From positions 265,398 through 329,397 of the forward strand of contig CAVXKK010000003.1 of the NCBI GenBank assembly GCA_963762295.1: DNA of 64,000 nt, written 5' to 3'. Position numbers and translations under genes: made by a program. The stretch comes from an uncultured Bacillaceae bacterium. Its GTDB lineage: Bacteria > Bacillota > Bacilli > Bacillales > Bacillaceae_B. This document shows, piece by piece, positions 1 through 64,000 of the stretch. Position 1 is the stretch's first letter. Each line of letters starts with the position of its first letter. The notes under the pieces were generated by a model. That model was not told where the DNA came from, searched no databases, and worked only from the letters and a program-made list of their open reading frames with translations.

Positions 1-542
1 ACATCGGACAGGTCCTTCAATTCCTTGATCATGTTTTCCGTCAAACGCTCCCACATGGCCGCAATCTTCGGGTTTACGCCTTCGAACTGGATCGGGACGC
101 GCTCCTTCAACCCGACGATGCGAAATGCCCCTTTTTCTTCTATTCGATAGTTCATTTCATTTCCTCCCTTAATGGCTAGTTGGAAGGTCATCGGTGGATA
201 CGCTTTGAGTGAAAGCCCACTCTTCCTGGCTTCTGAAGGCGTGATTCCATGAAGCTGCTGAAAGGCCCTGGCAAATGAATCAGGTGAGTGGTACCCATAC
301 TTCATCGCCACATCAATCACCTTCATCCCGTCCTGCTTCAGTTCGAACGCAGCAAGGGTCAAGCGCCTCCGGCGAATGTACTCTGACAACGTGACGCCTG
401 CCAGGAACGAGAACATCCGCTTGAAGTGATACTCTGAGCATAACGCCCGCTTGGCCACTTCCTTATAATCGATTACCTGGGCCAGGTTCTCCTCGACATA
501 TGTCAGTGCCTGGTTCATTTGTTTTAGCGAATCCATCTTCAT
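1..542 (-). CDS. AraC-family transcriptional regulator with probable GyrI-like effector domain (YdeE-like); 3' part runs off the window
   Basis: Manual minus-strand translation [20 protein letters not shown]...[31 protein letters not shown]...[30 protein letters not shown]; AGGAGG RBS upstream; start may be 536. Confidence 0.85.
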
Positions 543-739
543 GACCTCCTCTTCCTATACATTATCAGGGTCAGCATGCCTCCATCCGACTTTTCATGCA
601 CGGTTATGCAGGGTGGCACCAGAGAATCCCCCAGCCCTCTATTGAAATAGAGGTGGAGGTTCTTTTAAATATAAAATAACACCTCTTCCGAAATGGGAAA
701 AGGTGTTCCTGAGTATGCCTATACACACACATGTCAGGC

Positions 740-1768
740 TCAAAGCTTTCTGAACCTCTTCAACGCTTGAGTATTCAATAGATACAGAATGAATGCGTAC
801 ACGATCAATCCAAGGAGATACCCCCATATCCCCGTGAACCCCTCTCCATATACCATGACCGCTTTGATTGCTGCAGCCCCGTAATAGATCGGCATGATGT
901 AAGACAAGTAGCCGAGATGATAAGGGATCAGGTCCAAGGGAATCAATCCTGAGAAAAACACCTGGGGGATGATGGTGAATGGGATCAATTGCACGACCTG
1001 TAGCTCGGACCGGGCGAAGATCGAAATCATGGCCCCGAAGGACACAGCCGTCACAGCCAACAGCACCATGGCCACCAGCACCCAGCCGATATTCCCCACC
1101 GACTGCAATTGAAGGACATAGACGGAGTAGATGACAATCAGAACCGCTTGAATGACGGCAAAGACGCCATAACCGGCCGTATATCCGAGAATCACTTCCC
1201 CCCGCTTGATCGGGGTCATCATCAACCGTTCCAAGGTACCCCCGCTGCTTTCTCTTACAAGGGCCATCCCGGAAATGATGAACACCATGAAAAAGGAGAA
1301 GATGGCGAGGAACACATACCCTAGGGAATCAAACGTTGATTGGTCTGCGTCCCCATAAACATAGGTCACATCCAGTTCTGCCTTTGGATTCAGGGAGCCC
1401 ATGGCGGCTTGGATCCCGCTGGCAGCCTTCGCCGCTTTTGAATCGGGCTCATGCATGATCAGCTCATTGCCCGATTGCTCAGAGAGCAGGAAGATCGCAT
1501 CCACATCCTGATGATCATTCAAGTAGTCTTTCGCAGCCTGTGTGTCATCGATGTTGACATCGGTGACCTTCACGTCCTCTCCTTCCAACGCGGTGACAAC
1601 CGGATCCGGTACAGTCGATGTATTCACTCCGACGGTGGGCACATACCCAGAATCCCCAAGCAGGAAATAGACCAGTGTCAAAATCAATAATGGTGCAACC
1701 AGAATCATCATGATGCTTCGTTTGTCATTGATCGTTTGCCGGATGACACGTTTAGCGAGATAGATCAT
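740..1768 (-). CDS. ABC-2 type transporter permease
   Basis: Multiple TM segments; 'RESSGGTLERLMMTP' ABC-2 permease motif; overlaps the ATPase stop. Confidence 0.9.
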   Translation of the reverse strand: MIYLAKRVIRQTINDKRSIMMILVAPLLILTLVYFLLGDSGYVPTVGVNTSTVPDPVVTALEGEDVKVTDVNIDDTQAAKDYLNDHQDVDAIFLLSEQSGNELIMHEPDSKAAKAASGIQAAMGSLNPKAELDVTYVYGDADQSTFDSLGYVFLAIFSFFMVFIISGMALVRESSGGTLERLMMTPIKRGEVILGYTAGYGVFAVIQAVLIVIYSVYVLQLQSVGNIGWVLVAMVLLAVTAVSFGAMISIFARSELQVVQLIPFTIIPQVFFSGLIPLDLIPYHLGYLSYIMPIYYGAAAIKAVMVYGEGFTGIWGYLLGLIVYAFILYLLNTQALKRFRKL

Positions 1769-2496
1769 GTTTCAGCACCGCCTTTCACGGAACACGAAGC
1801 CATGAAAAACAGCTCTTCCACCCGCCCGTTCTTCGTTTTATTCAGCAGCGTTGGCACCGCATCATACTCAATCAACGACCCATTGTAGATCAGAGCCGCC
1901 TTGTCGCACTCGGTGACTTCATCCATCACATGGGTGGATACGATGATGGTGGTTCCTTCATGCTTGATCCGCTGAAATTGATCCCAAATCGTCCTGCGCA
2001 GAACCGGATCGATCCCAACGGTCGGTTCATCCAGGAACAACAGATCCGGAGAATGCAAAATCGAAGCCGCAAGGGAGAGGCGCTTTTTCATCCCTCCGGA
2101 AAAATTCCTCACCAATTTCCTCCGGTGCTCTGTCAGATCCACGATGGCAAGCACTTCATCAATGCGCTCTTCCAACGCTTTCTTCCCCAAATGATACAGT
2201 CCCCCGAAAAAGATCAAGTTGGCCTCAGCAGACAAATCATCATACAACGCATCATTCTGTGGCATGAACCCGATCTTCTTCAACATGTTCATATCGGGCA
2301 TTGGGACATCCCCGAATCGGATGCTTCCCTGATCTGCCTCGATGGCCCCGATCATCAGACGGATCAAGGTGGTTTTCCCTGAACCGGATGGGCCTAGTAA
2401 ACAACAGATCGTTCCTGCCGGGATGGTGAAGCTGATGTCATTGATCACGTTCTTATCATCAAAGGATTTACTCACATTCGAAACGATAATCTCCAT
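1765..2496 (-). CDS. ABC transporter ATP-binding protein
   Basis: Walker A GPSGSGKT, signature FSGGM, Walker B LFLDEPT; start MEIIVSNV after GGGGGG RBS. Confidence 0.93.
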   Translation of the reverse strand: MEIIVSNVSKSFDDKNVINDISFTIPAGTICCLLGPSGSGKTTLIRLMIGAIEADQGSIRFGDVPMPDMNMLKKIGFMPQNDALYDDLSAEANLIFFGGLYHLGKKALEERIDEVLAIVDLTEHRRKLVRNFSGGMKKRLSLAASILHSPDLLFLDEPTVGIDPVLRRTIWDQFQRIKHEGTTIIVSTHVMDEVTECDKAALIYNGSLIEYDAVPTLLNKTKNGRVEELFFMASCSVKGGAET

Positions 2497-2553
2497 TCTT
2501 ATCCCCCCATTGCCCAACATTTTTTCTTTCGTATGGTTCATGTTAGGGTAAAA

Positions 2554-2577
2554 TAATAAACAACACGTTGTTCATTA
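2554..2577. promoter_or_regulatory. Putative TetR operator (inverted repeat TAAT-a-AACAAC-ac-GTTGTT-c-ATTA)
   Basis: Palindrome between divergent ABC operon and TetR gene. Confidence 0.55.
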
Positions 2578-2698
2578 CGATGTACTCATAGTATACGTAC
2601 AGATTTTACCCTGCTCAATCATCATTTATGAATGAAGTGTAGGTTAACCCACACATTCCAAGGATGTGTCGGAAAAAATATCAGGGAGGAACCGTCAG

Positions 2699-3310
2699 AT
2701 GAGCGATGCACATTTGGATCTGCGCGTGATCCGCACGAAAGCTTCTATAAAGCAGGCACTGATCGAGCTGATCGAAGAGAAAGGCTTTGAGGCGCTCACC
2801 GTTAAAGATATTACAACCAAGGCGAACATCAATCGCGGGACTTTTTACAGTCATTATCAGGATAAATATGATTTGATGACCAAGTGTGAAGAAGAACTGT
2901 TGAAGGAAATGAAGAACAAAATTGCGAAGAACATCCCACAGATCATCTCGGACCTTAATGAACGCCATACCATCCCGTTCGCTTTTCTCGTTCCCTTCTT
3001 TGACTATATTCAACAAAACAAAGGACTCATGAACATACTGCTCAGCCCGAACAGTGATTCCTCACTTCAAACCAAAATAAAAGAAGTGATGACCAACGCC
3101 CTCTTCAACCGGCAAAACGAAGCCATTATCATAGAAGAACAGCTCCATATCCCAAAGGCGTACGTCATTTCCTATATTGCCTCCGCCCACTTAGGGGTGA
3201 TCAAAGAATGGCTGGATTCCGGTGGCGAGGAGTCCCCGCATGAAATGGCTCGGATCATTTCCTCCATGACCCTTACCGGCCCGTTGGCAGCTGCGGGGAT
3301 CAAGAAGTAA
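2699..3310 (+). CDS. TetR/AcrR-family regulator
   Basis: DLRVIRTKASIKQALIELIEEKGFEALTVKDITTKANINRGTFYSHY HTH. Confidence 0.93.
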   Translation: MSDAHLDLRVIRTKASIKQALIELIEEKGFEALTVKDITTKANINRGTFYSHYQDKYDLMTKCEEELLKEMKNKIAKNIPQIISDLNERHTIPFAFLVPFFDYIQQNKGLMNILLSPNSDSSLQTKIKEVMTNALFNRQNEAIIIEEQLHIPKAYVISYIASAHLGVIKEWLDSGGEESPHEMARIISSMTLTGPLAAAGIKK

Positions 3311-3334
3311 CAGGCGGACTCCATCACAAATAGA

Positions 3335-3369
3335 AAAACAGCGTCTTCCTTTACGGAAAACGCTGTTTT
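3335..3369. terminator. Bidirectional rho-independent terminator
   Basis: AAAACAGCGT...ACGCTGTTTT hairpin between convergent genes. Confidence 0.75.
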
Positions 3370-3375
3370 GCTTTT

Positions 3376-4749
3376 TTATTCCCCTTGCTCCTCCAACGGA
3401 ACCTTCTTCCCGATCCCAAACGCAAAGTAACTGATCGTCACCAGCGCAAGGAACACGATCCCCACAATCAGCGACATGCGCGTGTCGTCATTGAACCACA
3501 TGCCGACGAGGACTGCGACCAGGAAGGCCAGGGTCAGATAGTTCGTGACCGGTGCGAACGGCATTTTGAACGGATGATCGTCGAGTTCGGCACCCTTTAT
3601 CTTCCGGAACCGGATCTGACTGATCAGGATGACGAACCACGGGACCATTCCCGGAAGGACGCTTGAACTGTAGACGTAGACGAACAGGTTCTCCGGTGCG
3701 ATATAGCTCAGGATGACCCCGATTCCGAGTCCGATCATGACGCCGATCGTACCGAGGAGCGGTACCCCATTCCGGGAGAGCTTCGTGAACGATTTTGGTG
3801 CTTGTCCATTCACACCGAGCGTGTACAGCATCCGTCCCGCACTGTAGATCCCACTGTTACAGCCTGACATGGCCGCGGTGATGACGACGAAGTTGATGAC
3901 GCCGGCCGCTGCCGTGATCCCGACTTTGGCGAATGTCGCGACGAACGGGCTTCCGATCGAATTCAACTGATCCCACGGATACACGGTGACGATGACGAAG
4001 ATCGCCCCGATATAGAAGATCAGGATCCGCCAGATGATGCTCTGGATCGCTTTCGTGATCGTGTTCTTCGGATCGCGGGCCTCACCGGCCGTGATCCCAA
4101 TCAATTCCACCCCTTGGTAGGCCGCCACCACAAGGGAGAGGGCAAAGAAGAAGCCAGACCATCCGCCGGCAAAGAAGCCGCCGTTCGCCCACAGGTTCGA
4201 GAGCCCGATGGCGTCTCCCCCATTACCGAGTCCGAAGAAGATCAGGCCGATCCCCGCGAAAATCATCAGGACGATGGTGATAATTTTTATAAGTGCAAAC
4301 CAAAATTCAAACTCCCCGAAGGATTTCACGGAAATCAGATTCGCCGCACCCAGGATGGCCATGGCGATGATCCCCGGTATCCAAGCCGGCAGATCCGGGA
4401 ACCAGTACTGCATGTAAGCCCCTACTGCGACGATTTCGGCCATCCCGACGATGACCCATTGGAACCAGTTGCTCCACGCCGTCATGTACCCGGCAAGTGG
4501 ATGGATATATTTGTGCCCGAAGGTTGCGAATGAACCGGTGCTCGGCTCGACATACAGCATTTCCCCCATGGCACGCATGATGAAGAAGATGAAAATCCCG
4601 GCAATCGCATAAGCCAGCAGGACAGACGGACCTGTCCACTGGATCGTGCTCGCCGATCCCATAAATAATCCGACGCCAATCGTACCGCCCAAAGCAATCA
4701 TCTGAATGTGACGTGCTTCCAGGCCTCGATGCAATTCTTTGTTAGCCAT
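3376..4749 (-). CDS. ybxG: APC-family amino acid permease, YbxG orthologue
   Basis: [42 protein letters not shown] closely matches remembered B. subtilis YbxG along its length. Confidence 0.85.
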
Positions 4750-5116
4750 GCTGTTCCCCTCTTTTACGATTATTCGCTCTGATGTCGTAGAACGTGAAGC
4801 TTAATTGTTTTTCATTATAATATGTTTCCTATGTGAAAACAATTGTGTTTTCAGGAGAAACATTCATTCATGAGGACTATTGACAAATGAATATTTGTGG
4901 AAATATTAGGATTCCTTATTTCAGTATAATTTTCGTCTAGATCCTTGTTCACATGATTGGAATGGAGTGCTCAGTTAGTATCCGCCTTTCTCCATACAAC
5001 CATCCCCCACACTACGTCTTAAGGCTTACTCGAAAATAAAGCCCTGGTCCATCAAAAGGAAGCCAGGATCACGGTAGAATAAGAGAAAGAAATGAGATAG
5101 GAAATGGAGTGGAAAC

Positions 5117-5353
5117 ATGAAGAAAATGTGGGTATTCTGGTGGATGACCAATCTGTTCTGGGTGATTCTGTTCGGTGTGGTTTCGGCGTTCATCTGGCTG
5201 AGGGGTGTGGACGGGGCGGGGGTTGTGCAGACCCCGGAAGCGAAGCTAGTGGCGTTTCTGATCCTTGCGGCTGCCTTCCTTTTCCCGGCCATCATTCAAG
5301 GGGTTTGGCTTGTGGTGAATGTGGTGATGCAACGGAAAAAGACGGTACTATAA
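5117..5353 (+). CDS. Small two-TM membrane protein (DUF3923-like)
   Basis: GGAG RBS, two hydrophobic helices around 'RGVDGAGVVQT', terminator follows. Confidence 0.7.
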   Translation: MKKMWVFWWMTNLFWVILFGVVSAFIWLRGVDGAGVVQTPEAKLVAFLILAAAFLFPAIIQGVWLVVNVVMQRKKTVL

Positions 5354-5521
5354 AAAACAGAACTTCCTTCGCATAGGGAGTTCTGTTTCGTTATGTATGG
5401 AGTCGGTTGCACATAGAACTTTTATTAGTTTGTTTCACTGGTGGAAATAAAAAATCTCCTAAAATAAGGTACCGATCTATGATAAGATGGGAACACATCA
5501 CAAGAAAGGAGTGCGAAGCTC

Positions 5522-5849
5522 ATGACAGACACCGGCTGGTCCATCATCCTCAACGCGGTTGTCGCACTTGGTTTTGCCATCAGTCTCTTCTATTACGATC
5601 CCTTTTTCTACACACGGATGATGGCGATGTCTTTTTGCCCTATCGGAAGTCGTGATCTTACTGCAAAAGGGACGAATAAAGAAAGGCATGTATATCGTCT
5701 ATTCCATCATCATCCTTGGCATGATGGTCATCGCGAATCAATATGATCAGGATCGTGTTGATGTCTGGCAAACCATCTTTCTTTGTATTTGTGTATTTAC
5801 GCTGTTAAGCACCACCTATCGAACCTTGTACCATGAGCCTCGTACATAG
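5522..5849 (+). pseudogene. Small membrane protein split by an apparent frameshift near 5630-5650
   Basis: Hydrophobic ORF 5522 continues in another frame as ORF 5652..5849; AAGGAG RBS. Confidence 0.5.
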
Positions 5850-5876
5850 CCAAGCAGCTGAAGACCTGAACGGTTT

Positions 5877-6359
5877 TCAGCTGTTTTCATGATTTCTTTC
5901 ATGGTGCAACAGCCACTCTTTCCTCCACACGCCTCCTGCATACCCCGTCATCGTCCCGTTTGAGCCAATGATGCGATGGCACGGGATGACGATGCTCAGC
6001 TTGTTCTTCCCGTTGGCACTGCCGACGGCTCGGATCGCTTTTTCATTGCCGATCGAGATGGCAAGCTCTTTGTAGGAACCCGTCTCGCCGTACGTCAGGT
6101 CGAGCAGTCCCTTCCAGACACGCTTCTGAAAGTCGGTCCCCTTCACATGGACGGGAAACGAGAACGTCCGGCGGGTGCCGTTGAAATACTCGACGAGCTG
6201 ATCATGACAGTCGATGATGACGTCAGGCGTATCGTCTTGAATCAAATGCTCCTTTTCTTCCCTATCCACAAATAAAATCGAAGACACGGCCTCGGCAGTC
6301 CCGATGATCTCGAGGATCCCAAGGGGCGTGTCCAGATCCAGTTTATACTCCTTCTCCGT
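5877..6359 (-). CDS. ogt: Methylated-DNA-protein-cysteine methyltransferase (Ogt/AdaB); expected start codon reads ACG
   Basis: Active site IPCHRII, 'GTDFQKRVW', 'RAVGSANGKN'. Confidence 0.92.
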   Translation of the reverse strand, partial: TEKEYKLDLDTPLGILEIIGTAEAVSSILFVDREEKEHLIQDDTPDVIIDCHDQLVEYFNGTRRTFSFPVHVKGTDFQKRVWKGLLDLTYGETGSYKELAISIGNEKAIRAVGSANGKNKLSIVIPCHRIIGSNGTMTGYAGGVWRKEWLLHHERNHENS

Positions 6360-7257
6360 ACAGTGATCGCCAGAGATAAAACGTAGCATAGGCTTCCCAT
6401 CCTTTCCAGTTGATGGCGTGTTCTTCAATTTCCTCGATTGTCGGCTTTCGTTCCAGGCCGAGGGCTTCCTTCAGGGCAAGATGAAGACCGACGTCTGCGA
6501 CAGGGAACGCGGTCCGGTCATGGAAGCATTTCATCCTGACATAGTCTGCCGTCCATGCTCCGACACCGCGAATCGCAAGTAACCTCTCCCGTATAGCCGA
6601 TGGATCCAATCGGAGTAGCGCCTCTTTGGAGAGTTCGCCTTTCGCCATAGCGTTTGCGAGATCAAGGATGTACTCCGCCTTCCGCTTCGTGAACTGAAGC
6701 TCCCGCAGTTCATCTACAGAGAGGGCTGCTATGCGTTCGTATGAGGGGAAGATCCAATGAGTGCTCCCGTTAAATGTCAGACTTTCCCCATACTTCTCCA
6801 CAAAGCGTTTCTTCAGTGTATAGGCAAATGTCAGGTTGATCTGCTGACCAAGGATGGCCCATACAAGCGCCTCAAACAAGTCGGGTATGCAGAGGATGCG
6901 CATGCCTTCGTACCGCTCAGCGAATGGCTTCAGCACAGGATCCCGTCCAGCCATCTTCATGAACCCGGCGAGGTCCTGTTCCAGATCAAACCACTCCACC
7001 ATGAAATCTGCCACACACGCCCGAGCGCGTGTTGATGGAGCTGTGTTCAGGAACGTGACATTCAAGGCTTCGCCGGTGGAAGTGACCTTACAGATAATCA
7101 ACTCTCCCTCTACCTTCAGAAGCTTGAGGACCGCACCCTCCCTTGCCTGATGAAGCACTTCCTGGTCCGACCTGGCCAAAAACCTCAAGCACTCCTTGAA
7201 GCTGAAGGGCTTTGGTAGACTGATTTCAATCGACGGTCCATGATCACTCCAGCTCAT
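6343..7257 (-). CDS. alkA: DNA-3-methyladenine glycosylase II (AlkA)
   Basis: 'FEALVWAILGQQI', HhH 'LLAIRGVGAWTADY', 'FPVADVGL'. Confidence 0.92.
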   Translation of the reverse strand: MSWSDHGPSIEISLPKPFSFKECLRFLARSDQEVLHQAREGAVLKLLKVEGELIICKVTSTGEALNVTFLNTAPSTRARACVADFMVEWFDLEQDLAGFMKMAGRDPVLKPFAERYEGMRILCIPDLFEALVWAILGQQINLTFAYTLKKRFVEKYGESLTFNGSTHWIFPSYERIAALSVDELRELQFTKRKAEYILDLANAMAKGELSKEALLRLDPSAIRERLLAIRGVGAWTADYVRMKCFHDRTAFPVADVGLHLALKEALGLERKPTIEEIEEHAINWKGWEAYATFYLWRSLYGEGV

Positions 7258-7816
7258 CCAACCGCTCCCTTCGATACTCACTCGGTGAGCACTCTTTTAT
7301 GCGTTTAAACACTTTATAAAAATTGGACGGACTCTGGAATCCCACTTCATAACAGATCTCAAGATTCGTCAGACCGGACTCACGAAGCAAGTTCGCCGCC
7401 TTATCAATCCTGATCTTCTCCAGATACATCCGCGGCGTATGGGACGTTTCTTCCTTGAAGACCCGCTCCAGGTGATAGCTGCTCAGCCCCACCCCGTCCG
7501 CAATATCCTGCAGCTTCAACGGCTGCTTGTGATGGTTGACCAGGAAGGCGATTGTCTCCTGGACGACCCCGATATGCGGCGAATGCTCCTCTTCGGGTTT
7601 GCACCTCTTGCAGGCACGGTACCCCGCCTGCTCCGCCTCCGCCCGCTCCTGATAGAAGTCCACGTTTACTTTTTTCGGCTTCCTCGATCGGCACGAGGGC
7701 CGGCAATAGATCTTCGTTGTCTTCACCGCCGTGAAGAACAACCCATCATACGTCCGGTCGCATGCCATGATTTTCTCCCACATCTCTTCAAAAGAGAGAT
7801 TCACCGCCGTCTTCAT
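7244..7816 (-). CDS. adaA: Ada metal-binding/AraC bifunctional activator (AdaA)
   Basis: CDRTYDGLFFTAVKTTKIYCRPSC...RACKRC Zn motif plus AraC HTH. Confidence 0.93.
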   Translation of the reverse strand: MKTAVNLSFEEMWEKIMACDRTYDGLFFTAVKTTKIYCRPSCRSRKPKKVNVDFYQERAEAEQAGYRACKRCKPEEEHSPHIGVVQETIAFLVNHHKQPLKLQDIADGVGLSSYHLERVFKEETSHTPRMYLEKIRIDKAANLLRESGLTNLEICYEVGFQSPSNFYKVFKRIKECSPSEYRRERLDELE

Positions 7817-7972
7817 CGTCCTTCACCGCTTTCCTTCATCATCACTGGTTCCATCTTACCAATCTTTCACGGGGCATTTCATCCTCATTCTTGCTGTTTG
7901 GGTCTGATGTCATTCACACGCCACCCTTTTATTGGTAAAATATGAGTAACTATCTAGAAAAGGAAGGTTTTT

Positions 7973-8299
7973 ATGTTCTATAAATCTCCACTCATTCGCT
8001 CCTTTATCCTACTTGCCGCTTTTTATCTGATTATCACGGAAACCTATTTTTACGCTTTCCTGCTCATCATCCTTTCCTTCGTTTTCCAATCACCGGGATC
8101 CCAAGGAAAAAAGGCTGCGCATTATCGGGTAAGCGACGCCGCCTATCGATGCAGCTTCCTATTCATTCTCATATTGCTCGGCGTCCACTTGTACATCGTG
8201 GAACTTACCCTACCGGCCGGGCTCGGGATGACCGTCATCTTCATGCTACTGTCAGAGATTGTGTTTTCCCTCGTCTTCCATGCTCCCGATTATCATTGA
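7973..8299 (+). CDS. Hypothetical membrane protein
   Basis: AGGAAGG RBS, hydrophobic segments. Confidence 0.65.
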   Translation: MFYKSPLIRSFILLAAFYLIITETYFYAFLLIILSFVFQSPGSQGKKAAHYRVSDAAYRCSFLFILILLGVHLYIVELTLPAGLGMTVIFMLLSEIVFSLVFHAPDYH

Positions 8300-8350
8300 T
8301 CAGCTGGCTTGCCGGTACATATACTTTCTGTATAAAGGAGGAAGCAGAAC

Positions 8351-8638
8351 ATGGATTTATTTCTCTACATCCTCATGGGACTCCTGATCGTCGCCGCCAA
8401 TGTGCTGGGGTTTCTCTCCTACCGTAAAAAGAAAAGCCTGTACTCCGTCGCACTTACCGTCCTGCTGATGGCACCCGTCCTCGGCGGAATCGGAGGCGTG
8501 ATCGCACTCCTCATCATCCGCGATGCCTTTGCCGTCTTCTACGGTCTGCAGGTCGCGTACTTCCTGCTCGTGAACAGCGCGATCGTCCTAGTCATCGCCG
8601 TCATCACGTCTGCCTTCAGAAACTACCGCACTCCTTAA
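8351..8638 (+). CDS. Hypothetical membrane protein (3 TM)
   Basis: AAGGAGG RBS, hydrophobic. Confidence 0.75.
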   Translation: MDLFLYILMGLLIVAANVLGFLSYRKKKSLYSVALTVLLMAPVLGGIGGVIALLIIRDAFAVFYGLQVAYFLLVNSAIVLVIAVITSAFRNYRTP

Positions 8639-8651
8639 GGAGGAGAATCAC

Positions 8652-8927
8652 ATGAAGAAAACCTATTCCATTCTTTCAGGGGCTTTTTCCGTCATGGCCA
8701 TCTTCCCGATCCTCGCCGGATTGACGAAGTGGGGATTTCCGCTGTATGTAGCGGTCCTGGAAGTGAGTCTCTTTTTGCCGTTTACACTGGCACTGGCTGG
8801 ACTCGTTTTTGCCCTGATGGGACTGAAAGGCAAGTTGAAAATCAGCTTGGTCGTACTGAATGCAGCCGGGCTATCCCTGTCGTTGTTGTTGGTGTTTGTG
8901 GCGCTGTTTGGATTTCAGCAGCCATAA
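8652..8927 (+). CDS. Hypothetical membrane protein (3 TM)
   Basis: AGGAGGAG RBS, hydrophobic. Confidence 0.75.
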   Translation: MKKTYSILSGAFSVMAIFPILAGLTKWGFPLYVAVLEVSLFLPFTLALAGLVFALMGLKGKLKISLVVLNAAGLSLSLLLVFVALFGFQQP

Positions 8928-9030
8928 AAGTAAATACCTTAAATGAAAACCCTTCCATTTTACTAACGAACAACCTCCCTCCTTCATGCTACAATGAAAC
9001 TGTCTTACATCCAAAAGGAGGGATTTTTTC

Positions 9031-9525
9031 ATGTTCACATCAACCAACGATTTTCTACGCGAATGGAAACAGGAAGCCGCCACGACCCAGAAGGTATTTG
9101 ATGCACTCACGGATGCGTCACTGACGCAGGAAGCCGGCCCTGACCTTTACACGATCGGAAGCGTGGCCTGGCACGTAACGGGGGCAGCGTATTATTTCAT
9201 GGCTCAAGTAGGTGTCACCTTTGAAGCACCGGACCTTCAAAAAGAAGCCCCGGCATCCGCTTCCGAAATCGCCGAAACGTACAAGCTCGTGAGCACGCGC
9301 CTCGCCGATGCTGTGTCAGAGCAGGTATCCGATGAGAAGCTGAACGAACCGATCAGCCTCTTCGGCATGGACATGCCGTTCCAAGGCGTCCTTCGCCTCC
9401 TCATCCAGCATCAGGCCCATCACCGTGGTCAGCTGACCGTTCTCATGCGCCAGGCAGGACTGCAGGTTCCTGGCGTGTATGGACCGAGTAAGGAAGAGTC
9501 GGAAGCGATGCGGGCAGGGAAGTAA
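9031..9525 (+). CDS. DinB/DUF664-family protein
   Basis: 'TIGSVAWHV' and 'HQAHHRGQLTVLMRQAGLQVPGVYGP' His motifs. Confidence 0.9.
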   Translation: MFTSTNDFLREWKQEAATTQKVFDALTDASLTQEAGPDLYTIGSVAWHVTGAAYYFMAQVGVTFEAPDLQKEAPASASEIAETYKLVSTRLADAVSEQVSDEKLNEPISLFGMDMPFQGVLRLLIQHQAHHRGQLTVLMRQAGLQVPGVYGPSKEESEAMRAGK

Positions 9526-9527
9526 AT

Positions 9528-9565
9528 AACAAACTCTTCAATTCATATGAATTGAAGAGTTTGTT
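9528..9565. terminator. Perfect 38-bp palindrome, probable terminator, at the left edge of the AT-rich segment
   Basis: AACAAACTCTTCAATTCAT|ATGAATTGAAGAGTTTGTT, no mismatch, no spacer. Confidence 0.65.
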
Positions 9566-9759
9566 CATCTTAATAATTTTTGGGCACCTAAAAACGTCAA
9601 AATTTCAAAAGTATATAATAAGTTTCACTCTTCTATTAAACTCAAGATAATTTTATTTGCAAAGTGAACAAGATATAAATAATATTTTCAAATAATCCAT
9701 AAAATAATTGTTAATAATTACCTAACTGCTATATAATTTTCTCAAGGGAGGAATTATTA

Positions 9760-11508
9760 ATGAGCAATCAACTTATCTTACTTAATAAAGTGTTAGATGA
9801 ATATAAAAATTCCGGTAAATTATAAAGATTTATCTGTGGCGTTTGAACGCTTTGCAACTGAACTTATCTTCAAAAATCAAGACATGGACATGGAAGAAAT
9901 AGAACATGGATTAATTAGTGGTTCTAAAGATGGAGGAATAGATGGATTCTACTTGTTTGTGAATGATGAATTAATTTTTGATATTGACCAAGTTTGACCT
10001 CTAAACAAGTCAGCATAGAATTATTTCTAATTCAATATAAGAATACTAGTAGTATTGAAGAATTAGTTTTTAGACAGGTTTCTAGGGTCTATAAGGTATA
10101 TATTTGACTTGTACAATTTCGGAAGAAGAATTAACTGAAGTTTTCAACTGAAACTTAGTCCAGAAAATTTTGCTCTTTAAGAATATATGGATGGAAACTG
10201 CTAATAAACATCCAATGATTAATGTGAAATATATACATGCATGTAAAGGTGATAAAACCAGAACCATCGGACCTAAGTCCATTAACCAAGCGTATATGAA
10301 TAAAATTAATAGAATTAATTCAGACGTTTATGAGTATGGGGGAGAAAACTACTCTGTCTCATATGAAATTATAGATTCTCACTGGTTATTAGAAGCTAAC
10401 AGAAAAGAAAAAAAATACTCACTTAATCTAAAACTAAATGAAAATCCAATTGCAATTGATTTCAAAGAGGAAAAGCAACGGGGATACATTACTTCTGTAA
10501 ATTTATATGATTATTTTAAGTTTATTTCTAATGAGGACGGCAGTCTTAGGAAGTATTTATTTGAATCAAATATTAGAGATTATCAAAACGGTACTGCCGT
10601 TAATGATGGTATGACTCAAACTGTAGCAACCGATAATGATTTGGATTTTTGGTGGTTAAATAATGGGGTCACCATTATTGCTGAAAATGGATCCTTGTCA
10701 GGTAAAACCTTACACTTAGACAACATTCAAATTGTAAATGGCTTACAAACTTCACAAACTATCTATAAAGTTCTTAAAGAAAAAGGAGATTCTAAGGATG
10801 AGAAAAGGTCCTTAATGCTAAAAATAATTATAACTGAAGATCCAAAAACAATGGACGCTGATTATAAAAGCTACCAATTCTCAGAACCAAGTTCCAACTT
10901 CATCTTTAAGGGCCACTGATCAAATACAAAGGGAAATTGAAGAGTATTTGTTATCAAAAAATTATTACTATGATAGAAGGAAGAATTTCTACAAAAATGA
11001 GGGTAAGCCAAGAAAAAAAATAATATCTATCTCTTATTTATCACAATGTTTAACCGCTCTCCTTGATAAAAACCCTTCAAAAGCAAGATCAAATCCGACA
11101 ACGCTTATAAAAGGGGATGCAGATTATAATAAGCTTTTTCATAAAGGGAGAAACTTAGAGACTTACCATAAAGTTATTGTGCTAATGAAGCAAGTAGAAG
11201 CTTATCTAAAAGAATTGATTCCTACCGATGATTTAGAAGAAAACATTAGTAATAATTTCAGATTTCACTATGGTCGTGTTTTAATTTCTTATATATTAGG
11301 CAAAGAATCCTACACAGATAAAGATTTACTATCTTTAGAATTAGAAAATATTGATTCTGAGATTTATAATGTAGCATTTAAGAGGTTAAAAGATATTGTT
11401 ATTGAATATAAGAAAACAAATTCAAAGAAAGACCTTGTTAACATATCTAAGACAATTTCTTTTAGTGAGTACATAACTAAAAATCTCTTTATAAAAGTTA
11501 CAAAATAA
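9760..11508 (+). pseudogene. AIPR (abortive infection phage resistance) family protein, interrupted by several frameshifts/stops
   Basis: GGGAGG RBS and ATG at 9760; fragments 'GSKDGGIDGFY', 'LFESNIRDYQ', 'FWWLNNGVTII', 'QIVNGLQTS', 'YYYDRRKNFYKN' are typical AIPR motifs spread over several frames. Confidence 0.82.
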
Positions 11509-11768
11509 CCTTCATATATTGATTTTTTTAAATTACAAAAACCTCCATAAACCTTTATATCTATGACATAATGCTTTTCATTACCGGTTTAAATATTTAG
11601 TACTCAGCAATTCTAAATTTCACGGCTTGAGCTATGCCTTGGTTTATCGATATTTAACGGACTATTTCAAAAATGCGAAGTAGCTCTCTCTTATATAAAA
11701 AAGTAAGGGAGGTTAATAATATCTGAATAATCTGTAAATAAAGAATGGACATGGCGCAGTTAACCACT

Positions 11769-11815
11769 AACAGACAAAAGACCCGTCCAATTCCAGTACG
11801 AGTCTTTTGTCTGTT
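11769..11815. terminator. Rho-independent terminator hairpin
   Basis: AACAGACAAAAGAC...GTCTTTTGTCTGTT followed by T run. Confidence 0.7.
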
Positions 11816-11821
11816 TTTTCT

Positions 11822-12396
11822 TTATGGCATTATGTTTGAATTTTTTCTAAATCATTAGAAATCCATTGAACGGCATCCACCAGATCGGCCGCTATGTAAT
11901 CAGCCTCGACATTCTCCCATGACTTGCGGTATTTGGTCAAAGAGGTCTTTCCCCATCCCGTCTCCACTAAAACCTTTTTGGCCCCTACACGGCTCGCAGC
12001 CAGCATATCAGAACTTCCTGTATCACCTACTATATAGCATTCTTCGAGATTTCAAACCGTATTTTTCTTTCGCCTCCAATAGTAGACCATTCTTGGCTTC
12101 TGACACTCACACCCATCCTCAGGTTTATGGGGGCAATAGAAGATATCATCCAAGTGAGCTCCTTGCCTGGCTAAATCACTCTTCATTAATTCAAATCCCT
12201 TAATCAGATCTTCTTCTGAAAAATATCCCCTGCCGACCCTTGTTTGATTAGTGAATAGAAATACATTTATCCCACTCTCGTTTAATTGTCTGATAGACTG
12301 CGGGGCCGACTCATACATGGTGAATTCAAATGGATGCATTCCGCCTCCGGTTCCACCTATTGTTCCATCCCTATCCAAGAAGACTGCTTTCATCAT
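11822..12396 (-). pseudogene. HAD-IIIA hydrolase (GmhB/histidinol-phosphatase-like), frameshifted
   Basis: 'AVFLDRDGTI', 'FTNQ', 'FYCPHKPEDGCECQKP'; C-terminal 'ADYIAADLVDAVQWI' lies in another frame. Confidence 0.8.
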
Positions 12397-12475
12397 CCAT
12401 TCCCCCTTATCAAATCAAATGAAGGCACACCATCATGTCACTAAGACAAGATTTTTTCATCCCTTTTACCCTTCA

Positions 12476-12810
12476 TCACCCAAACAAGAATACCTGAGGA
12501 ATCAAATTCAACACCCCGACCACCACGACCATCCGACTACCCCACAGTGGTTTGAAGTACCCGTCCCACGCAGGATCCTCCAGCCATTCCGCTGTTGAAA
12601 TAAAGGGACACCGCCACCATAAGGATGTTCCCAATGATCAAGTAAGGAATATAGCTGAACCGTTGCACAGATACGCCAGGACGAGGGTCACCGCGATCAT
12701 GATCCCGTACCCGGTCAACAAGCCACTCGTAAATCTTTGTGCATCGCGTAATAGGCAAATGGAAAAGCGTATAACAAGACTATGACGATTCCGATGATAT
12801 GTTTTTTCAT
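12476..12810 (-). pseudogene. Small membrane protein, frameshifted
   Basis: MKKHIIGIVIVLLYAFPFAYYAM... and 'WDGYFKPL' segments in different frames. Confidence 0.5.
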
Positions 12811-12882
12811 CTCTGGTTCTCCTCTATCCTACACTTTTATTTTGGGCACAATCGTCTCACTTCGCACCGGAAGCCGGCCGCT

Positions 12883-13862
12883 TCAACTACCCCACATTCC
12901 TGAGACCTCTTTACAAATTTCCTTTAGGTGCGCGATGAACGGTTTCGGATTATCCATATAAATGAGACACTTTCGTCACCGGCTTTTTCTGTCCAAATAC
13001 CCAAGGGAATCCACCGGTTCTTTCAAGATGATTTCATATATAGTTCATCCACCATCCCGAAGACGCGGGTAAAGACTCTCGGAAGCATGCAGACGTGGAA
13101 TACTCCATTTTAATGGATCATACTTCCCCTGCTGTCATACTGGATCCTCGCCGGCTGAATGGTAGAGATATCTGCAATATCCATGACCAATGATCTCCTC
13201 ACACCGACCTTCATGATGACTTTATTTCCATCCAGTCTAAGAGGAGAATGCCTCGCCAAATGATAGTCCCCCAGCATATACAGGATACTGTAGAAATGGA
13301 GCACCAACAGGATATTGGCCCTGATCGGATCTGTCTCCTTCAGATAGATATGAAAGACGACCCCTTCAATCAGCTGCTCATGAAGGAGGGCGATGAACAG
13401 CCAGAAGTAATTCGAACCTTTGTGGAAAGGGTAACGGCCTACCGATTCCGGCTTCCCCTTCCATTTGAACACGGCATGATAGAAAACAGACCATTCCTTT
13501 TTCCAAAGGAGCAAAAAGGGATTCTTTTCAATGATCCCTTTCCTCCAGTAGATGAAAAGAGCAGCAGATGCCGCCATCATGACAGTAAGTAAAATACAAC
13601 CTGATACAATCAAAGGACCATCCACCGCCATCACCTACACCCATTTATGTAATTGTCATCCATTTTATTATACCATGCCCCAGGCACGGCAGCTCAAATA
13701 AAAAACGCCATCCCTATTGGAATGACGCTTCTTCCCGAGTCTGGTCCCGAAGAAGATGGCACCAATCAGAAGGTGCCCACTCCCCACGATCATCCGAACA
13801 TTCATGTACGTTTGATAGTGTGGGCCATGTACCCGCCCGATCATTAAGATTATGATCGCCAC
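12883..13862 (-). pseudogene. Membrane protein, frameshifted; probably co-transcribed with the ECF sigma/anti-sigma pair
   Basis: Core ORF 13110..13634 ('LFIALLHEQLIEG') flanked by out-of-frame N- and C-terminal pieces ('IYMDNPKPF'). Confidence 0.6.
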
Positions 13863-13892
13863 TCAAAGTTCCTTTTGGGAATTCTAAAAGGA

Positions 13893-14576
13893 CTATTCCA
13901 TGCCGAACCGTTCAAGCACACTCTGATCTGTTTCTGGCAGGTCCATGCCTTCTTTCCAGATCAGCTTGCGGTCATCGGGCGTTCCAAAGTAAATGGCCTC
14001 GATTTTCACCTCGCGAATTTCTTCCTGCTCAGAAAGATCGATGAAATCATCAGCGTTTTCCAGAGCACTTGGACGAGATGCTTCTTCCTTGATCACCTGA
14101 CGCTTGCCCGTGACATAGAAATCCCCGTTACTGTTCACATCATACTTCAACGTTGAAATCCTGTACCCATCGTCTACATTCAGATGAAAAAAGATCTTCC
14201 CATCCGCCTGACTCACTTTACTGATTTCCGCGTTCTCAGTCCCGACGTTGACCACATTCCACTGGAACAGCCCCACATAAGCAAGGACGAGGCAGGCTGC
14301 GACGACAGACGTCACAAGCATCCCCTTCCAAAACGACCGCTTCTTCCCCTTCTTCCACGAGGACGCGATCCCCTTCATCACTCGGTCATCACTATTCCGG
14401 TCAACCGTCACCTTCTCCTCCACGGGCAGCCCGGCGCGCATCCGCTGAAGCTCATTCCTACACGCTTCACATTGACTCAGATGCCCTTCCACAAGGGCAC
14501 GGCTTTCCTCACTGCACACGTCATCATGATACAGGGGCAGCAGGTCTTCGATGACCCGGCATGGTACGTCCCTCAT
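13893..14576 (-). CDS. Zinc-finger (zf-HC2/ZAS) membrane anti-sigma factor
   Basis: 'CRVIEDLLPLYHD...HLSQCEAC' HxxxCxxC motif, single TM, extracellular domain. Confidence 0.9.
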   Translation of the reverse strand: MRDVPCRVIEDLLPLYHDDVCSEESRALVEGHLSQCEACRNELQRMRAGLPVEEKVTVDRNSDDRVMKGIASSWKKGKKRSFWKGMLVTSVVAACLVLAYVGLFQWNVVNVGTENAEISKVSQADGKIFFHLNVDDGYRISTLKYDVNSNGDFYVTGKRQVIKEEASRPSALENADDFIDLSEQEEIREVKIEAIYFGTPDDRKLIWKEGMDLPETDQSVLERFGME

Positions 14577-15058
14577 ACATCTTCCTCCTTCAAACGATCC
14601 TGAATTTTTTGCCGTGCCCGGTGATATGTCACCCTGGCCCAGCTTTCCGTCTTACCGAATAGCCCGCTGATGTCCCGGAAGGAAAGCTCCCCGAAAATCC
14701 GCAGGGTGAACACTTCCTTGTACGGATCTTGAAGGGAATGCAGCACTTGATGGACCCGCATCGCCTCTTCCCGGTTCTCCATAAGCCGCTCCATGACCGC
14801 GTCCCCGCTAGATTCGACCACTTCTTCCGGCACCAATCGCTTCTGTTTTGATAAATGGGTAAAGTATGTATTCTTCGCAATCTGGCACAGCCACACGCTC
14901 ATCTTGCACTGCCCCTTGAAGCCATCGATCGCCTTCAGCGCCTTGAAAAAGGTCTCCTGCGTGATCTCTTCGGCCAGCTTCTCATTGCGGCTCAAGGAAA
15001 GGATGAACGCATACACTTCCCGGAAATGCTGATCGTAAATCTTCTCAAATTCTGTCAC
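14573..15058 (-). CDS. ECF RNA polymerase sigma factor
   Basis: 'AEEITQETFFKAL', 'WLCQIAKN', region 4 'LSFRDISGLFGKTESWARVTYHRAR'; GTG start after GGGAGG. Confidence 0.93.
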   Translation of the reverse strand: MTEFEKIYDQHFREVYAFILSLSRNEKLAEEITQETFFKALKAIDGFKGQCKMSVWLCQIAKNTYFTHLSKQKRLVPEEVVESSGDAVMERLMENREEAMRVHQVLHSLQDPYKEVFTLRIFGELSFRDISGLFGKTESWARVTYHRARQKIQDRLKEEDV

Positions 15059-15080
15059 CCGGCTGCCTCCCTTCTGATGT

Positions 15081-15108
15081 ATGACCTGGTTGGTTTGGAT
15101 TCGTTACA
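15081..15108 (-). promoter_or_regulatory. Putative autoregulated ECF promoter TGTAAC-N16-GGTCAT
   Basis: Directly upstream of the sigma RBS; AAC -35 / GTC -10 cores typical of ECF promoters. Confidence 0.5.
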
Positions 15109-15256
15109 AGAATGGATGATTTTTTTTGATTTTAATCCAATTATCATCTCAATCTACTTAGTATGTAGGGGGGGGAGACGCCGTTTCACATGAAATAAGA
15201 CCAAACGATGCCAAAAATAGCCCAGATACATCGTACTCCAACTTTCCTACTCTCCT

Positions 15257-15441
15257 TTTCTACCGACTTTTTCAAATTTATTATCAACTTTAGAGATTTT
15301 ACTTCCAACTTCTCAAAATTTATTTCCAACTTTGGATTTTGGACCGTTTTCTTCTTCCAACTTCCCCTATTTATTTTCAACTACAAGCCTTTATCATCAA
15401 GTTCAATCTCTTATTACCAACTCTCTCGCATTACTTCCGAC
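15257..15441 (+). repeat. Phased 11-mer array, copy A (9 motifs, consensus TTAYTWYCRAC, spacing 21,21,21,31,20,20,20,20)
   Basis: Motifs start at 15257, 15278, 15299, 15320, 15351, 15371, 15391, 15411, 15431. Confidence 0.85.
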
Positions 15442-15542
15442 TCGCTTCTTTATTAAACCTCACATCTCACCCAAAGTATAGAAGCACCATAATCCCCACG
15501 CACCAAAAAGGCAGCCCATCCCGTGAGCTGCCTCAACACCCT

Positions 15543-16076
15543 CTAACTCTTCACCTCGTAATGCAATTCCACAAACTGATTGAACGACTGCGTCCCCTTC
15601 AGTGTAAGATCCAGTCCATGATCACCTTCCCTAAATAAAGGAATTCCCTTCCCGAGGATCACCGGCGCAACGGTAATAATAAACTCATCCACCAACCCTG
15701 CTTGGATGAACGCGTGCAGCAGTTCCCCTCCACCAACGACCCAGATATTCTTGCCGCTTCGCCCTTTTTGTTCGTCTACAAACGACCGGACATCACCATT
15801 CCGGTAGCTCACATGTTCTGTATCTTCCCAATCTGAACGGGAAAACACCACACATTCCTTCCCTTCATACGGAAATGCCTCCATCTTCTGATTCATGACC
15901 CAATCATACGTCCTCTTTCCCATCACCACTGTATCAACGGTATCGTAAAACGCGGAGAACCCATTGTCCCCCTCGCCCTCCACTTGGAAAAGCCACTCCA
16001 ATGACTCATCTTTCGTCGCGATATAGCCGTCGAGACTGCAGGCGATGAATACGACGACTTTTCGATCCTGTTTCAT
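15543..16076 (-). CDS. Dihydrofolate reductase/RibD C-terminal family protein
   Basis: 'FIACSLDGYIA', 'VMGKRTYD', 'IWVVGGGEL', 'APVILGKGIPLF'. Confidence 0.9.
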   Translation of the reverse strand: MKQDRKVVVFIACSLDGYIATKDESLEWLFQVEGEGDNGFSAFYDTVDTVVMGKRTYDWVMNQKMEAFPYEGKECVVFSRSDWEDTEHVSYRNGDVRSFVDEQKGRSGKNIWVVGGGELLHAFIQAGLVDEFIITVAPVILGKGIPLFREGDHGLDLTLKGTQSFNQFVELHYEVKS

Positions 16077-16124
16077 GCTATCTTCCTCCTTTTCATGTCC
16101 ATACATTCAGTATACGATTAAAAC

Positions 16125-16141
16125 ATGACATCCTTTGTCAT
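16125..16141. promoter_or_regulatory. Putative WYL-regulator operator ATGACA-N5-TGTCAT
   Basis: Perfect inverted repeat in the short divergent intergenic region. Confidence 0.6.
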
Positions 16142-16178
16142 ATTAATATGGACTAGTTTAATCAAAGGGGCGGATGGT

Positions 16179-17150
16179 ATGAGAGCGGACCGATTGATGA
16201 ACATCATGATCCTATTGCAGAACCAGGGGAAAATGACGGCGAATGAGTTGGCGGATGAGCTTGAGGTATCGGAGCGGACGATCCTACGGGATATGGATGC
16301 CCTGACCCATGCCGGGATCCCGATTGTATCCGAACGCGGCAAGGCTGGGGGATGGCGCCTGATGGATCACTTCCGCAGCCGCCTGAGCGGGTTGACCAGC
16401 GCCGATATGACCTCGCTCTTTCTCTCCCCATCCAAGGAACTTCTTGAAGATCTCGGCCTTCATCACTCTCTCGATACTCGGCAGAAGCTGTTCGGGGCGA
16501 TCCCCGACACCTACCGGGACGAGGCGCAGGCCATGTGGGAGAAGATCCATATCGATTCCGGCACATGGAAACCTTCCAGTGAGAAAAACCACGCCCTCAC
16601 CGTCGTGAAGCAGGCACTGTGGGAAAATAAAAAACTGTTTATCCGCTATGGGCGCACAGAAGGGGACATGAAGGAGCGGATCGTGGAACCACTGGGCCTT
16701 GTGGCAAAAGGGGGAACATGGTATCTGGTGGCTACCCGGGACGGAGAAATCCGGAATTATCGGGTCTCCCGGATCCAGCAAGCGAGCCTGGAAGAGGAGA
16801 CATTCGAGCGGCCCCCTCATTTTCACCTACCGGACTACTGGGAACAATCCAAGGCCTCTTTTGTGAAGAATCTCCCCGCCTATGAGGTGGATGTGTGGCT
16901 GCACCCTCGGATCGTCGGGAGGATCACCTTCACCGGCAAATTCGTGAAAGTAATGAAGAAAGAGCAACCTACAGACGACGGATGGATTCCCGCCACCCTG
17001 CAGTTCAATGATGAACAGGAAGCCATTGAATTCATCCTTGGGTTCTCCGATCAAATCAGGGTTGAATCCCCTCATCTGAAGGAAAAAATACTGACTGCTG
17101 CACAGGCGGTCATTGCCTTCTACCAGGACACCCCCCTCCATACAGAGTAA
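16179..17150 (+). CDS. YafY-family HTH-WYL-WCX transcriptional regulator
   Basis: 'MRADRL...ELADELEVSERTILRDM' HTH; 'VEPLGLVAKGGTWYLVA...RNYRVSRI' WYL domain. Confidence 0.93.
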   Translation: MRADRLMNIMILLQNQGKMTANELADELEVSERTILRDMDALTHAGIPIVSERGKAGGWRLMDHFRSRLSGLTSADMTSLFLSPSKELLEDLGLHHSLDTRQKLFGAIPDTYRDEAQAMWEKIHIDSGTWKPSSEKNHALTVVKQALWENKKLFIRYGRTEGDMKERIVEPLGLVAKGGTWYLVATRDGEIRNYRVSRIQQASLEEETFERPPHFHLPDYWEQSKASFVKNLPAYEVDVWLHPRIVGRITFTGKFVKVMKKEQPTDDGWIPATLQFNDEQEAIEFILGFSDQIRVESPHLKEKILTAAQAVIAFYQDTPLHTE

Positions 17151-17182
17151 AAAACGATCGCCTCTCGACTGGGCGATCGTTT
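17151..17182. terminator. Rho-independent terminator
   Basis: AAACGATCGCC...GGCGATCGTTT hairpin. Confidence 0.7.
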
Positions 17183-17269
17183 CGTCTATAGATACAGCCT
17201 GTCAACATGGAAGGCTAGGCCGGCATAAAGAAAATCACCGATCCGGACTTGGATTGCCTATCAACCGGA

Positions 17270-17971
17270 TCAAGTCCGATGCAACTGCAAAAGCCTTTTC
17301 GTGTTCGACTCTACCGTCGTGGAAGAGGTCAGTGTCTCCACATTCTTCCCTTCACTCATGAAGTAGATTGACGTTCCGAGTTCGGCAGCCACGTCCATCA
17401 TATGGGTAGAGAATAAAATGATCGATCCCTGTTGCTTCAACTCTTTCACCAATTCTACGAATCTGTTTACCCAGAAAGGATCCAGGCCGTTGGTTGGTTC
17501 GTCCATGATGAGAACCTCGGGATCGGAGAGGATGGCTTGTCCAAGGATGAGCCTCTGATGCATCCCTTTTGAGAGACTCTTCACCCGCAGCCTTGAATCG
17601 CTGCCACTTAAGCCGATCAACTCCAGTACTTCATCGACCCTGGACGATGAAACCCGGCGGACCGCTCCATAGAAGGATAGGAATTCCCTGACGGTCAACT
17701 CTTTTTGTGCGTTGAAATCATCAGGCATGTACCCGATCTTCTTCAAGTATTTTTTCTTCTCTTGTTCCAGGTTCACCTCTCCGATGGAGACACTGCCTTC
17801 ATTCGGCCGGATGGTTCCTGTCAGTATGCCGATCAACGTGCTCTTCCCTGCTCCGTTCCCTCCACACAGGACGATGCAGTCACCTGCCTTGGCCGTGATG
17901 GTACATGGGTGCAGGGCCGTCTTCTCTTTGTACCGCTTGCTGACTCCTTCAATCGATAAGGTGGGATTCAT
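17270..17971 (-). CDS. ABC ATPase, NosF-like
   Basis: GGNGAGKS, LSKGM signature, MDEPTNGLDP; last gene of the nos-like operon. Confidence 0.88.
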   Translation of the reverse strand: MNPTLSIEGVSKRYKEKTALHPCTITAKAGDCIVLCGGNGAGKSTLIGILTGTIRPNEGSVSIGEVNLEQEKKKYLKKIGYMPDDFNAQKELTVREFLSFYGAVRRVSSSRVDEVLELIGLSGSDSRLRVKSLSKGMHQRLILGQAILSDPEVLIMDEPTNGLDPFWVNRFVELVKELKQQGSIILFSTHMMDVAAELGTSIYFMSEGKNVETLTSSTTVESNTKRLLQLHRT

Positions 17972-18780
17972 GTCCGCTTCCTCCTGTTCAGTAAAATGAC
18001 GGATGCCGTGACACAGAGGACCGTCAAAATGACCGTGTAATTCCCCAAGGTAAGGAAAGAGAAGGGGGATTCCCAAAACGTCACGACTCCATCATAGGGC
18101 TGACCGAATACGGCGCCACCATCGAGCTTGATGACATAGACAATCCGGATAAGCTCAGCGGGGTTCAAGTACATGGATATCTTCATGAGCGGAGCGATCC
18201 ATGAATAGGGTACAAGGCCCAACGCATTGATCCATACGATCGGCCACACCATGATCAAGAAGAACCAGATCCCGACAGACAGGGACAGGGATTGCCATCG
18301 TGTGGCGGAGAGTGCTCCCACTGTAAAGCCGATCACGGTAAATACCCACATTAATAGACTCGAAAAGAGATAGAGAAGGACGGCCCACCTCATGGAAATC
18401 CCCCCACCCAAGAGCAAGGAGATCAAGATGCTGATACCAAAGCTGAGAGTGAATACCGTGAGCTGCGCCAAGAACTGCCCAAGCATCTTGCCCAAGACGT
18501 ATTCAATCCGATTGAGTGGATAGGTGGAGATGAGATCCCACTGTCCATTCTCTTTTTCCAACGCAACGGAAAAGGAACCTGCGATCAGCATGAAGAGCGG
18601 AATGATATACAGCGCTACGTTCATGACCGTTCCTGTCATATTGGTGTATAAGGTGAGGGAAGGAACACTTTTCTGAAGAGAAAAGAGCAGGGTCAGGACC
18701 GCAATCCATAGGATGCTGAATGAGTAATAGGACTTCTGCCTGGTCGTCGTCAGTATTTCGGTGTATAAAAAATTCCCCAT
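17968..18780 (-). CDS. ABC permease, NosY-like
   Basis: 'EKENGQWDLISTYP', 'LNPAELIR'; six TM segments. Confidence 0.8.
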   Translation of the reverse strand: MGNFLYTEILTTTRQKSYYSFSILWIAVLTLLFSLQKSVPSLTLYTNMTGTVMNVALYIIPLFMLIAGSFSVALEKENGQWDLISTYPLNRIEYVLGKMLGQFLAQLTVFTLSFGISILISLLLGGGISMRWAVLLYLFSSLLMWVFTVIGFTVGALSATRWQSLSLSVGIWFFLIMVWPIVWINALGLVPYSWIAPLMKISMYLNPAELIRIVYVIKLDGGAVFGQPYDGVVTFWESPFSFLTLGNYTVILTVLCVTASVILLNRRKRT

Positions 18781-18813
18781 GGTCCTCCTCCTTTAGCTCT
18801 TCTCCAGGCGTGA

Positions 18814-19386
18814 TCAGTGAGAATGACCTTCTCCCTCTTCTGCGTTCATATCATGTTCGTCAGAATGCCCGTCTTCTGAATCCATATCATGCTCATGATC
18901 GCCTGATTCATCATGACCTTCCATCATGTTATGGTTCATGACCCATTTATGTTTTTTCAGATCATCGGCATTCAATAGTTCTCCTGCATTCTCATCAATA
19001 TATGTTTCAGCGTCCGATTTCTTCTCGAATGAGATCATATTGTAGGCCATCGGTGTTTTCACATCTTCGTCAAACACATAGAACGCATCTTCCGTGTTGA
19101 TCCATTCTTCACTTTTGTAGTCTCGTACAAATGAAGCTTCTACGGCTTCACCTTCATTGTCCTTCATCCAGCCATACATGCATCCAATATCATCGAATAC
19201 CAGCGTTTTCCCCTTCTCTGTGAGCAACTGGGTAGCAAACTCATTATCCATGACACTCATATTGCAGACTTCACATTTATCGGTCTCTTCATTGATGGCT
19301 CTTGGCTCAGCGGCGGCTTTACCACAGGCTGCCAACAACACAACCAGAACAAATCCTGTCATCATCATATACATCTTTTTTTTCAT
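18814..19386 (-). CDS. nosL: NosL-family copper chaperone lipoprotein with His/Met/acidic-rich tail
   Basis: Lipobox LAAC; 'CEVCNM', 'FDDIGCM', 'TPMAY' NosL motifs. Confidence 0.88.
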   Translation of the reverse strand: MKKKMYMMMTGFVLVVLLAACGKAAAEPRAINEETDKCEVCNMSVMDNEFATQLLTEKGKTLVFDDIGCMYGWMKDNEGEAVEASFVRDYKSEEWINTEDAFYVFDEDVKTPMAYNMISFEKKSDAETYIDENAGELLNADDLKKHKWVMNHNMMEGHDESGDHEHDMDSEDGHSDEHDMNAEEGEGHSH

Positions 19387-20666
19387 TTGGTTTTCCTCCA
19401 TTTTAGTAATGTGATCAGTGGAACCATGCTCATGATGATCCCCATGATCCAAAGCGGGACATTCTTCTGTTTTTCACTTGACGCTTCCATCGGCTTTGCT
19501 GCCGTCATCAACGGCTTCGAATCACGCAATATGGCATCCTCGGGAGAAGCAAAGACTTCCCGTATGAGGGACAATCCTGGATTCTGAAAGAATAATTGAT
19601 ACTCCGGTATTTCATTGACAAGGGTCAGGAAGTAAGGGTCCGCGCTATATGGAATCGCACTTATCCCGTTCCCTTCCAAGTCAAGGTGGAGGGAGTCGTC
19701 CCAGTAATTCTGATTCAGCTCATTTCTCGAGCTTTCGATGGCATGAGCATTATTGACATTCCCATAAAAATCATTTCCTTTTATCCGATTGTCCTCAGCC
19801 TTCTTGAATTGCACACTCACCATATTCGTTTGAAAACGATTGTTTTCAACGACTGCTTCCTGAGAATCCTCAATGAAGGCCCCGACACGATTGGATTCAA
19901 AGAGATTATCATGGATCAAGGTGTCCTTGGTCGTGTACAACAGCAATCCTTGGGAATGAACATTTTGGTTATTTTTCTTAAACTCATTGTCGAAGATCCG
20001 GGTGTGGTCGGATTCCATCACCATGGCCCCGGTGAAATTGTTTTGAGAGACATTTTTTTCGATGATCCCTGAGTCCGAGAACATCAGATGCACTCCGTAT
20101 CGTCCATCCTCCATCGAGTTGTCCATTACATGATTCCCATTGCTACGTTCCATGTATACTCCGTCACGCACTTCCTTGATGGTGACGGACGTGATGGTTG
20201 AATTCTTAGTCGCCCAAAGGTCGATTCCGTTTTCCTTCCCCTTGCCCGTTACCTTGCCGCCTTCAATCGTTATGTCACTCGCTTCATCAAGCTTGATCCC
20301 GATATGTGCAGCGCTGACCTCAAGATCCTTCAACATATGTCCCTTTCCGGTGACATAAATGGCAGGTGGTGAGCCTTTGCCTTCCGGGCATTGTTCAACG
20401 GCCACTTCCGACAGGGTCACCCCGTTGGAGGTAATGGAAATGTTCGATGATTCTCCGCAGGAATTCAACAACACTTTCCCTTCCCCTAAAAGGGTTAGCG
20501 GCTTATCCACCACAATGGGCTGATCATATGTTCCGGGAGGAATCTTCACCACCGATCCACTTTCTGCCGCATCAATCAGCGACTGAATGGATGGTTGTTC
20601 TGCAGCTGCATGATGGGCAGAAACCAAAAAGAATATCAACAAGACAGGGTAGATCACACGTTTCAT
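19383..20666 (-). CDS. nosD: NosD-family parallel beta-helix protein with C-terminal anchor
   Basis: Signal peptide, beta-helix repeats, 'RDGVYME', 'RYGVHLMFS', 'NYWDD...DLEGNGISAIPY'. Confidence 0.88.
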   Translation of the reverse strand: MKRVIYPVLLIFFLVSAHHAAAEQPSIQSLIDAAESGSVVKIPPGTYDQPIVVDKPLTLLGEGKVLLNSCGESSNISITSNGVTLSEVAVEQCPEGKGSPPAIYVTGKGHMLKDLEVSAAHIGIKLDEASDITIEGGKVTGKGKENGIDLWATKNSTITSVTIKEVRDGVYMERSNGNHVMDNSMEDGRYGVHLMFSDSGIIEKNVSQNNFTGAMVMESDHTRIFDNEFKKNNQNVHSQGLLLYTTKDTLIHDNLFESNRVGAFIEDSQEAVVENNRFQTNMVSVQFKKAEDNRIKGNDFYGNVNNAHAIESSRNELNQNYWDDSLHLDLEGNGISAIPYSADPYFLTLVNEIPEYQLFFQNPGLSLIREVFASPEDAILRDSKPLMTAAKPMEASSEKQKNVPLWIMGIIMSMVPLITLLKWRKTK

Positions 20667-20740
20667 CGTTCACCTCCAAGGGGATTTTGTCCATTGTCAG
20701 AATGGAGGAGCATTTCCCCTCACCCTATCTCCAAATCCTT

Positions 20741-21139
20741 TTACCCTTCCCCGATCACCACTTCCACCTTGGGCATGACATGCATATCCCTGGCTGTTAC
20801 ATGAGTCTGTACGGTATAAGTACCGTTCTTCGGAAATGAGGTCGTAATAGAATACGTCCCTTTTCCGTCATGGACGGCATCAACCTTCTCACTCTCATCC
20901 GGTGTCGCCAGATTGGTCATTTCAAAGACGACTTCTTCTGCATCATCCACATTCTCTTCGCCTTGAGTAACGACAACCTTTAGCGGATATTCCTGTCCTG
21001 CTTCCATTTCTTCAGGAAGCTGGATGTCTGCTTCTACCACCTCAGGAAGTCCTGATTCTTTTTTGACCGACTCACTTTGACACGCACCGAGGATCATCAA
21101 GCAGCTACAGGCCACTAGAAGTAAACTCTGTTTCACCAT
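20741..21139 (-). CDS. YtkA/FixH-family lipoprotein (CtaK-like copper chaperone)
   Basis: Lipobox LGAC; 'VTQGEENVDDAEEVVFE', 'QTHVTARDMHVMP'. Confidence 0.85.
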   Translation of the reverse strand: MVKQSLLLVACSCLMILGACQSESVKKESGLPEVVEADIQLPEEMEAGQEYPLKVVVTQGEENVDDAEEVVFEMTNLATPDESEKVDAVHDGKGTYSITTSFPKNGTYTVQTHVTARDMHVMPKVEVVIGEG

Positions 21140-21552
21140 ATCCCCTTCCTTTTCCATATCATTTGTCTAACATCTTGACCGTCACAAGATCAAACGAACG
21201 TTAACGCTTACACTTATCTTTTATACCTGTTAAGTGTGTTATTAAAATGAAGTTTTGTCATATTTTATCTAAAACATTCAAATAGACTTGAAGACCCTTT
21301 CATACCCCTTGCCCCTTTTTCAATATTCCTTACTCCACGTTCACAAGCCCTCTCACAAAATCTTACTATTGTAAGATGATCCGGAAAAACTGTTTTCACA
21401 ATTCGATTATGTAGTCACGCATCAAGTCGGGATCAGTTGAAAATCAGGCAAATACAGCACAAAATTTAGATTGACCAAATAAACCCAATTACTTACACTT
21501 ATAGAAACAAATGTATCAAAGTAGAGAGCCATATGCAGATAAGGGGGAAAAG

Positions 21553-22737
21553 ATGAAATACATACTCATGATAGCCAGTGCGCTCTTCCTGCTAGTCGGA
21601 TGCAGTGACAAAGAGGGAGTCGTTCAAGAAAAGAAGAAAGAATCCCGTAATGAGGCAGGCACTTCTTTGTCCACTAAAATCTCCCCTGTTTCAACGAACG
21701 AGGAACCAGCCCAAACGAACGAGCACCTCCTTTCCATCTCAAAGGGTCCCATCGGCCATCTCTCTCCCTCATCCTATGAACTCACCCATTCATCATGCCC
21801 GAAAGGATTGGTCGCACCTTCCTATATCACGGACCAGTCCATCATCTACATCTATGACCCCATCAGTGAACAGGAGAATGATCAGATCATCGGATTTTCC
21901 CAATCAAGCGAAACATGCGAAGTCCTGTACGAAGCAACGGAAGGAATTCATTCCTTAACGGGGATCGATCAAGTGCTGTATTGGACCGAGTATGATTCAA
22001 CACGCACGTCCGATGTCACTTGGTCGATCCTTGAGTTGAACGTGGATACCGGGAATGTCCAAACGATTCACAAAGGAGAAAGTACAGATGAAAACCTGCC
22101 CCCGATGCTGACGACGTATACTCAATCCCTGAACTGGATCGAGTATGAAGCGGATGGTGACGGGGTGACCTCCAACCTGATCAGCTATGATTCCGAAAGC
22201 CGGGACTTACGAACGCTGTTGACCGCTGAATTAAATGAAAACGAACAGCCAAACGGGGAGTACATCCTGGAGCAGCAAATGACAGGGAATTGCCTGCTTC
22301 TCCATAAAGCCATCTCCACGGACGGGGACAGAACGCTTACGCTGGAACGGGTCGCTGACAGCGAAAAGCAAACCCTCCTCACAGATGAAGGGATCCTCGA
22401 TTTTGATGGGATGGAGGATCGGTTTGCCTATACATCTGACGAGGGATTGACCATCGTAGACAGGGAAAAAGGGGAAACCTACAGATACAAGACAACCGCA
22501 CGAACGCTGGTGGATGCTGCTACTTTTGTCAATCCGCACACGGTTGCTTTCAGAGATCGCGGAGAAAACGTCTATCTCGCTGACCTGGATACGAAAACAG
22601 CCCTTTCACTGCGGCAGGATGGATTCGGCCACACGGCATCAAAGCCCGTCTACTACAACGATACCCTCTGCTTTGCCGTGACGAAGGGAGAAAGCCCGAA
22701 CGAATCGATCACGTTCTATACGTATAAGCTGAAGTAA
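21553..22737 (+). CDS. Hypothetical lipoprotein (possible beta-propeller)
   Basis: Lipobox LVGC; long ORF with AAGGGGG RBS. Confidence 0.75.
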   Translation: MKYILMIASALFLLVGCSDKEGVVQEKKKESRNEAGTSLSTKISPVSTNEEPAQTNEHLLSISKGPIGHLSPSSYELTHSSCPKGLVAPSYITDQSIIYIYDPISEQENDQIIGFSQSSETCEVLYEATEGIHSLTGIDQVLYWTEYDSTRTSDVTWSILELNVDTGNVQTIHKGESTDENLPPMLTTYTQSLNWIEYEADGDGVTSNLISYDSESRDLRTLLTAELNENEQPNGEYILEQQMTGNCLLLHKAISTDGDRTLTLERVADSEKQTLLTDEGILDFDGMEDRFAYTSDEGLTIVDREKGETYRYKTTARTLVDAATFVNPHTVAFRDRGENVYLADLDTKTALSLRQDGFGHTASKPVYYNDTLCFAVTKGESPNESITFYTYKLK

Positions 22738-22774
22738 AATGTTGAAACAAGGATTCCTGAAGGAGGAATGTCAC

Positions 22775-23110
22775 ATGTCGAATACCCTTCCAGCCTGGTT
22801 TTGGATCGTCTATTACCTATTTTTGGCCGTCACCATCGGGGTTGCGATCTACAACCTATCCACATCGAAAAACAAGACGGATGTCCCTCTTGGTCATCTG
22901 GGTGGCCATCACGGTTCCTATTGTTGCTCTCTTGAATAGCATCGGTTGCATTTGACGGAACTGAATGAGTTTCAACACTTGGTGAACGAACTGCAGCAAG
23001 GGTCGCTCTGGGCCGTGTATGCCTGCAGTGGCTACTTGTTCCTTGTTGTCTGGTGGATCATGTTGTTCCTGAAGATCATTGCGCGTCAAAAAAAGATCGT
23101 CATCCGCTAA
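22775..23110 (+). pseudogene. Small membrane protein with two apparent frameshifts
   Basis: MSNTLPAWFWIVYY... then 'NEFQHLVNELQQGSLWA' in another frame. Confidence 0.55.
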
Positions 23111-23327
23111 ACCACGTCATGAACGGCCCCATCGTCGGGGTCTTTTTTGTGCTGACCTAGCCGATAATCCCCTCCAAACTGGATATACTACCAGTTAAAG
23201 TAAATCCCTCACCGAGAACGCTCATTTCTTATGAGATAAGCCCACCGAACCCTCCAAATCACCTTTCCCCCGCCCCATCCTCTGTGCTATAGTATTCTGG
23301 TATTCAAACGGAACGGAGTGATCACAT

Positions 23328-24161
23328 ATGAATTCGACAGCTAAAGAAATCACATTGATTATTATCGGATCCCTGTTCTTCGCGCTTGGAGTGAATCTGT
23401 TCGCGATTCCGAATGAGCTTGGCGAGGGAGGCGTGACGGGGATCTCCATGACCCTCTACTATGTATTCGGCTGGTCCCCGGGCTACACGAACTTCGTGAT
23501 GAACGGGATTTTGCTGGCCATCGGCTATAAAGTGCTCAACAAGCGGGTGACATGGTACACGCTGCTGGCGATCTTCTTCACATCGGTATTCCTGCACTTC
23601 ACGGAAGGAATGGGACGCTCCCTAGATATCATGCTCGGCACGGTCTTCGCCGGTGTGTTCATCGGGATCGGCCTTGGCCTTGTCCTCCGCTCCGGCGGGA
23701 CAACAGGCGGATCGACAATCGTCGCCCGCATGCTCAACCAGAAGTTCGGCTGGGCCGTGAGCACGAGCATGTTCGTGTTCGATATCCTCGTCGTCATCGG
23801 CTCTGGATTCGTCATCGGGATCGAGAACACGATGTACACAGGGATCTCCATCTATATCAGTACGAAAATCCTGGACTACCTGATCGACGGTTTCGACACG
23901 CGGAAAGCCGTCACCATCATTTCGCCCCTCACCGATGCCATCGCTGAGAAAGTGAGCGCCGAGATGGACCGCGGAGCGACGATCATCAACGCCCGCGGCC
24001 ACTACTCCAAGGAATCCAAGGATATCCTATATGTGGTCATCAACAAGCAGGAGCTCTTCCTCCTGAAAAAGACCATCCAGCAGATCGACGATAAAGCATT
24101 CGTTGTCGTCCACGATGTGCGCGATGTGTTCGGCGAAGGATTCACCTTCCCGAAAACGTAA
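23328..24161 (+). CDS. YitT-family membrane protein
   Basis: 'LGEGGVTGI', 'GGTTGGSTIVA', C-terminal 'IDDKAFVVVHDVRDVFGEGF'. Confidence 0.92.
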   Translation: MNSTAKEITLIIIGSLFFALGVNLFAIPNELGEGGVTGISMTLYYVFGWSPGYTNFVMNGILLAIGYKVLNKRVTWYTLLAIFFTSVFLHFTEGMGRSLDIMLGTVFAGVFIGIGLGLVLRSGGTTGGSTIVARMLNQKFGWAVSTSMFVFDILVVIGSGFVIGIENTMYTGISIYISTKILDYLIDGFDTRKAVTIISPLTDAIAEKVSAEMDRGATIINARGHYSKESKDILYVVINKQELFLLKKTIQQIDDKAFVVVHDVRDVFGEGFTFPKT

Positions 24162-24178
24162 TGAAAAACGCCTGGAAT

Positions 24179-24763
24179 TCAGCATCCAGGCGTTTTTTCT
24201 ATCACTTCTTCGACTTTTATAGCCTTCCGTCGACGACAGACATACAGGGTCAACACGACAATCAACACAACCGCCGCTACAAGAGGCAGGTGATCAAGCA
24301 ACAGCCCCAGCACAAACTCCACTCCGACCTTCTCATCAAATGTATACACCAATCCGGTCCATACCCCCGTGTAGAGCGATGAGGCGAGCAATGTCGCCGT
24401 CACATATTTCCTGAGGGGCATCCGCATGATCCCCGCCACGTAGTGGATCGGATGACGGATCCCCGGCACGAAAAACGACACCATCACCGCCCAGAATCCG
24501 TAGCGCGAAAGCATGCTCTCGGCCTTATTCATCCATTTGGTCGACATCCATCTATTGAATAATGGAATGCTCCGGAAGAACATTCCTACCACATAAAACC
24601 ACAGGAAGGCCACGAAGACCATCCCCCATGACGCCAGCCAGACACCATACGGATTCACCCCGTCCGCCGCCCATATCCCAAGACTCGAAAGAAGGATCAC
24701 CTCATCCGAGATCGGCGTAAACATGATGCCAGCCGCAAGACTAAGCAATTCGATGATCTCCAT
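24179..24763 (-). CDS. DedA-family membrane protein
   Basis: 'PISDEVILL', 'SFFVPGIRH...AGIMRM'. Confidence 0.85.
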   Translation of the reverse strand: MEIIELLSLAAGIMFTPISDEVILLSSLGIWAADGVNPYGVWLASWGMVFVAFLWFYVVGMFFRSIPLFNRWMSTKWMNKAESMLSRYGFWAVMVSFFVPGIRHPIHYVAGIMRMPLRKYVTATLLASSLYTGVWTGLVYTFDEKVGVEFVLGLLLDHLPLVAAVVLIVVLTLYVCRRRKAIKVEEVIEKTPGC

Positions 24764-24835
24764 GGTGCACTTCCCCTTCCGTTCATTGATACCTTCATTA
24801 TATTCACGGAACCTTAATGTTTCAGGGGGGAAGTT

Positions 24836-24851
24836 CTTAAGAAATCTTAAG
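24836..24851 (-). promoter_or_regulatory. Direct repeat CTTAAG-N4-CTTAAG upstream of dedA, possible OmpR-family regulator site
   Basis: 10-bp-spaced repeat upstream of a TATAAT (24797-24802) on the minus strand. Confidence 0.35.
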
Positions 24852-24928
24852 GAATTCGCTCAATCCCACCCTTTACCAATACCGACACATGGTATAATAT
24901 GGGTAACACGAAAGAAAGGGTGAATCAC

Positions 24929-25180
24929 ATGAAACTTTTCCTTCAATCCATTGCCTTCTCCATCGCCATCCACATCCTTTATTTCTTAGGAACCCTGGTC
25001 ACAGGATTCATCAATACGAGGAACTACACGCCCGACTTTGAGACTGCCGGATCCCTAACTTCAGAGGTTGCATTCGGTACCACCGCGTCACCCCTAATAC
25101 TTCCCGTCACTTTCATCTGTGTCGCTGTGATCGGCGGAGCCCTCATTACCTTGTATAAAAGCAAATCGGCCGCCTACTGA
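24929..25180 (+). CDS. Small two-TM membrane protein
   Basis: AAGGGTG RBS; hydrophobic termini. Confidence 0.7.
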   Translation: MKLFLQSIAFSIAIHILYFLGTLVTGFINTRNYTPDFETAGSLTSEVAFGTTASPLILPVTFICVAVIGGALITLYKSKSAAY

Positions 25181-25294
25181 GAAATGTCACATCCGTGTCC
25201 ATTTGGGTGTTCCAAAGGGAAACGTTCTGACCATGAGCCTTCTGAACACTCATCACTCTTATCAAAAAGAACCTCCCCATCGGGAAGTTCTTTT

Positions 25295-26092
25295 TTAATA
25301 TGGCAGAATGAAGCCACTGAAGACCATCAGGAGATTGATGATGAAATGCCACAGGATCGGTGGGAACAGACTTTCACTCCTCCACTTAACAATAGCAAAG
25401 AAAAAACCGCCAATGGAAAAACCGAGAGCAGCCCAAAAGGGAATGCCTAGGGCAATATGATGGAGTCCGAATGCCAGGCTTGTCACAACGAGTGCATACA
25501 TCCATGAGACCTGTCCGGCCAGGATCGGAAACAAGGTCCCCCTCCACAACATTTCCTCCAGCGTCGCATTCACGATTGAAAACGCGAGGGCGAAAAGCAC
25601 AATCTCTTTAATCCCATCCCATTCACCAAACAAGAACACATTGAACGAGAAACCTATGACGCTTCCCATGACGGAGAAGAGGAAGAAGAGCCTGAGCGGA
25701 ATCGAATGAAATCCGTGCGTGATAAAGGGGAAAAAGATTCGATTGTCCCACCTCGGTTTTTTAAGCTGCATGGAAAATGGGGTTTTCGTCAACTTGGCGG
25801 TCAGCAACAGCGCCGCAATCAGGAAAACGAGCGTCCCCCTCTCGATCAGGATGGCCGCCGCCATATCCTCTACGTGAAGGCGCAAAAACGTCCTGAATGA
25901 GACATAACCATAAAAACCGGCTAAAAAGACACCAAAAAAAAGGAGCGGCAAGCCAGGCGTTTTGGGTATCAACCTGATACCTGCCAGTGTGGCGAAAACT
26001 AGCATCACCCATGCCGGATGAGCTTGGTAGGCGATGACCACCATACCGAGAAGGAATACAATTCCTCCTCCCATGAGACCAGGATATTTCAT
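25295..26092 (-). CDS. CPBP (CAAX/Abi) intramembrane metalloprotease
   Basis: 'LEEMLWRG', 'FGLHH', 'WHFIIN' motifs. Confidence 0.88.
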   Translation of the reverse strand: MKYPGLMGGGIVFLLGMVVIAYQAHPAWVMLVFATLAGIRLIPKTPGLPLLFFGVFLAGFYGYVSFRTFLRLHVEDMAAAILIERGTLVFLIAALLLTAKLTKTPFSMQLKKPRWDNRIFFPFITHGFHSIPLRLFFLFSVMGSVIGFSFNVFLFGEWDGIKEIVLFALAFSIVNATLEEMLWRGTLFPILAGQVSWMYALVVTSLAFGLHHIALGIPFWAALGFSIGGFFFAIVKWRSESLFPPILWHFIINLLMVFSGFILPY

Positions 26093-26102
26093 ATCGGATA
26101 GG

Positions 26103-26525
26103 TCACCTCGCCCGCTTCGCCATCGGATGATCCTCATTCAGCTGCAGCAGATCCCATAGATTCCCGTACAGATCCTTGAACACCGCAACCTTGCCGTATT
26201 CCTGCTCCTTCGGCTCCCTCACGAATTCGATTCCGTTTGCCACCATATCGTCGTAATCACGGTCGAAATTATCCGTGTTCAAGAATAGGAACACCCGTCC
26301 ACCCGTCTGATTTCCGACGAAACGCTCCTGCTCTTCCTTTGATGCTTTGGCTAATAGGATCGTCGTCCCGACGGATCCAGGCGGCGCAACCACCACCCAC
26401 CTCTTGTCCTGTTCCGGCTGGTATGTATCCTCCACTAAGGTGAAATGGAGTTTATTTGTGTAAAAGTCGATTGCTTCATCATAGTCGTTGACAACGAGGG
26501 CGATATGGACGATGGATTGGTTCAT
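26103..26525 (-). CDS. VOC/glyoxalase family protein
   Basis: 'HIALVVNDYDEAIDFY', 'VAVFKDLYGNLWDLLQ'. Confidence 0.92.
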   Translation of the reverse strand: MNQSIVHIALVVNDYDEAIDFYTNKLHFTLVEDTYQPEQDKRWVVVAPPGSVGTTILLAKASKEEQERFVGNQTGGRVFLFLNTDNFDRDYDDMVANGIEFVREPKEQEYGKVAVFKDLYGNLWDLLQLNEDHPMAKRAR

Positions 26526-26633
26526 GGGCGTGGCCTCCAGTATGTATGGTTTTATCTAACTATACCATTTTTTGTATAACCATAGATGCAAAAAAAGACG
26601 CCAATTTCTATCGATATTGGCGTCTCTTTTCCT

Positions 26634-27305
26634 TTAGTTCACCCATTCCACCACGTCTTCAATGGCCTGTCTGACTTTCCCGCGATGAGGTTCTTCTGCA
26701 CGATAGCCGAATGCGGCCATGACGGAAATCCCGAAGTGCTCGCTGTCGAGGATGCCTGCTTGTTCCAGGATCTCGGTGGCTTTTTCATAGTTAAAGCCTT
26801 CGATCGGGCATGAATCGATACCGATCATGGCGGCTGACGTCATCATATTGCCGAGGGCGATGTACGTCTGCTTGCTGGCCCAGTCGAATAATGCCCGTTC
26901 GCTTTCGTAGATGTTGATGTCTTCGTCTTGGAATCTTCTGTACGCTGCTGCCATTTCGTCCATCATGTGATCGGGTATTTCTTTGACGTTTCTCAATAGG
27001 TGCTGCGCATAGTCTGATTCTGGAGTCGCATTCTTACGCGCAAGGATGATGACCATATGACTTGCAGTCGGCAGCTGCCCCTGTGCTCCAAAGCTCACTT
27101 CACGCAGCTGTTCGCGGATCTCGGGATTTTGAAGGATCACGAATTTCCAAGGCTCGTAGCCGACAGAGCTCGGTGACAACCGACCTGTCTCAAGGATGTA
27201 TGAAAAATCGGCATCGGAGATTTTTTTCTCCGGATCGAATGCTTTTGTGGCATGACGGAATGAAAATGCGTCGAGTACGGCTTGTTTTGTGTTTTCGTTG
27301 CTCAT
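26634..27305 (-). CDS. NAD(P)H nitroreductase (YfkO-like)
   Basis: 'FRHATKAFD', '[11 protein letters not shown]', '[11 protein letters not shown]'. Confidence 0.92.
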
Positions 27306-27394
27306 ATTGATTCCACCTTTTCTTGAATGTTGTTGACTCTTTTTATTGTAATGAACGCAGACAGTTTAGTAAAATAGATATATCAGAACGAAAC

Positions 27395-27411
27395 GTTCAG
27401 TAATACTGAAC
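27395..27411. promoter_or_regulatory. LysR operator-like palindrome GTTCAGTA-a-TACTGAAC
   Basis: Perfect 8-1-8 inverted repeat containing T-N11-A, between divergent nitroreductase and LysR. Confidence 0.6.
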
Positions 27412-27426
27412 TTAAGGAGAATCACT

Positions 27427-28296
27427 ATGGAACTGCGTCATCTGCTCACATTCAAGACCATCGTCGAAAAAGGCGGATTCAAAAAAGCGGCAGACGAGCT
27501 GGGCTACGCCCAGTCCTCCGTCACCAATCACATCAAGGATTTGGAAGATGAGCTTCACCAGCCCCTATTCGATCGACTCGGGAAGAAAGTGGTCCTCACC
27601 ACCTTCGGAAAAGAGTTCTTCCCCTACGCCACCAAAATCATCGACCTGTACACAGAAGTAAAGGAAAAGGCCACCCATCATGATGAGCCGAGCGGCAACC
27701 TCAGAATCGGGGCATTCGATCACCTCACGAGCTATCGTCTGCCACAGATCCTCGTCGAATACAAAAGAAAATACCCGAACGTGAACCTGTCGATCTCGTC
27801 CATCGACTTTCACAATCTCCACTCTGAGCTTCAGAACGGCACCATCGACCTTGCCCTGATCCTCGAGACGAAGGATTGGACCCCGAAGGAGCTGACCGTG
27901 GAATCGATCAAGCACGAGCCGATGGTACTGATATCACCGCCAACCGAACAAGATACCGATCCGACACGGACCGTCCTATATACAGAAAAGACATGTGCCT
28001 ACAAGAGCCTGTTCGACCAGTACATCGATCAGCAAAGCCTGGAGATCCAGGGAAGCGTGGAATTCGGAAACATCGAAGCCATCAAGCGCTGTGTCATGAG
28101 CGGCCTCGGAAGCTCCATGCTCCCATATTTCACCGTGAAGAATGAAATCGATCAACACGCGTTCAAAGGCGATATCATTGAAGATCCAGCGTATCAAATC
28201 ACCACATTCGTCGCGTATCACAAAGACAAATGGATCTCCCCGGCCATCGCTTCCATGATCTCTCTCATTGAGGATCATGCCAAGCATTGGGATTGA
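27427..28296 (+). CDS. LysR-family regulator
   Basis: 'MELRHLLTF...AADELGYAQSSVTNHIKDLE'. Confidence 0.95.
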   Translation: MELRHLLTFKTIVEKGGFKKAADELGYAQSSVTNHIKDLEDELHQPLFDRLGKKVVLTTFGKEFFPYATKIIDLYTEVKEKATHHDEPSGNLRIGAFDHLTSYRLPQILVEYKRKYPNVNLSISSIDFHNLHSELQNGTIDLALILETKDWTPKELTVESIKHEPMVLISPPTEQDTDPTRTVLYTEKTCAYKSLFDQYIDQQSLEIQGSVEFGNIEAIKRCVMSGLGSSMLPYFTVKNEIDQHAFKGDIIEDPAYQITTFVAYHKDKWISPAIASMISLIEDHAKHWD

Positions 28297-28307
28297 TTGA
28301 TTCATAG

Positions 28308-28346
28308 AAAAAACGTGCATCATCCTTTAGGAGATGCACGTTTTTT
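28308..28346. terminator. Bidirectional terminator
   Basis: AAAAAACGTGCATC...GATGCACGTTTTTT. Confidence 0.75.
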
Positions 28347-28361
28347 ATGATGCTGTTCACC

Positions 28362-28697
28362 TTACCGTCTAGCACCCCGGTTCCGCCTGCCTCGTTTCAC
28401 CAAACCGGTCAACAGGTACCCTATCAGCAAGAGAAGGATATACATATAGGTGTACATCGAAGGAACGAACATTTCGGCAACCACTTCTGAAAAGGAGATC
28501 CCGCGCAGCACCGATATATGTTCCGTTGCTCCCGATAGCAGGATGAACATGGCCAGATTGGAAAGAAAAAATCCAATGACCATCAGTGAGACGGCCCGCC
28601 CTACGGATACCTTCATCACCAGCCCGGCAATGACTCCCAGCAGGACAAACAGCAGTGGATACCATACCAGCAATGCTGAAAATGTAGTCATTGGCAT
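28362..28697 (-). CDS. Hypothetical membrane protein
   Basis: GGAAGGGGG RBS, three hydrophobic segments. Confidence 0.7.
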   Translation of the reverse strand: MPMTTFSALLVWYPLLFVLLGVIAGLVMKVSVGRAVSLMVIGFFLSNLAMFILLSGATEHISVLRGISFSEVVAEMFVPSMYTYMYILLLLIGYLLTGLVKRGRRNRGARR

Positions 28698-28721
28698 TCC
28701 CCCTTCCTTTCTCCAGCTCCT

Positions 28722-29210
28722 CTATTTTCCCGATAGTACTTCCCACTCATCGTACACAACGGCTTCGCCAAGCCCACCGGTCCGCAGCCACTCAAATGCT
28801 TTCAGCACGAGCGGAGACGCATTCTCCATGGACACCTCGTCTTCCGACACCCATACAGCCCCCAGGGAATCCTGTCCCTCGAATTGCTTCGGTACCACAA
28901 TTCCACCGCCGACTTTCCTGACAGAATAGTAGACGGTGATATGATGGACATCCGTGAAGCCCCGCCACTTCCAAGGAAGCTTGAAATCGGTCACGCCAAT
29001 ATTCTCCTCAATCTCAATTTCCACGCCCGTTTCCTCAAGGAACTCCCTCTTCATTGCCTCATTCAGCGACTCCCCGTCTTCGAGACTCCCACCCGGAAGA
29101 TCATAACGGTGAATATAGGGTCCCCCGTTCTTCAGGATGACGAGGAGTTTGCCGTCCTTGGCATAAATTCCGTACACTCCGAATGCTCTATGAAACTTCT
29201 GAACTGTCAT
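28722..29210 (-). CDS. NUDIX hydrolase
   Basis: Nudix box 'LPGGSLEDGESLNEAMKREFLEETG'. Confidence 0.93.
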   Translation of the reverse strand: MTVQKFHRAFGVYGIYAKDGKLLVILKNGGPYIHRYDLPGGSLEDGESLNEAMKREFLEETGVEIEIEENIGVTDFKLPWKWRGFTDVHHITVYYSVRKVGGGIVVPKQFEGQDSLGAVWVSEDEVSMENASPLVLKAFEWLRTGGLGEAVVYDEWEVLSGK

Positions 29211-29231
29211 ACTGTCTTCTCTCCGTTTCGT

Positions 29232-29450
29232 CTATTCTGTCTGATTGCCACTTACGTCCACGTCCATCCCATCCACTACTATGGAAAACGAAACGGAGTC
29301 CCTTAACCACGATTCAAAACAATTTTGAATGGCATTTGCGATTTCTTTCCTGGTTCCACTTTCATCAATGTTCAGTTCCTCAAGGGTGAACGTTTGCTCC
29401 ATACGTGCTTCTCTTCCTGCCGTGCTGGAAGTGAAGGTAACGGTTGTCAT
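29232..29450 (-). CDS. Small hypothetical protein
   Basis: GAGGGAGG RBS; 72 aa. Confidence 0.6.
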   Translation of the reverse strand: MTTVTFTSSTAGREARMEQTFTLEELNIDESGTRKEIANAIQNCFESWLRDSVSFSIVVDGMDVDVSGNQTE

Positions 29451-29505
29451 GTTGGCTGCCTCCCTCAGTGTTGACTGAATTTAGTCAGCGTCTTTGATCC
29501 GGTCT

Positions 29506-30042
29506 TTATTTCATGACCTTCTCAAAGCGGAAAAACTCATATTCTTCATCTGTTTCAGGCTTTTCGTGTTCTACATGTGGACCTGGATTGCCCCGGTGAT
29601 AAAACTCTACAATTTGAAAACCACATTTGTTTACGTAAAAGTGGATGTTACGCTTTTCGAAATATGGCGTGTGCAGTTCCCACACTTTCGTTTCCGGGAA
29701 TGCTGCTTCGACGGCTTTCCACGCTTTCGTTCCGAGTCCTTTTCCATGTGTACTGGCCAATGTATAGAGGAAATCAACTTCAATGCGATGAGTATCCCCA
29801 TCAATTTGTAATACGACACCACCAATTCGTTCCCCGTTTAAAAGAAATTGACGAGTCATCGCCGTTTTTGAATAGAGAGAGTGCTCAAAGTCTGCTTCAG
29901 TGGGAATGGGCTTAGTCAGATTGTCTGCTTCTTTACTATTTTCCTGCAAGCCCTTCATAAACGCTTCCTGTATTTCTTCTTTTATTTGAAGTAGCTCTTC
30001 CTGTGGAACAGGGGCCAGTCTAATGGGCTCATCTTGTTTCAA
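29506..30042 (-). CDS. GNAT acetyltransferase
   Basis: 'HGKGLGTKAW', 'TPYFEKRNIHFYVNKCGF'; TTG start after AAAGGA. Confidence 0.85.
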   Translation of the reverse strand: MKQDEPIRLAPVPQEELLQIKEEIQEAFMKGLQENSKEADNLTKPIPTEADFEHSLYSKTAMTRQFLLNGERIGGVVLQIDGDTHRIEVDFLYTLASTHGKGLGTKAWKAVEAAFPETKVWELHTPYFEKRNIHFYVNKCGFQIVEFYHRGNPGPHVEHEKPETDEEYEFFRFEKVMK

Positions 30043-30071
30043 TTTAACCAGTCCTTTCCATCTATTGTCAA

Positions 30072-30545
30072 TTAAAATATCCGTCCAACTGATAAAAACA
30101 GCAGGCTCCATAATAAGGCACTTGACCCTGCAAAGAGCGTATAGGTCTTGAGGGACATATGTGACATCCCGCAGAAATAGCCGGCAAAATGGCGCATTCC
30201 TGGAATGAAGTAACTCACAATGATGGCGGGGGTACCATACTTCCCAATCCATCCCTCTGCTTTTTCACTCCATTTCCCAGATGACTTCACCCATTTCCCC
30301 AGCCAATCCAGGAATGGGCGTCCTACTCTTTTTCCAAGTCCGTAGCTTACAAGCATACCAATAAGGGATCCTAAGAACACAGCGATAAAGGAAAAACTGT
30401 AGTGCAGCAAGCCAGTCTTTGTAAGATACCCAACCAGTAGGACCATCACTTCATCCGGGACAGGAAGACTGAATAATCCAAGTGCAAGTACAGTGAAGAT
30501 AGCTATATATCCATAGTTTTCAATTAACTGCTCAATGAAAGCCAT
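30072..30545 (-). CDS. DedA-family protein, YbfM/PetA-like
   Basis: 'IEQLIENYGYIAIF...LPVPDEVM...SYFIPGMRH' follows remembered B. subtilis YbfM; adjacent to pssA as in B. subtilis. Confidence 0.85.
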   Translation of the reverse strand: MAFIEQLIENYGYIAIFTVLALGLFSLPVPDEVMVLLVGYLTKTGLLHYSFSFIAVFLGSLIGMLVSYGLGKRVGRPFLDWLGKWVKSSGKWSEKAEGWIGKYGTPAIIVSYFIPGMRHFAGYFCGMSHMSLKTYTLFAGSSALLWSLLFLSVGRIF

Positions 30546-31071
30546 TTGCCTTTTCCTCGTCCACTTTCATTTTTTTAAAATGAGGGAATCTCACGTGGCT
30601 TACCATGAGCCAAGCAAGGAAACAAGTGCTGATTGCTACCAGCCATGGCGGCATGAACAACACACTGACAAGTAACCCAATAGCTGCACCTGGAACAGGT
30701 AGACCAACAAAAACTGGTAAATCGCTTTGCATCGTATTGTAACGTGCTAAACGAAGGACAGAGCCAATGGTAAAAAATAACACGATTCCTAAACCTACTT
30801 TCCCAAGCCCTGATAATACAAGCTGATACGCTACGATCGAAGGCGCTAGACCGAATGTCACAATATCTGAAAGTGAATCCAGCTCTTTCCCAAATGTTGA
30901 AACGGCATTCAATTCCCGTGCTGCCCATCCATCCAATGAATCGAATACTAAACCTAAACTTATATAAAGTATGGATACGCCAACTTTCTGTTCAAAAACG
31001 AATAAGATTGCGGAAACGCCACAAGTAAAGTTACAAAGTGTCAGAACCGTTGGAAATAGCTGCTGCGGCAT
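30532..31071 (-). CDS. pssA: CDP-diacylglycerol-serine O-phosphatidyltransferase
   Basis: CDP-alcohol motif 'DSLDGWAARELNAVSTFGKELDSLSDIVTFG', 'LRLARYN', 'FVGLPVP'. Confidence 0.9.
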   Translation of the reverse strand: MPQQLFPTVLTLCNFTCGVSAILFVFEQKVGVSILYISLGLVFDSLDGWAARELNAVSTFGKELDSLSDIVTFGLAPSIVAYQLVLSGLGKVGLGIVLFFTIGSVLRLARYNTMQSDLPVFVGLPVPGAAIGLLVSVLFMPPWLVAISTCFLAWLMVSHVRFPHFKKMKVDEEKANGFH

Positions 31072-31161
31072 AAAAATACTCCTCCCCTCTCTCATGAAGA
31101 CATGTCAAGCCCTCACTAAGACTTGTTTCCTGTTTCTTTTCTTGATAAGTTCACAGTAAAA

Positions 31162-31192
31162 AGTGTAAGGTATGGAGTAACTCCAGGGTAAA
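31162..31192 (-). promoter_or_regulatory. MerR-type promoter (TTTACC-N19-TACACT) with operator TGGAGT-t-ACTCCA driving pssA
   Basis: 19-bp spacer containing a perfect palindrome at 31173-31185. Confidence 0.7.
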
Positions 31193-31209
31193 GAGGGAAG
31201 GCGAATTAA

Positions 31210-32025
31210 ATGAAAAAAAAGAACAATAAAACATTCTCCACAGGCGAATTTGCCAAATTACTTGAGGTCAACAAAGATACTTTGCTTTATTACGATAAAA
31301 TTGACTTATTTAAACCAGCCGGTATTCACGATAATGGCTATCGTTATTATACATTTGAGCAATTCGACCATTTTATGGCCATTCAATCACTCCGAACAGT
31401 AGAGCTTCCAATTAAAGAGCTGAAATCCTATTTTGATGAACCTAACGCGTCTTCATTGCAACAGTTAGCGATGGAACAGCAGGAAAAAGTAGCAAAGGAA
31501 ATACAAAAGTTGCAGGATATTCAGTTTTTCCTTGATCGTACGGTTGCGCTGACAAAAGAAATGGACCAGGTCCCATATGGAGAAGTCATGATCAAGCAAT
31601 TACCTGCTGAGCTTGTTGTCTATAGTATGGAGAAAATCGACTGGTCAGATTCAATGGAAACGCTATACGAATATTCCATGCAATTTATCAAGCAGCTCGG
31701 AGTAAAAGGTTTGGCTGCCAATGGGGTCGTTTATGAAAAAGACGCTCTTTTACACGAAGGCTCCGAACATGTCAGTCGCCTCTTTTGCCGTCTGGATGCT
31801 CCATCAGCTCAAACCAAACCAGCAGGACTGTATGCCATCATCTATCAAAAAGTAGGCTATGAGGAAATACCTGAAGTCCTTCATCAATTGCTTACCTATT
31901 TACAAGAGGAAGGATGGGCACTTGACGGGGATCTATACGAGGAATATTTACTACACTCACTATCTGCAAAGGAAGAAAAAGATTACACGACAAAAATTAG
32001 TGTGAAAGTAAAACCTATTCGTTAG
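31210..32025 (+). CDS. MerR-family regulator with GyrI-like domain (BltR/BmrR-like)
   Basis: 'FSTGEFAKLLEVNKDTLLYYDKIDLFKP...NGYRYY'; C-terminal 'KPAGLYA...LYEEYL'. Confidence 0.9.
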   Translation: MKKKNNKTFSTGEFAKLLEVNKDTLLYYDKIDLFKPAGIHDNGYRYYTFEQFDHFMAIQSLRTVELPIKELKSYFDEPNASSLQQLAMEQQEKVAKEIQKLQDIQFFLDRTVALTKEMDQVPYGEVMIKQLPAELVVYSMEKIDWSDSMETLYEYSMQFIKQLGVKGLAANGVVYEKDALLHEGSEHVSRLFCRLDAPSAQTKPAGLYAIIYQKVGYEEIPEVLHQLLTYLQEEGWALDGDLYEEYLLHSLSAKEEKDYTTKISVKVKPIR

Positions 32026-32335
32026 TTTCTTCCCATTCATACAACCCATCTATTATCTGTTTAGACATCCGAGGATGCAGGCATACAATCGTGGGAAGAT
32101 CCGTTTCTATCTGCAGTTTCTACCTATCCTGATATCCTTCTACCTTTACAATTTTTCTTTCTCAGCCCTACTCGAAAAATTCGCTTCTAATTAAATAAGT
32201 AATAGTGCGAGTAAATAGTTAACGCAAAAAAGATCCCCGGAAACGAGGACCCTTTTCGTTGGGCTTCCATAGCCTTTTTATACTCATCTTCTTCCTTATT
32301 GAACCAGTAGCAACCCTTATGTCTTTCCCAACACC

Positions 32336-32509
32336 CTACTGACCACTTCCAGTATGTCGATTATCCCCCATCATATAGTTCGAACTGTCCCCCGGCCTCG
32401 CATTCGGATCGGTTGGCATATGAGGATTATTGTTGTTTCTCCTGCGTCTCCAGTCAATGAATAACGCGAACAATAAAACCCCTACAATCAGTATGACAAA
32501 CCACCACAT
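32336..32509 (-). CDS. Small single-TM protein (57 aa)
   Basis: AAGGAGG RBS; MWWFVILIVGVLLFALFIDWRRRR; ECF promoter upstream. Confidence 0.7.
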   Translation of the reverse strand: MWWFVILIVGVLLFALFIDWRRRRNNNNPHMPTDPNARPGDSSNYMMGDNRHTGSGQ

Positions 32510-32553
32510 ATCGGTTTCCTCCTTCGTCGAGTGGAATCCATCTTTACTATACA

Positions 32554-32579
32554 TACGAACTTGTTTGAGAACAGTTTCA
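32554..32579 (-). promoter_or_regulatory. SigW-type promoter TGAAAC-N16-CGTA
   Basis: Exact match to the B. subtilis SigW consensus upstream of the small protein. Confidence 0.65.
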
Positions 32580-32631
32580 AATTTATTCCATTCCATTCAT
32601 ATATGGCGGACGCAAATCAAACGCAGTTTTT

Positions 32632-33518
32632 CTATTTGAATTTCCGCCTAACCTCGCCCACAACGGCTTCCCGATCATCCCAATGAAGCATATGGGTAGT
32701 GTCTTCTATGTACTTGATGGTGATATCAGACAGGCGTTTCACATCTTCAAGCAGCCCCTCATTGATCACGGAGAATTCGCGGGGGAGGGTTGCGACCAGC
32801 AGGGTTATGGACTCACTGTCCAACTCCTGATAAAGGTCGCGGATGGGTGACTGTGCCATGGACCGTATGGCAGCAGCCGCTACTTCAGGTGTGGTATGAG
32901 TTTTATTTTCCCATCCACTTCCTTCACATAGTCTTCGGAAGCCTTTCGTTTGAGCGTCGACCATTCGCTTGCTTTCGCCTCTTCGTTTTCCAGGAATGCT
33001 GTTAAGCTCGGATATCCAAATGCCGAAAAGGACTCCGATGTATAGTGGACCTCCTTTTCCACCGAGTTGATATTCGGCCATTTCCAGTCCGGGCTCTGTG
33101 CCAGGCCGTCCACGATTTCATAGAATGCCTTTTTTGTTGTATAGCCTCCGTCGATGAGAATCATCCTGATCACGGATGCCCTGTATTCTTTCATATAGTG
33201 AAGGGCGATATCCGCTCCATATGAATGAGCCAGGAAATAGAACCGGGAGACACCAAGCTCCGCAAGCACAACATGTAGCCACCTGACCATGCTCCCCATG
33301 CTGTATTCTTCTTCTGATTTGAACGCTTCACTTCGGCCATGGCCGGGAAGATCGAGGGAAACCATATGATATTCACTCTTCAGTTCTTCACCGATTTCGA
33401 TGAAACTTAAACTAGAGTTGCCCTGGCCGTGCAAGCATATGATTGTGGGTAGATGCGTTTTTCCCCACGTCTTGATCCTTACCTGGTAACCATCTATATG
33501 TATGACTTGTTCTTTCAT
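32632..33518 (-). pseudogene. Alpha/beta hydrolase, frameshifted near 32890
   Basis: 'CLHGQG', 'DLPGHGRS', nucleophile 'AHSYGA'; C-terminal 'THMLHWD' in another frame. Confidence 0.8.
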
Positions 33519-33665
33519 GATTGGACCCCTTTTCATCTATGAAACATGAAGATGACCATCAATCGTAAAAACCCTTCTGCCTCACACTAGATTGTCATTA
33601 TCTTCCCTCTAATCAAGCCAAAATCACTCATGAACGTTATTCCCGTAACTTAGTACTATTTACAA

Positions 33666-34211
33666 TTAAAATGCAGGAGGCGTGACAGAGAAAAGGATAC
33701 TTACCTCCTCTTGTGATGTATTTCGGTACATATGCTCGGCAAAAGGAGGGATCTTCACGCTGTCCCCTGCCTGAAGGATATGGGTGGTTCCTTCCAGCGT
33801 CAGCTCGATCGGTCCCTGCATGACAAACGCCACTTCTTCCCCCCTATGGGAAAGGGGTGAGTCAGAAGATGCTGCCCCTGCGGATAGCCTCATGATGGCC
33901 GTGACCAATGTACTGGTGAAGTCAGGCGACACCAGTTCGTAGTGGATTCCGTCGATCATCATCTGCTTCCGTTCTTCCTTTCTTACAATCAGCTCGCTTG
34001 CATCGTGTTGCTCCATGAGGAAGGTGAACACCGGGGTATCGAGGGCTTTTGCGATGGACTTCAGCGACTGGATGGACGGTGTCGCCTTCCCCTTTTCAAT
34101 CTGATTGAGCATGGATGTCGTGAGCCCGGCGTCCTGAGCGAGCTGGGTTTGCGTCCTGCCCGCTTCTTTTCTGAGCTGGGTAATCTTCTTTGCTAGTTCA
34201 TCTTGTTCCAT
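33666..34211 (-). CDS. XRE-family regulator with cupin domain
   Basis: HTH 'TQTQLAQDAGLTTSMLNQIEKG'; cupin 'HRGEE'. Confidence 0.92.
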   Translation of the reverse strand: MEQDELAKKITQLRKEAGRTQTQLAQDAGLTTSMLNQIEKGKATPSIQSLKSIAKALDTPVFTFLMEQHDASELIVRKEERKQMMIDGIHYELVSPDFTSTLVTAIMRLSAGAASSDSPLSHRGEEVAFVMQGPIELTLEGTTHILQAGDSVKIPPFAEHMYRNTSQEEVSILFSVTPPAF

Positions 34212-34274
34212 GGTGACACCTCTTTAAATTAAATTTAACTATTTTAAATTATAATTGTTTAGTTGTCGTTTGAG

Positions 34275-34293
34275 TGTTAAATTCAATTTAACA
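34275..34293. promoter_or_regulatory. Operator-like palindrome TGTTAAATT-c-AATTTAACA
   Basis: Perfect 9-1-9 inverted repeat, with a related copy near the XRE start. Confidence 0.55.
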
Positions 34294-34329
34294 TTTTTTA
34301 ACTACAGTAGCCACCAAGGAGGGACTACG

Positions 34330-34929
34330 ATGATCACATTTATATTGATGACCCTGTTCGTCGTCATGAGCCCAGGCGTCGACACGGCCCTGATCACGAA
34401 AAGGACCATTGCAGGAAACAAAAAAGACGGCATCTGGATGGCCTTCGGGATTTCACTCGGTTCCCTCGGTCATACGATTGCCGTCACGTGCGGGTTATCG
34501 GCCCTTCTCTTCCAATCAGCCTGGGCGTTCCAGACGTTGAAATGGGTGGGCGCCCTCTATTTGATCTACTTGGGGATCCAGTCCCTATGGGTAAGGAAAC
34601 ACACGGGGAAAGGAGTACAGGTGGAAGCTAAGCGCTCTCCCCTTACTCAAGGGCTACTCTCCAATCTACTGAACCCGAAAGTCCTGATTTTCTTTCTCAC
34701 ATTCCTGCCCCAATTCGTGACAGACACCGACCGGGCGATGGTATCGTTTCTCCTTATGGGGCTCACTTATACACTTCTCTCCTTGATCTGGTTCATCCTT
34801 TACGTCATCTGCCTTCATTACATTCGTGAATGGCTCCTATCACCGATCGTCCAACGGTGGATGGAAGGTGCGACCGGCGTTGTGCTGATCCTGTTTGGCA
34901 TCAAGCTCTTGTTCACCCAGGGAGGATGA
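34330..34929 (+). CDS. LysE/RhtB-family exporter
   Basis: 'SPGVDT', 'LKWVGALYL', 'NLLNPKVLIFF'. Confidence 0.92.
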   Translation: MITFILMTLFVVMSPGVDTALITKRTIAGNKKDGIWMAFGISLGSLGHTIAVTCGLSALLFQSAWAFQTLKWVGALYLIYLGIQSLWVRKHTGKGVQVEAKRSPLTQGLLSNLLNPKVLIFFLTFLPQFVTDTDRAMVSFLLMGLTYTLLSLIWFILYVICLHYIREWLLSPIVQRWMEGATGVVLILFGIKLLFTQGG

Positions 34930-35053
34930 GTCCATTCATCGTACTTCAAGCTTCAACACCTGGATCTTGGCTGCTCCTTCTATTCTCCATCTTGCCCGCT
35001 TCAGGAAACTTTTCTATAATGAATATACTAAAAATTCACAATTGGAGGCTCCC

Positions 35054-35530
35054 ATGAAGATTCGATTATTGGAAGAGAAAGACAACAAAGCAATGGCAGC
35101 GATCATCCGCGACATCCTGGAAGCCAATCATCTCGACATCCCTGGAACAGCGTACTTCGATCCTTATCTGGACGACCTATCAAGCTACTATAGTGAACAG
35201 CCCGACGCCTGTTACTGGGTAGCGGTGAACGAGCAGGACCAGATCCTGGGAGGGGTCGGCATCGCCCCGTTCGATAGGCAACAACGGATCTGTGAGCTGC
35301 AGAAGCTTTATGTGTCACCGGAAGCCAGGGGGCTCGGGGTGGCCAAATCGCTCATGAACACGGCCCTTGCGTTCGCCTCGGACCACTATGATCACTGCTA
35401 CCTCGAAACAATGGAGCAGCTGAAGGCAGCCAACTCTCTATACGATCGATTGGGCTTCACCAAGCGTACAGAACCCTTGGATGGATCCGAGCATGGAACC
35501 ATGGATACGTGGTACATCAAACAGCTCTGA
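35054..35530 (+). CDS. GNAT acetyltransferase (YjgM-like)
   Basis: 'CELQKLYVSPEARGLGVA', 'CYLET', 'LYDRLGF'. Confidence 0.9.
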   Translation: MKIRLLEEKDNKAMAAIIRDILEANHLDIPGTAYFDPYLDDLSSYYSEQPDACYWVAVNEQDQILGGVGIAPFDRQQRICELQKLYVSPEARGLGVAKSLMNTALAFASDHYDHCYLETMEQLKAANSLYDRLGFTKRTEPLDGSEHGTMDTWYIKQL

Positions 35531-35809
35531 CTTATTTGTAGAAGATGACCGATCGAACAATCTCAAAAAAGTACTCTTTCCACGATTTCTTTGGCAATCC
35601 GATCCTCTCCTTTATCGTCAATATGAATAGTATAAAGGTGTACCAGGGACGATCCCATTAAGATTGGAACGCATTTTCCTATAAGACGTTAAGAAACTAT
35701 TTAAATATCAATGGAAACATTCAGATCACGATCATTCCAACAGCGTCTCTTCCCTTCAAACATGAACGTCTGTCACGGTACCAGAAACTACTACCATCAA
35801 GGAGTTTTT

Positions 35810-37099
35810 ATGAAACAGATCCTCAGTATCGCCATCATCCTATGTTGCTTCCTACCTCTTCACACGGAAGCAGCGGGACCGTCCACTTTGTTCGTCTCCC
35901 CTGATGGAGATGACAGCCATCCCGGCACAAAGGAACAGCCCTTCAAGACGTTGAAAAAAGCAAGCGAACTGGCCGTGCCGGGTACCACAGTCTACCTGAG
36001 GGAGGGCAAGTATCCTGAACGGCTGGACATCAAGCATTCCGGGACAAAGCAAGAACCGATCCGCTTCACTCATTATGAAGATGAGGTCCCGGTGATCAGC
36101 GGGGAGACTGCACCTCCAGATGGTGGCCTCATTACCATCCGCGATAAAAGCTATATCACGATCCAAGGACTCGATGTGGGAGGCCTCTCCACCGATCAAG
36201 AGGAACCCACCCCGTCCGGTATTTTAGTAGAAGGAAACGGGACAGGCATCCGGATCCTTGATAACCGGATCCATGATATCACCACCACTCATCCGAACGG
36301 AAACACCCACGGCATTGCTTTTTATGGCACAGAGGCACCTGAACCGCTCCAGGATATCGAGATTTCCGGCAACACCCTCGAACACCTCACCTTGGGATTC
36401 AGTGAAGCGATGACGTTGAACGGCAATGTGAAGGATTTCCTCATCAAAGGGAATACGATCCGCAATGTAGATAACATCGGCATCGATGTCATCGGCTTTG
36501 AAGGGGTTGCCCCGATTGAGCAATACGATCAAGCGCGCGAAGGCATCATCCGTGACAATCATGTGTATAACGTCAGCAGTCATTCCAACCCTGCCTACCA
36601 TGAAGAATACTCCGCCGGAGGCATCTATGTGGACGGAGGGAAGGATGTGGTCATCGAGCACAACATCTCCCACCATAACGACCTTGGAATCGAGATTGCC
36701 AGTGAGCATCCCGGCGAACAAACGACGCGGGTCCAGATTGCCTGCAACCAAGTTTACGGGAACCGCTACACGGGTATTTCAATCGGGGGTTACGATTTGA
36801 AACGGGGTGGCACCACGTACACCCGCATTTCCCATAACCTCCTCTACGGAAATGACACCATGGGCATGGACGGGGGACAGCTGCTCATGCAGTATCATGC
36901 CACTCAGAATCTGGTGGAAAACAACATCATGATCCCCACCGATACCGGCTTGTTCCTGGCAAGCCTCCACCCGTCCAACCGGGACAATCAGCTGATCGGG
37001 AATGTGTACGGAAACCACAGCAGTGAGTCCGACCGCTGGATCTGGAATGGACAAGATATCACACATCCGCCCTTCATCCCCGGTGTGATCCACAACTAA
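35810..37099 (+). CDS. Secreted right-handed parallel beta-helix protein (DUF1565-like)
   Basis: Signal peptide; 'VSPDGDDSHPGTKEQPFKT'; repeated GI/NxI beta-helix turns. Confidence 0.82.
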   Translation: MKQILSIAIILCCFLPLHTEAAGPSTLFVSPDGDDSHPGTKEQPFKTLKKASELAVPGTTVYLREGKYPERLDIKHSGTKQEPIRFTHYEDEVPVISGETAPPDGGLITIRDKSYITIQGLDVGGLSTDQEEPTPSGILVEGNGTGIRILDNRIHDITTTHPNGNTHGIAFYGTEAPEPLQDIEISGNTLEHLTLGFSEAMTLNGNVKDFLIKGNTIRNVDNIGIDVIGFEGVAPIEQYDQAREGIIRDNHVYNVSSHSNPAYHEEYSAGGIYVDGGKDVVIEHNISHHNDLGIEIASEHPGEQTTRVQIACNQVYGNRYTGISIGGYDLKRGGTTYTRISHNLLYGNDTMGMDGGQLLMQYHATQNLVENNIMIPTDTGLFLASLHPSNRDNQLIGNVYGNHSSESDRWIWNGQDITHPPFIPGVIHN

Positions 37100-37120
37100 A
37101 ATCGAAAGGGGCCATTGCCC

Positions 37121-37687
37121 ATGAAGACTGAAAAAGAAAAGATGCTTGCAGGAAAGAACTACAATCCCGCCGATCCCGAACTCGTGGCAGGAAGAACCCA
37201 TGCCCGTGAAAAGATCCATGACTTCAATCATTCACCGGTCGCAGACCTCGACAAGCGCACATCCATCATCCGCGAACTATTCGGTGAAACCGGAGACCAG
37301 TTCTTCATCGAACCGAGCTTCCGCTGTGACTATGGCTCCAATATTTACGTCGGGGAGAACTTCTACGCGAACTTTGACTGCGTCCTCCTTGATGTGTGCG
37401 ATATCCACATAGGTGACAACTGCTTCATCGCCCCTGGCGTACACATCTACACCGCCACCCACCCAATAGATCCCCATGAGCGGAACAGCGGCATCGAGTC
37501 GGGCAAACCCGTCACCATCGGTCACAACGTCTGGATTGGCGGACGTGCCGTCATCAACCCCGGCGTCACAATCGGCGACAATGTTGTCATCGGCTCAGGT
37601 GCCGTGGTCACAAAGGATATCCCTGATAACGTCGTAGTCGGTGGGAATCCTGCCAAGGTCATCAAGTGGGTCAACAATAAAGGGTGA
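37121..37687 (+). CDS. maa: Maltose O-acetyltransferase
   Basis: 'TEKEKMLAG', 'FRCDYGSNI', hexapeptide repeats 'GGNPAKVI'. Confidence 0.92.
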
Positions 37688-37695
37688 CCTCACCC

Positions 37696-38091
37696 ATGGA
37701 CCTTGACCAAGAGGACATTGAACGCTCAAAAACGTGGGCAAAATGGGGATGTTTCCTGTGGGCTATCTTGTTGGTGCTGGGTCCACTCCTCTCCATTGGA
37801 GGGTATTTGTTGTACACTACCGAACTAAAAGAACGACCTTTGTTCGTAAGCGAATCCCCCAGTCGGACGAACCAAATAGAAGTGAACGAGAAAGGGGAGC
37901 CCTTTTTCTTCGGGCCTTCCTCTGTCCGGATTCGCTTTGGTCATCAGCATATAGACCGGACGCTCTACAATGATGGGAAAAAACTGAATGGATCGAACGC
38001 TTCTGTCCAGTGGAAGGATGATTATACCGCTGTTGTCACCTTGTACGGTGAAGAACAAGAGGCCGAGACGATTGAACTGACCCTGGAATGA
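37696..38091 (+). CDS. Hypothetical single-TM protein
   Basis: TM then 'FFFGPSSVRI', 'LYNDGK', 'LYGEEQ'. Confidence 0.7.
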   Translation: MDLDQEDIERSKTWAKWGCFLWAILLVLGPLLSIGGYLLYTTELKERPLFVSESPSRTNQIEVNEKGEPFFFGPSSVRIRFGHQHIDRTLYNDGKKLNGSNASVQWKDDYTAVVTLYGEEQEAETIELTLE

Positions 38092-38138
38092 ATCGTGAAA
38101 AAGACCAAAAGACACCCCGATGCCTTTTGGTCTTTTTG

Positions 38139-38717
38139 TTAGATCAAGTGCTTAGCACAATTGTATAGGGAACAGTCCCACCGATCCTCGTGATGATGCA
38201 ACACCGTGATGGATGTATTCTCCATATTCGTCTGTTGGAAGGTATCGGGCATCAATCGCTTGAGCGTCAAACCAATCAAGGCCCCGTGGCTCACCACCAA
38301 CACCCTTTTGCCTTCATATTTCTGGAGCACATCTTCTAAAAACCTCACGCCCCTGCGCGCTACGTCTTCATGCTTCTCCATCCCGAGAGCCCTGGTGCGC
38401 CATTCCCTTCCCCACTTTTCGAGGCGCTCTTCTTCCGTCATCCCTTCCGCTTCCCCGCAGTTCACTTCCCTGATCGTTTCATCCGTATGATGAAGGGACA
38501 GCCCGATCTTACTCCCTATGATTTCGGCTGTTTCACTTGCTCGGCATAGATCACTCGCGATGATGAGATCCCACGGCTCCTTGCCGGCTAACCTCTCACC
38601 CAATTTATCCGCCTGTTCCCTGCCTGTTTCATTCAGCGGGATGTCGCTGATTCCCTGAGCTTTCCCCAAGAGATTCCACTCTGTGATGCCATGTCTGATA
38701 AGTCCGACTGTTGTCAT
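38139..38717 (-). CDS. Histidine phosphatase (phosphoglycerate mutase family)
   Basis: 'LIRHGITEWN', 'LVVSHG'. Confidence 0.93.
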   Translation of the reverse strand: MTTVGLIRHGITEWNLLGKAQGISDIPLNETGREQADKLGERLAGKEPWDLIIASDLCRASETAEIIGSKIGLSLHHTDETIREVNCGEAEGMTEEERLEKWGREWRTRALGMEKHEDVARRGVRFLEDVLQKYEGKRVLVVSHGALIGLTLKRLMPDTFQQTNMENTSITVLHHHEDRWDCSLYNCAKHLI

Positions 38718-38854
38718 GATGGTCTCCTCCCACGCAAGAAATTCGTTCTATCTAACCTACTTCTACTCCAAACGTGGATTCACCTTCATTTCTCCCCACT
38801 CCATCAGCCAATTAATGGTAAAATAGGAAACACTACATCTTAAAGGAGCGACCC

Positions 38855-39016
38855 ATGCAAACAAAACTGATCATACTACTCATCAATCTCGTCACCTTGA
38901 TGATCGTGATATCCAAACAAAAGAAAGGCCGGATTACCCTGACCACGAAAAAAACCGTCATCGGACTCGGCATGACGGTTCTTGTTATCAATGTCATGCT
39001 GACGTGGATGATGTAA
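38855..39016 (+). CDS. Small two-TM protein (53 aa), absent from the ORF track
   Basis: AAAGGAG RBS; MQTKLIILLINLVTLMIVISKQKKGRITLTTKKTVIGLGMTVLVINVMLTWMM. Confidence 0.6.
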   Translation: MQTKLIILLINLVTLMIVISKQKKGRITLTTKKTVIGLGMTVLVINVMLTWMM

Positions 39017-39034
39017 TAGAAGGAAGGAACAACC

Positions 39035-39829
39035 ATGAACCCAACCGATGATCTCTACAAACTGGACTTCTCCTACCTCGGGGCCTTCTCGACCCGCCTC
39101 GACACTACGTGGGGAGCTCTCTTTTATAACGAAAATCAGCCCCGCTACTACGATGCCAATCATGCACACGTCATCCGGGAGTGCCATGATCCACAAGCAA
39201 TGGTTGCGGAAGTGGTGTCTTTTTATCAGAAAAAGAACCTCGTACCACGACTCTACATCCATGAGCTCCACCTTCAACAACAGCTGCTGTCTGAACTAGA
39301 AAAGAATCAGTTCCAGTACGAAGAATTCGTCAGCCCCGTCCAGCTATGGAACAACCAGGTGGCGAGTGTGGCCGACAAACAAGGGGTGACCATTGAAGAT
39401 GTGACCGGGGAAAATGTCCAAGAAGCCATCGATGTTGAAAGCACCATCAAAGAATTCGGCAGCAAGAACACCATCACAAAGGTCTTCATGGAGCAGTTTG
39501 CCCACCCTTCGTTCAGCTACTACCTGCTCAGGTTCAATGGGGAGGCGTGTTCAACTGCCTGTCTGTTTCAAGACGGTCTGGATGCGCGCCTTGAAAGCGT
39601 CGCGACCCTTGAATCTCACCGGGGAAAGGGATTAATCGGTCACCTCATCCGCTTCATCCAGGAAGAAACAAGGCGCAGGGGCACGGCCAACCTATGGGTC
39701 CTGCCGATCAATGAAGTCGTGGAGAAGGTGTACGCACGCTACGGGTTCACCACCGTCGAACGGATGCGGAGCGGGCATGCCTTCCTTGCGGGCAAGAGCA
39801 TCAAGGACATACGGGACGGCAAACAGTAA
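39035..39829 (+). CDS. GNAT acetyltransferase
   Basis: 'LESVATLESHRGKGL', 'VYARYGF'. Confidence 0.85.
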   Translation: MNPTDDLYKLDFSYLGAFSTRLDTTWGALFYNENQPRYYDANHAHVIRECHDPQAMVAEVVSFYQKKNLVPRLYIHELHLQQQLLSELEKNQFQYEEFVSPVQLWNNQVASVADKQGVTIEDVTGENVQEAIDVESTIKEFGSKNTITKVFMEQFAHPSFSYYLLRFNGEACSTACLFQDGLDARLESVATLESHRGKGLIGHLIRFIQEETRRRGTANLWVLPINEVVEKVYARYGFTTVERMRSGHAFLAGKSIKDIRDGKQ

Positions 39830-39841
39830 ATGATCACACCA

Positions 39842-39868
39842 AAAAAGCTTGGAATTCCCAAGCTTTTT
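39842..39868. terminator. Bidirectional terminator
   Basis: AAAAAGCTTGG...CCAAGCTTTTT. Confidence 0.7.
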
Positions 39869-39882
39869 GTGCGTTTCTTTCA

Positions 39883-40554
39883 TTAAATAAATCTCATCAG
39901 ATACTCTCTGAATATCTTCTCCATTACCTTGGGGGTGTTCTCGATATAAGTCGTCATCTGCTCACTGTTGGATTCGAAAGTATCCTCGCTGCTCTCTTTC
40001 ATCGCAAAATCGGATATGCCTTTTATGATGATGCACTCCACTTGGTTCTTCTTACAGATGTACGCAATAGCCCCTGCTTCAGTATCAGCAATCGTGATGG
40101 TATGTTCCTTAAGCTCTACATAATCCTTCCACATCACCACGGCCTTATCTGCCGTGCCGATCGTTCCCGTATTAAATTCATTCCCGTAAGGTGATAGATC
40201 GATATGAACGATGAAAGATTGCTTGATAAAAGGCTCAATTTCCTTAACAGTGCAGTCATATTGAACGGCTTGATCCGGTACAACAATATCCAAAGGATGG
40301 AACCGTTCATCTATTCCTGCACATGTTCCGGCGACGATCACTTTCGTTAAGCCAAAGGCAGACATCATATACTGATTCGCCCCGACCCCGTTTACTTTCC
40401 TGACGCCGGTGCTATAGAAAACAAGCTCTCGCCCATTGATTGTCCTCATGAAATACTCACCGTAGGGATAGGAAACCCGTTCATGATCTTTGACTCTAAA
40501 ATAATTCAGCGTCGCTTCGAATTCCCATTTTGTCGCGATACTTATACCGATCAT
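39883..40554 (-). CDS. MTA/SAH nucleosidase-like (PNP/UDP phosphorylase family)
   Basis: 'GTCAGID', 'GTIGTADK', 'DTEAGAIA', 'IKGISD'. Confidence 0.82.
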   Translation of the reverse strand: MIGISIATKWEFEATLNYFRVKDHERVSYPYGEYFMRTINGRELVFYSTGVRKVNGVGANQYMMSAFGLTKVIVAGTCAGIDERFHPLDIVVPDQAVQYDCTVKEIEPFIKQSFIVHIDLSPYGNEFNTGTIGTADKAVVMWKDYVELKEHTITIADTEAGAIAYICKKNQVECIIIKGISDFAMKESSEDTFESNSEQMTTYIENTPKVMEKIFREYLMRFI

Positions 40555-40673
40555 GGTTGACCACTCCCCTTTTCCAGTGACCTTATTTTACCATAAACTG
40601 TTATACCCTTACGCAAATCTCAACATAAAAACAGCACCCTGAGTTTCGTTCCTCAAAGTGCTGTTTCATCGAG

Positions 40674-41042
40674 TTACCATAAAAGGCGACCCACCATCAA
40701 CCCGATGTAGGCGCTCAGGATCCCGCCGGCATAGCAGCAGATATTATAGTAGATAAATGCCCGCTTCTCCTTCTTAAGATGAAGCTGAACCCCTTCAAGT
40801 TTGAAGGTGGAAAAAGTGGTGAACGCCCCCATCATCCCTGTGCCGAAGAACAGCATCAGGGTCTGCCCCGCCGTACTCCCCGTCAGGAATCCGAGGATAA
40901 ACGAACCAAGGATATTGACCGTCAGAGTGGAAACGGGCACGGTGGATGAGCTTTTTTTATTGATGGCCTGCGTGGTCGCAAACCGGGCAATGGCTCCGAT
41001 AAAGCCGCCAGCCCCGACGAGCAGAAGGGATAAGAGGCTCAT
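40674..41042 (-). CDS. crcB: Fluoride channel Fluc/CrcB
   Basis: 'GGFIGAIAR', 'TLTVNILGSF', 'GMMGAFTTFSTF'. Confidence 0.93.
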   Translation of the reverse strand: MSLLSLLLVGAGGFIGAIARFATTQAINKKSSSTVPVSTLTVNILGSFILGFLTGSTAGQTLMLFFGTGMMGAFTTFSTFKLEGVQLHLKKEKRAFIYYNICCYAGGILSAYIGLMVGRLLW

Positions 41043-41413
41043 TGGGCACCTTCTTTCTCTGTGAGGCGGAAGCCGAGCCGGCTCATGAAGAGGCCACCGA
41101 AGATACTGAGGGCAATATAAAGGAAGGCCAGCCCCGTCCGTCCGCCTTCAAAGAGGGCGACGGTTTCCACACTCAACGTCGAGAACGTGGTGAAGGAGCC
41201 GATCATCCCTGTCCCGATGGCCGTCTTCACCATGGGAGATAAAGACCATCTCTCCACGAGCACCGTCGTGAAGATCGCCAGTAGAAAACTCCCGATCAGA
41301 TTGGTGACCAACGTGGCAACCGGAAAGACGCTGCCGCTATACACATATATGCCCAGGAGATAGCGAAGCACCGCCCCCACAGCACCAGCCGCACCGACCC
41401 ATACATAGATCAT
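41039..41413 (-). CDS. crcB: Fluoride channel Fluc/CrcB (second subunit)
   Basis: 'GAVLRY', 'TLVTNLIGSF', 'GMIGSFTTFST'. Confidence 0.93.
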   Translation of the reverse strand: MIYVWVGAAGAVGAVLRYLLGIYVYSGSVFPVATLVTNLIGSFLLAIFTTVLVERWSLSPMVKTAIGTGMIGSFTTFSTLSVETVALFEGGRTGLAFLYIALSIFGGLFMSRLGFRLTEKEGAQ

Positions 41414-41607
41414 GATGAAAAACTCCTTTATTTTACGGATGAATGATATCCAGATTATCTTACACCACTTGGTGAGGGGAAAGAAAGTCGCGATCTACGA
41501 TGTAATTTGATCAAGTGAACGAATGTGGGCATGCTTCAAGCGCAAAACAAGAGGAAATGAACAAAAATAGACGGATTTGTACCACCTGCCACGCCCACTT
41601 GGTTCAC

Positions 41608-41771
41608 TTACTTTCAACTTTGGATCATTTCCTTTCAAGTTTGACGTTTCTACTTTCAACTACGCGGATTTTATTTTCAACTTCTCTCAAAGGCTAATTC
41701 TCATCATCAACTCATTTCCTTTTTCATCAACTACCCCACTTTACTTTCAACTTTCTCCCTGTATCACCAAC
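41608..41771 (+). repeat. Phased 11-mer array, copy B (8 motifs, spacing 21,21,21,30,20,20,20)
   Basis: Motifs start at 41608, 41629, 41650, 41671, 41701, 41721, 41741, 41761. Confidence 0.85.
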
Positions 41772-41900
41772 TTCACTCAACAAAACAGCAAAAAGCACCC
41801 GCCACATCCATATGGCTGGTGCTCCTTCTACTAGTCTCTTTATGGTCGCGACGACTAGACGTACCCAGTCCCTTTTGCCGAGTTTCCAATCCTGTCTACA

Positions 41901-42131
41901 TCACGACGATATACCTTTATAAGGACGATCTTGCCGTCTTTTTCTTGTTCTGAACCAAAGTGTCGGGAGGACATATCCACTTAGCACCATCAGTCCGACG
42001 GAACAGATCCGCAACAGGATACCGAGAAAAGAACCCGATTCCTGCAGGTCCCTGGCCTGACTGACATAGTAATAGAGGGCGCTGGCGGCTGCGAGATAGA
42101 CGAGGGAATAGAAGAACCTCCTCATCGCCAT
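41901..42131 (-). CDS. Small two-TM membrane protein
   Basis: Overlaps the stop of the phosphotransferase gene; hydrophobic. Confidence 0.55.
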   Translation of the reverse strand: MAMRRFFYSLVYLAAASALYYYVSQARDLQESGSFLGILLRICSVGLMVLSGYVLPTLWFRTRKRRQDRPYKGISS

Positions 42132-42910
42132 AGATGCCCTTCGCGGTTGATGAACTCCAGCTCGCGTTCGTAGTGATCATAATGCCCTTCCTCGATCATC
42201 CGCTGGAACGCCGCATCCCCTTCTGCCGCCTTCCGCTTCATCGTCGATTGGAGGGCTTGAACGCGGCGCTTTACCACGTCAAGGATGCCTTCCTTCAGGT
42301 GCTCCATTCCATAGGCCTTGAAAAAGAGATCGATCCGTTCCTTCCGTATGTGGGCATCCCTGCTCGCTTCATAGTAGACCGCTTCCCCGTTCTCATCGAG
42401 ATGTCCCACTCCAAGAGGCACGCACGTATAGAGGGCATATGCCACATCCCATACCCGGGGACCTGGGGCCGCCACATCAAAATCGATGATCCCCGCGACC
42501 TGCTTGTTGTGGAAAATAACATTGTAGATTGCGAAGTCATTATGACAGATCAATTCATAAGGTCCCGGCGTATCATCAAGAGGCTCCCATTCTTCCTCGA
42601 ACGGGAAATCACTTACCGCATCGTGGTAGCCACGAAGCATTTTCGCAATGTCGACTAGGACTTCATCCGACCACATATACGATTTGAGTGGATAATTCCC
42701 GGCTTCCCCATTCAGATATGAAAGCACCTCCCTCCCCTTTTCATCAATCCCATTGAACCTAGGAGCATGGGCAAATCCTTTCTCTTCCAAGTGTTTCAAC
42801 AGCTTATGTATCCTTTCGCTCTCAAGCTTGATTTCCCGGCGGACCGTGTTTTCCACTCGATATACCTGCGAGACACTCCCTCCGGATAGCTTTTCTTCCT
42901 GTTGACTCAT
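42122..42910 (-). CDS. Aminoglycoside phosphotransferase-family kinase (trifolitoxin-immunity-like subgroup)
   Basis: 'ICHNDFAIYNVIF', 'IIDFDVAAPGPRVWD'. Confidence 0.85.
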   Translation of the reverse strand: MSQQEEKLSGGSVSQVYRVENTVRREIKLESERIHKLLKHLEEKGFAHAPRFNGIDEKGREVLSYLNGEAGNYPLKSYMWSDEVLVDIAKMLRGYHDAVSDFPFEEEWEPLDDTPGPYELICHNDFAIYNVIFHNKQVAGIIDFDVAAPGPRVWDVAYALYTCVPLGVGHLDENGEAVYYEASRDAHIRKERIDLFFKAYGMEHLKEGILDVVKRRVQALQSTMKRKAAEGDAAFQRMIEEGHYDHYERELEFINREGHLWR

Positions 42911-42926
42911 CCTAAAACCCCCTTTC

Positions 42927-43415
42927 CTAAATCATAAAAATGATGATCAAAAGCACCACGACTCCGATGCCCAGTGAATAGCCCGGAACCTTTTGTTTAT
43001 CGCGTGCTTGGCGATTAACGATCGACACGATCCAAAAATAAAATAGCCAAATGAAATACACAAGCAGCGCATACATGATCCAGCGATGTCCGTCCACCCA
43101 TTCAAACAGGCTACCGCTCATGCCAAGCATGAGGTAGACGGTGATGGAAACGACCCCGATGATGAGCAGCAGGATCGGTGCACTCTTCCAGAATCGTGCC
43201 TGGAACAGATCCGGTTTCTTCTGAAGCTGCAGCATCAGAAGAAGGTACGCACATCCCGTGACACCGAGAATGAACAGGGCCACGAGCAGCGTAACCACGA
43301 ACGTCATCCCCTCATTCCCCGGCGTGACGCTGATCGGGACATCGGCGACATCTACGAAGAACAGAAGGATGATGAGGGTGAGGATCGTCAGTACTTGATA
43401 TAGGGTCCATTTCAT
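42927..43415 (-). CDS. Hypothetical membrane protein
   Basis: Five hydrophobic segments; AAGGAG upstream; start uncertain. Confidence 0.7.
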   Translation of the reverse strand: MKWTLYQVLTILTLIILLFFVDVADVPISVTPGNEGMTFVVTLLVALFILGVTGCAYLLLMLQLQKKPDLFQARFWKSAPILLLIIGVVSITVYLMLGMSGSLFEWVDGHRWIMYALLVYFIWLFYFWIVSIVNRQARDKQKVPGYSLGIGVVVLLIIIFMI

Positions 43416-43637
43416 TGAATTGATAGAATCACTCCTTGGTGTTGATTTGCTGGTGGAATAGCGGGAACGGTTGGGTGGTGATGAAGAAATCGTCCACCGC
43501 TGTGTGGATTCCCTTTCCTTTTCATACGAATTCAATCGTAAAAAGATTCAATCCAGCCGAATCCAGTTCTTCCGGTGCCTCGCACAGGAGGAGTCTATTA
43601 TTGTATGTTCCTTCCATTCTATCAAATGCATATGGGA

Positions 43638-43822
43638 GTTGGTAAAAACATAGGGAACTTGGTTGTAGCGAGACGAAGTCGGTAGTAATGCATGAAAGTT
43701 GGTCATAAGTCTCCTATGTTCGTAATAGGATTTTCGTCAAAACACAGAGTTGGTAATAAAAATTCGATTCCCGGTAGAAAAATTCAAATAGTCGGTAGTA
43801 TTTTTTTGATTGTCGGTAATAA
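43638..43822 (-). repeat. Phased 11-mer array, copy C (9 motifs, minus strand, spacing 21,21,21,31,20,20,20,20)
   Basis: Plus-strand GTTGGT/GTCGGT-type cores at 43812, 43791, 43770, 43749, 43718, 43698, 43678, 43658, 43638. Confidence 0.85.
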
Positions 43823-43870
43823 ATTTGAATGTGGCTGTGTCAAAGATTTCTAGAATCATGAAGAATGGGG

Positions 43871-43879
43871 TTATCCACA
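43871..43879 (+). promoter_or_regulatory. Consensus DnaA box TTATCCACA
   Basis: Exact 9-mer in intergenic DNA; a single box may be chance. Confidence 0.35.
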
Positions 43880-44091
43880 GATTATGAAGGAAACCTCATC
43901 TCTCTTCACATACTTTCCTGTGCAGCAACTACATTCTCCCTCCGCCAGCACGTCGCCATTAATAGAACAAATGCTATTCCCGAGATTCCAAGACTGATTG
44001 AAACGACGATCATCTTGATTCCCAGCGTTTCACTCAAAAAAAAGCAGAAAAAGGAAAATCCCCTTCCTGCTTCTTCATTTCTCCCTCAACC

Positions 44092-44574
44092 TCACAACCT
44101 CATCTTCTCCCATTCCGCCACCTTCTCGATCCCGCTGTCTTCCATCCTGCCCATGAGCACCAAGCCTTTGGCATACGATTCGTCCTTGTAATACAGCGTG
44201 ATGTCTCCCCATGGAGCGTAGTAGGCAAAGTCACCTGCTGAAGGAGTGTCTCCTTCGGGAGCTCCTTCGGTCGTCAGCTTTTTCGGCGGGTAGCTGAGCT
44301 TCTCGAATCCGCCGAAGTCCTTGAAGCTGAGCTCCAGTGGAAGCTGGTCTATAAAGTCCCTTCTCGTGGGATTGTCGTACATAGTAATCTCGACTTCCTC
44401 TCCCCCGATTTCGGCGATAATGATCATCTCTTCAGTCGGTTTCACAACGTTCTCCTCCTTTTCAGGCACGGTCTTGGTTCGTTCACGAGGTTCGGGCGCA
44501 TCCGATCCGCAGGCAGATGCGATCAGTACCAGCATCACAATGGCCACACCGATTACGAATAACTGCCCTCTCAT
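44092..44574 (-). CDS. Lipoprotein with cyclophilin-like fold; C-terminus possibly frameshifted
   Basis: Lipobox ASAC; 'DNPTRRDFIDQLPL', 'GDFAYYAPWGDITLYY'. Confidence 0.8.
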   Translation of the reverse strand: MRGQLFVIGVAIVMLVLIASACGSDAPEPRERTKTVPEKEENVVKPTEEMIIIAEIGGEEVEITMYDNPTRRDFIDQLPLELSFKDFGGFEKLSYPPKKLTTEGAPEGDTPSAGDFAYYAPWGDITLYYKDESYAKGLVLMGRMEDSGIEKVAEWEKMRL

Positions 44575-45152
44575 TCACTCTCTTCCTCGATCGTCTTCAC
44601 CACTTTTGCCGGCACGCCTGCCACAACGGTTCCTTCCGGGACATCCTTCGTGACAACGGCTCCTGCTGCGACGACGGCGCGGTCACCGATGGTCACGCCC
44701 GGCAGGATCGTCGCACCCGACCCGACCCACACATTTTTTCCAATAGTGATGGGAGATGCATACGTGGTATTCCTCGTTTTCATATCGAGACCGTGATTCA
44801 GCGTGGAGATGTTGACATTCATACCGATCAGGCTGCCGTCGCCGATGTGGATGCCGCCGCGGTCCTGGAACGAACAGCCTGTGTTGAAGAACACGTCCTT
44901 CCCGATTGAGATGTTCTTGCCGAAGTCTGTATAGAACGGCGGGAAGCACATAAACGAATCGTCTACTTCACGACCGGTAAGTTCACGGAAGATCTCGACG
45001 ATTTCTTCTTTGGAATGATAGCTCGTATTCAGCTTCATCGTCATCCGCTGAGCTTCAAAACTGCAGTCCGTCAGCATGCCGTGAAGTACCTTATCCTCGC
45101 CCGCAATCGGGTGTCCCGCCCTGCAGTATTCAATGAATTCGTCCATATTCAT
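44571..45152 (-). CDS. Sugar O-acetyltransferase (hexapeptide repeat)
   Basis: 'PPFYTDFGKNI', 'FQDRGGI', 'AGVPAKVV'. Confidence 0.9.
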   Translation of the reverse strand: MNMDEFIEYCRAGHPIAGEDKVLHGMLTDCSFEAQRMTMKLNTSYHSKEEIVEIFRELTGREVDDSFMCFPPFYTDFGKNISIGKDVFFNTGCSFQDRGGIHIGDGSLIGMNVNISTLNHGLDMKTRNTTYASPITIGKNVWVGSGATILPGVTIGDRAVVAAGAVVTKDVPEGTVVAGVPAKVVKTIEEESE

Positions 45153-45266
45153 ATGATGACCACCTTTCAAACCTATTCTTCTTTTATGGTAAGATGGTAT
45201 GATTAAAATAACAAATACCTATAGCAAATACACTCATATAGCTAAAATGCATAGGAGGAAACGTTT

Positions 45267-46169
45267 ATGGATATTCGAATACTCCGCTACTTCCTCGCTG
45301 TTGCCCGGGAGGAGAGCATATCCCATGCCGCGAAGGCCCTGCATGTATCGCAGCCGACCCTTTCCCGGCAGCTGGCCGACTTGGAAACCGATCTAGGGAC
45401 AACACTGTTCATCAGGGGCAACCGGCGGATCTCCCTCACGGAAGAGGGCCATTTTTTAGTGAAAAAGGCAAAAGAAATCGTCGCCCTCGTCGACAAGACC
45501 GAGGCGAACTTCAAGCAGCCGATCGACTCCGTCACAGGCGAAATCACCATCGGCGCAGGGGAAACCGAGGCCATGGGGCTCATCGGGCGGTCCCTTCATG
45601 CCCTATTGACTGAACATCCCGGCATCCGGTTCCACCTTTACAGCGGGAATGCCGACGATCTCATGGAAAAACTCGACTCTGGCGTCCTGGACTTCGGCTT
45701 GGTCATCGAGCCGACCAACAAGGAGAAATATGAGTATCTCCACCTTCCCGCCTTCGATACGTGGGGTGTGCTCATGCGAAGGGACAGCCCCCTTGCCGCC
45801 CTCGACACCATCACACCGGAGGAGCTTGCCGATCGCCCCCTCATCCTTTCACGGCAGACGACCGTCGACAATGAGCTCACCGGCTGGTTCGGTCGTGACA
45901 TCGGGGACCTGACAATCGTCGGTACCTATAATCTCCTCTACAACGCGTCCCTCATGGTGAAAGAAGGACTCGGCTACACCGTCTGTCTGGAGAAGATCAT
46001 CCCGACGCCGGAGGATGGGGAGCTTGTATTCAGGCCCCTTAACCCCGGACTCCATGCCGGCTTGAATCTCATCTGGAAGAAGCACGGGATGCATTCTGCC
46101 GCGGCCAACGCCTTCCTCGATCACACCCGCAGGACGATCCACGCAAAAAAAGAAGACCCCGAAGGCTGA
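45267..46169 (+). CDS. LysR-family regulator
   Basis: 'LRYFLAVAREESISHAAKALHVSQPTLSRQL'. Confidence 0.95.
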   Translation: MDIRILRYFLAVAREESISHAAKALHVSQPTLSRQLADLETDLGTTLFIRGNRRISLTEEGHFLVKKAKEIVALVDKTEANFKQPIDSVTGEITIGAGETEAMGLIGRSLHALLTEHPGIRFHLYSGNADDLMEKLDSGVLDFGLVIEPTNKEKYEYLHLPAFDTWGVLMRRDSPLAALDTITPEELADRPLILSRQTTVDNELTGWFGRDIGDLTIVGTYNLLYNASLMVKEGLGYTVCLEKIIPTPEDGELVFRPLNPGLHAGLNLIWKKHGMHSAAANAFLDHTRRTIHAKKEDPEG

Positions 46170-46189
46170 ACCTCCGGGGTCTATCACAA

Positions 46190-47230
46190 TTAAATCGTGC
46201 TCGTATCAATAACGAACCGGTATTTCACATCAGAAGCCAATACGCGCTTGTACGCTTCATCGATCTGATCCGCCGAGATGAGCTCGATCTTCGGTGCGAT
46301 GTTGTGCTCTGCACAGAAATTGAGCATCTCTTGTGTTTCTTGAATGCCGCCGATCATGGAACCGGCGAAAGAACGACGGTGGCCGATGAGGGACATGACG
46401 TTCAGTGACATCGGTTCTCCCGGTGCGCCCACATTGACGAGCGTCCCGTCAAGCGTCAGGAGGGAGAAGTACGCATCAATGTCGATGTTGGCGCTGACCG
46501 TGTTGATGATCAGGTCGAAGCGGCCTTTCAGCTTCTCGAATGTTTCCGGATCCTTCGTTGCATAGTACTCCTCGGCACCGAAGGCGAGTCCGTCTTCCTC
46601 TTTGTTCAGGGTTTGAGAAAGGACCGTCACCTCTGCTCCCATAGCGTGGGCGATCTTCACGGCCATATGGCCAAGTCCACCCATCCCGACGATGGCGACT
46701 TTTTTGCCTGGGCCGGCATTCCAGTGGTGAAGCGGTGAATACGTGGTGATTCCTGCGCATAGAAGCGGTGCCGCTGCATCAAGCTCGATGCCATCCGGGA
46801 TGTGCAAGGCGAAATCTTCCGTCACGACGATATGTGTAGAATAGCCACCTTGTGTCGGCTCGCCGTATTTGTCAACGCCCGCATAGGTCGGCACATTGCC
46901 TTCAAGACAGTACTGCTCCTCGCCAGCCTTACAGTTGACGCATTCGCAGCATGAATCGACCATGCAGCCGACGCCTGCGCGGTCGCCCACCTTGAACTTC
47001 GACACACCAGAGCCTACTTCCGTAATGATCCCGGCAATTTCATGCCCCGGAACGAGTGGGTAACTCACTTCTCCCCACTCACCGTGGGCTGTATGGATAT
47101 CAGAGTGACAGATCCCTGCGAATTTGATTTCGATCAGTACATCCTTGTCATCCAGTTCGCGTCGTTTGATTTCTGCTGAGCGGAAAGCCTTGTCCGGCCC
47201 GTCCACTGCGCGTGCTTTTGCCATAACCAT
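46190..47230 (-). CDS. adhA: Zn-dependent NADP alcohol/aldehyde dehydrogenase (AdhA-like)
   Basis: 'GICHSD', 'PGHEIAG', structural-Zn Cys cluster, 'GMGGLG', 'DVKYRFVID'. Confidence 0.9.
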
Positions 47231-47315
47231 AGATAGTTCCTCCTCGAATTCTAATTGTCCCAAGTCAGGGTGTCGTGCTCCTACTGCTATCCCCGTTTTC
47301 CTCTTAGACGAAACC

Positions 47316-47346
47316 ATCGTACTGCCTCTAGTTCACTCTAGGTCAA
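47316..47346 (-). promoter_or_regulatory. MerR-type promoter TTGACC-N19-TACGAT for adhA
   Basis: 19-bp spacer with imperfect inverted repeat, facing AdhR-like gene. Confidence 0.65.
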
Positions 47347-47423
47347 GCACGAAGCTCCCTTTTGACAACCGGTGAACACCGTGGTATCTTTCCAATCAGA
47401 TGAACACGAAAAGGGGAACCCTC

Positions 47424-47831
47424 ATGAAAACCTACTCCATCAGCGAAGTTGCCAAGGAACTGAACCTCACCATCTATACCCTCCGCTATTATGACAAAGA
47501 AGGACTCATGCCCTTCGTGGAACGCAGTCCGAACGGCGTCCGCCTTTTCAAGGACTCCGATATCTCCACGCTCCGCATCATCGAATGCCTGAAATCCACC
47601 GGCATGCCTATCAAAGACATCAAAACCTTCATCGACTGGTGCACCGAAGGCGACTCCACCCTCCAGGAACGTCACGACCTCTTCATGGAACGGAAGGCCA
47701 CCGTGGAAAAGCAGATGGCGGACCTGATGAAGACGATGGAAGTGATCGACCACAAATGTAGCTACTACAAGGAAGCCCTAGCTGCTGGGACGGAAGAGAT
47801 CCATCGTGACAGGAAAATTGAGATTCAATAA
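47424..47831 (+). CDS. adhR: MerR/NmlR-family regulator (AdhR-like)
   Basis: 'YSISEVAKELNLTIYTLRYYDKEGL', conserved Cys in 'IECLKSTGMPIKDI'. Confidence 0.85.
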   Translation: MKTYSISEVAKELNLTIYTLRYYDKEGLMPFVERSPNGVRLFKDSDISTLRIIECLKSTGMPIKDIKTFIDWCTEGDSTLQERHDLFMERKATVEKQMADLMKTMEVIDHKCSYYKEALAAGTEEIHRDRKIEIQ

Positions 47832-47862
47832 AAAACGCCCTGGACTGGGCGTTTTTTCACAC

Positions 47863-48387
47863 TTAATTCGAATCCACCGTCAGCCGATGCTGATGGCAGT
47901 GGATGCATCGGAACAGATACCCCTGCAGCGCCCCATCATTGACCAGCCATTCCTTCAGCTTCTCCTTCGGCATGTTATAGGTGGCCATGATCTCGTTCAA
48001 GTCGCCGGCAAGTTCTTCCTCCAGATGCTCGATTTCCTTCCACCCGACATACTCAACAATCGCACAGAAGTCCCCGCAGTGACTGAGCCAATGCTCCTGC
48101 TGCCACCCGAAGTACCCCGGCGTCCGGTAAACAAGTTCGTCTATGTACGCTTCTTTCTCCACTTCCTCACAGCTCGCATCGTCCTGAAAAGAGCCCTCAT
48201 ACTTCTCGGCCGCCGACCCGTCCGCGATGCACCACGGGCAGATCCCCTCCACATCCTCAACGGAATAGAACGGTCCCTTATATACATAGTCCCGCTCCTT
48301 GTTGCAGACCGGACAATCGGTCTTTTCCTTCTTGATGACCTCCAGCTTGATCGGATCCGGATTATACTTAAATGTTGGCAGTGTCAT
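47863..48387 (-). CDS. CbrC/UPF0167-family protein
   Basis: 'LPTFKYNPDP', 'CPWCIADGSAA', 'RTPGYFGWQQEHWLSHCGDFC', 'YLFRCIHC'. Confidence 0.88.
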   Translation of the reverse strand: MTLPTFKYNPDPIKLEVIKKEKTDCPVCNKERDYVYKGPFYSVEDVEGICPWCIADGSAAEKYEGSFQDDASCEEVEKEAYIDELVYRTPGYFGWQQEHWLSHCGDFCAIVEYVGWKEIEHLEEELAGDLNEIMATYNMPKEKLKEWLVNDGALQGYLFRCIHCHQHRLTVDSN

Positions 48388-48653
48388 ACGATGGTCCCCT
48401 CCTATATTCAATGATCCCTAAGGCAGAAAAAAATCAAGCATGGCCGTAATGATGATCGCCTGCGCACACGTGATCATGAGTTCATCCTTCCAGTGCGTTC
48501 TGCCGAATCGACTGAGAAGACGCGCAATGACAAAAGCAAAAAACCAGATAGCCAGAAATGTATAAAGCCAGGCCAAACCTAACACCTCAACCCATTTTTC
48601 TCCATCTTATCACATGCCCCTTATGCAGAAAATGATAGATGACTAGAAAACAG

Positions 48654-48719
48654 TTGACGTATGGAAAGCGGCGCCATACAATTATACCTAGATAAACTAT
48701 GCATAGATAATCTAGGTAT
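48654..48719 (+). promoter_or_regulatory. SigA promoter TTGACG-N17-TACAAT followed by a 36-bp near-perfect palindrome (tandem PadR operators)
   Basis: ATACCTAGATAAACTATG|CATAGATAATCTAGGTAT at 48684-48719, two mismatches. Confidence 0.7.
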
Positions 48720-48725
48720 GAAAGG

Positions 48726-49079
48726 ATGACTACGGTGAAAGTGAACAAAGAATTGGTTAAAGGAAGCACAGCGACGCTTATTCTCAGCCTGCTGAATGAC
48801 CGTCCCATGTACGGTTATGAATTGATCAAGGTCATGGAGGAGCGCTCAAAAGGGATATTCAGCCTGAAGGAAGGAACTCTCTATCCTCTCCTTCATTCAT
48901 TGGAGGAGCAAGGTGTGATCGAAGCCTATTGGGGACAGGGAGATACGGGCAGGAAGCGTAAGTACTACCGCATCACAAAAAGCGGGCAGGCCTTCATGGT
49001 CGAGAAAAAAGAAGAATGGTCCACCTTTAAAGGTGCGGTGGATGACATCCTGGGATGGGAGAGGGTTTCATGGGAATGA
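48726..49079 (+). CDS. PadR-family regulator
   Basis: 'LVKGS...MYGYEL...LKEGTLYPLLHSLE...RKYYRIT'. Confidence 0.94.
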   Translation: MTTVKVNKELVKGSTATLILSLLNDRPMYGYELIKVMEERSKGIFSLKEGTLYPLLHSLEEQGVIEAYWGQGDTGRKRKYYRITKSGQAFMVEKKEEWSTFKGAVDDILGWERVSWE

Positions 49080-50326
49080 ACGAACCATTCAAAGACTATA
49101 TCAGTGCCGTGTGCAGCCGTATCCGGAACAAAGATGTTCATGAGGAAGTGGCCCTGGAGCTAGAGGATCACCTGCATACACTGAAGGAACACGCCATGAA
49201 GGATGGAAGGTCAGAAAAGGCCGCCGTGCAGCATGCCATCAGTCAGATGGGAGACCCCGCAACGGTTGGGAAACAGCTTCATCAAACCCATCGGCCGACG
49301 TTTGACGTGACGATCCTCATCCCAGTTGCCGTCATATCGGTTTTCGGTCTCGTTTCTATGTATTTCATCCAGTTTCAATCAACCATCATGGGGATCGGAG
49401 ACATTTTTCAAAGCAGCCTGTTCTATTACCTGGCCGGCTTGATCTTGATGATTGCATGCTTTTTCTATGACTATCGGAAACTATCCCGTTATTCCGGGGT
49501 CATCTATGGTGGTACCGTCTTCCTCCTTCTCCTGACTCAGTGGATCGGGGTCCGGATAGACGGCATTGCCTATCTTGATATCGGATTCGCCACCCTGCAT
49601 ATTTCCGGCATTGCCCCCTTCCTCTTGGTCATAGCATTTGCAGGGATATTTTCGGAGTGGAACTGGCAGACACCGAAAAAAGCCATGACCGGGATCGGTC
49701 TCCTGGCAATCCCCATCCTGCTTCTTGTATCCGATGGCTTCGCTGTCTTTGCTCTCGGACTCGCAGTGGCACTCACCTTGATGATGGCAACCAAGGGAAA
49801 GGGGTATCAAATCCTCCTGTTCGGGATCAGTGTTCTTGCACTCCCTGCCCTATTTAAACCGGACTTTTTCTCACCTGTCAGTGCTGAAGGCGGGGCAGGA
49901 ATCAGGGCTTTATTCCAAAGAGCAGGATGGTTCGGTGCCGACCCGTCCGTGCTCAAATTGAATGAAATGCATACCGACTACATCCTTGCGTATATGGTTC
50001 ATTCCTTTGGATGGGTGTCGGCCATCGTGACCTTGATGTTCACCATCGTCTTCACCATCCGATTGATCCAGACTTCGAAGACAACTCTCCACTCATTCGG
50101 ACGGGTGCTGACGATCGGGTTCGCCGCAGTGTTTGGCATCCAGTTTGCCACGGCGATCCTCACCAATATCGGCCTCCTTTCACCGTCAGGCATCACGATG
50201 CCCTTCATGAGCTTCGGAGGCACGCATGTATTGATCGATATGATGGCAGCCGGTCTTGTCTTAAGCGTCTATCGTCGCAGACGCCTGGCTCCTATTCAAG
50301 CCAATGGAACGTTAAAGTCATCATGA
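49076..50326 (+). CDS. FtsW/RodA/SpoVE (SEDS) family protein with N-terminal helical prefix domain
   Basis: 'ELEDHL...AISQMGDP...GKQLHQTHRP' prefix; 'EMHTDYIL', 'GITMPFMSFGG' SEDS motifs. Confidence 0.88.
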   Translation: MNEPFKDYISAVCSRIRNKDVHEEVALELEDHLHTLKEHAMKDGRSEKAAVQHAISQMGDPATVGKQLHQTHRPTFDVTILIPVAVISVFGLVSMYFIQFQSTIMGIGDIFQSSLFYYLAGLILMIACFFYDYRKLSRYSGVIYGGTVFLLLLTQWIGVRIDGIAYLDIGFATLHISGIAPFLLVIAFAGIFSEWNWQTPKKAMTGIGLLAIPILLLVSDGFAVFALGLAVALTLMMATKGKGYQILLFGISVLALPALFKPDFFSPVSAEGGAGIRALFQRAGWFGADPSVLKLNEMHTDYILAYMVHSFGWVSAIVTLMFTIVFTIRLIQTSKTTLHSFGRVLTIGFAAVFGIQFATAILTNIGLLSPSGITMPFMSFGGTHVLIDMMAAGLVLSVYRRRRLAPIQANGTLKSS

Positions 50327-50370
50327 TGGAAGCTGATCAGGGATGTCCTGATCAGTTTTTTCATCTTTAT

Positions 50371-50393
50371 TTATATCGTATAACACGATATAA
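50371..50393. promoter_or_regulatory. MarR operator-like palindrome TTATATCGT-N5-ACGATATAA
   Basis: Perfect 9-5-9 inverted repeat overlapping TATAAT upstream of marR. Confidence 0.6.
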
Positions 50394-50423
50394 TTTAAGC
50401 AACCGAATCAAAGGAGAGAATCC

Positions 50424-50843
50424 ATGACAAACGTGACGCAACTCAATCAGCATTGGACCGACCTATATTTCCACCTTCATATCCAGCATCAAGAAAAGAT
50501 TTCCCACCAGGTCATCCGCATCATGCAGCTCGTAGAAAAACGCGATGAAGTCGGTGTGAAGGATGTCGCCAATCTCCTCTCCATTACCCACCACACAGCT
50601 TCCGAGCATGTGAAGCGGATCATCGAGAAGGGATACATCCTTAAAAAAAAGCACTCCGATGATGAGCGCAAGGTGATCCTGGAGCTAACAGATAGCGGGC
50701 GTGCTGTGCTATTCCGCAACACCAGTCTGGATGAAGACAAACTACAGGCTGCCCTGGACCTCATGACTCCCGAGGAAAGAACTGCCGTGTCGGAAGCATT
50801 CTGGCTGCTGAGCGAGAAGGCAAAATCATGTACGTCTTCCTGA
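50424..50843 (+). CDS. MarR-family regulator
   Basis: 'VKDVANLLSITHHTASEHVKRI', 'DERKVILELT'. Confidence 0.9.
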   Translation: MTNVTQLNQHWTDLYFHLHIQHQEKISHQVIRIMQLVEKRDEVGVKDVANLLSITHHTASEHVKRIIEKGYILKKKHSDDERKVILELTDSGRAVLFRNTSLDEDKLQAALDLMTPEERTAVSEAFWLLSEKAKSCTSS

Positions 50844-51181
50844 AGATCCTTGTTTCCGCACTCGTCATCGGAGCCGTGACCGAGATTGCGCGCCGCTTCC
50901 CGACCTATGGCGGCATCATTGCGGCCCTGCCTTTGGTCAGCCTCCTCAGCATCATCTGGCTATACATCCAAGGCGAGGCATCGGAGCGGATAAGCACGTT
51001 CGCTCTCGGGGTCCTGTGGGGTTTCCCCGCAACGGCCTTCCTGCTCATCATCGTATACCTGTCGCTCCAGCACTCCCTTCATCTTTTCACAGCGATCGGA
51101 CTTGGACTGGCAGGCTGGGCACTGTTTCTCGTCTTACAAGATGTCGTCATCAAACAGGCAAAAATCTTTTTCTTATCATAG
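50828..51181 (+). CDS. DUF3147-family membrane protein
   Basis: 'EIARRFPTYGGIIAALPLVSLLS'. Confidence 0.8.
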   Translation: MYVFLKILVSALVIGAVTEIARRFPTYGGIIAALPLVSLLSIIWLYIQGEASERISTFALGVLWGFPATAFLLIIVYLSLQHSLHLFTAIGLGLAGWALFLVLQDVVIKQAKIFFLS

Positions 51182-51193
51182 GAGGAATGAAGA

Positions 51194-51702
51194 ATAAATG
51201 AGCGCTACCCCATCGGGGAGTTCGAAACACCCGACCATCTATCAGCCGACCAGATTCACCACTGGATCGAAGAGAACCGCACGTTTCCTGCAAGACTCCT
51301 GGAAACCGTCAGATCTCTAAGCGAGCATGACCTGGATAAGGCTTACCGTGAAGGAGGCTGGACCATCCGCCAGGTCGTCCACCATGTTGCCGACAGTCAT
51401 ATGAACGCCTACATACGATTCAAACTCGCCCTGACGGAAGTGAACCCGACCATCCGTCTCTATGCCGAGGATAAATGGGCAGAGCTATCGGATTCCCGTT
51501 CACCTATCTCATCATCCCTAACCATCATCTCTTCCCTGCATGAGCGCTGGGTCAATCTATTAAAAGCTTAACGGAGGAACAGCTTGCACGGACCTTTGTC
51601 CACCCTGACTCAGGGAGCGTGGCCCTTGCCGTGAACATCGGAATCTATGCCTGGCACGGGAATCATCACCTGGCTCATATCCAGCATGCGCTGCAAAACT
51701 AA
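51194..51702 (+). pseudogene. bstA: YfiT/BstA bacillithiol transferase; start reads ATA and there is a frameshift near 51565
   Basis: 'ERYPIGEF', 'YREGGWTIRQVVHHVADSHMNAYIRFKLALTE', '[12 protein letters not shown]'. Confidence 0.85.
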
Positions 51703-51743
51703 AAAAGCCTTGGCCTTTCTCTTAAGGGAAGGCCAAGGCTTTT
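51703..51743. terminator. Bidirectional terminator
   Basis: AAAAGCCTTGGCCTT...AAGGCCAAGGCTTTT. Confidence 0.75.
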
Positions 51744-51862
51744 AATAAAACAACTCATACATTCCATCATAAAAGTACCGGAACTCTTCATCCGACACCC
51801 GGTATAGCTTATATCCAGCATAAAAGGCATCCTTTTCTTTCCCTGTGAAGACAACGCGTGTC

Positions 51863-52828
51863 CTATTCAAACTTCTCCGCGTACTTCCCTCTCTCCAGGA
51901 TCTCGTCCGTGGTCATGGATGTCCATTCCGGTATAGAAGCATCGGGATTCTTCTGTAAAAAAGCATCCATAATTTGAAGGCCGAGCCGGTAGTTGGACCA
52001 CATCGGGATTTTCTTTTCGCGACTGCCGATAAAAATTTCCTCATAGAGGTCTTGATCAAAGGTATCGGGATTCTCTGAAATCATATCCCACACCATTTTC
52101 TCCTTATCGGGATGCAACGTGTCCACCCATGGGTTTTCCACATCGGGATAGATTTGCTTAGCAAATTCATCTGCCTTTCCTTCAATGACGACACCATCCA
52201 AAACGGAGTATGCCTCTCCATCATGGGTCTCGAAATTGACGAGATGATGATACTCATGGGCAATCGTATATTCAAGATTTCCCACGTTGAAAGCAGGATC
52301 GATCAGGATGAGGATGGAATGCTCACTGAACACCGCACCATATACACCGTTCATAAGATTTGCGTTAGATTTGAATTCCGGACTGGATGGAACCACGTAA
52401 ATGGTTTTATTACCACCGGGAAGAACGTCGATAGACTTCTCCATAGCTTGCTTTATGCTCGAGTGGATGGTGTCCTGTTTTTCCTTTAATACCTGCAGGT
52501 CTTCCTCCATTGTATCTAGGTCTCGCGGAGCCTGTAAAAATTCATAACCAATCATTTTCATTATCGTCGGATCATCCGCCTCACCGTGCTCAACCATTGC
52601 TTTCTTGACCTTCTGTATGTAAAGCGTCTCGTTATCCTGATCAGGATTGTCACGTACACTTTCGATATAATCTGCCATCTCATTGTAGTAATAGTGAACC
52701 TTTATTTCTTGTTCTTTGTATGTAATCTTTTCTTCGCTCTTGAACGCCTCTTCTTCTTTGTCATCTGAACAGCCCGTGAGTGCAAGGAGCAGGGTACACA
52801 TAGCAATCATCCAATAGATTTTCTTCAT
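51863..52828 (-). CDS. Lipoprotein, DUF2268 putative Zn-dependent protease
   Basis: Lipobox LTGC; 'IAHEYHH', 'EGKADEF'. Confidence 0.85.
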   Translation of the reverse strand: MKKIYWMIAMCTLLLALTGCSDDKEEEAFKSEEKITYKEQEIKVHYYYNEMADYIESVRDNPDQDNETLYIQKVKKAMVEHGEADDPTIMKMIGYEFLQAPRDLDTMEEDLQVLKEKQDTIHSSIKQAMEKSIDVLPGGNKTIYVVPSSPEFKSNANLMNGVYGAVFSEHSILILIDPAFNVGNLEYTIAHEYHHLVNFETHDGEAYSVLDGVVIEGKADEFAKQIYPDVENPWVDTLHPDKEKMVWDMISENPDTFDQDLYEEIFIGSREKKIPMWSNYRLGLQIMDAFLQKNPDASIPEWTSMTTDEILERGKYAEKFE

Positions 52829-53373
52829 TCCGCTCCCCCTTCACCATTCTCAAGGTATTGAATGACCTTTGTAATATACGATGTGATGGGAGAAGAGGTA
52901 TCTATCTGTAGGCAAGGGAGGCCATCAGGCTTTTTACTGTTCAACACCGTTTTTCGGAATGCTTCTTCTGATTTCACCTCTTTGATTTGGCTCGGCATCC
53001 GATTCCTTTCCCTCAAACGCTGATTGATCAGGGTAAAATCATTTACCACACACTCAATATATTTATAAGGAATGCTATATTTTGCAGCAAGGAGCGTCCC
53101 CTTCTCTACCATTTCATCATAGAGGCATGGGCTATCAAAGATCACACTATGTCCTTGCGAGACCAACGACTCACTGATGGACCAGTCCAAGTGATATGAT
53201 ACTTTCCCTGCTGTATCATGGGTAAGTTCATTTCCCACCATATCCATCAGAGCTGATTTTGTAACGTCATGATCCACGATGACCGCACCTGTTCTTTTTC
53301 CTATCTCACGGGCGAGAGTTGACTTCCCCGACCCTGGATATCCTGACATTTGAATAAACACAATCACGCTCAC
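52825..53373 (-). CDS. P-loop kinase (AAA_33 family)
   Basis: 'MSGYPGSGKSTLA', 'VIFDSPC'. Confidence 0.85.
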   Translation of the reverse strand: MSVIVFIQMSGYPGSGKSTLAREIGKRTGAVIVDHDVTKSALMDMVGNELTHDTAGKVSYHLDWSISESLVSQGHSVIFDSPCLYDEMVEKGTLLAAKYSIPYKYIECVVNDFTLINQRLRERNRMPSQIKEVKSEEAFRKTVLNSKKPDGLPCLQIDTSSPITSYITKVIQYLENGEGGAE

Positions 53374-53411
53374 CTCGTATCTTTTTTATACAAACACGAC
53401 CCATACATGGT

Positions 53412-53852
53412 CTACTCAAGATCATTCCCAACCAACTGCCTCAACCTCTCCGTCCGTTTCCCATCAAGTGAATAAACAGCGTTTAAATCCTTCGCATTCT
53501 TTACCCGACTCTCCTCCCCTTCATCACCCAACCAGAGAAGAAGCTTTTGCTGTTCACCGTTAGCAGCATCCACCTCCATGATGAAATCCGGATCTTCATG
53601 ATCGGCCATCCCCTCAACCTTCACAGCACCAGAGAATACTTCCTGAACCGCCTGGATCATGAGTGCATCGCCCTCATTCAGTCGTGAATCGCCTCCCGGT
53701 TTGGAAAGATGGTATTCTTCCCACTCTTCGAAATCAATCAGCCCGTTCTCCATGATCTACGCTGGAGGGTCGTGCAGAACAGGGGCAGCCGATTCCTTTT
53801 GACAACTGGCGAGTATAATACTCATTGAGACTGCAAACAGGATCTTTTTCAT
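53412..53852 (-). pseudogene. Lipoprotein with in-frame TAG at 53757-53759
   Basis: MKKILFAVSMSIILASC lipobox in frame with ORF 53412..53753; GGAGG RBS. Confidence 0.65.
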
Positions 53853-53874
53853 AGCGGCACCTCCACTTATCTTA

Positions 53875-53900
53875 TACGTACAAATGAGGATTAAGTTTCC
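53875..53900 (-). promoter_or_regulatory. SigW-like promoter GGAAAC-N16-CGTA
   Basis: One mismatch to the SigW consensus, upstream of the lipoprotein-kinase-protease operon. Confidence 0.5.
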
Positions 53901-54080
53901 ATTTATTGATAAATAAAAACCGAACCCAATCGATCCGGTTTACTTGTTTCATTTCATATAGGTCCTGACCAGGTCGTAACAGCGGGATTCCGTCTGATTC
54001 GCTAATATGGCCGCTATGAAGTGGTCCCCTAAGTTCCTCGAAGGCGTGGTACACTATTAAAAAACTCCAGGAGGTGGCAT

Positions 54081-54554
54081 ATGAATCTGCAAAAAATCGA
54101 TGTGGACAAACACAGGGATGTCATCATTTCTTTCCGCAGGGATTCCTTCAAGGTCAGCTTCGGTACGGATCAAGCCTTTGACGAGGAAGAATATGTACGG
54201 TGGGTCCAGGACCAATCGGCCTTATTCCCGGATGGCTTCATTCTCCTTATGGAAAAAGGGGTACCGATCGGTCAGCTTGAATTGACGGTGAAAGACTATG
54301 AAGGGAGAAGAATCGGGTATGTGAACCTCTATTATCTGATTACTGAGCGACGTGGATCAGGGATAGGAAATAAGCTTCACCAGTACGCCCTACAGTTCTT
54401 CCGGAATCAAGGTGTATCCGAATATCACCTTCGCGTTTCACCAAGCAACCATCAGGCGCTGGGCTTTTACCGCAGGAACGGGATGACGGTGCTGAAGAGA
54501 GAATTGGATGGAAAGGTCTTAAGGATGATGGGACGAGTGGAGGATGAATCGTAG
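54081..54554 (+). CDS. GNAT acetyltransferase
   Basis: 'GYVNLYYLITERRGSGIG', 'LRVSPSNHQALGFY'. Confidence 0.9.
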   Translation: MNLQKIDVDKHRDVIISFRRDSFKVSFGTDQAFDEEEYVRWVQDQSALFPDGFILLMEKGVPIGQLELTVKDYEGRRIGYVNLYYLITERRGSGIGNKLHQYALQFFRNQGVSEYHLRVSPSNHQALGFYRRNGMTVLKRELDGKVLRMMGRVEDES

Positions 54555-54557
54555 CCT

Positions 54558-54941
54558 TCACTCCTCCCCCACTGCTTCAATCTTCTGGCAGACAGCATAT
54601 GGCGGAGAAGACTCCAGGATCTGGCCACACCATGCCTTCACCTTTGTTCCGGATTTTATTCCCTTAAGATCCGAATCGTCTTTCAACTTTAAAAAGTATC
54701 CATCGTTTTTGCTCATAAACTCATTCAATGAGAGGGTCTTGTCTTCCTTCTTAAATTCCTCGCCCTCGATCAGAATATTATGTTCCTCTTTCTGAATATA
54801 GATCCCTTCCATAGAAGGAGGCCCCTCACCATCGTGCACATATTTAGGCTGCCTTTCATGAATCATCTCCTCACACCCCGTAACCAACAAGAATAGCCCC
54901 ACCGGCAGGAGGAACTTCATGAAGCGTTTCATTGCACTCAT
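54558..54941 (-). CDS. Lipoprotein (DUF3221/YobA-like OB fold)
   Basis: Lipobox VTGC; 'GTKVKAW...ILESSPP'. Confidence 0.7.
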   Translation of the reverse strand: MSAMKRFMKFLLPVGLFLLVTGCEEMIHERQPKYVHDGEGPPSMEGIYIQKEEHNILIEGEEFKKEDKTLSLNEFMSKNDGYFLKLKDDSDLKGIKSGTKVKAWCGQILESSPPYAVCQKIEAVGEE

Positions 54942-55019
54942 CTCCTTTCATACAGTTGACAACATACAATCTCTGCTTCACTATGTGAATGATACACATT
55001 GAACTGAGGAGGCTTCCCC

Positions 55020-56012
55020 TTGAAAAACATGATACTGATCGACATCGAAACGGGAAGTACTGTTCCTGATTCCGGGATCTTTCAAGTCGCCGCGCTTGTT
55101 GTGGAGCACGGAATCATCGTTGATAAGCATTACTTTTTTGACATAGAGGACGAGGCCATGACTGCCTTCGGTTTTGGCGCTGGTTATGCGAAAATCTCTG
55201 ATCACATGAAGATGAAACAAACCTTCCGTGAGCTACTTGAAGACTACCCGTATCCGGTTGTTTCGTTCAATGCAGCCTTGGACCGAGCTACCCTTTTACA
55301 CGACGGATGGCTGGATGAAGGCAGGGATTGCTTCAGTGCACAGGCCACCATCAAGCACACCCATCCCCATCTGTTTTCCTATACTCTGAGTTACCTCTCA
55401 CATTATTTCAAAGTAGGGTTGCCCGTTGATCACAAAGCCTATTTGAATTTGCTACTCCTGCTTGAAGTGATCAAAAAGGCATCTCCGCTGGAGTGGAATC
55501 CGTTTCACATAGCCAAGCCGGAACGCGATCGCAGGATTTTCCAAGGAAAGTCCATCGTGTTCACCGGAGCCAGTGTCCAGCCCCGGGTACGCATGAGCAA
55601 GGCCGCAAGAAGTTGTGGGGCCACCGTTAGCAATACCATCACATCCAAGACAGACTTCCTTATCGTCGGCAAACGGCCGGGAAGCAAGCTGGAGCGCGCC
55701 CGAAACCTTGGGGTCCCCATCATATCGGATGAATGGTTTTTGGAGACCGTATCGACCGAACCTGCAAAAGAGGCATCTCCTTACAAAAAACTTGATGATT
55801 TGGCGGGAAAGACAGTCTACCTCACCCCAATGCCCGCGTCGTACAAACGAAAGGTGAAGAATATCCTGAACACGATGGATGTTTCATGGGTGAGGGATTC
55901 GGAAGACTTGAAACCCGAGGTTGTCATCCATTCAGACGGATCAAGGTCCATGGAAGGATTGGAGATGACTTTATCCCTTTCGGAGTTTAACCGGATGCTG
56001 CTTGGTGAATAA
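55020..56012 (+). CDS. DEDD/DnaQ-like 3'-5' exonuclease fused to BRCT domain(s)
   Basis: ExoI 'IDIETG', ExoII 'SFNAALD'; BRCT 'FQGKSIVFTG...GATVSNTITSKTDFLIVGKRPGSKLERARNLGVPIISDEWF'. Confidence 0.82.
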   Translation: MKNMILIDIETGSTVPDSGIFQVAALVVEHGIIVDKHYFFDIEDEAMTAFGFGAGYAKISDHMKMKQTFRELLEDYPYPVVSFNAALDRATLLHDGWLDEGRDCFSAQATIKHTHPHLFSYTLSYLSHYFKVGLPVDHKAYLNLLLLLEVIKKASPLEWNPFHIAKPERDRRIFQGKSIVFTGASVQPRVRMSKAARSCGATVSNTITSKTDFLIVGKRPGSKLERARNLGVPIISDEWFLETVSTEPAKEASPYKKLDDLAGKTVYLTPMPASYKRKVKNILNTMDVSWVRDSEDLKPEVVIHSDGSRSMEGLEMTLSLSEFNRMLLGE

Positions 56013-56095
56013 AAGGTTCCTTGCTTTTGTTAAATAAATTCCTTATTTGAAGTATAATGGAAACTTCTCTATATCATCAAGGAGGCTTCCATTTT

Positions 56096-56488
56096 ATGAA
56101 ACGTTTCATCAAAAAACACCCCGTCGGCTTCACCATCACGATTTCCACCATCGTGTTCACAGCTGCAGTGAGCTGGGGCCTCATCGCCCTCATCCATTGG
56201 TCCTTATTTGACATAGATCGGCTGGAGCCAGGGGAACTCATTACAGAAGAAACGTCACCAGACGGACGCTATACCGTACAAATCTTCCTCAACAATGGCG
56301 GAGCCACCGTGGATTATGCTGTGCTTGGCGTACTGACATTCAACGAGAAAAAACGTGAAGCCAAGAATATCTATTGGCAGTACCATGAAGAGGAAGGAGA
56401 AATCAGTTGGGTAGACGATGACACGGTACAAATTAATGATCAAGTCCTTCATGTACCGGATGAAGTGTATGACTACAGGCGGGAATGA
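56096..56488 (+). CDS. DUF5412-family protein
   Basis: TM then 'SPDGRYTV...NGGATVDYAV...NIYWQY'. Confidence 0.8.
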   Translation: MKRFIKKHPVGFTITISTIVFTAAVSWGLIALIHWSLFDIDRLEPGELITEETSPDGRYTVQIFLNNGGATVDYAVLGVLTFNEKKREAKNIYWQYHEEEGEISWVDDDTVQINDQVLHVPDEVYDYRRE

Positions 56489-56564
56489 TTCCCCCTGACA
56501 AACCAAAACAACCCCACTTACGATAACGCAAGTGGGGCTCTTCTAGTTCTACTGCTCTACTCTA

Positions 56565-57044
56565 TTATGCGATGGGACCGTATGCTACTCCTTGAAAGGT
56601 AATGGGACCTACCACATTCAAATCAGCTGCACCAGATGGAGATTCAATTGTTAGATTGTATACACTAAATTGATTGGCGGTGTTAAAGTCTGTGGTTTCA
56701 AAAGAAGCAGTATAGAAACTCTCAAAAAATCCTTCGAGTCCTAATTGGGTACTAAATATTTCTGTACCTATGGTAAAGGAATTTGTGCTTTTGTAAATCC
56801 GTATAATAACTGGCTCTACAGAAGTAGTACTCTGAAGGCCAATCGTACCTGAAAGGACGACGCGATTGGTAGGGGTTAGGGGGGTCAGGAACATTCCCAG
56901 GTCTGCCTGAAAGAATGTACCACCTGCAATCGAGTATTTATTGGTTGCTGGTGTAATTCCGACGGGAGTAAGGGGAATGGGAGTTGGGGTGGTAGGACCA
57001 TTGCGCGGTACGCTCGCTTTCATATCTAAAATTTGTTCGGCCAT
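56565..57044 (-). CDS. Exosporium protein C (ExsC)-like protein
   Basis: 'NRVVLSGTIG', 'EIFSTQLGLE', 'YNLTIES', 'VVGPITF' resemble remembered B. cereus ExsC. Confidence 0.6.
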   Translation of the reverse strand: MAEQILDMKASVPRNGPTTPTPIPLTPVGITPATNKYSIAGGTFFQADLGMFLTPLTPTNRVVLSGTIGLQSTTSVEPVIIRIYKSTNSFTIGTEIFSTQLGLEGFFESFYTASFETTDFNTANQFSVYNLTIESPSGAADLNVVGPITFQGVAYGPIA

Positions 57045-57317
57045 ATCGTTCACCTCCTTAAAATAGAATGGATATAATAGCTGAACATCTTGAAAAGTAA
57101 ATCTATCATTTCAGCTATCATACTTTTACTATATTCTTTTTTCATAGAAAGGATTGTATGCTTGTCCTGTCGCATCAACAGAATAGACATAGGGGTATAT
57201 AGAGATTCACTATTAAAACCAAAACACTATCATCTACAAAATGTTCTGGTTGTTATATAGTAAATCGTTTTTACTTTTCTGTGTCTTCTTCAGTCCTTAC
57301 ACAATGACCCCTCCCTA

Positions 57318-58157
57318 TCAAACCAGCTGCGAAAACACTCTCCCACACACTTCCATGATCCCTTTCCCGTATTCAGCTTCTGTTATGAAGTCATGCTTCC
57401 TTTTCGCTTCTTCCGTGGCATTTCCGAGAAGATACCCATGCTCCACGGCCTTCACCATTTCCAAATCGTTGCCGCTGTCGCCAAAAGCTAGGGTGCGGCT
57501 ACTGGGGACGTTGTAATGTTTCTTCATGAAGCTGACCGCGGCCTTCTTGCCCGTCCCTTTGGGAATGAAATCGACGTCGTACGCATTTTCCGGGTCTCCT
57601 GCCTTCGGGTTGCAGCGGTTGATGTTGAGCCCTACACCGTGATTAAATGCGAGCTGACGGATGATGGCGAGGTGATAATCGACACCTGTGTCCGAAGTGG
57701 GATAGTAATAGTAGTTCATCTTATATGTCCCTTGCCCGAACTGGGTTTGAGGGGTCAGTTTGATAGAGTAGATGTTCTTTAAGTCATCCAGGATCTCCTG
57801 TACGACTCTATGGGAGAAGCCTGACCGGGCAATCCTCTTCTCCCATTCCGGAATGGGAAGGTAGCATTGTCTTGCATGCACTTCCCACATTTCTGTTCCA
57901 AGATTGCTCGAGATGAAGTGGGGCAGGTACCGCATTCTCGCCTTCTTCATCTTCTCCTCGACCTGGGTGAGACTGCTGCCAGTCACCCATCCGATCTTCA
58001 CATGTTGCTCGGACGCAAGCCATTGAAGATACTCCTCCAGTTCATGGACCATCATAAGCTGCTCCTCTGTGCATGCATGGGGGAAATACGTTTCATCAAA
58101 ATCAAAAAATGCGATATACCTGGTCTCGCCTGTCGAATGGTAAACCTCTTGCGGCAT
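57318..58157 (-). CDS. ntdB: HAD-IIB phosphatase, NtdB (kanosamine-6-phosphate phosphatase)-like
   Basis: 'YIAFFDFDETYFPH', 'GWVTGSS', 'NINRCNPKAGDPENAYDVDFIP', 'AFGDSGND' follow B. subtilis NtdB. Confidence 0.85.
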   Translation of the reverse strand: MPQEVYHSTGETRYIAFFDFDETYFPHACTEEQLMMVHELEEYLQWLASEQHVKIGWVTGSSLTQVEEKMKKARMRYLPHFISSNLGTEMWEVHARQCYLPIPEWEKRIARSGFSHRVVQEILDDLKNIYSIKLTPQTQFGQGTYKMNYYYYPTSDTGVDYHLAIIRQLAFNHGVGLNINRCNPKAGDPENAYDVDFIPKGTGKKAAVSFMKKHYNVPSSRTLAFGDSGNDLEMVKAVEHGYLLGNATEEAKRKHDFITEAEYGKGIMEVCGRVFSQLV

Positions 58158-58195
58158 GTGGACACCTCCTAGTAAGATAAATTCAACGTACTCTC

Positions 58196-58209
58196 TGGGA
58201 ACGTTCCCA
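58196..58209. promoter_or_regulatory. LacI-type operator TGGGAACGTTCCCA
   Basis: Perfect 14-bp palindrome with central CG, abutting a minus-strand TTGACA (58210-58215). Confidence 0.75.
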
Positions 58210-58241
58210 TGTCAATACATAACTTGGAGGGAGATTGACCA

Positions 58242-59228
58242 ATGCCGACCATTCTTGATATCGCCCGTGTAAGCGGAGTGTCCAAATCGACCGTTTCCCG
58301 GGTCCTGAATCACCATTCCCATGTCTCGGAAGACAGCCGGAGGAAGGTGGAAGAAGCCATCAAGGAACTTTCCTACGTCCGAAATCTACGTGGCGTCCAG
58401 CTCCGCTTGCAACGAAATCACACGATCGGGATTGTCGTGCCTCTCCTGGATCATCCCTACTTCAGCCGCCTTGCGGGTATCCTCACAAAAACCTGCCGGG
58501 ACGCCGGGTATAAGATGGTCATCCACCAGACCTTCTTTTCCCAGGATGCTGAATCCGAGATCTATGATGCTTTGATTCATAGAGAGGTCGATGCCTTAAT
58601 CCTCACTCACTCCACCTTCTCTGAAAGGGAGATCAAGTCGAAGGTTCAGGATCAGATTGTCGTCGTATGCAATGAACAGTTCGAAGGAGCCCATTTTGAT
58701 ACTGTCGGCGTGGATGAAGAGGAAGCGACGTTCATCGCCACCGATCACCTTCTTCATCAGGGGGCTTTCCCCCTCATCTTCTGCGGAGACGATATGGACT
58801 CTCCTCTCCAACAAAAGCGTTGGGAGGGTTTTAAGCTTGCCCACGCCCATCACGGACTTGAGGGCGCTGACACTTGTTGTTATAACAAGATCATCACCAT
58901 TAAAGACGGGTTGGCATTGGGAGAGGAACTTTTCCGCACCGCTTTGCCACCAAAGGGGATTGTGGCAGGCAGTGACTTTGTAGCCGCAGGGCTACTCGCT
59001 GCTGCGAATGCAGTAGGTCTGTCGGTGCCGGAGGACGTGAAGATCATCGGGTTTGATGATCATCCCATCTGCTTGACGACCTCCCCGACCCTTTCTTCCA
59101 TTTCGTATGCTCTGGAAGAGATCGCGCTAGATCTCATGGGCAGGCTGACACAGCGCCTTCAAGGAAAGAATCCGAAGCCCCTTTTGATCAAACAAAAACC
59201 AGGGTTGGTGAGACGAGGTTCCTCTTAA
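58242..59228 (+). CDS. LacI-family regulator, NtdR-like
   Basis: 'MPTILDIARVSGVSKSTVSRVLN', 'DHPYF', 'HQTFF', 'VCNE', 'IIGFDD'. Confidence 0.9.
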   Translation: MPTILDIARVSGVSKSTVSRVLNHHSHVSEDSRRKVEEAIKELSYVRNLRGVQLRLQRNHTIGIVVPLLDHPYFSRLAGILTKTCRDAGYKMVIHQTFFSQDAESEIYDALIHREVDALILTHSTFSEREIKSKVQDQIVVVCNEQFEGAHFDTVGVDEEEATFIATDHLLHQGAFPLIFCGDDMDSPLQQKRWEGFKLAHAHHGLEGADTCCYNKIITIKDGLALGEELFRTALPPKGIVAGSDFVAAGLLAAANAVGLSVPEDVKIIGFDDHPICLTTSPTLSSISYALEEIALDLMGRLTQRLQGKNPKPLLIKQKPGLVRRGSS

Positions 59229-59471
59229 TGGTTTTATTTTACATAAAATCCAGTTTGGACTATACTTTGTAGTAAGTAAGGTCATAGGAGGGGGCATTTG
59301 AAATCCACCATCCTCGATAACCGCGGGGAGGAACATGAATGGTTGCTTATTTTTCTAACCATCACATCGTTCTTGACCTTCCGCAAGATTCCTAGATTAG
59401 AAGCCTTTCATAAGAAACTAAGGGGAACATTCAAGCCATATTGAAGATCCATTACACCACGGAGGTACACC

Positions 59472-59942
59472 ATGTCCGATCAAGACTCATTCAAAAACGA
59501 ATCACTACCCACAAAAATTTTCATCATCGTATCTGTCAGCCTGATCATTCTCGCGGCCATTGGATTCGTCGTCGCTCTGATTTTCTTCGGCTTCGTCGGT
59601 CTCTTCAGGATAATCGGCATCGAATACAGCTCTTACTGGTCCCTGCTTTGGTTCGCGGTATTCTACTTCATCTGCGGATTCATCGGAGATTTTATCGTGA
59701 AGCTGCTGTTCGGCCTCATGAAGGCTTCGGGACGCTGGTCATGGAACGCATTGAAGGGAGGCTATTTCTTCTTCTCCTTCCTTATCAACTGGGGCATCAT
59801 TTCCATCCTTGTGGCTCTCATGTCGTCCCTTGACATACAGCCCCTGACTCAAATCGGAATCGCCTTGTTCCTCGCCCTGTTGGATCTTGTGTTCGACCCA
59901 CCGAAGGAAAAGAAGGCAGACATGGAAGAAGGAGGCGAATGA
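59472..59942 (+). CDS. YrvL-family membrane protein
   Basis: 'FFGFVGLFRIIGIEYSSYWSLLWF'. Confidence 0.75.
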   Translation: MSDQDSFKNESLPTKIFIIVSVSLIILAAIGFVVALIFFGFVGLFRIIGIEYSSYWSLLWFAVFYFICGFIGDFIVKLLFGLMKASGRWSWNALKGGYFFFSFLINWGIISILVALMSSLDIQPLTQIGIALFLALLDLVFDPPKEKKADMEEGGE

Positions 59943-59957
59943 TCGCCTCCCTCCAAA

Positions 59958-60230
59958 CTAACAAATGCTAACCTCGCTCTTTTTCACCTTACCGGTCGCA
60001 TCGTGGATATAGTCCGTCCCCGACTCACAGTTCTCCGTGTTCTCCCACTCCACAATGTATTCCCTCCAGTTGTGCTGAACGGAAATAACCTCAACTTCAC
60101 CAATGGAATTTTCATGTTCCTTCATAACAATGGATCGGACTTCCTTCTCGGAGATGTTCGGTTGAATGGAATTGCATCCTCCAAGCACCAGTATCAGCGA
60201 TAAAGACCCCACTATTTTCTTCATCCCCAT
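59958..60230 (-). CDS. Small lipoprotein
   Basis: Lipobox LGGC; AGGAGG RBS. Confidence 0.75.
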   Translation of the reverse strand: MGMKKIVGSLSLILVLGGCNSIQPNISEKEVRSIVMKEHENSIGEVEVISVQHNWREYIVEWENTENCESGTDYIHDATGKVKKSEVSIC

Positions 60231-60248
60231 CAGCCTCCTGTTCCTATA

Positions 60249-60275
60249 GACGATGCAATGCTACAGGAAGTTTCA
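60249..60275 (-). promoter_or_regulatory. SigM-type promoter TGAAAC-N17-CGTC
   Basis: Exact consensus match upstream of the lipoprotein. Confidence 0.6.
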
Positions 60276-60320
60276 AGCGGTGGATGCTCACTTTTAAAAT
60301 TGTATATTTTTCCATAAAGT

Positions 60321-60347
60321 TGAAACTTCCTTCAGTGATCATACGTT
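60321..60347 (+). promoter_or_regulatory. ECF-type promoter TGAAAC-N17-CGTT
   Basis: Upstream of the membrane protein at 60372. Confidence 0.45.
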
Positions 60348-60371
60348 TATATATATAAGGGGGAATGACCA

Positions 60372-60683
60372 TTGAAAAAGACAGTTGTTTGGGCAATCTG
60401 CACAGCCATCGTCATGGGTCTTGTCATTTGGACATCAAGCAGGCTCATATCGTTTTCCTACACTGAATACAGCTTCTTCATCGGACTTGGCGTCTCAATC
60501 GTTCTGTTCTTTTTCAGTAGCAGTGGTGGCGTTTTCTCAAGAGCTGCGACCATGGATGCGAGTGAAGCCGTTTGGAAGGTGCAGAAGGTGGAAAAGTCGA
60601 AGGTTAGCGTTGGAGGGGTGTTTTATGGCGCGGTGCTATAAACAGTGGTCAGTTTGGTTAGTATGGTGGCTGTTTATTTCTAA
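60372..60683 (+). pseudogene. Small membrane protein with probable premature TAA at 60639-60641
   Basis: Final TM 'FYGAVL*TVVSLVSMVAVYF' continues in frame after the stop. Confidence 0.55.
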
Positions 60684-60777
60684 GCCTTTGCACGAAGACT
60701 TATTGAAGTATTACTTCCACCCTACTCTGGATTAGTCCCAGTGAAGATAGAATATGCACCTTAAAGGAGCGAACACT

Positions 60778-61041
60778 ATGTTTCTATTAATATGGGGTGG
60801 CCTTCTGGTTCTCCTCGTGATCCTCATCATCCTTCTACCCAAGGGCCGGTATCTCTGGGTGATACCTCCTGCCGCTTACCTCGCCGTGGTCACCGTCGCC
60901 CTTCTCGGTAAAAGCAGCGATCCCGGATATGATGTATGGGAGTTCAAATTTGCGATTTCGCAATTCATCGCCATCCCTCTTTTCGTCATAACGGCAGGTG
61001 TCACCTTTTTCAGGTTGCATTGGAAGAAACAACAATTCTGA
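60778..61041 (+). CDS. Small membrane protein (3 TM)
   Basis: AAAGGAG RBS; hydrophobic. Confidence 0.7.
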   Translation: MFLLIWGGLLVLLVILIILLPKGRYLWVIPPAAYLAVVTVALLGKSSDPGYDVWEFKFAISQFIAIPLFVITAGVTFFRLHWKKQQF

Positions 61042-61121
61042 ACCTGAGAAAAGGCGAATCTCCATTTATTGTGGGTTCGCCTTCTCTTCCTTATCATCCT
61101 GACCCTAGACTGCGATATTCG

Positions 61122-62414
61122 TTACTCAAACTTAACCGACTCTACAATCTTGTCCATATCCCCCTGTACCATCTGTAAATACCGTCCACCGAGCTCCATG
61201 TATTCTTCTTCATGCGTTTGACCCGGCGGTTCATAAGGGATGGAATACACTAACACCAGATCATTACCTGCCGCCATGAATGCTTCAGTCCCTAATGACC
61301 CTTCATAGTAGTCTTCCATTTCTTCCTTGGTCACACCCTCTAGTACACCGATCGTCACCAGTCTGCCGATGAACTTCCCTTCATCCACCATGCTCAATTG
61401 AATCACTTTTGAAGGCTTATACGGCTCAAATAAGTCGGAAGAATCCGGTATTTGAAGTAGGTAATGATTTTTCCAAGACGGTGGAAAAGCAAACGAAAAT
61501 CCGTAATCTTTATCATGGTAGGTTAATGGTTTCGAAGGCTTGACCTTTTCACCGAAACTGTATGCCCGGGTATTGTTGACCTCAGCGGTAGTCTTTGTCT
61601 TGTTCGCTTCTAGTTCACTCCATTTGAGCTCGATTCCCACAATTCCTTCAGCGTTAGGGAAAATACTATAATACTGATGATAGAATGTAATGGAATCCTC
61701 TTGAAGTGTGAATGCGTTTCTTTCCATTTCCTCTAGTGATGTTTCTTCTGCCACACCTGATGCATAATCACCTACAGCATCATGCCGGTATTGAGCGAAA
61801 CGTTCATCCGTCATTAGCTTCTCCCTCATCGCCTCTGCAATGATATCCAGAGAGGTTTCATGTTCTTTCAATACTTCCTCAAGGGTGAGCATGCGCTCCT
61901 CTTTCAAATCGAAGTTAATGGGGACAGAACCCATTACACCCTGACCACCAGTGTTTAAATAATCTCTAAAGTAAATAGAGACGACTTCGTCCGTGATTAT
62001 CGGCTCTTCCATAGTCCTATTAAAGAAATACTTCGTAAAATTCTCATCCTCAAATCCATCACTTGAAAGCTCTTGGCGAAGCTTCTCAAGGCTGTTGATC
62101 TGTCCTTCAAACGTACTCTCCATCTCTTCTTCGATCAATTGATCCAATTTCTCATATCCAAATCGGGGATATTCCACGGTCACTTCCCGTTCCCCGTCCT
62201 TATCTTCAAGCACCACTTTTTCATATGTACTAAGCTCTTTTACCCTGTTTCCCTGAGACTCTTCCTTTTCAGATCCCTCTTTCACTTTCTTTCCTTCAGC
62301 CTGGACCACTTCTTCCTTATCTGCCCCGGCTTCAGCTTTTCCAGTCCCGTCCGCGCACGCCCCAAGTACAGCAACGGTTAACGTCAAGGGAACGGCGATC
62401 ATCCATTTCTTCAT
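61122..62414 (-). CDS. Lipoprotein with DUF4163/DUF3298 (PdaC/RsiV-like) domains
   Basis: Lipobox LGAC; 'VEYPRF', 'YLNTGG', 'INFDLKEERMLTLEEV', 'ITFYHQYYSIFPNAEG'. Confidence 0.75.
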   Translation of the reverse strand: MKKWMIAVPLTLTVAVLGACADGTGKAEAGADKEEVVQAEGKKVKEGSEKEESQGNRVKELSTYEKVVLEDKDGEREVTVEYPRFGYEKLDQLIEEEMESTFEGQINSLEKLRQELSSDGFEDENFTKYFFNRTMEEPIITDEVVSIYFRDYLNTGGQGVMGSVPINFDLKEERMLTLEEVLKEHETSLDIIAEAMREKLMTDERFAQYRHDAVGDYASGVAEETSLEEMERNAFTLQEDSITFYHQYYSIFPNAEGIVGIELKWSELEANKTKTTAEVNNTRAYSFGEKVKPSKPLTYHDKDYGFSFAFPPSWKNHYLLQIPDSSDLFEPYKPSKVIQLSMVDEGKFIGRLVTIGVLEGVTKEEMEDYYEGSLGTEAFMAAGNDLVLVYSIPYEPPGQTHEEEYMELGGRYLQMVQGDMDKIVESVKFE

Positions 62415-62722
62415 GCAGTTTGCCTCCGATACTCTTCTTCTATTTTTCTACCAAGTATTACATCGGTTAGGCTTCCTCATTCTTTAGCGGAATATAGGAA
62501 TAAAGTCACAGACAATACTCGCTCCTGCTTTTTTAATGAGAATGAATGTGCATACGGTAATTCGTCAGCTAGCCCCCTTCTCGATTTTGAACCCTGGTTT
62601 CATATGGTAGTATTTCAACCTGACTCCCTCTAAAAACTAAGCCGCTTCTTAGAAAAAAACTATGTAAATGGAAAGTTATTACTGATACGATAAATCTATC
62701 AAATAATCCTAGGAGACCACCT

Positions 62723-63496
62723 ATGAATTTCATTTTTGATTTAGACGGAACAATCTGCTTTAAAGGTAAGCCCATCTCACCAGCCATCACCCATGCACTC
62801 CAGCAGCTTGAAGAAGCCGGACACCGAATTGTGTTCGCATCGGCCAGACCCATCCGGGACATGCTTCCCGTCCTGCCAAAACCTTTTCATAACGGGACGC
62901 TGATCGGCGGGAACGGAGCACTTATTTCCGAAAACGGGAACATCACATTTTCTCAGGCTTTTTCACCAACCATTGTCGAGACGATGATGAGCACCCTTCA
63001 TGAGCATCAAGCTACCTACCTGATTGACGGAGAGTGGGATTATTCGTATACAGGCCGAGCCGATCACCCGATCCTGGCCAACCTGGACCCTAATCATCTT
63101 GCTACGAATGTACCCGTCAGTGAGCATCCCTCCATCGTGAAGCTGCTCATCCTTAGCGTAATTGAAAAAGAAATCCTTCTGGAAAAACTCGGAGAAATGG
63201 ATCTCGTCCTTAACCTCCATGCTCAGGAGGACGTGATTGACTGCAGCCCGAAAGGCATCCACAAGCATGCAGCACTCACTCACCTGAACATCACGGATTA
63301 CATCGCCTTCGGTAACGACGCCAATGATATCACCATGTTCCAAGGGGCCAGGCACGCCGTCATGATTGGCGACCATCAGGCGTTACGCCCGCATTGTACT
63401 GAAAGCATCTCATCAACTACCGAAACGGAAGAGAAAATCATCGCAAAATTGATGGAATTAAACGATGCCTTCGCATCTGAACGTGTCACATCCTAA
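62723..63496 (+). CDS. Cof-type HAD-IIB hydrolase
   Basis: 'FIFDLDGTI', 'FASARP', 'AFGNDANDITMF'. Confidence 0.92.
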   Translation: MNFIFDLDGTICFKGKPISPAITHALQQLEEAGHRIVFASARPIRDMLPVLPKPFHNGTLIGGNGALISENGNITFSQAFSPTIVETMMSTLHEHQATYLIDGEWDYSYTGRADHPILANLDPNHLATNVPVSEHPSIVKLLILSVIEKEILLEKLGEMDLVLNLHAQEDVIDCSPKGIHKHAALTHLNITDYIAFGNDANDITMFQGARHAVMIGDHQALRPHCTESISSTTETEEKIIAKLMELNDAFASERVTS

Positions 63497-63664
63497 TCGT
63501 ATACAGCAGGGAGCCACAACCAAAAATGTCCACCGACTGTTCAAGCCGGTGGACATTTTAGTAAAAATACTATTCAATGAAGCTCTTATTACCAGATTAG
63601 GAGCATCACGATTTAGTCAGTCCCTCCGATCTACAACCAGGTGAGAATTTGATTCACTCAAAGC

Positions 63665-63994
63665 CTACAGGAACTCCTCCTGATCCCTGGGAGAAACCGT
63701 GAGGAACTTTGAAGCGGAATAGGTGATCCCTATCCGGTCCACTGAAAGCGCCGGCCCCACAAACGGACTCTTTATAAAAGCAACTCTCTCAATCTCTTGG
63801 ATAGGAACCCGTAAGGTGATAGGACCATAATAAATCACCACTTCCTCCTCCTCCACGCGGTAGCCCGTCCGGAACCAGATAAGAAGGTTCACGACACCAA
63901 GCACCAGTGGGATTACAAAGATCCAGACCCACTCATCGGATAAAACCGGCAGTACGAAACAGAGAAACATGATGATAAGATGAAGGAATCTCAT
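63665..63994 (-). CDS. Bacterial PH-domain membrane protein; N-terminus may extend beyond the window
   Basis: TMs then 'TGYRVE...YGP...PALSVDRIGI...VSPRDQEEF'. Confidence 0.75.
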   Translation of the reverse strand: MRFLHLIIMFLCFVLPVLSDEWVWIFVIPLVLGVVNLLIWFRTGYRVEEEEVVIYYGPITLRVPIQEIERVAFIKSPFVGPALSVDRIGITYSASKFLTVSPRDQEEFL

Positions 63995-64000
63995 CCACCC

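Follow-up and report, generated by a model that had tools for sequence, protein, structure and literature searches.

What reads a series of short intergenic motifs, and how did the series come to lie where it does? The question is raised by copy A (positions 15257 to 15441, + strand) of the 64,000-nt stretch of DNA that was analysed, hereafter the window. Its nine sites, 11-mers with the consensus TTAYTWYCRAC(T), start at 15257, 15278, 15299, 15320, 15351, 15371, 15391, 15411 and 15431, and the gaps between starts (21,21,21,31,20,20,20,20) divide the element into a 21-bp half of four sites and a 20-bp half of five, joined by a 31-bp linker. This layout, the core of the original prediction, was found again when the positions were re-read in the sequence, and so were two further copies, each with compound gaps of its own. 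Copy B (41608 to 41771, + strand) has eight sites with gaps 21,21,21,30,20,20,20 and is of the TTACTTTCAAC sub-type; copy C (43638 to 43822, - strand) is inverted relative to A and B, has nine sites with gaps 21,21,21,31,20,20,20,20 and is of the TTACCGAC sub-type.

Results

Copy A and its setting

Copy A lies between two ORFs that are outside the element and were named by eye: upstream a dihydrofolate reductase/RibD-C-like frame of 187 aa (15543 to 16106, - strand), and downstream an ECF sigma-factor-like frame of 161 aa (14573 to 15058, - strand). A hairpin with a T-run (15505 to 15532, - strand) closes the dihydrofolate-reductase-like gene and, judged by its shape, is a putative terminator; copy A begins ~60 bp behind it. 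A similar hairpin and T-run, again presumed to be a terminator, lies beside copy B (41790 to 41823, - strand). A perfect DnaA-box word (TTATCCACA on the + strand) occurs ~50 bp from copy C, at 43883-43875 (- strand) of the window; it is kept in the genomes G047 and G048 and may be due to chance.

The spacers had been described as unrelated to each other. This is correct for the 20-bp half, where their identity is that of random sequence (0.26-0.32 vs 0.26 expected), but not for the 21-bp half, where they are ~50% alike regardless of position or copy (0.32 expected), so that the motif there covers most of the 21-mer. Between loci the likeness is not position-specific (0.51 vs 0.50) and thus leaves no trace of recent copying from the gene-linked array described below. 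Likewise, all sites had been placed on one face of the DNA, which applies to the 21-bp half but not to the 20-bp half: relative to a 10.5-bp turn, simple arithmetic gives a drift of 4 bp, about 140 degrees, over four 20-bp steps. A known RNA family, one of the alternatives named with the original prediction, was not found, the Rfam scan of the whole window giving zero matches at gathering score; a tRNA scan of the window gave no match either. A coding heptad repeat was ruled out, as no reading frame is kept through steps of 31 and 20 bp and a stop lies in the G-rich frame.

A dispersed family of intergenic arrays

A weight matrix was built from 24 sites of the three window copies and its hits were chained over the allowed gaps, a chain being 4 or more sites. 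This genome scan, proposed with the original prediction, gave 11 chains in the 3.76-Mb assembly that holds the window (G000, 77% complete) and 0 in two local shuffles. Nine of the 11 arrays follow the full 21,21,21,30/31,20,20,20 plan, or that plan with one weak site; a twelfth copy, in decay, came to light at C3:769k in a motif-free scan. All arrays are intergenic, mostly at most about 80 bp from a terminator-like hairpin, and among the 11 copies, whose neighbours were named by eye, both orientations relative to flanking genes occur and no common flanks were found. An iteron origin or plasmid centromere was ruled out by these 11 chromosomal positions between unrelated genes (again as named by eye). 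The G-rich strand is on the leading strand in 9/11 copies. The 21-bp pitch pattern matched 19/24 other genomes of the genus, and the exact compound pattern 4/48 genomes.

In the complete genomes G047 and G048 all copies found of the copy A family are in the origin-proximal half (0.29-1.14 and 3.45-4.41 Mb). A general replichore role was dropped: the GGCYGGAT arrays of another genome, G019, reach 2.7-2.9 Mb, and origin-proximal placement is therefore not treated as general. The motif-free scan of G000 also returned a second dispersed 20/21-bp family, TCGCAAAT/TCGCAAGT, at six loci outside the window (C3:87043, 954239, 1020044, 1087185, 1562865 and 1572634). No partner gene for the TCGCAAAT family was found in G000 or in the complete G047 and G048; a NERD gene with the TCGCAAAT/TCGCAAGT word upstream exists in a Niallia record (L346).

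NERD genes beside arrays

No cognate protein had been seen in the window. This is true, and a candidate lies ~810 kb away on the same contig. One member of the family (C3:1090.9-1091.06k) is located between purA and a gene for a predicted NERD-Zn-ribbon-winged-helix nuclease (C3:1091160-1092131), ~100 bp before its start, and the strand that faces the gene is the one that reads GTYGRWARTAA in copy A (its - strand). This is the only PF08378 gene found in the assembly, at its 77% completeness. Its product matches PF08378 with 81 bits (cut-off 22.1) and no other family, and its nearest named homologue, from Rossellomorea marisflavi (L316), is 60% identical, which would put the window within that group or close to it. 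The motif at this gene is that of copy C; the motif of copy B is that found at the NERD allele of G046 and G047. Judged by sequence, the NERD nuclease is the likely candidate for the partner that the window lacks.

The pairing of gene and array was examined across the genus in 40 NERD matches with frames of 320-380 aa, taken in list order among 150 listed of 292, with a motif-free detector and arrays counted within 1.5 kb of the gene. An array was present beside 37/40 of these long genes, directly upstream in 34, vs 0/26 short NERD genes, 0/30 DinB genes and 0 in shuffles. A candidate for the co-occurring protein that the original prediction proposed to look for is a NERD protein, whose gene adjoins arrays across Bacillus relatives. 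All four long genes among the top 30 matches had an array, as did 46/54 strong matches of the protein in 20 genomes (20/21-bp arrays; partly the same genes as the 37). In other families an adjacent array accompanied 21/25 genes of this kind (class A), and in records named outside Rossellomorea, where 48 of 75 loci were taken, the count was 41/48, with some overlap with the previous set; there the same word often flanks the NERD gene on both sides. The system is common: of 151 genomes sampled from across the order, 109 match the class A profile. NERD matches number 1 to 12 per genome, with many unrelated motifs, and B. subtilis, used as a control, had none. The class A genes sit singly beside housekeeping loci (for example purA and tRNAs), often in the same slot across species; on mobile replicons we found one homologue in 72,556 plasmids, and 50,697 phages had none. 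In the genomes surveyed there are many NERD fragments and pseudogenes. No published link between NERD genes and repeats was found in the open-access literature.

Several individual loci deserve mention. In G047 the purA-linked NERD gene (L057, C1:4380552-4381463) is broken near its 3' end, leaving 303 aa and no wing, and the arrays persist. Very long 20- or 21-bp arrays lie on one or both sides of the NERD genes at L295 (G172), L350, L363, L367, L370 and L373, the array of L295 having 69 or more units.

An AGGAWTT-N-GAAW element occurs at a fixed distance, 50-60 bp upstream of class A NERD starts, in 43/145 genes (for example L048:1330-1365), vs 2-9 in shuffles, 4/30 DinB genes and 1/27 genes of the second class described below. 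We presume a resemblance to the sigma-H promoter consensus; if the element is such a promoter, expression of class A NERD genes would be stationary-phase.

A predicted nuclease with a winged helix

The structure model of the protein encoded next to purA in G000 (pLDDT 93) has two parts that match known folds. Its N-terminal residues ~4-190 match PD-(D/E)XK folds, first Can2 (Z 7.5, rmsd 5.7, 145 aligned) and second VC1899 (Z 7.4, rmsd 3.2, 123 aligned), and its C-terminal residues 260-323 match winged helices (AntR, Z 7.1, rmsd 2.3, 61 aligned); Z-scores of 6-7.5 are in a common, middling range, and a Foldseek search with the model gave no match with E below 0.001. In 38 class A proteins E46, D79, E92, K94, Q126, four Cys and H262 are invariant, and the catalytic residues tested in the NERD domain of ZwsA, in the portion of that work available to us, share the E-D-ExK spacing of the class A tetrad. 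The class A protein is therefore likely to be a PD-(D/E)XK nuclease with a Zn ribbon and a winged helix, cutting being predicted from the model.

Such a protein could instead be a toxic nuclease, held inactive on the arrays (as operator and decoys) and freed when phage or DNA damage destroys them, a defence or addiction function that we think improbable. Its best fold matches do include Can2/Card1, McrC and NucC, ZwsA employs a NERD domain in defence according to the same partial source, and the Rpn nucleases, of related fold, were initially taken to promote recombination and have since been interpreted as antiphage toxins (PMC5350276, PMC10400941, as far as their accessible text goes); fast turnover of specificity, documented below, would also fit an arms race. 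However, PADLOC gave no match for the class A protein. NCBIfam gave only partial NERD-domain matches far below cut-off, which leaves room for an uncatalogued system. The single genes beside purA and tRNAs, often in the same slot across species, also speak against defence, which moreover leaves the gain of arrays at new slots and the tandem duplication of blocks unexplained.

Protein clades and their words

In a quick tree of 48 proteins (one 56-aa pseudogene product was left out) the motif follows the clade, each clade having its own word; the G000 protein belongs to a 16-member clade with GTYGAWAA/GTCGGTA words. Two NERD genes of 44-45% identity, one in G044 and one in G001, also have the compound spacing upstream of them, but with a different word. 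Because linkage alone would give such a match of clade and word, we sought a part of the protein that tracks the motif beyond overall similarity, in 114 proteins drawn from 180 full-length matches (130 with an array, dereplicated at 85%). With overall similarity allowed for, the window of residues most strongly tied to motif similarity was 292-300, the predicted recognition helix, a modest signal (r 0.146, reached by 0/300 label permutations, which ignore kinship); residues 127-135 ranked second. Below 40% identity 1/300 permutations reached the value of 292-300, and below 35% this segment was not the top one (51/300). An Arg in the second position of this helix is associated with a GCA in the motif (24/30 vs 7/84), a rule spotted by eye for which independent pairs gave 5.2 same and 0 opposite of 9 (p about 0.06).

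The presence of arrays also goes with that of the gene. GACGCAW arrays were found in 7/7 genomes with the cognate gene (12-106 matches) vs 4/15 without it, and GGCYGGAT arrays in 4/4 vs 3/18; related genomes in such counts are not independent of one another. Both kinds of array (22 and 15 matches) are present in G059, where we could find no class A gene, which indicates that arrays can outlast the gene. Altogether, sequence-specific binding of the repeats by the NERD protein appears highly probable.

An action of the arrays as transcripts (a protein sponge, a Rho loading site or a guide array) seems very remote to us. The spacings are near multiples of the DNA turn, the arrays occur in both orientations relative to flanking genes and most lie behind terminators, the window has no Rfam match, and the part of the protein that co-varies is in the winged helix. 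For an RNA function speak the C-rich composition of one array strand, the 52-nt repeats of B. coagulans reported to be transcribed (PMC8625621, in its accessible part) and the NERD domain of ZwsA, which cuts RNA according to the portion of that work at hand.

Conservation and turnover of arrays

Most copies of G000 are old and common to G047 and G048, both of which keep copy A. When orthologous copies were compared among three close relatives, differences were found at 127/2422 motif positions (5.2%) vs 172/1461 spacer positions (11.8%); by part, divergence is 17.8% in 20-bp spacers, 5.5% in 21-bp spacers and 10.6-14.3% in flanks. These values support the platform for a binding protein, with motif and geometry kept, that was proposed at the outset, and the constraint on motifs at dispersed copies is as compatible with selection for a host function as it is with gene conversion.

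At the same slots arrays are also exchanged. G046 and G047 carry another NERD allele (56-60% identity), and their arrays at purA and C3:1490k have the word of that allele in the same plan, within flanks that are 92-95% identical and with the neighbouring hairpin kept. In G046 a TATTTGCGA-type array takes the place of copy A, and the slots of copies B and C are occupied by other genes and have no array. The pyrG-linked array has an IS3-like element in G047 (L056:2130-3528), and an IS-like insert with a 7-bp duplication landed independently in that of G048 (L066), both named by eye. These insertions, together with the different or missing arrays at the window slots of G046, make it doubtful that single copies, as chromosome-organising sites of the kind suggested originally, are essential.

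A host function in architecture or regulation is the main rival to mobility. In that case the protein would be a nucleoid organiser, or a roadblock behind terminators that also binds its own operator, and arrays would be kept by selection and moved only by ordinary recombination and horizontal transfer. The positions of dispersed orthologous motifs, conserved twice as well as spacers, argue for it, as do the age of the copies and the change of motif in the same unit positions at C3:1490k and purA of G046 and G047, as if co-evolved with the NERD allele; Subirana and Messeguer proposed the polymerisation of a protein on such repeats (PMC8161180, in the text available). A purely architectural role has no need for an invariant nuclease centre, though, and it sits poorly with copies that tolerate IS insertion and replacement, with 1 to 12 NERD matches per genome, many unrelated motifs and none in B. 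subtilis, and with new arrays at empty slots. We consider it rather unlikely.

Gains and losses were followed at several levels. Reads and contigs of 4 runs over copy A contained no empty site, and only run X18 differed, its copy A being short by two units (42 bp). Unit numbers vary between copies, and blocks of 180-345 bp with an array are tandemly duplicated beside several NERD genes. To compare G019 with G045 we selected ten loci on account of their apparent discordance. The other genome had an empty site at five of them, in two cases with a small gene that travels with the array, and shared the array at three; at one locus the array was replaced, and the last was not found. The small genes present or absent together with an array (L448:1000-1620 in G019; L442:590-1250) are glyoxalase/VOC-like and cupin-like by eye. 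Locus L458 is filled in three genomes and empty in four, including the two most distant relatives, and the array was thus gained there. At L450 the site is empty in four genomes and filled by a common allele in two, whereas the array of G016 has the same word but different flanks and is independent.

At the three filled/empty comparisons examined in detail we found no shared ends and no target duplication, so classical transposition is unsupported; one of the three sites has a 17-bp flanking repeat, which is seen at another locus too. The early suggestion of a relic of a non-autonomous mobile element is close to our best reading. A classical MITE was ruled out, the 11 copies and the three comparisons having no conserved ends. 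A short dispersed repeat, CCAAGGTCCGTCCCTC (L442, L444, L445 and others), lies on both sides of one array-bearing insert and also at other intergenic sites.

The dispersed arrays might also be mere scars or passengers, if the mobile unit were array plus gene and nothing acted in trans. The common NERD fragments and pseudogenes point in this direction, and the C3:769k array of G000 occupies a slot where many other species have a NERD gene. Yet in G000, G047 and G048 that slot has a purA-type or TCGCAA-type motif, whereas the gene that usually occupies it goes with the GACGCA motif, single genomes have a dozen arrays per gene, and left-overs should decay evenly whereas the motifs are constrained. 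We rate this explanation as a shade less probable even than defence.

A second class with 52-nt repeats

Weak matches of the G000 protein form a second class of about 300 aa, class B. In the genus set 19/19 full-length class B genes have their own 52-nt repeat just behind the stop (set aside were 1 locus without a recovered frame and 2 proteins labelled NERD-HRDC by eye), and across the order 26/30 do, vs 1/56 in the control. Many of the 52-nt units split into 21 + 31, the two spacings of copy A. By analogy with class A and its 20-21-bp arrays, the class B protein would bind and spread the 52-nt (21+31) repeats.

Discussion

The arrays belong to a known class of repeats, and the original view, in which they were not recognised as a described Bacillus repeat, is not supported. 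Subirana and Messeguer (2021; PMC8161180, as far as its accessible text goes) described Bacillus tandem repeats whose size is fixed at either 20-21 or 52 nt and which contain short conserved words; two thirds of their catalogue of Bacillus tandem repeats consists of such repeats, constant in length and variable in sequence. The arrays share the features that define the 20-21-nt group in the available text of that paper (non-coding, at least 4 units, a 20-21-nt pitch, a short word and a variable rest), and also its lineage-specific families, several per genome, with partial conservation between strains. In that same text no partner protein is named, no 20- or 21-nt repeat is tabled for B. marisflavi and the compound 21/31/20 geometry was not found described. 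What is new is this geometry as a clade trait, the association of class B with 52-nt repeats, the swapping of arrays at slots, the constraint on dispersed motifs and the polarity of empty sites.

Among known systems, REP/REPIN-RAYT is one of the closest. There too, in the parts of PMC5581495 and PMC8266576 available to us, a chromosomal, plasmid-rare nuclease gene is flanked by a cognate repeat that is also dispersed, and enzyme and repeat co-evolve. RAYT, however, is according to these sources an HUH tyrosine transposase acting on single-stranded palindromes, unlike the PD-(D/E)XK, Zn-ribbon and winged-helix protein predicted here; where REP elements have a palindrome with a conserved tetranucleotide foot, the present motifs, as read from the sequence, are direct, non-palindromic 11-13-mers without hairpins, and there are several NERD paralogues per genome. 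By the features that define REP/RAYT and MITEs the gene-array system is neither, yet it would seem to work like REP/RAYT. The Rpn/YhgA-like nucleases (PF04754) offer another likeness, a stand-alone nuclease proposed to promote RecA-independent recombination by priming and template switching (accessible text of PMC5350276 and PMC10400941). RpnA differs in its little sequence specificity and in that those texts describe no cognate array for it, and the NERD protein matches PF08378 only; the history of Rpn can also serve as a warning that a 'recombination-promoting' reading may turn out to be defence.

Direct repeats with a pitch of about 20-22 bp that are read by a helix-turn-helix-type domain are known from iteron arrays and from the ends of Tn7, Mu and IS21, and TnsA joins a PD-(D/E)XK domain to a winged helix. 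Here, by contrast, the sites examined have no replicon, paired inverted ends, DDE transposase or target duplication. As for CRISPR and TIGR arrays, which would have a fixed repeat and acquired unique spacers beside Cas or Tas genes, there is no Rfam match, the neighbours are not Cas-like by eye, the 7-8-nt spacers are too short to trace, and the comparison of orthologous copies in close relatives shows that species inherit them.

We have described an array family and its geometry, its pairing with NERD genes across the order, motifs that track protein clades and the turnover of arrays at slots. To account for these we propose, as a reading that we hold to be reasonably though not strongly probable, that the arrays are non-autonomous and are bound, and likely spread, by the NERD nuclease. 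One NERD protomer would read the word of each 20-21-bp unit through the recognition helix of its winged helix, and 8-9 protomers would line up on the array into a phased filament or wrap. The intact PD-(D/E)XK centre could then nick or cut nearby DNA, and repair by template switching or illegitimate recombination would add or remove units and duplicate blocks. The same repair might move arrays into open slots behind terminators, together with variable flanks and in some cases a small gene. The NERD gene itself would be a domesticated chromosomal resident, as RAYT is for REPINs, and arrays would outlive it.

A more speculative extension, which we put forward tentatively, is that NERD nucleases are repeat-writing enzymes. 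The length of a unit (20-21 bp in class A, 21+31 = 52 bp in class B) would follow from their footprint and the word from their recognition helix, and their cuts would duplicate and move arrays. Arrays would then be handles that carry small accessory genes into slots behind terminators. If this is true, REP/RAYT would have a double-stranded counterpart in the NERD nucleases, reprogrammable and spanning the whole family, and both Bacillus satellite sizes would have one cause.

The constant-size Bacillus repeats had no known partner, and a single protein family, in two classes, now maps onto both sizes. A single gene and a DNA of 190 bp are enough to put the question posed by the arrays to a direct experimental test. 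Natural pairs of protein and motif, of which there are dozens, provide a ready recognition code for a compact nuclease of about 320 aa, which may need the array to assemble, and the arrays are the probable substrate for a large group of genes whose sole annotation is 'nuclease-related domain protein'.
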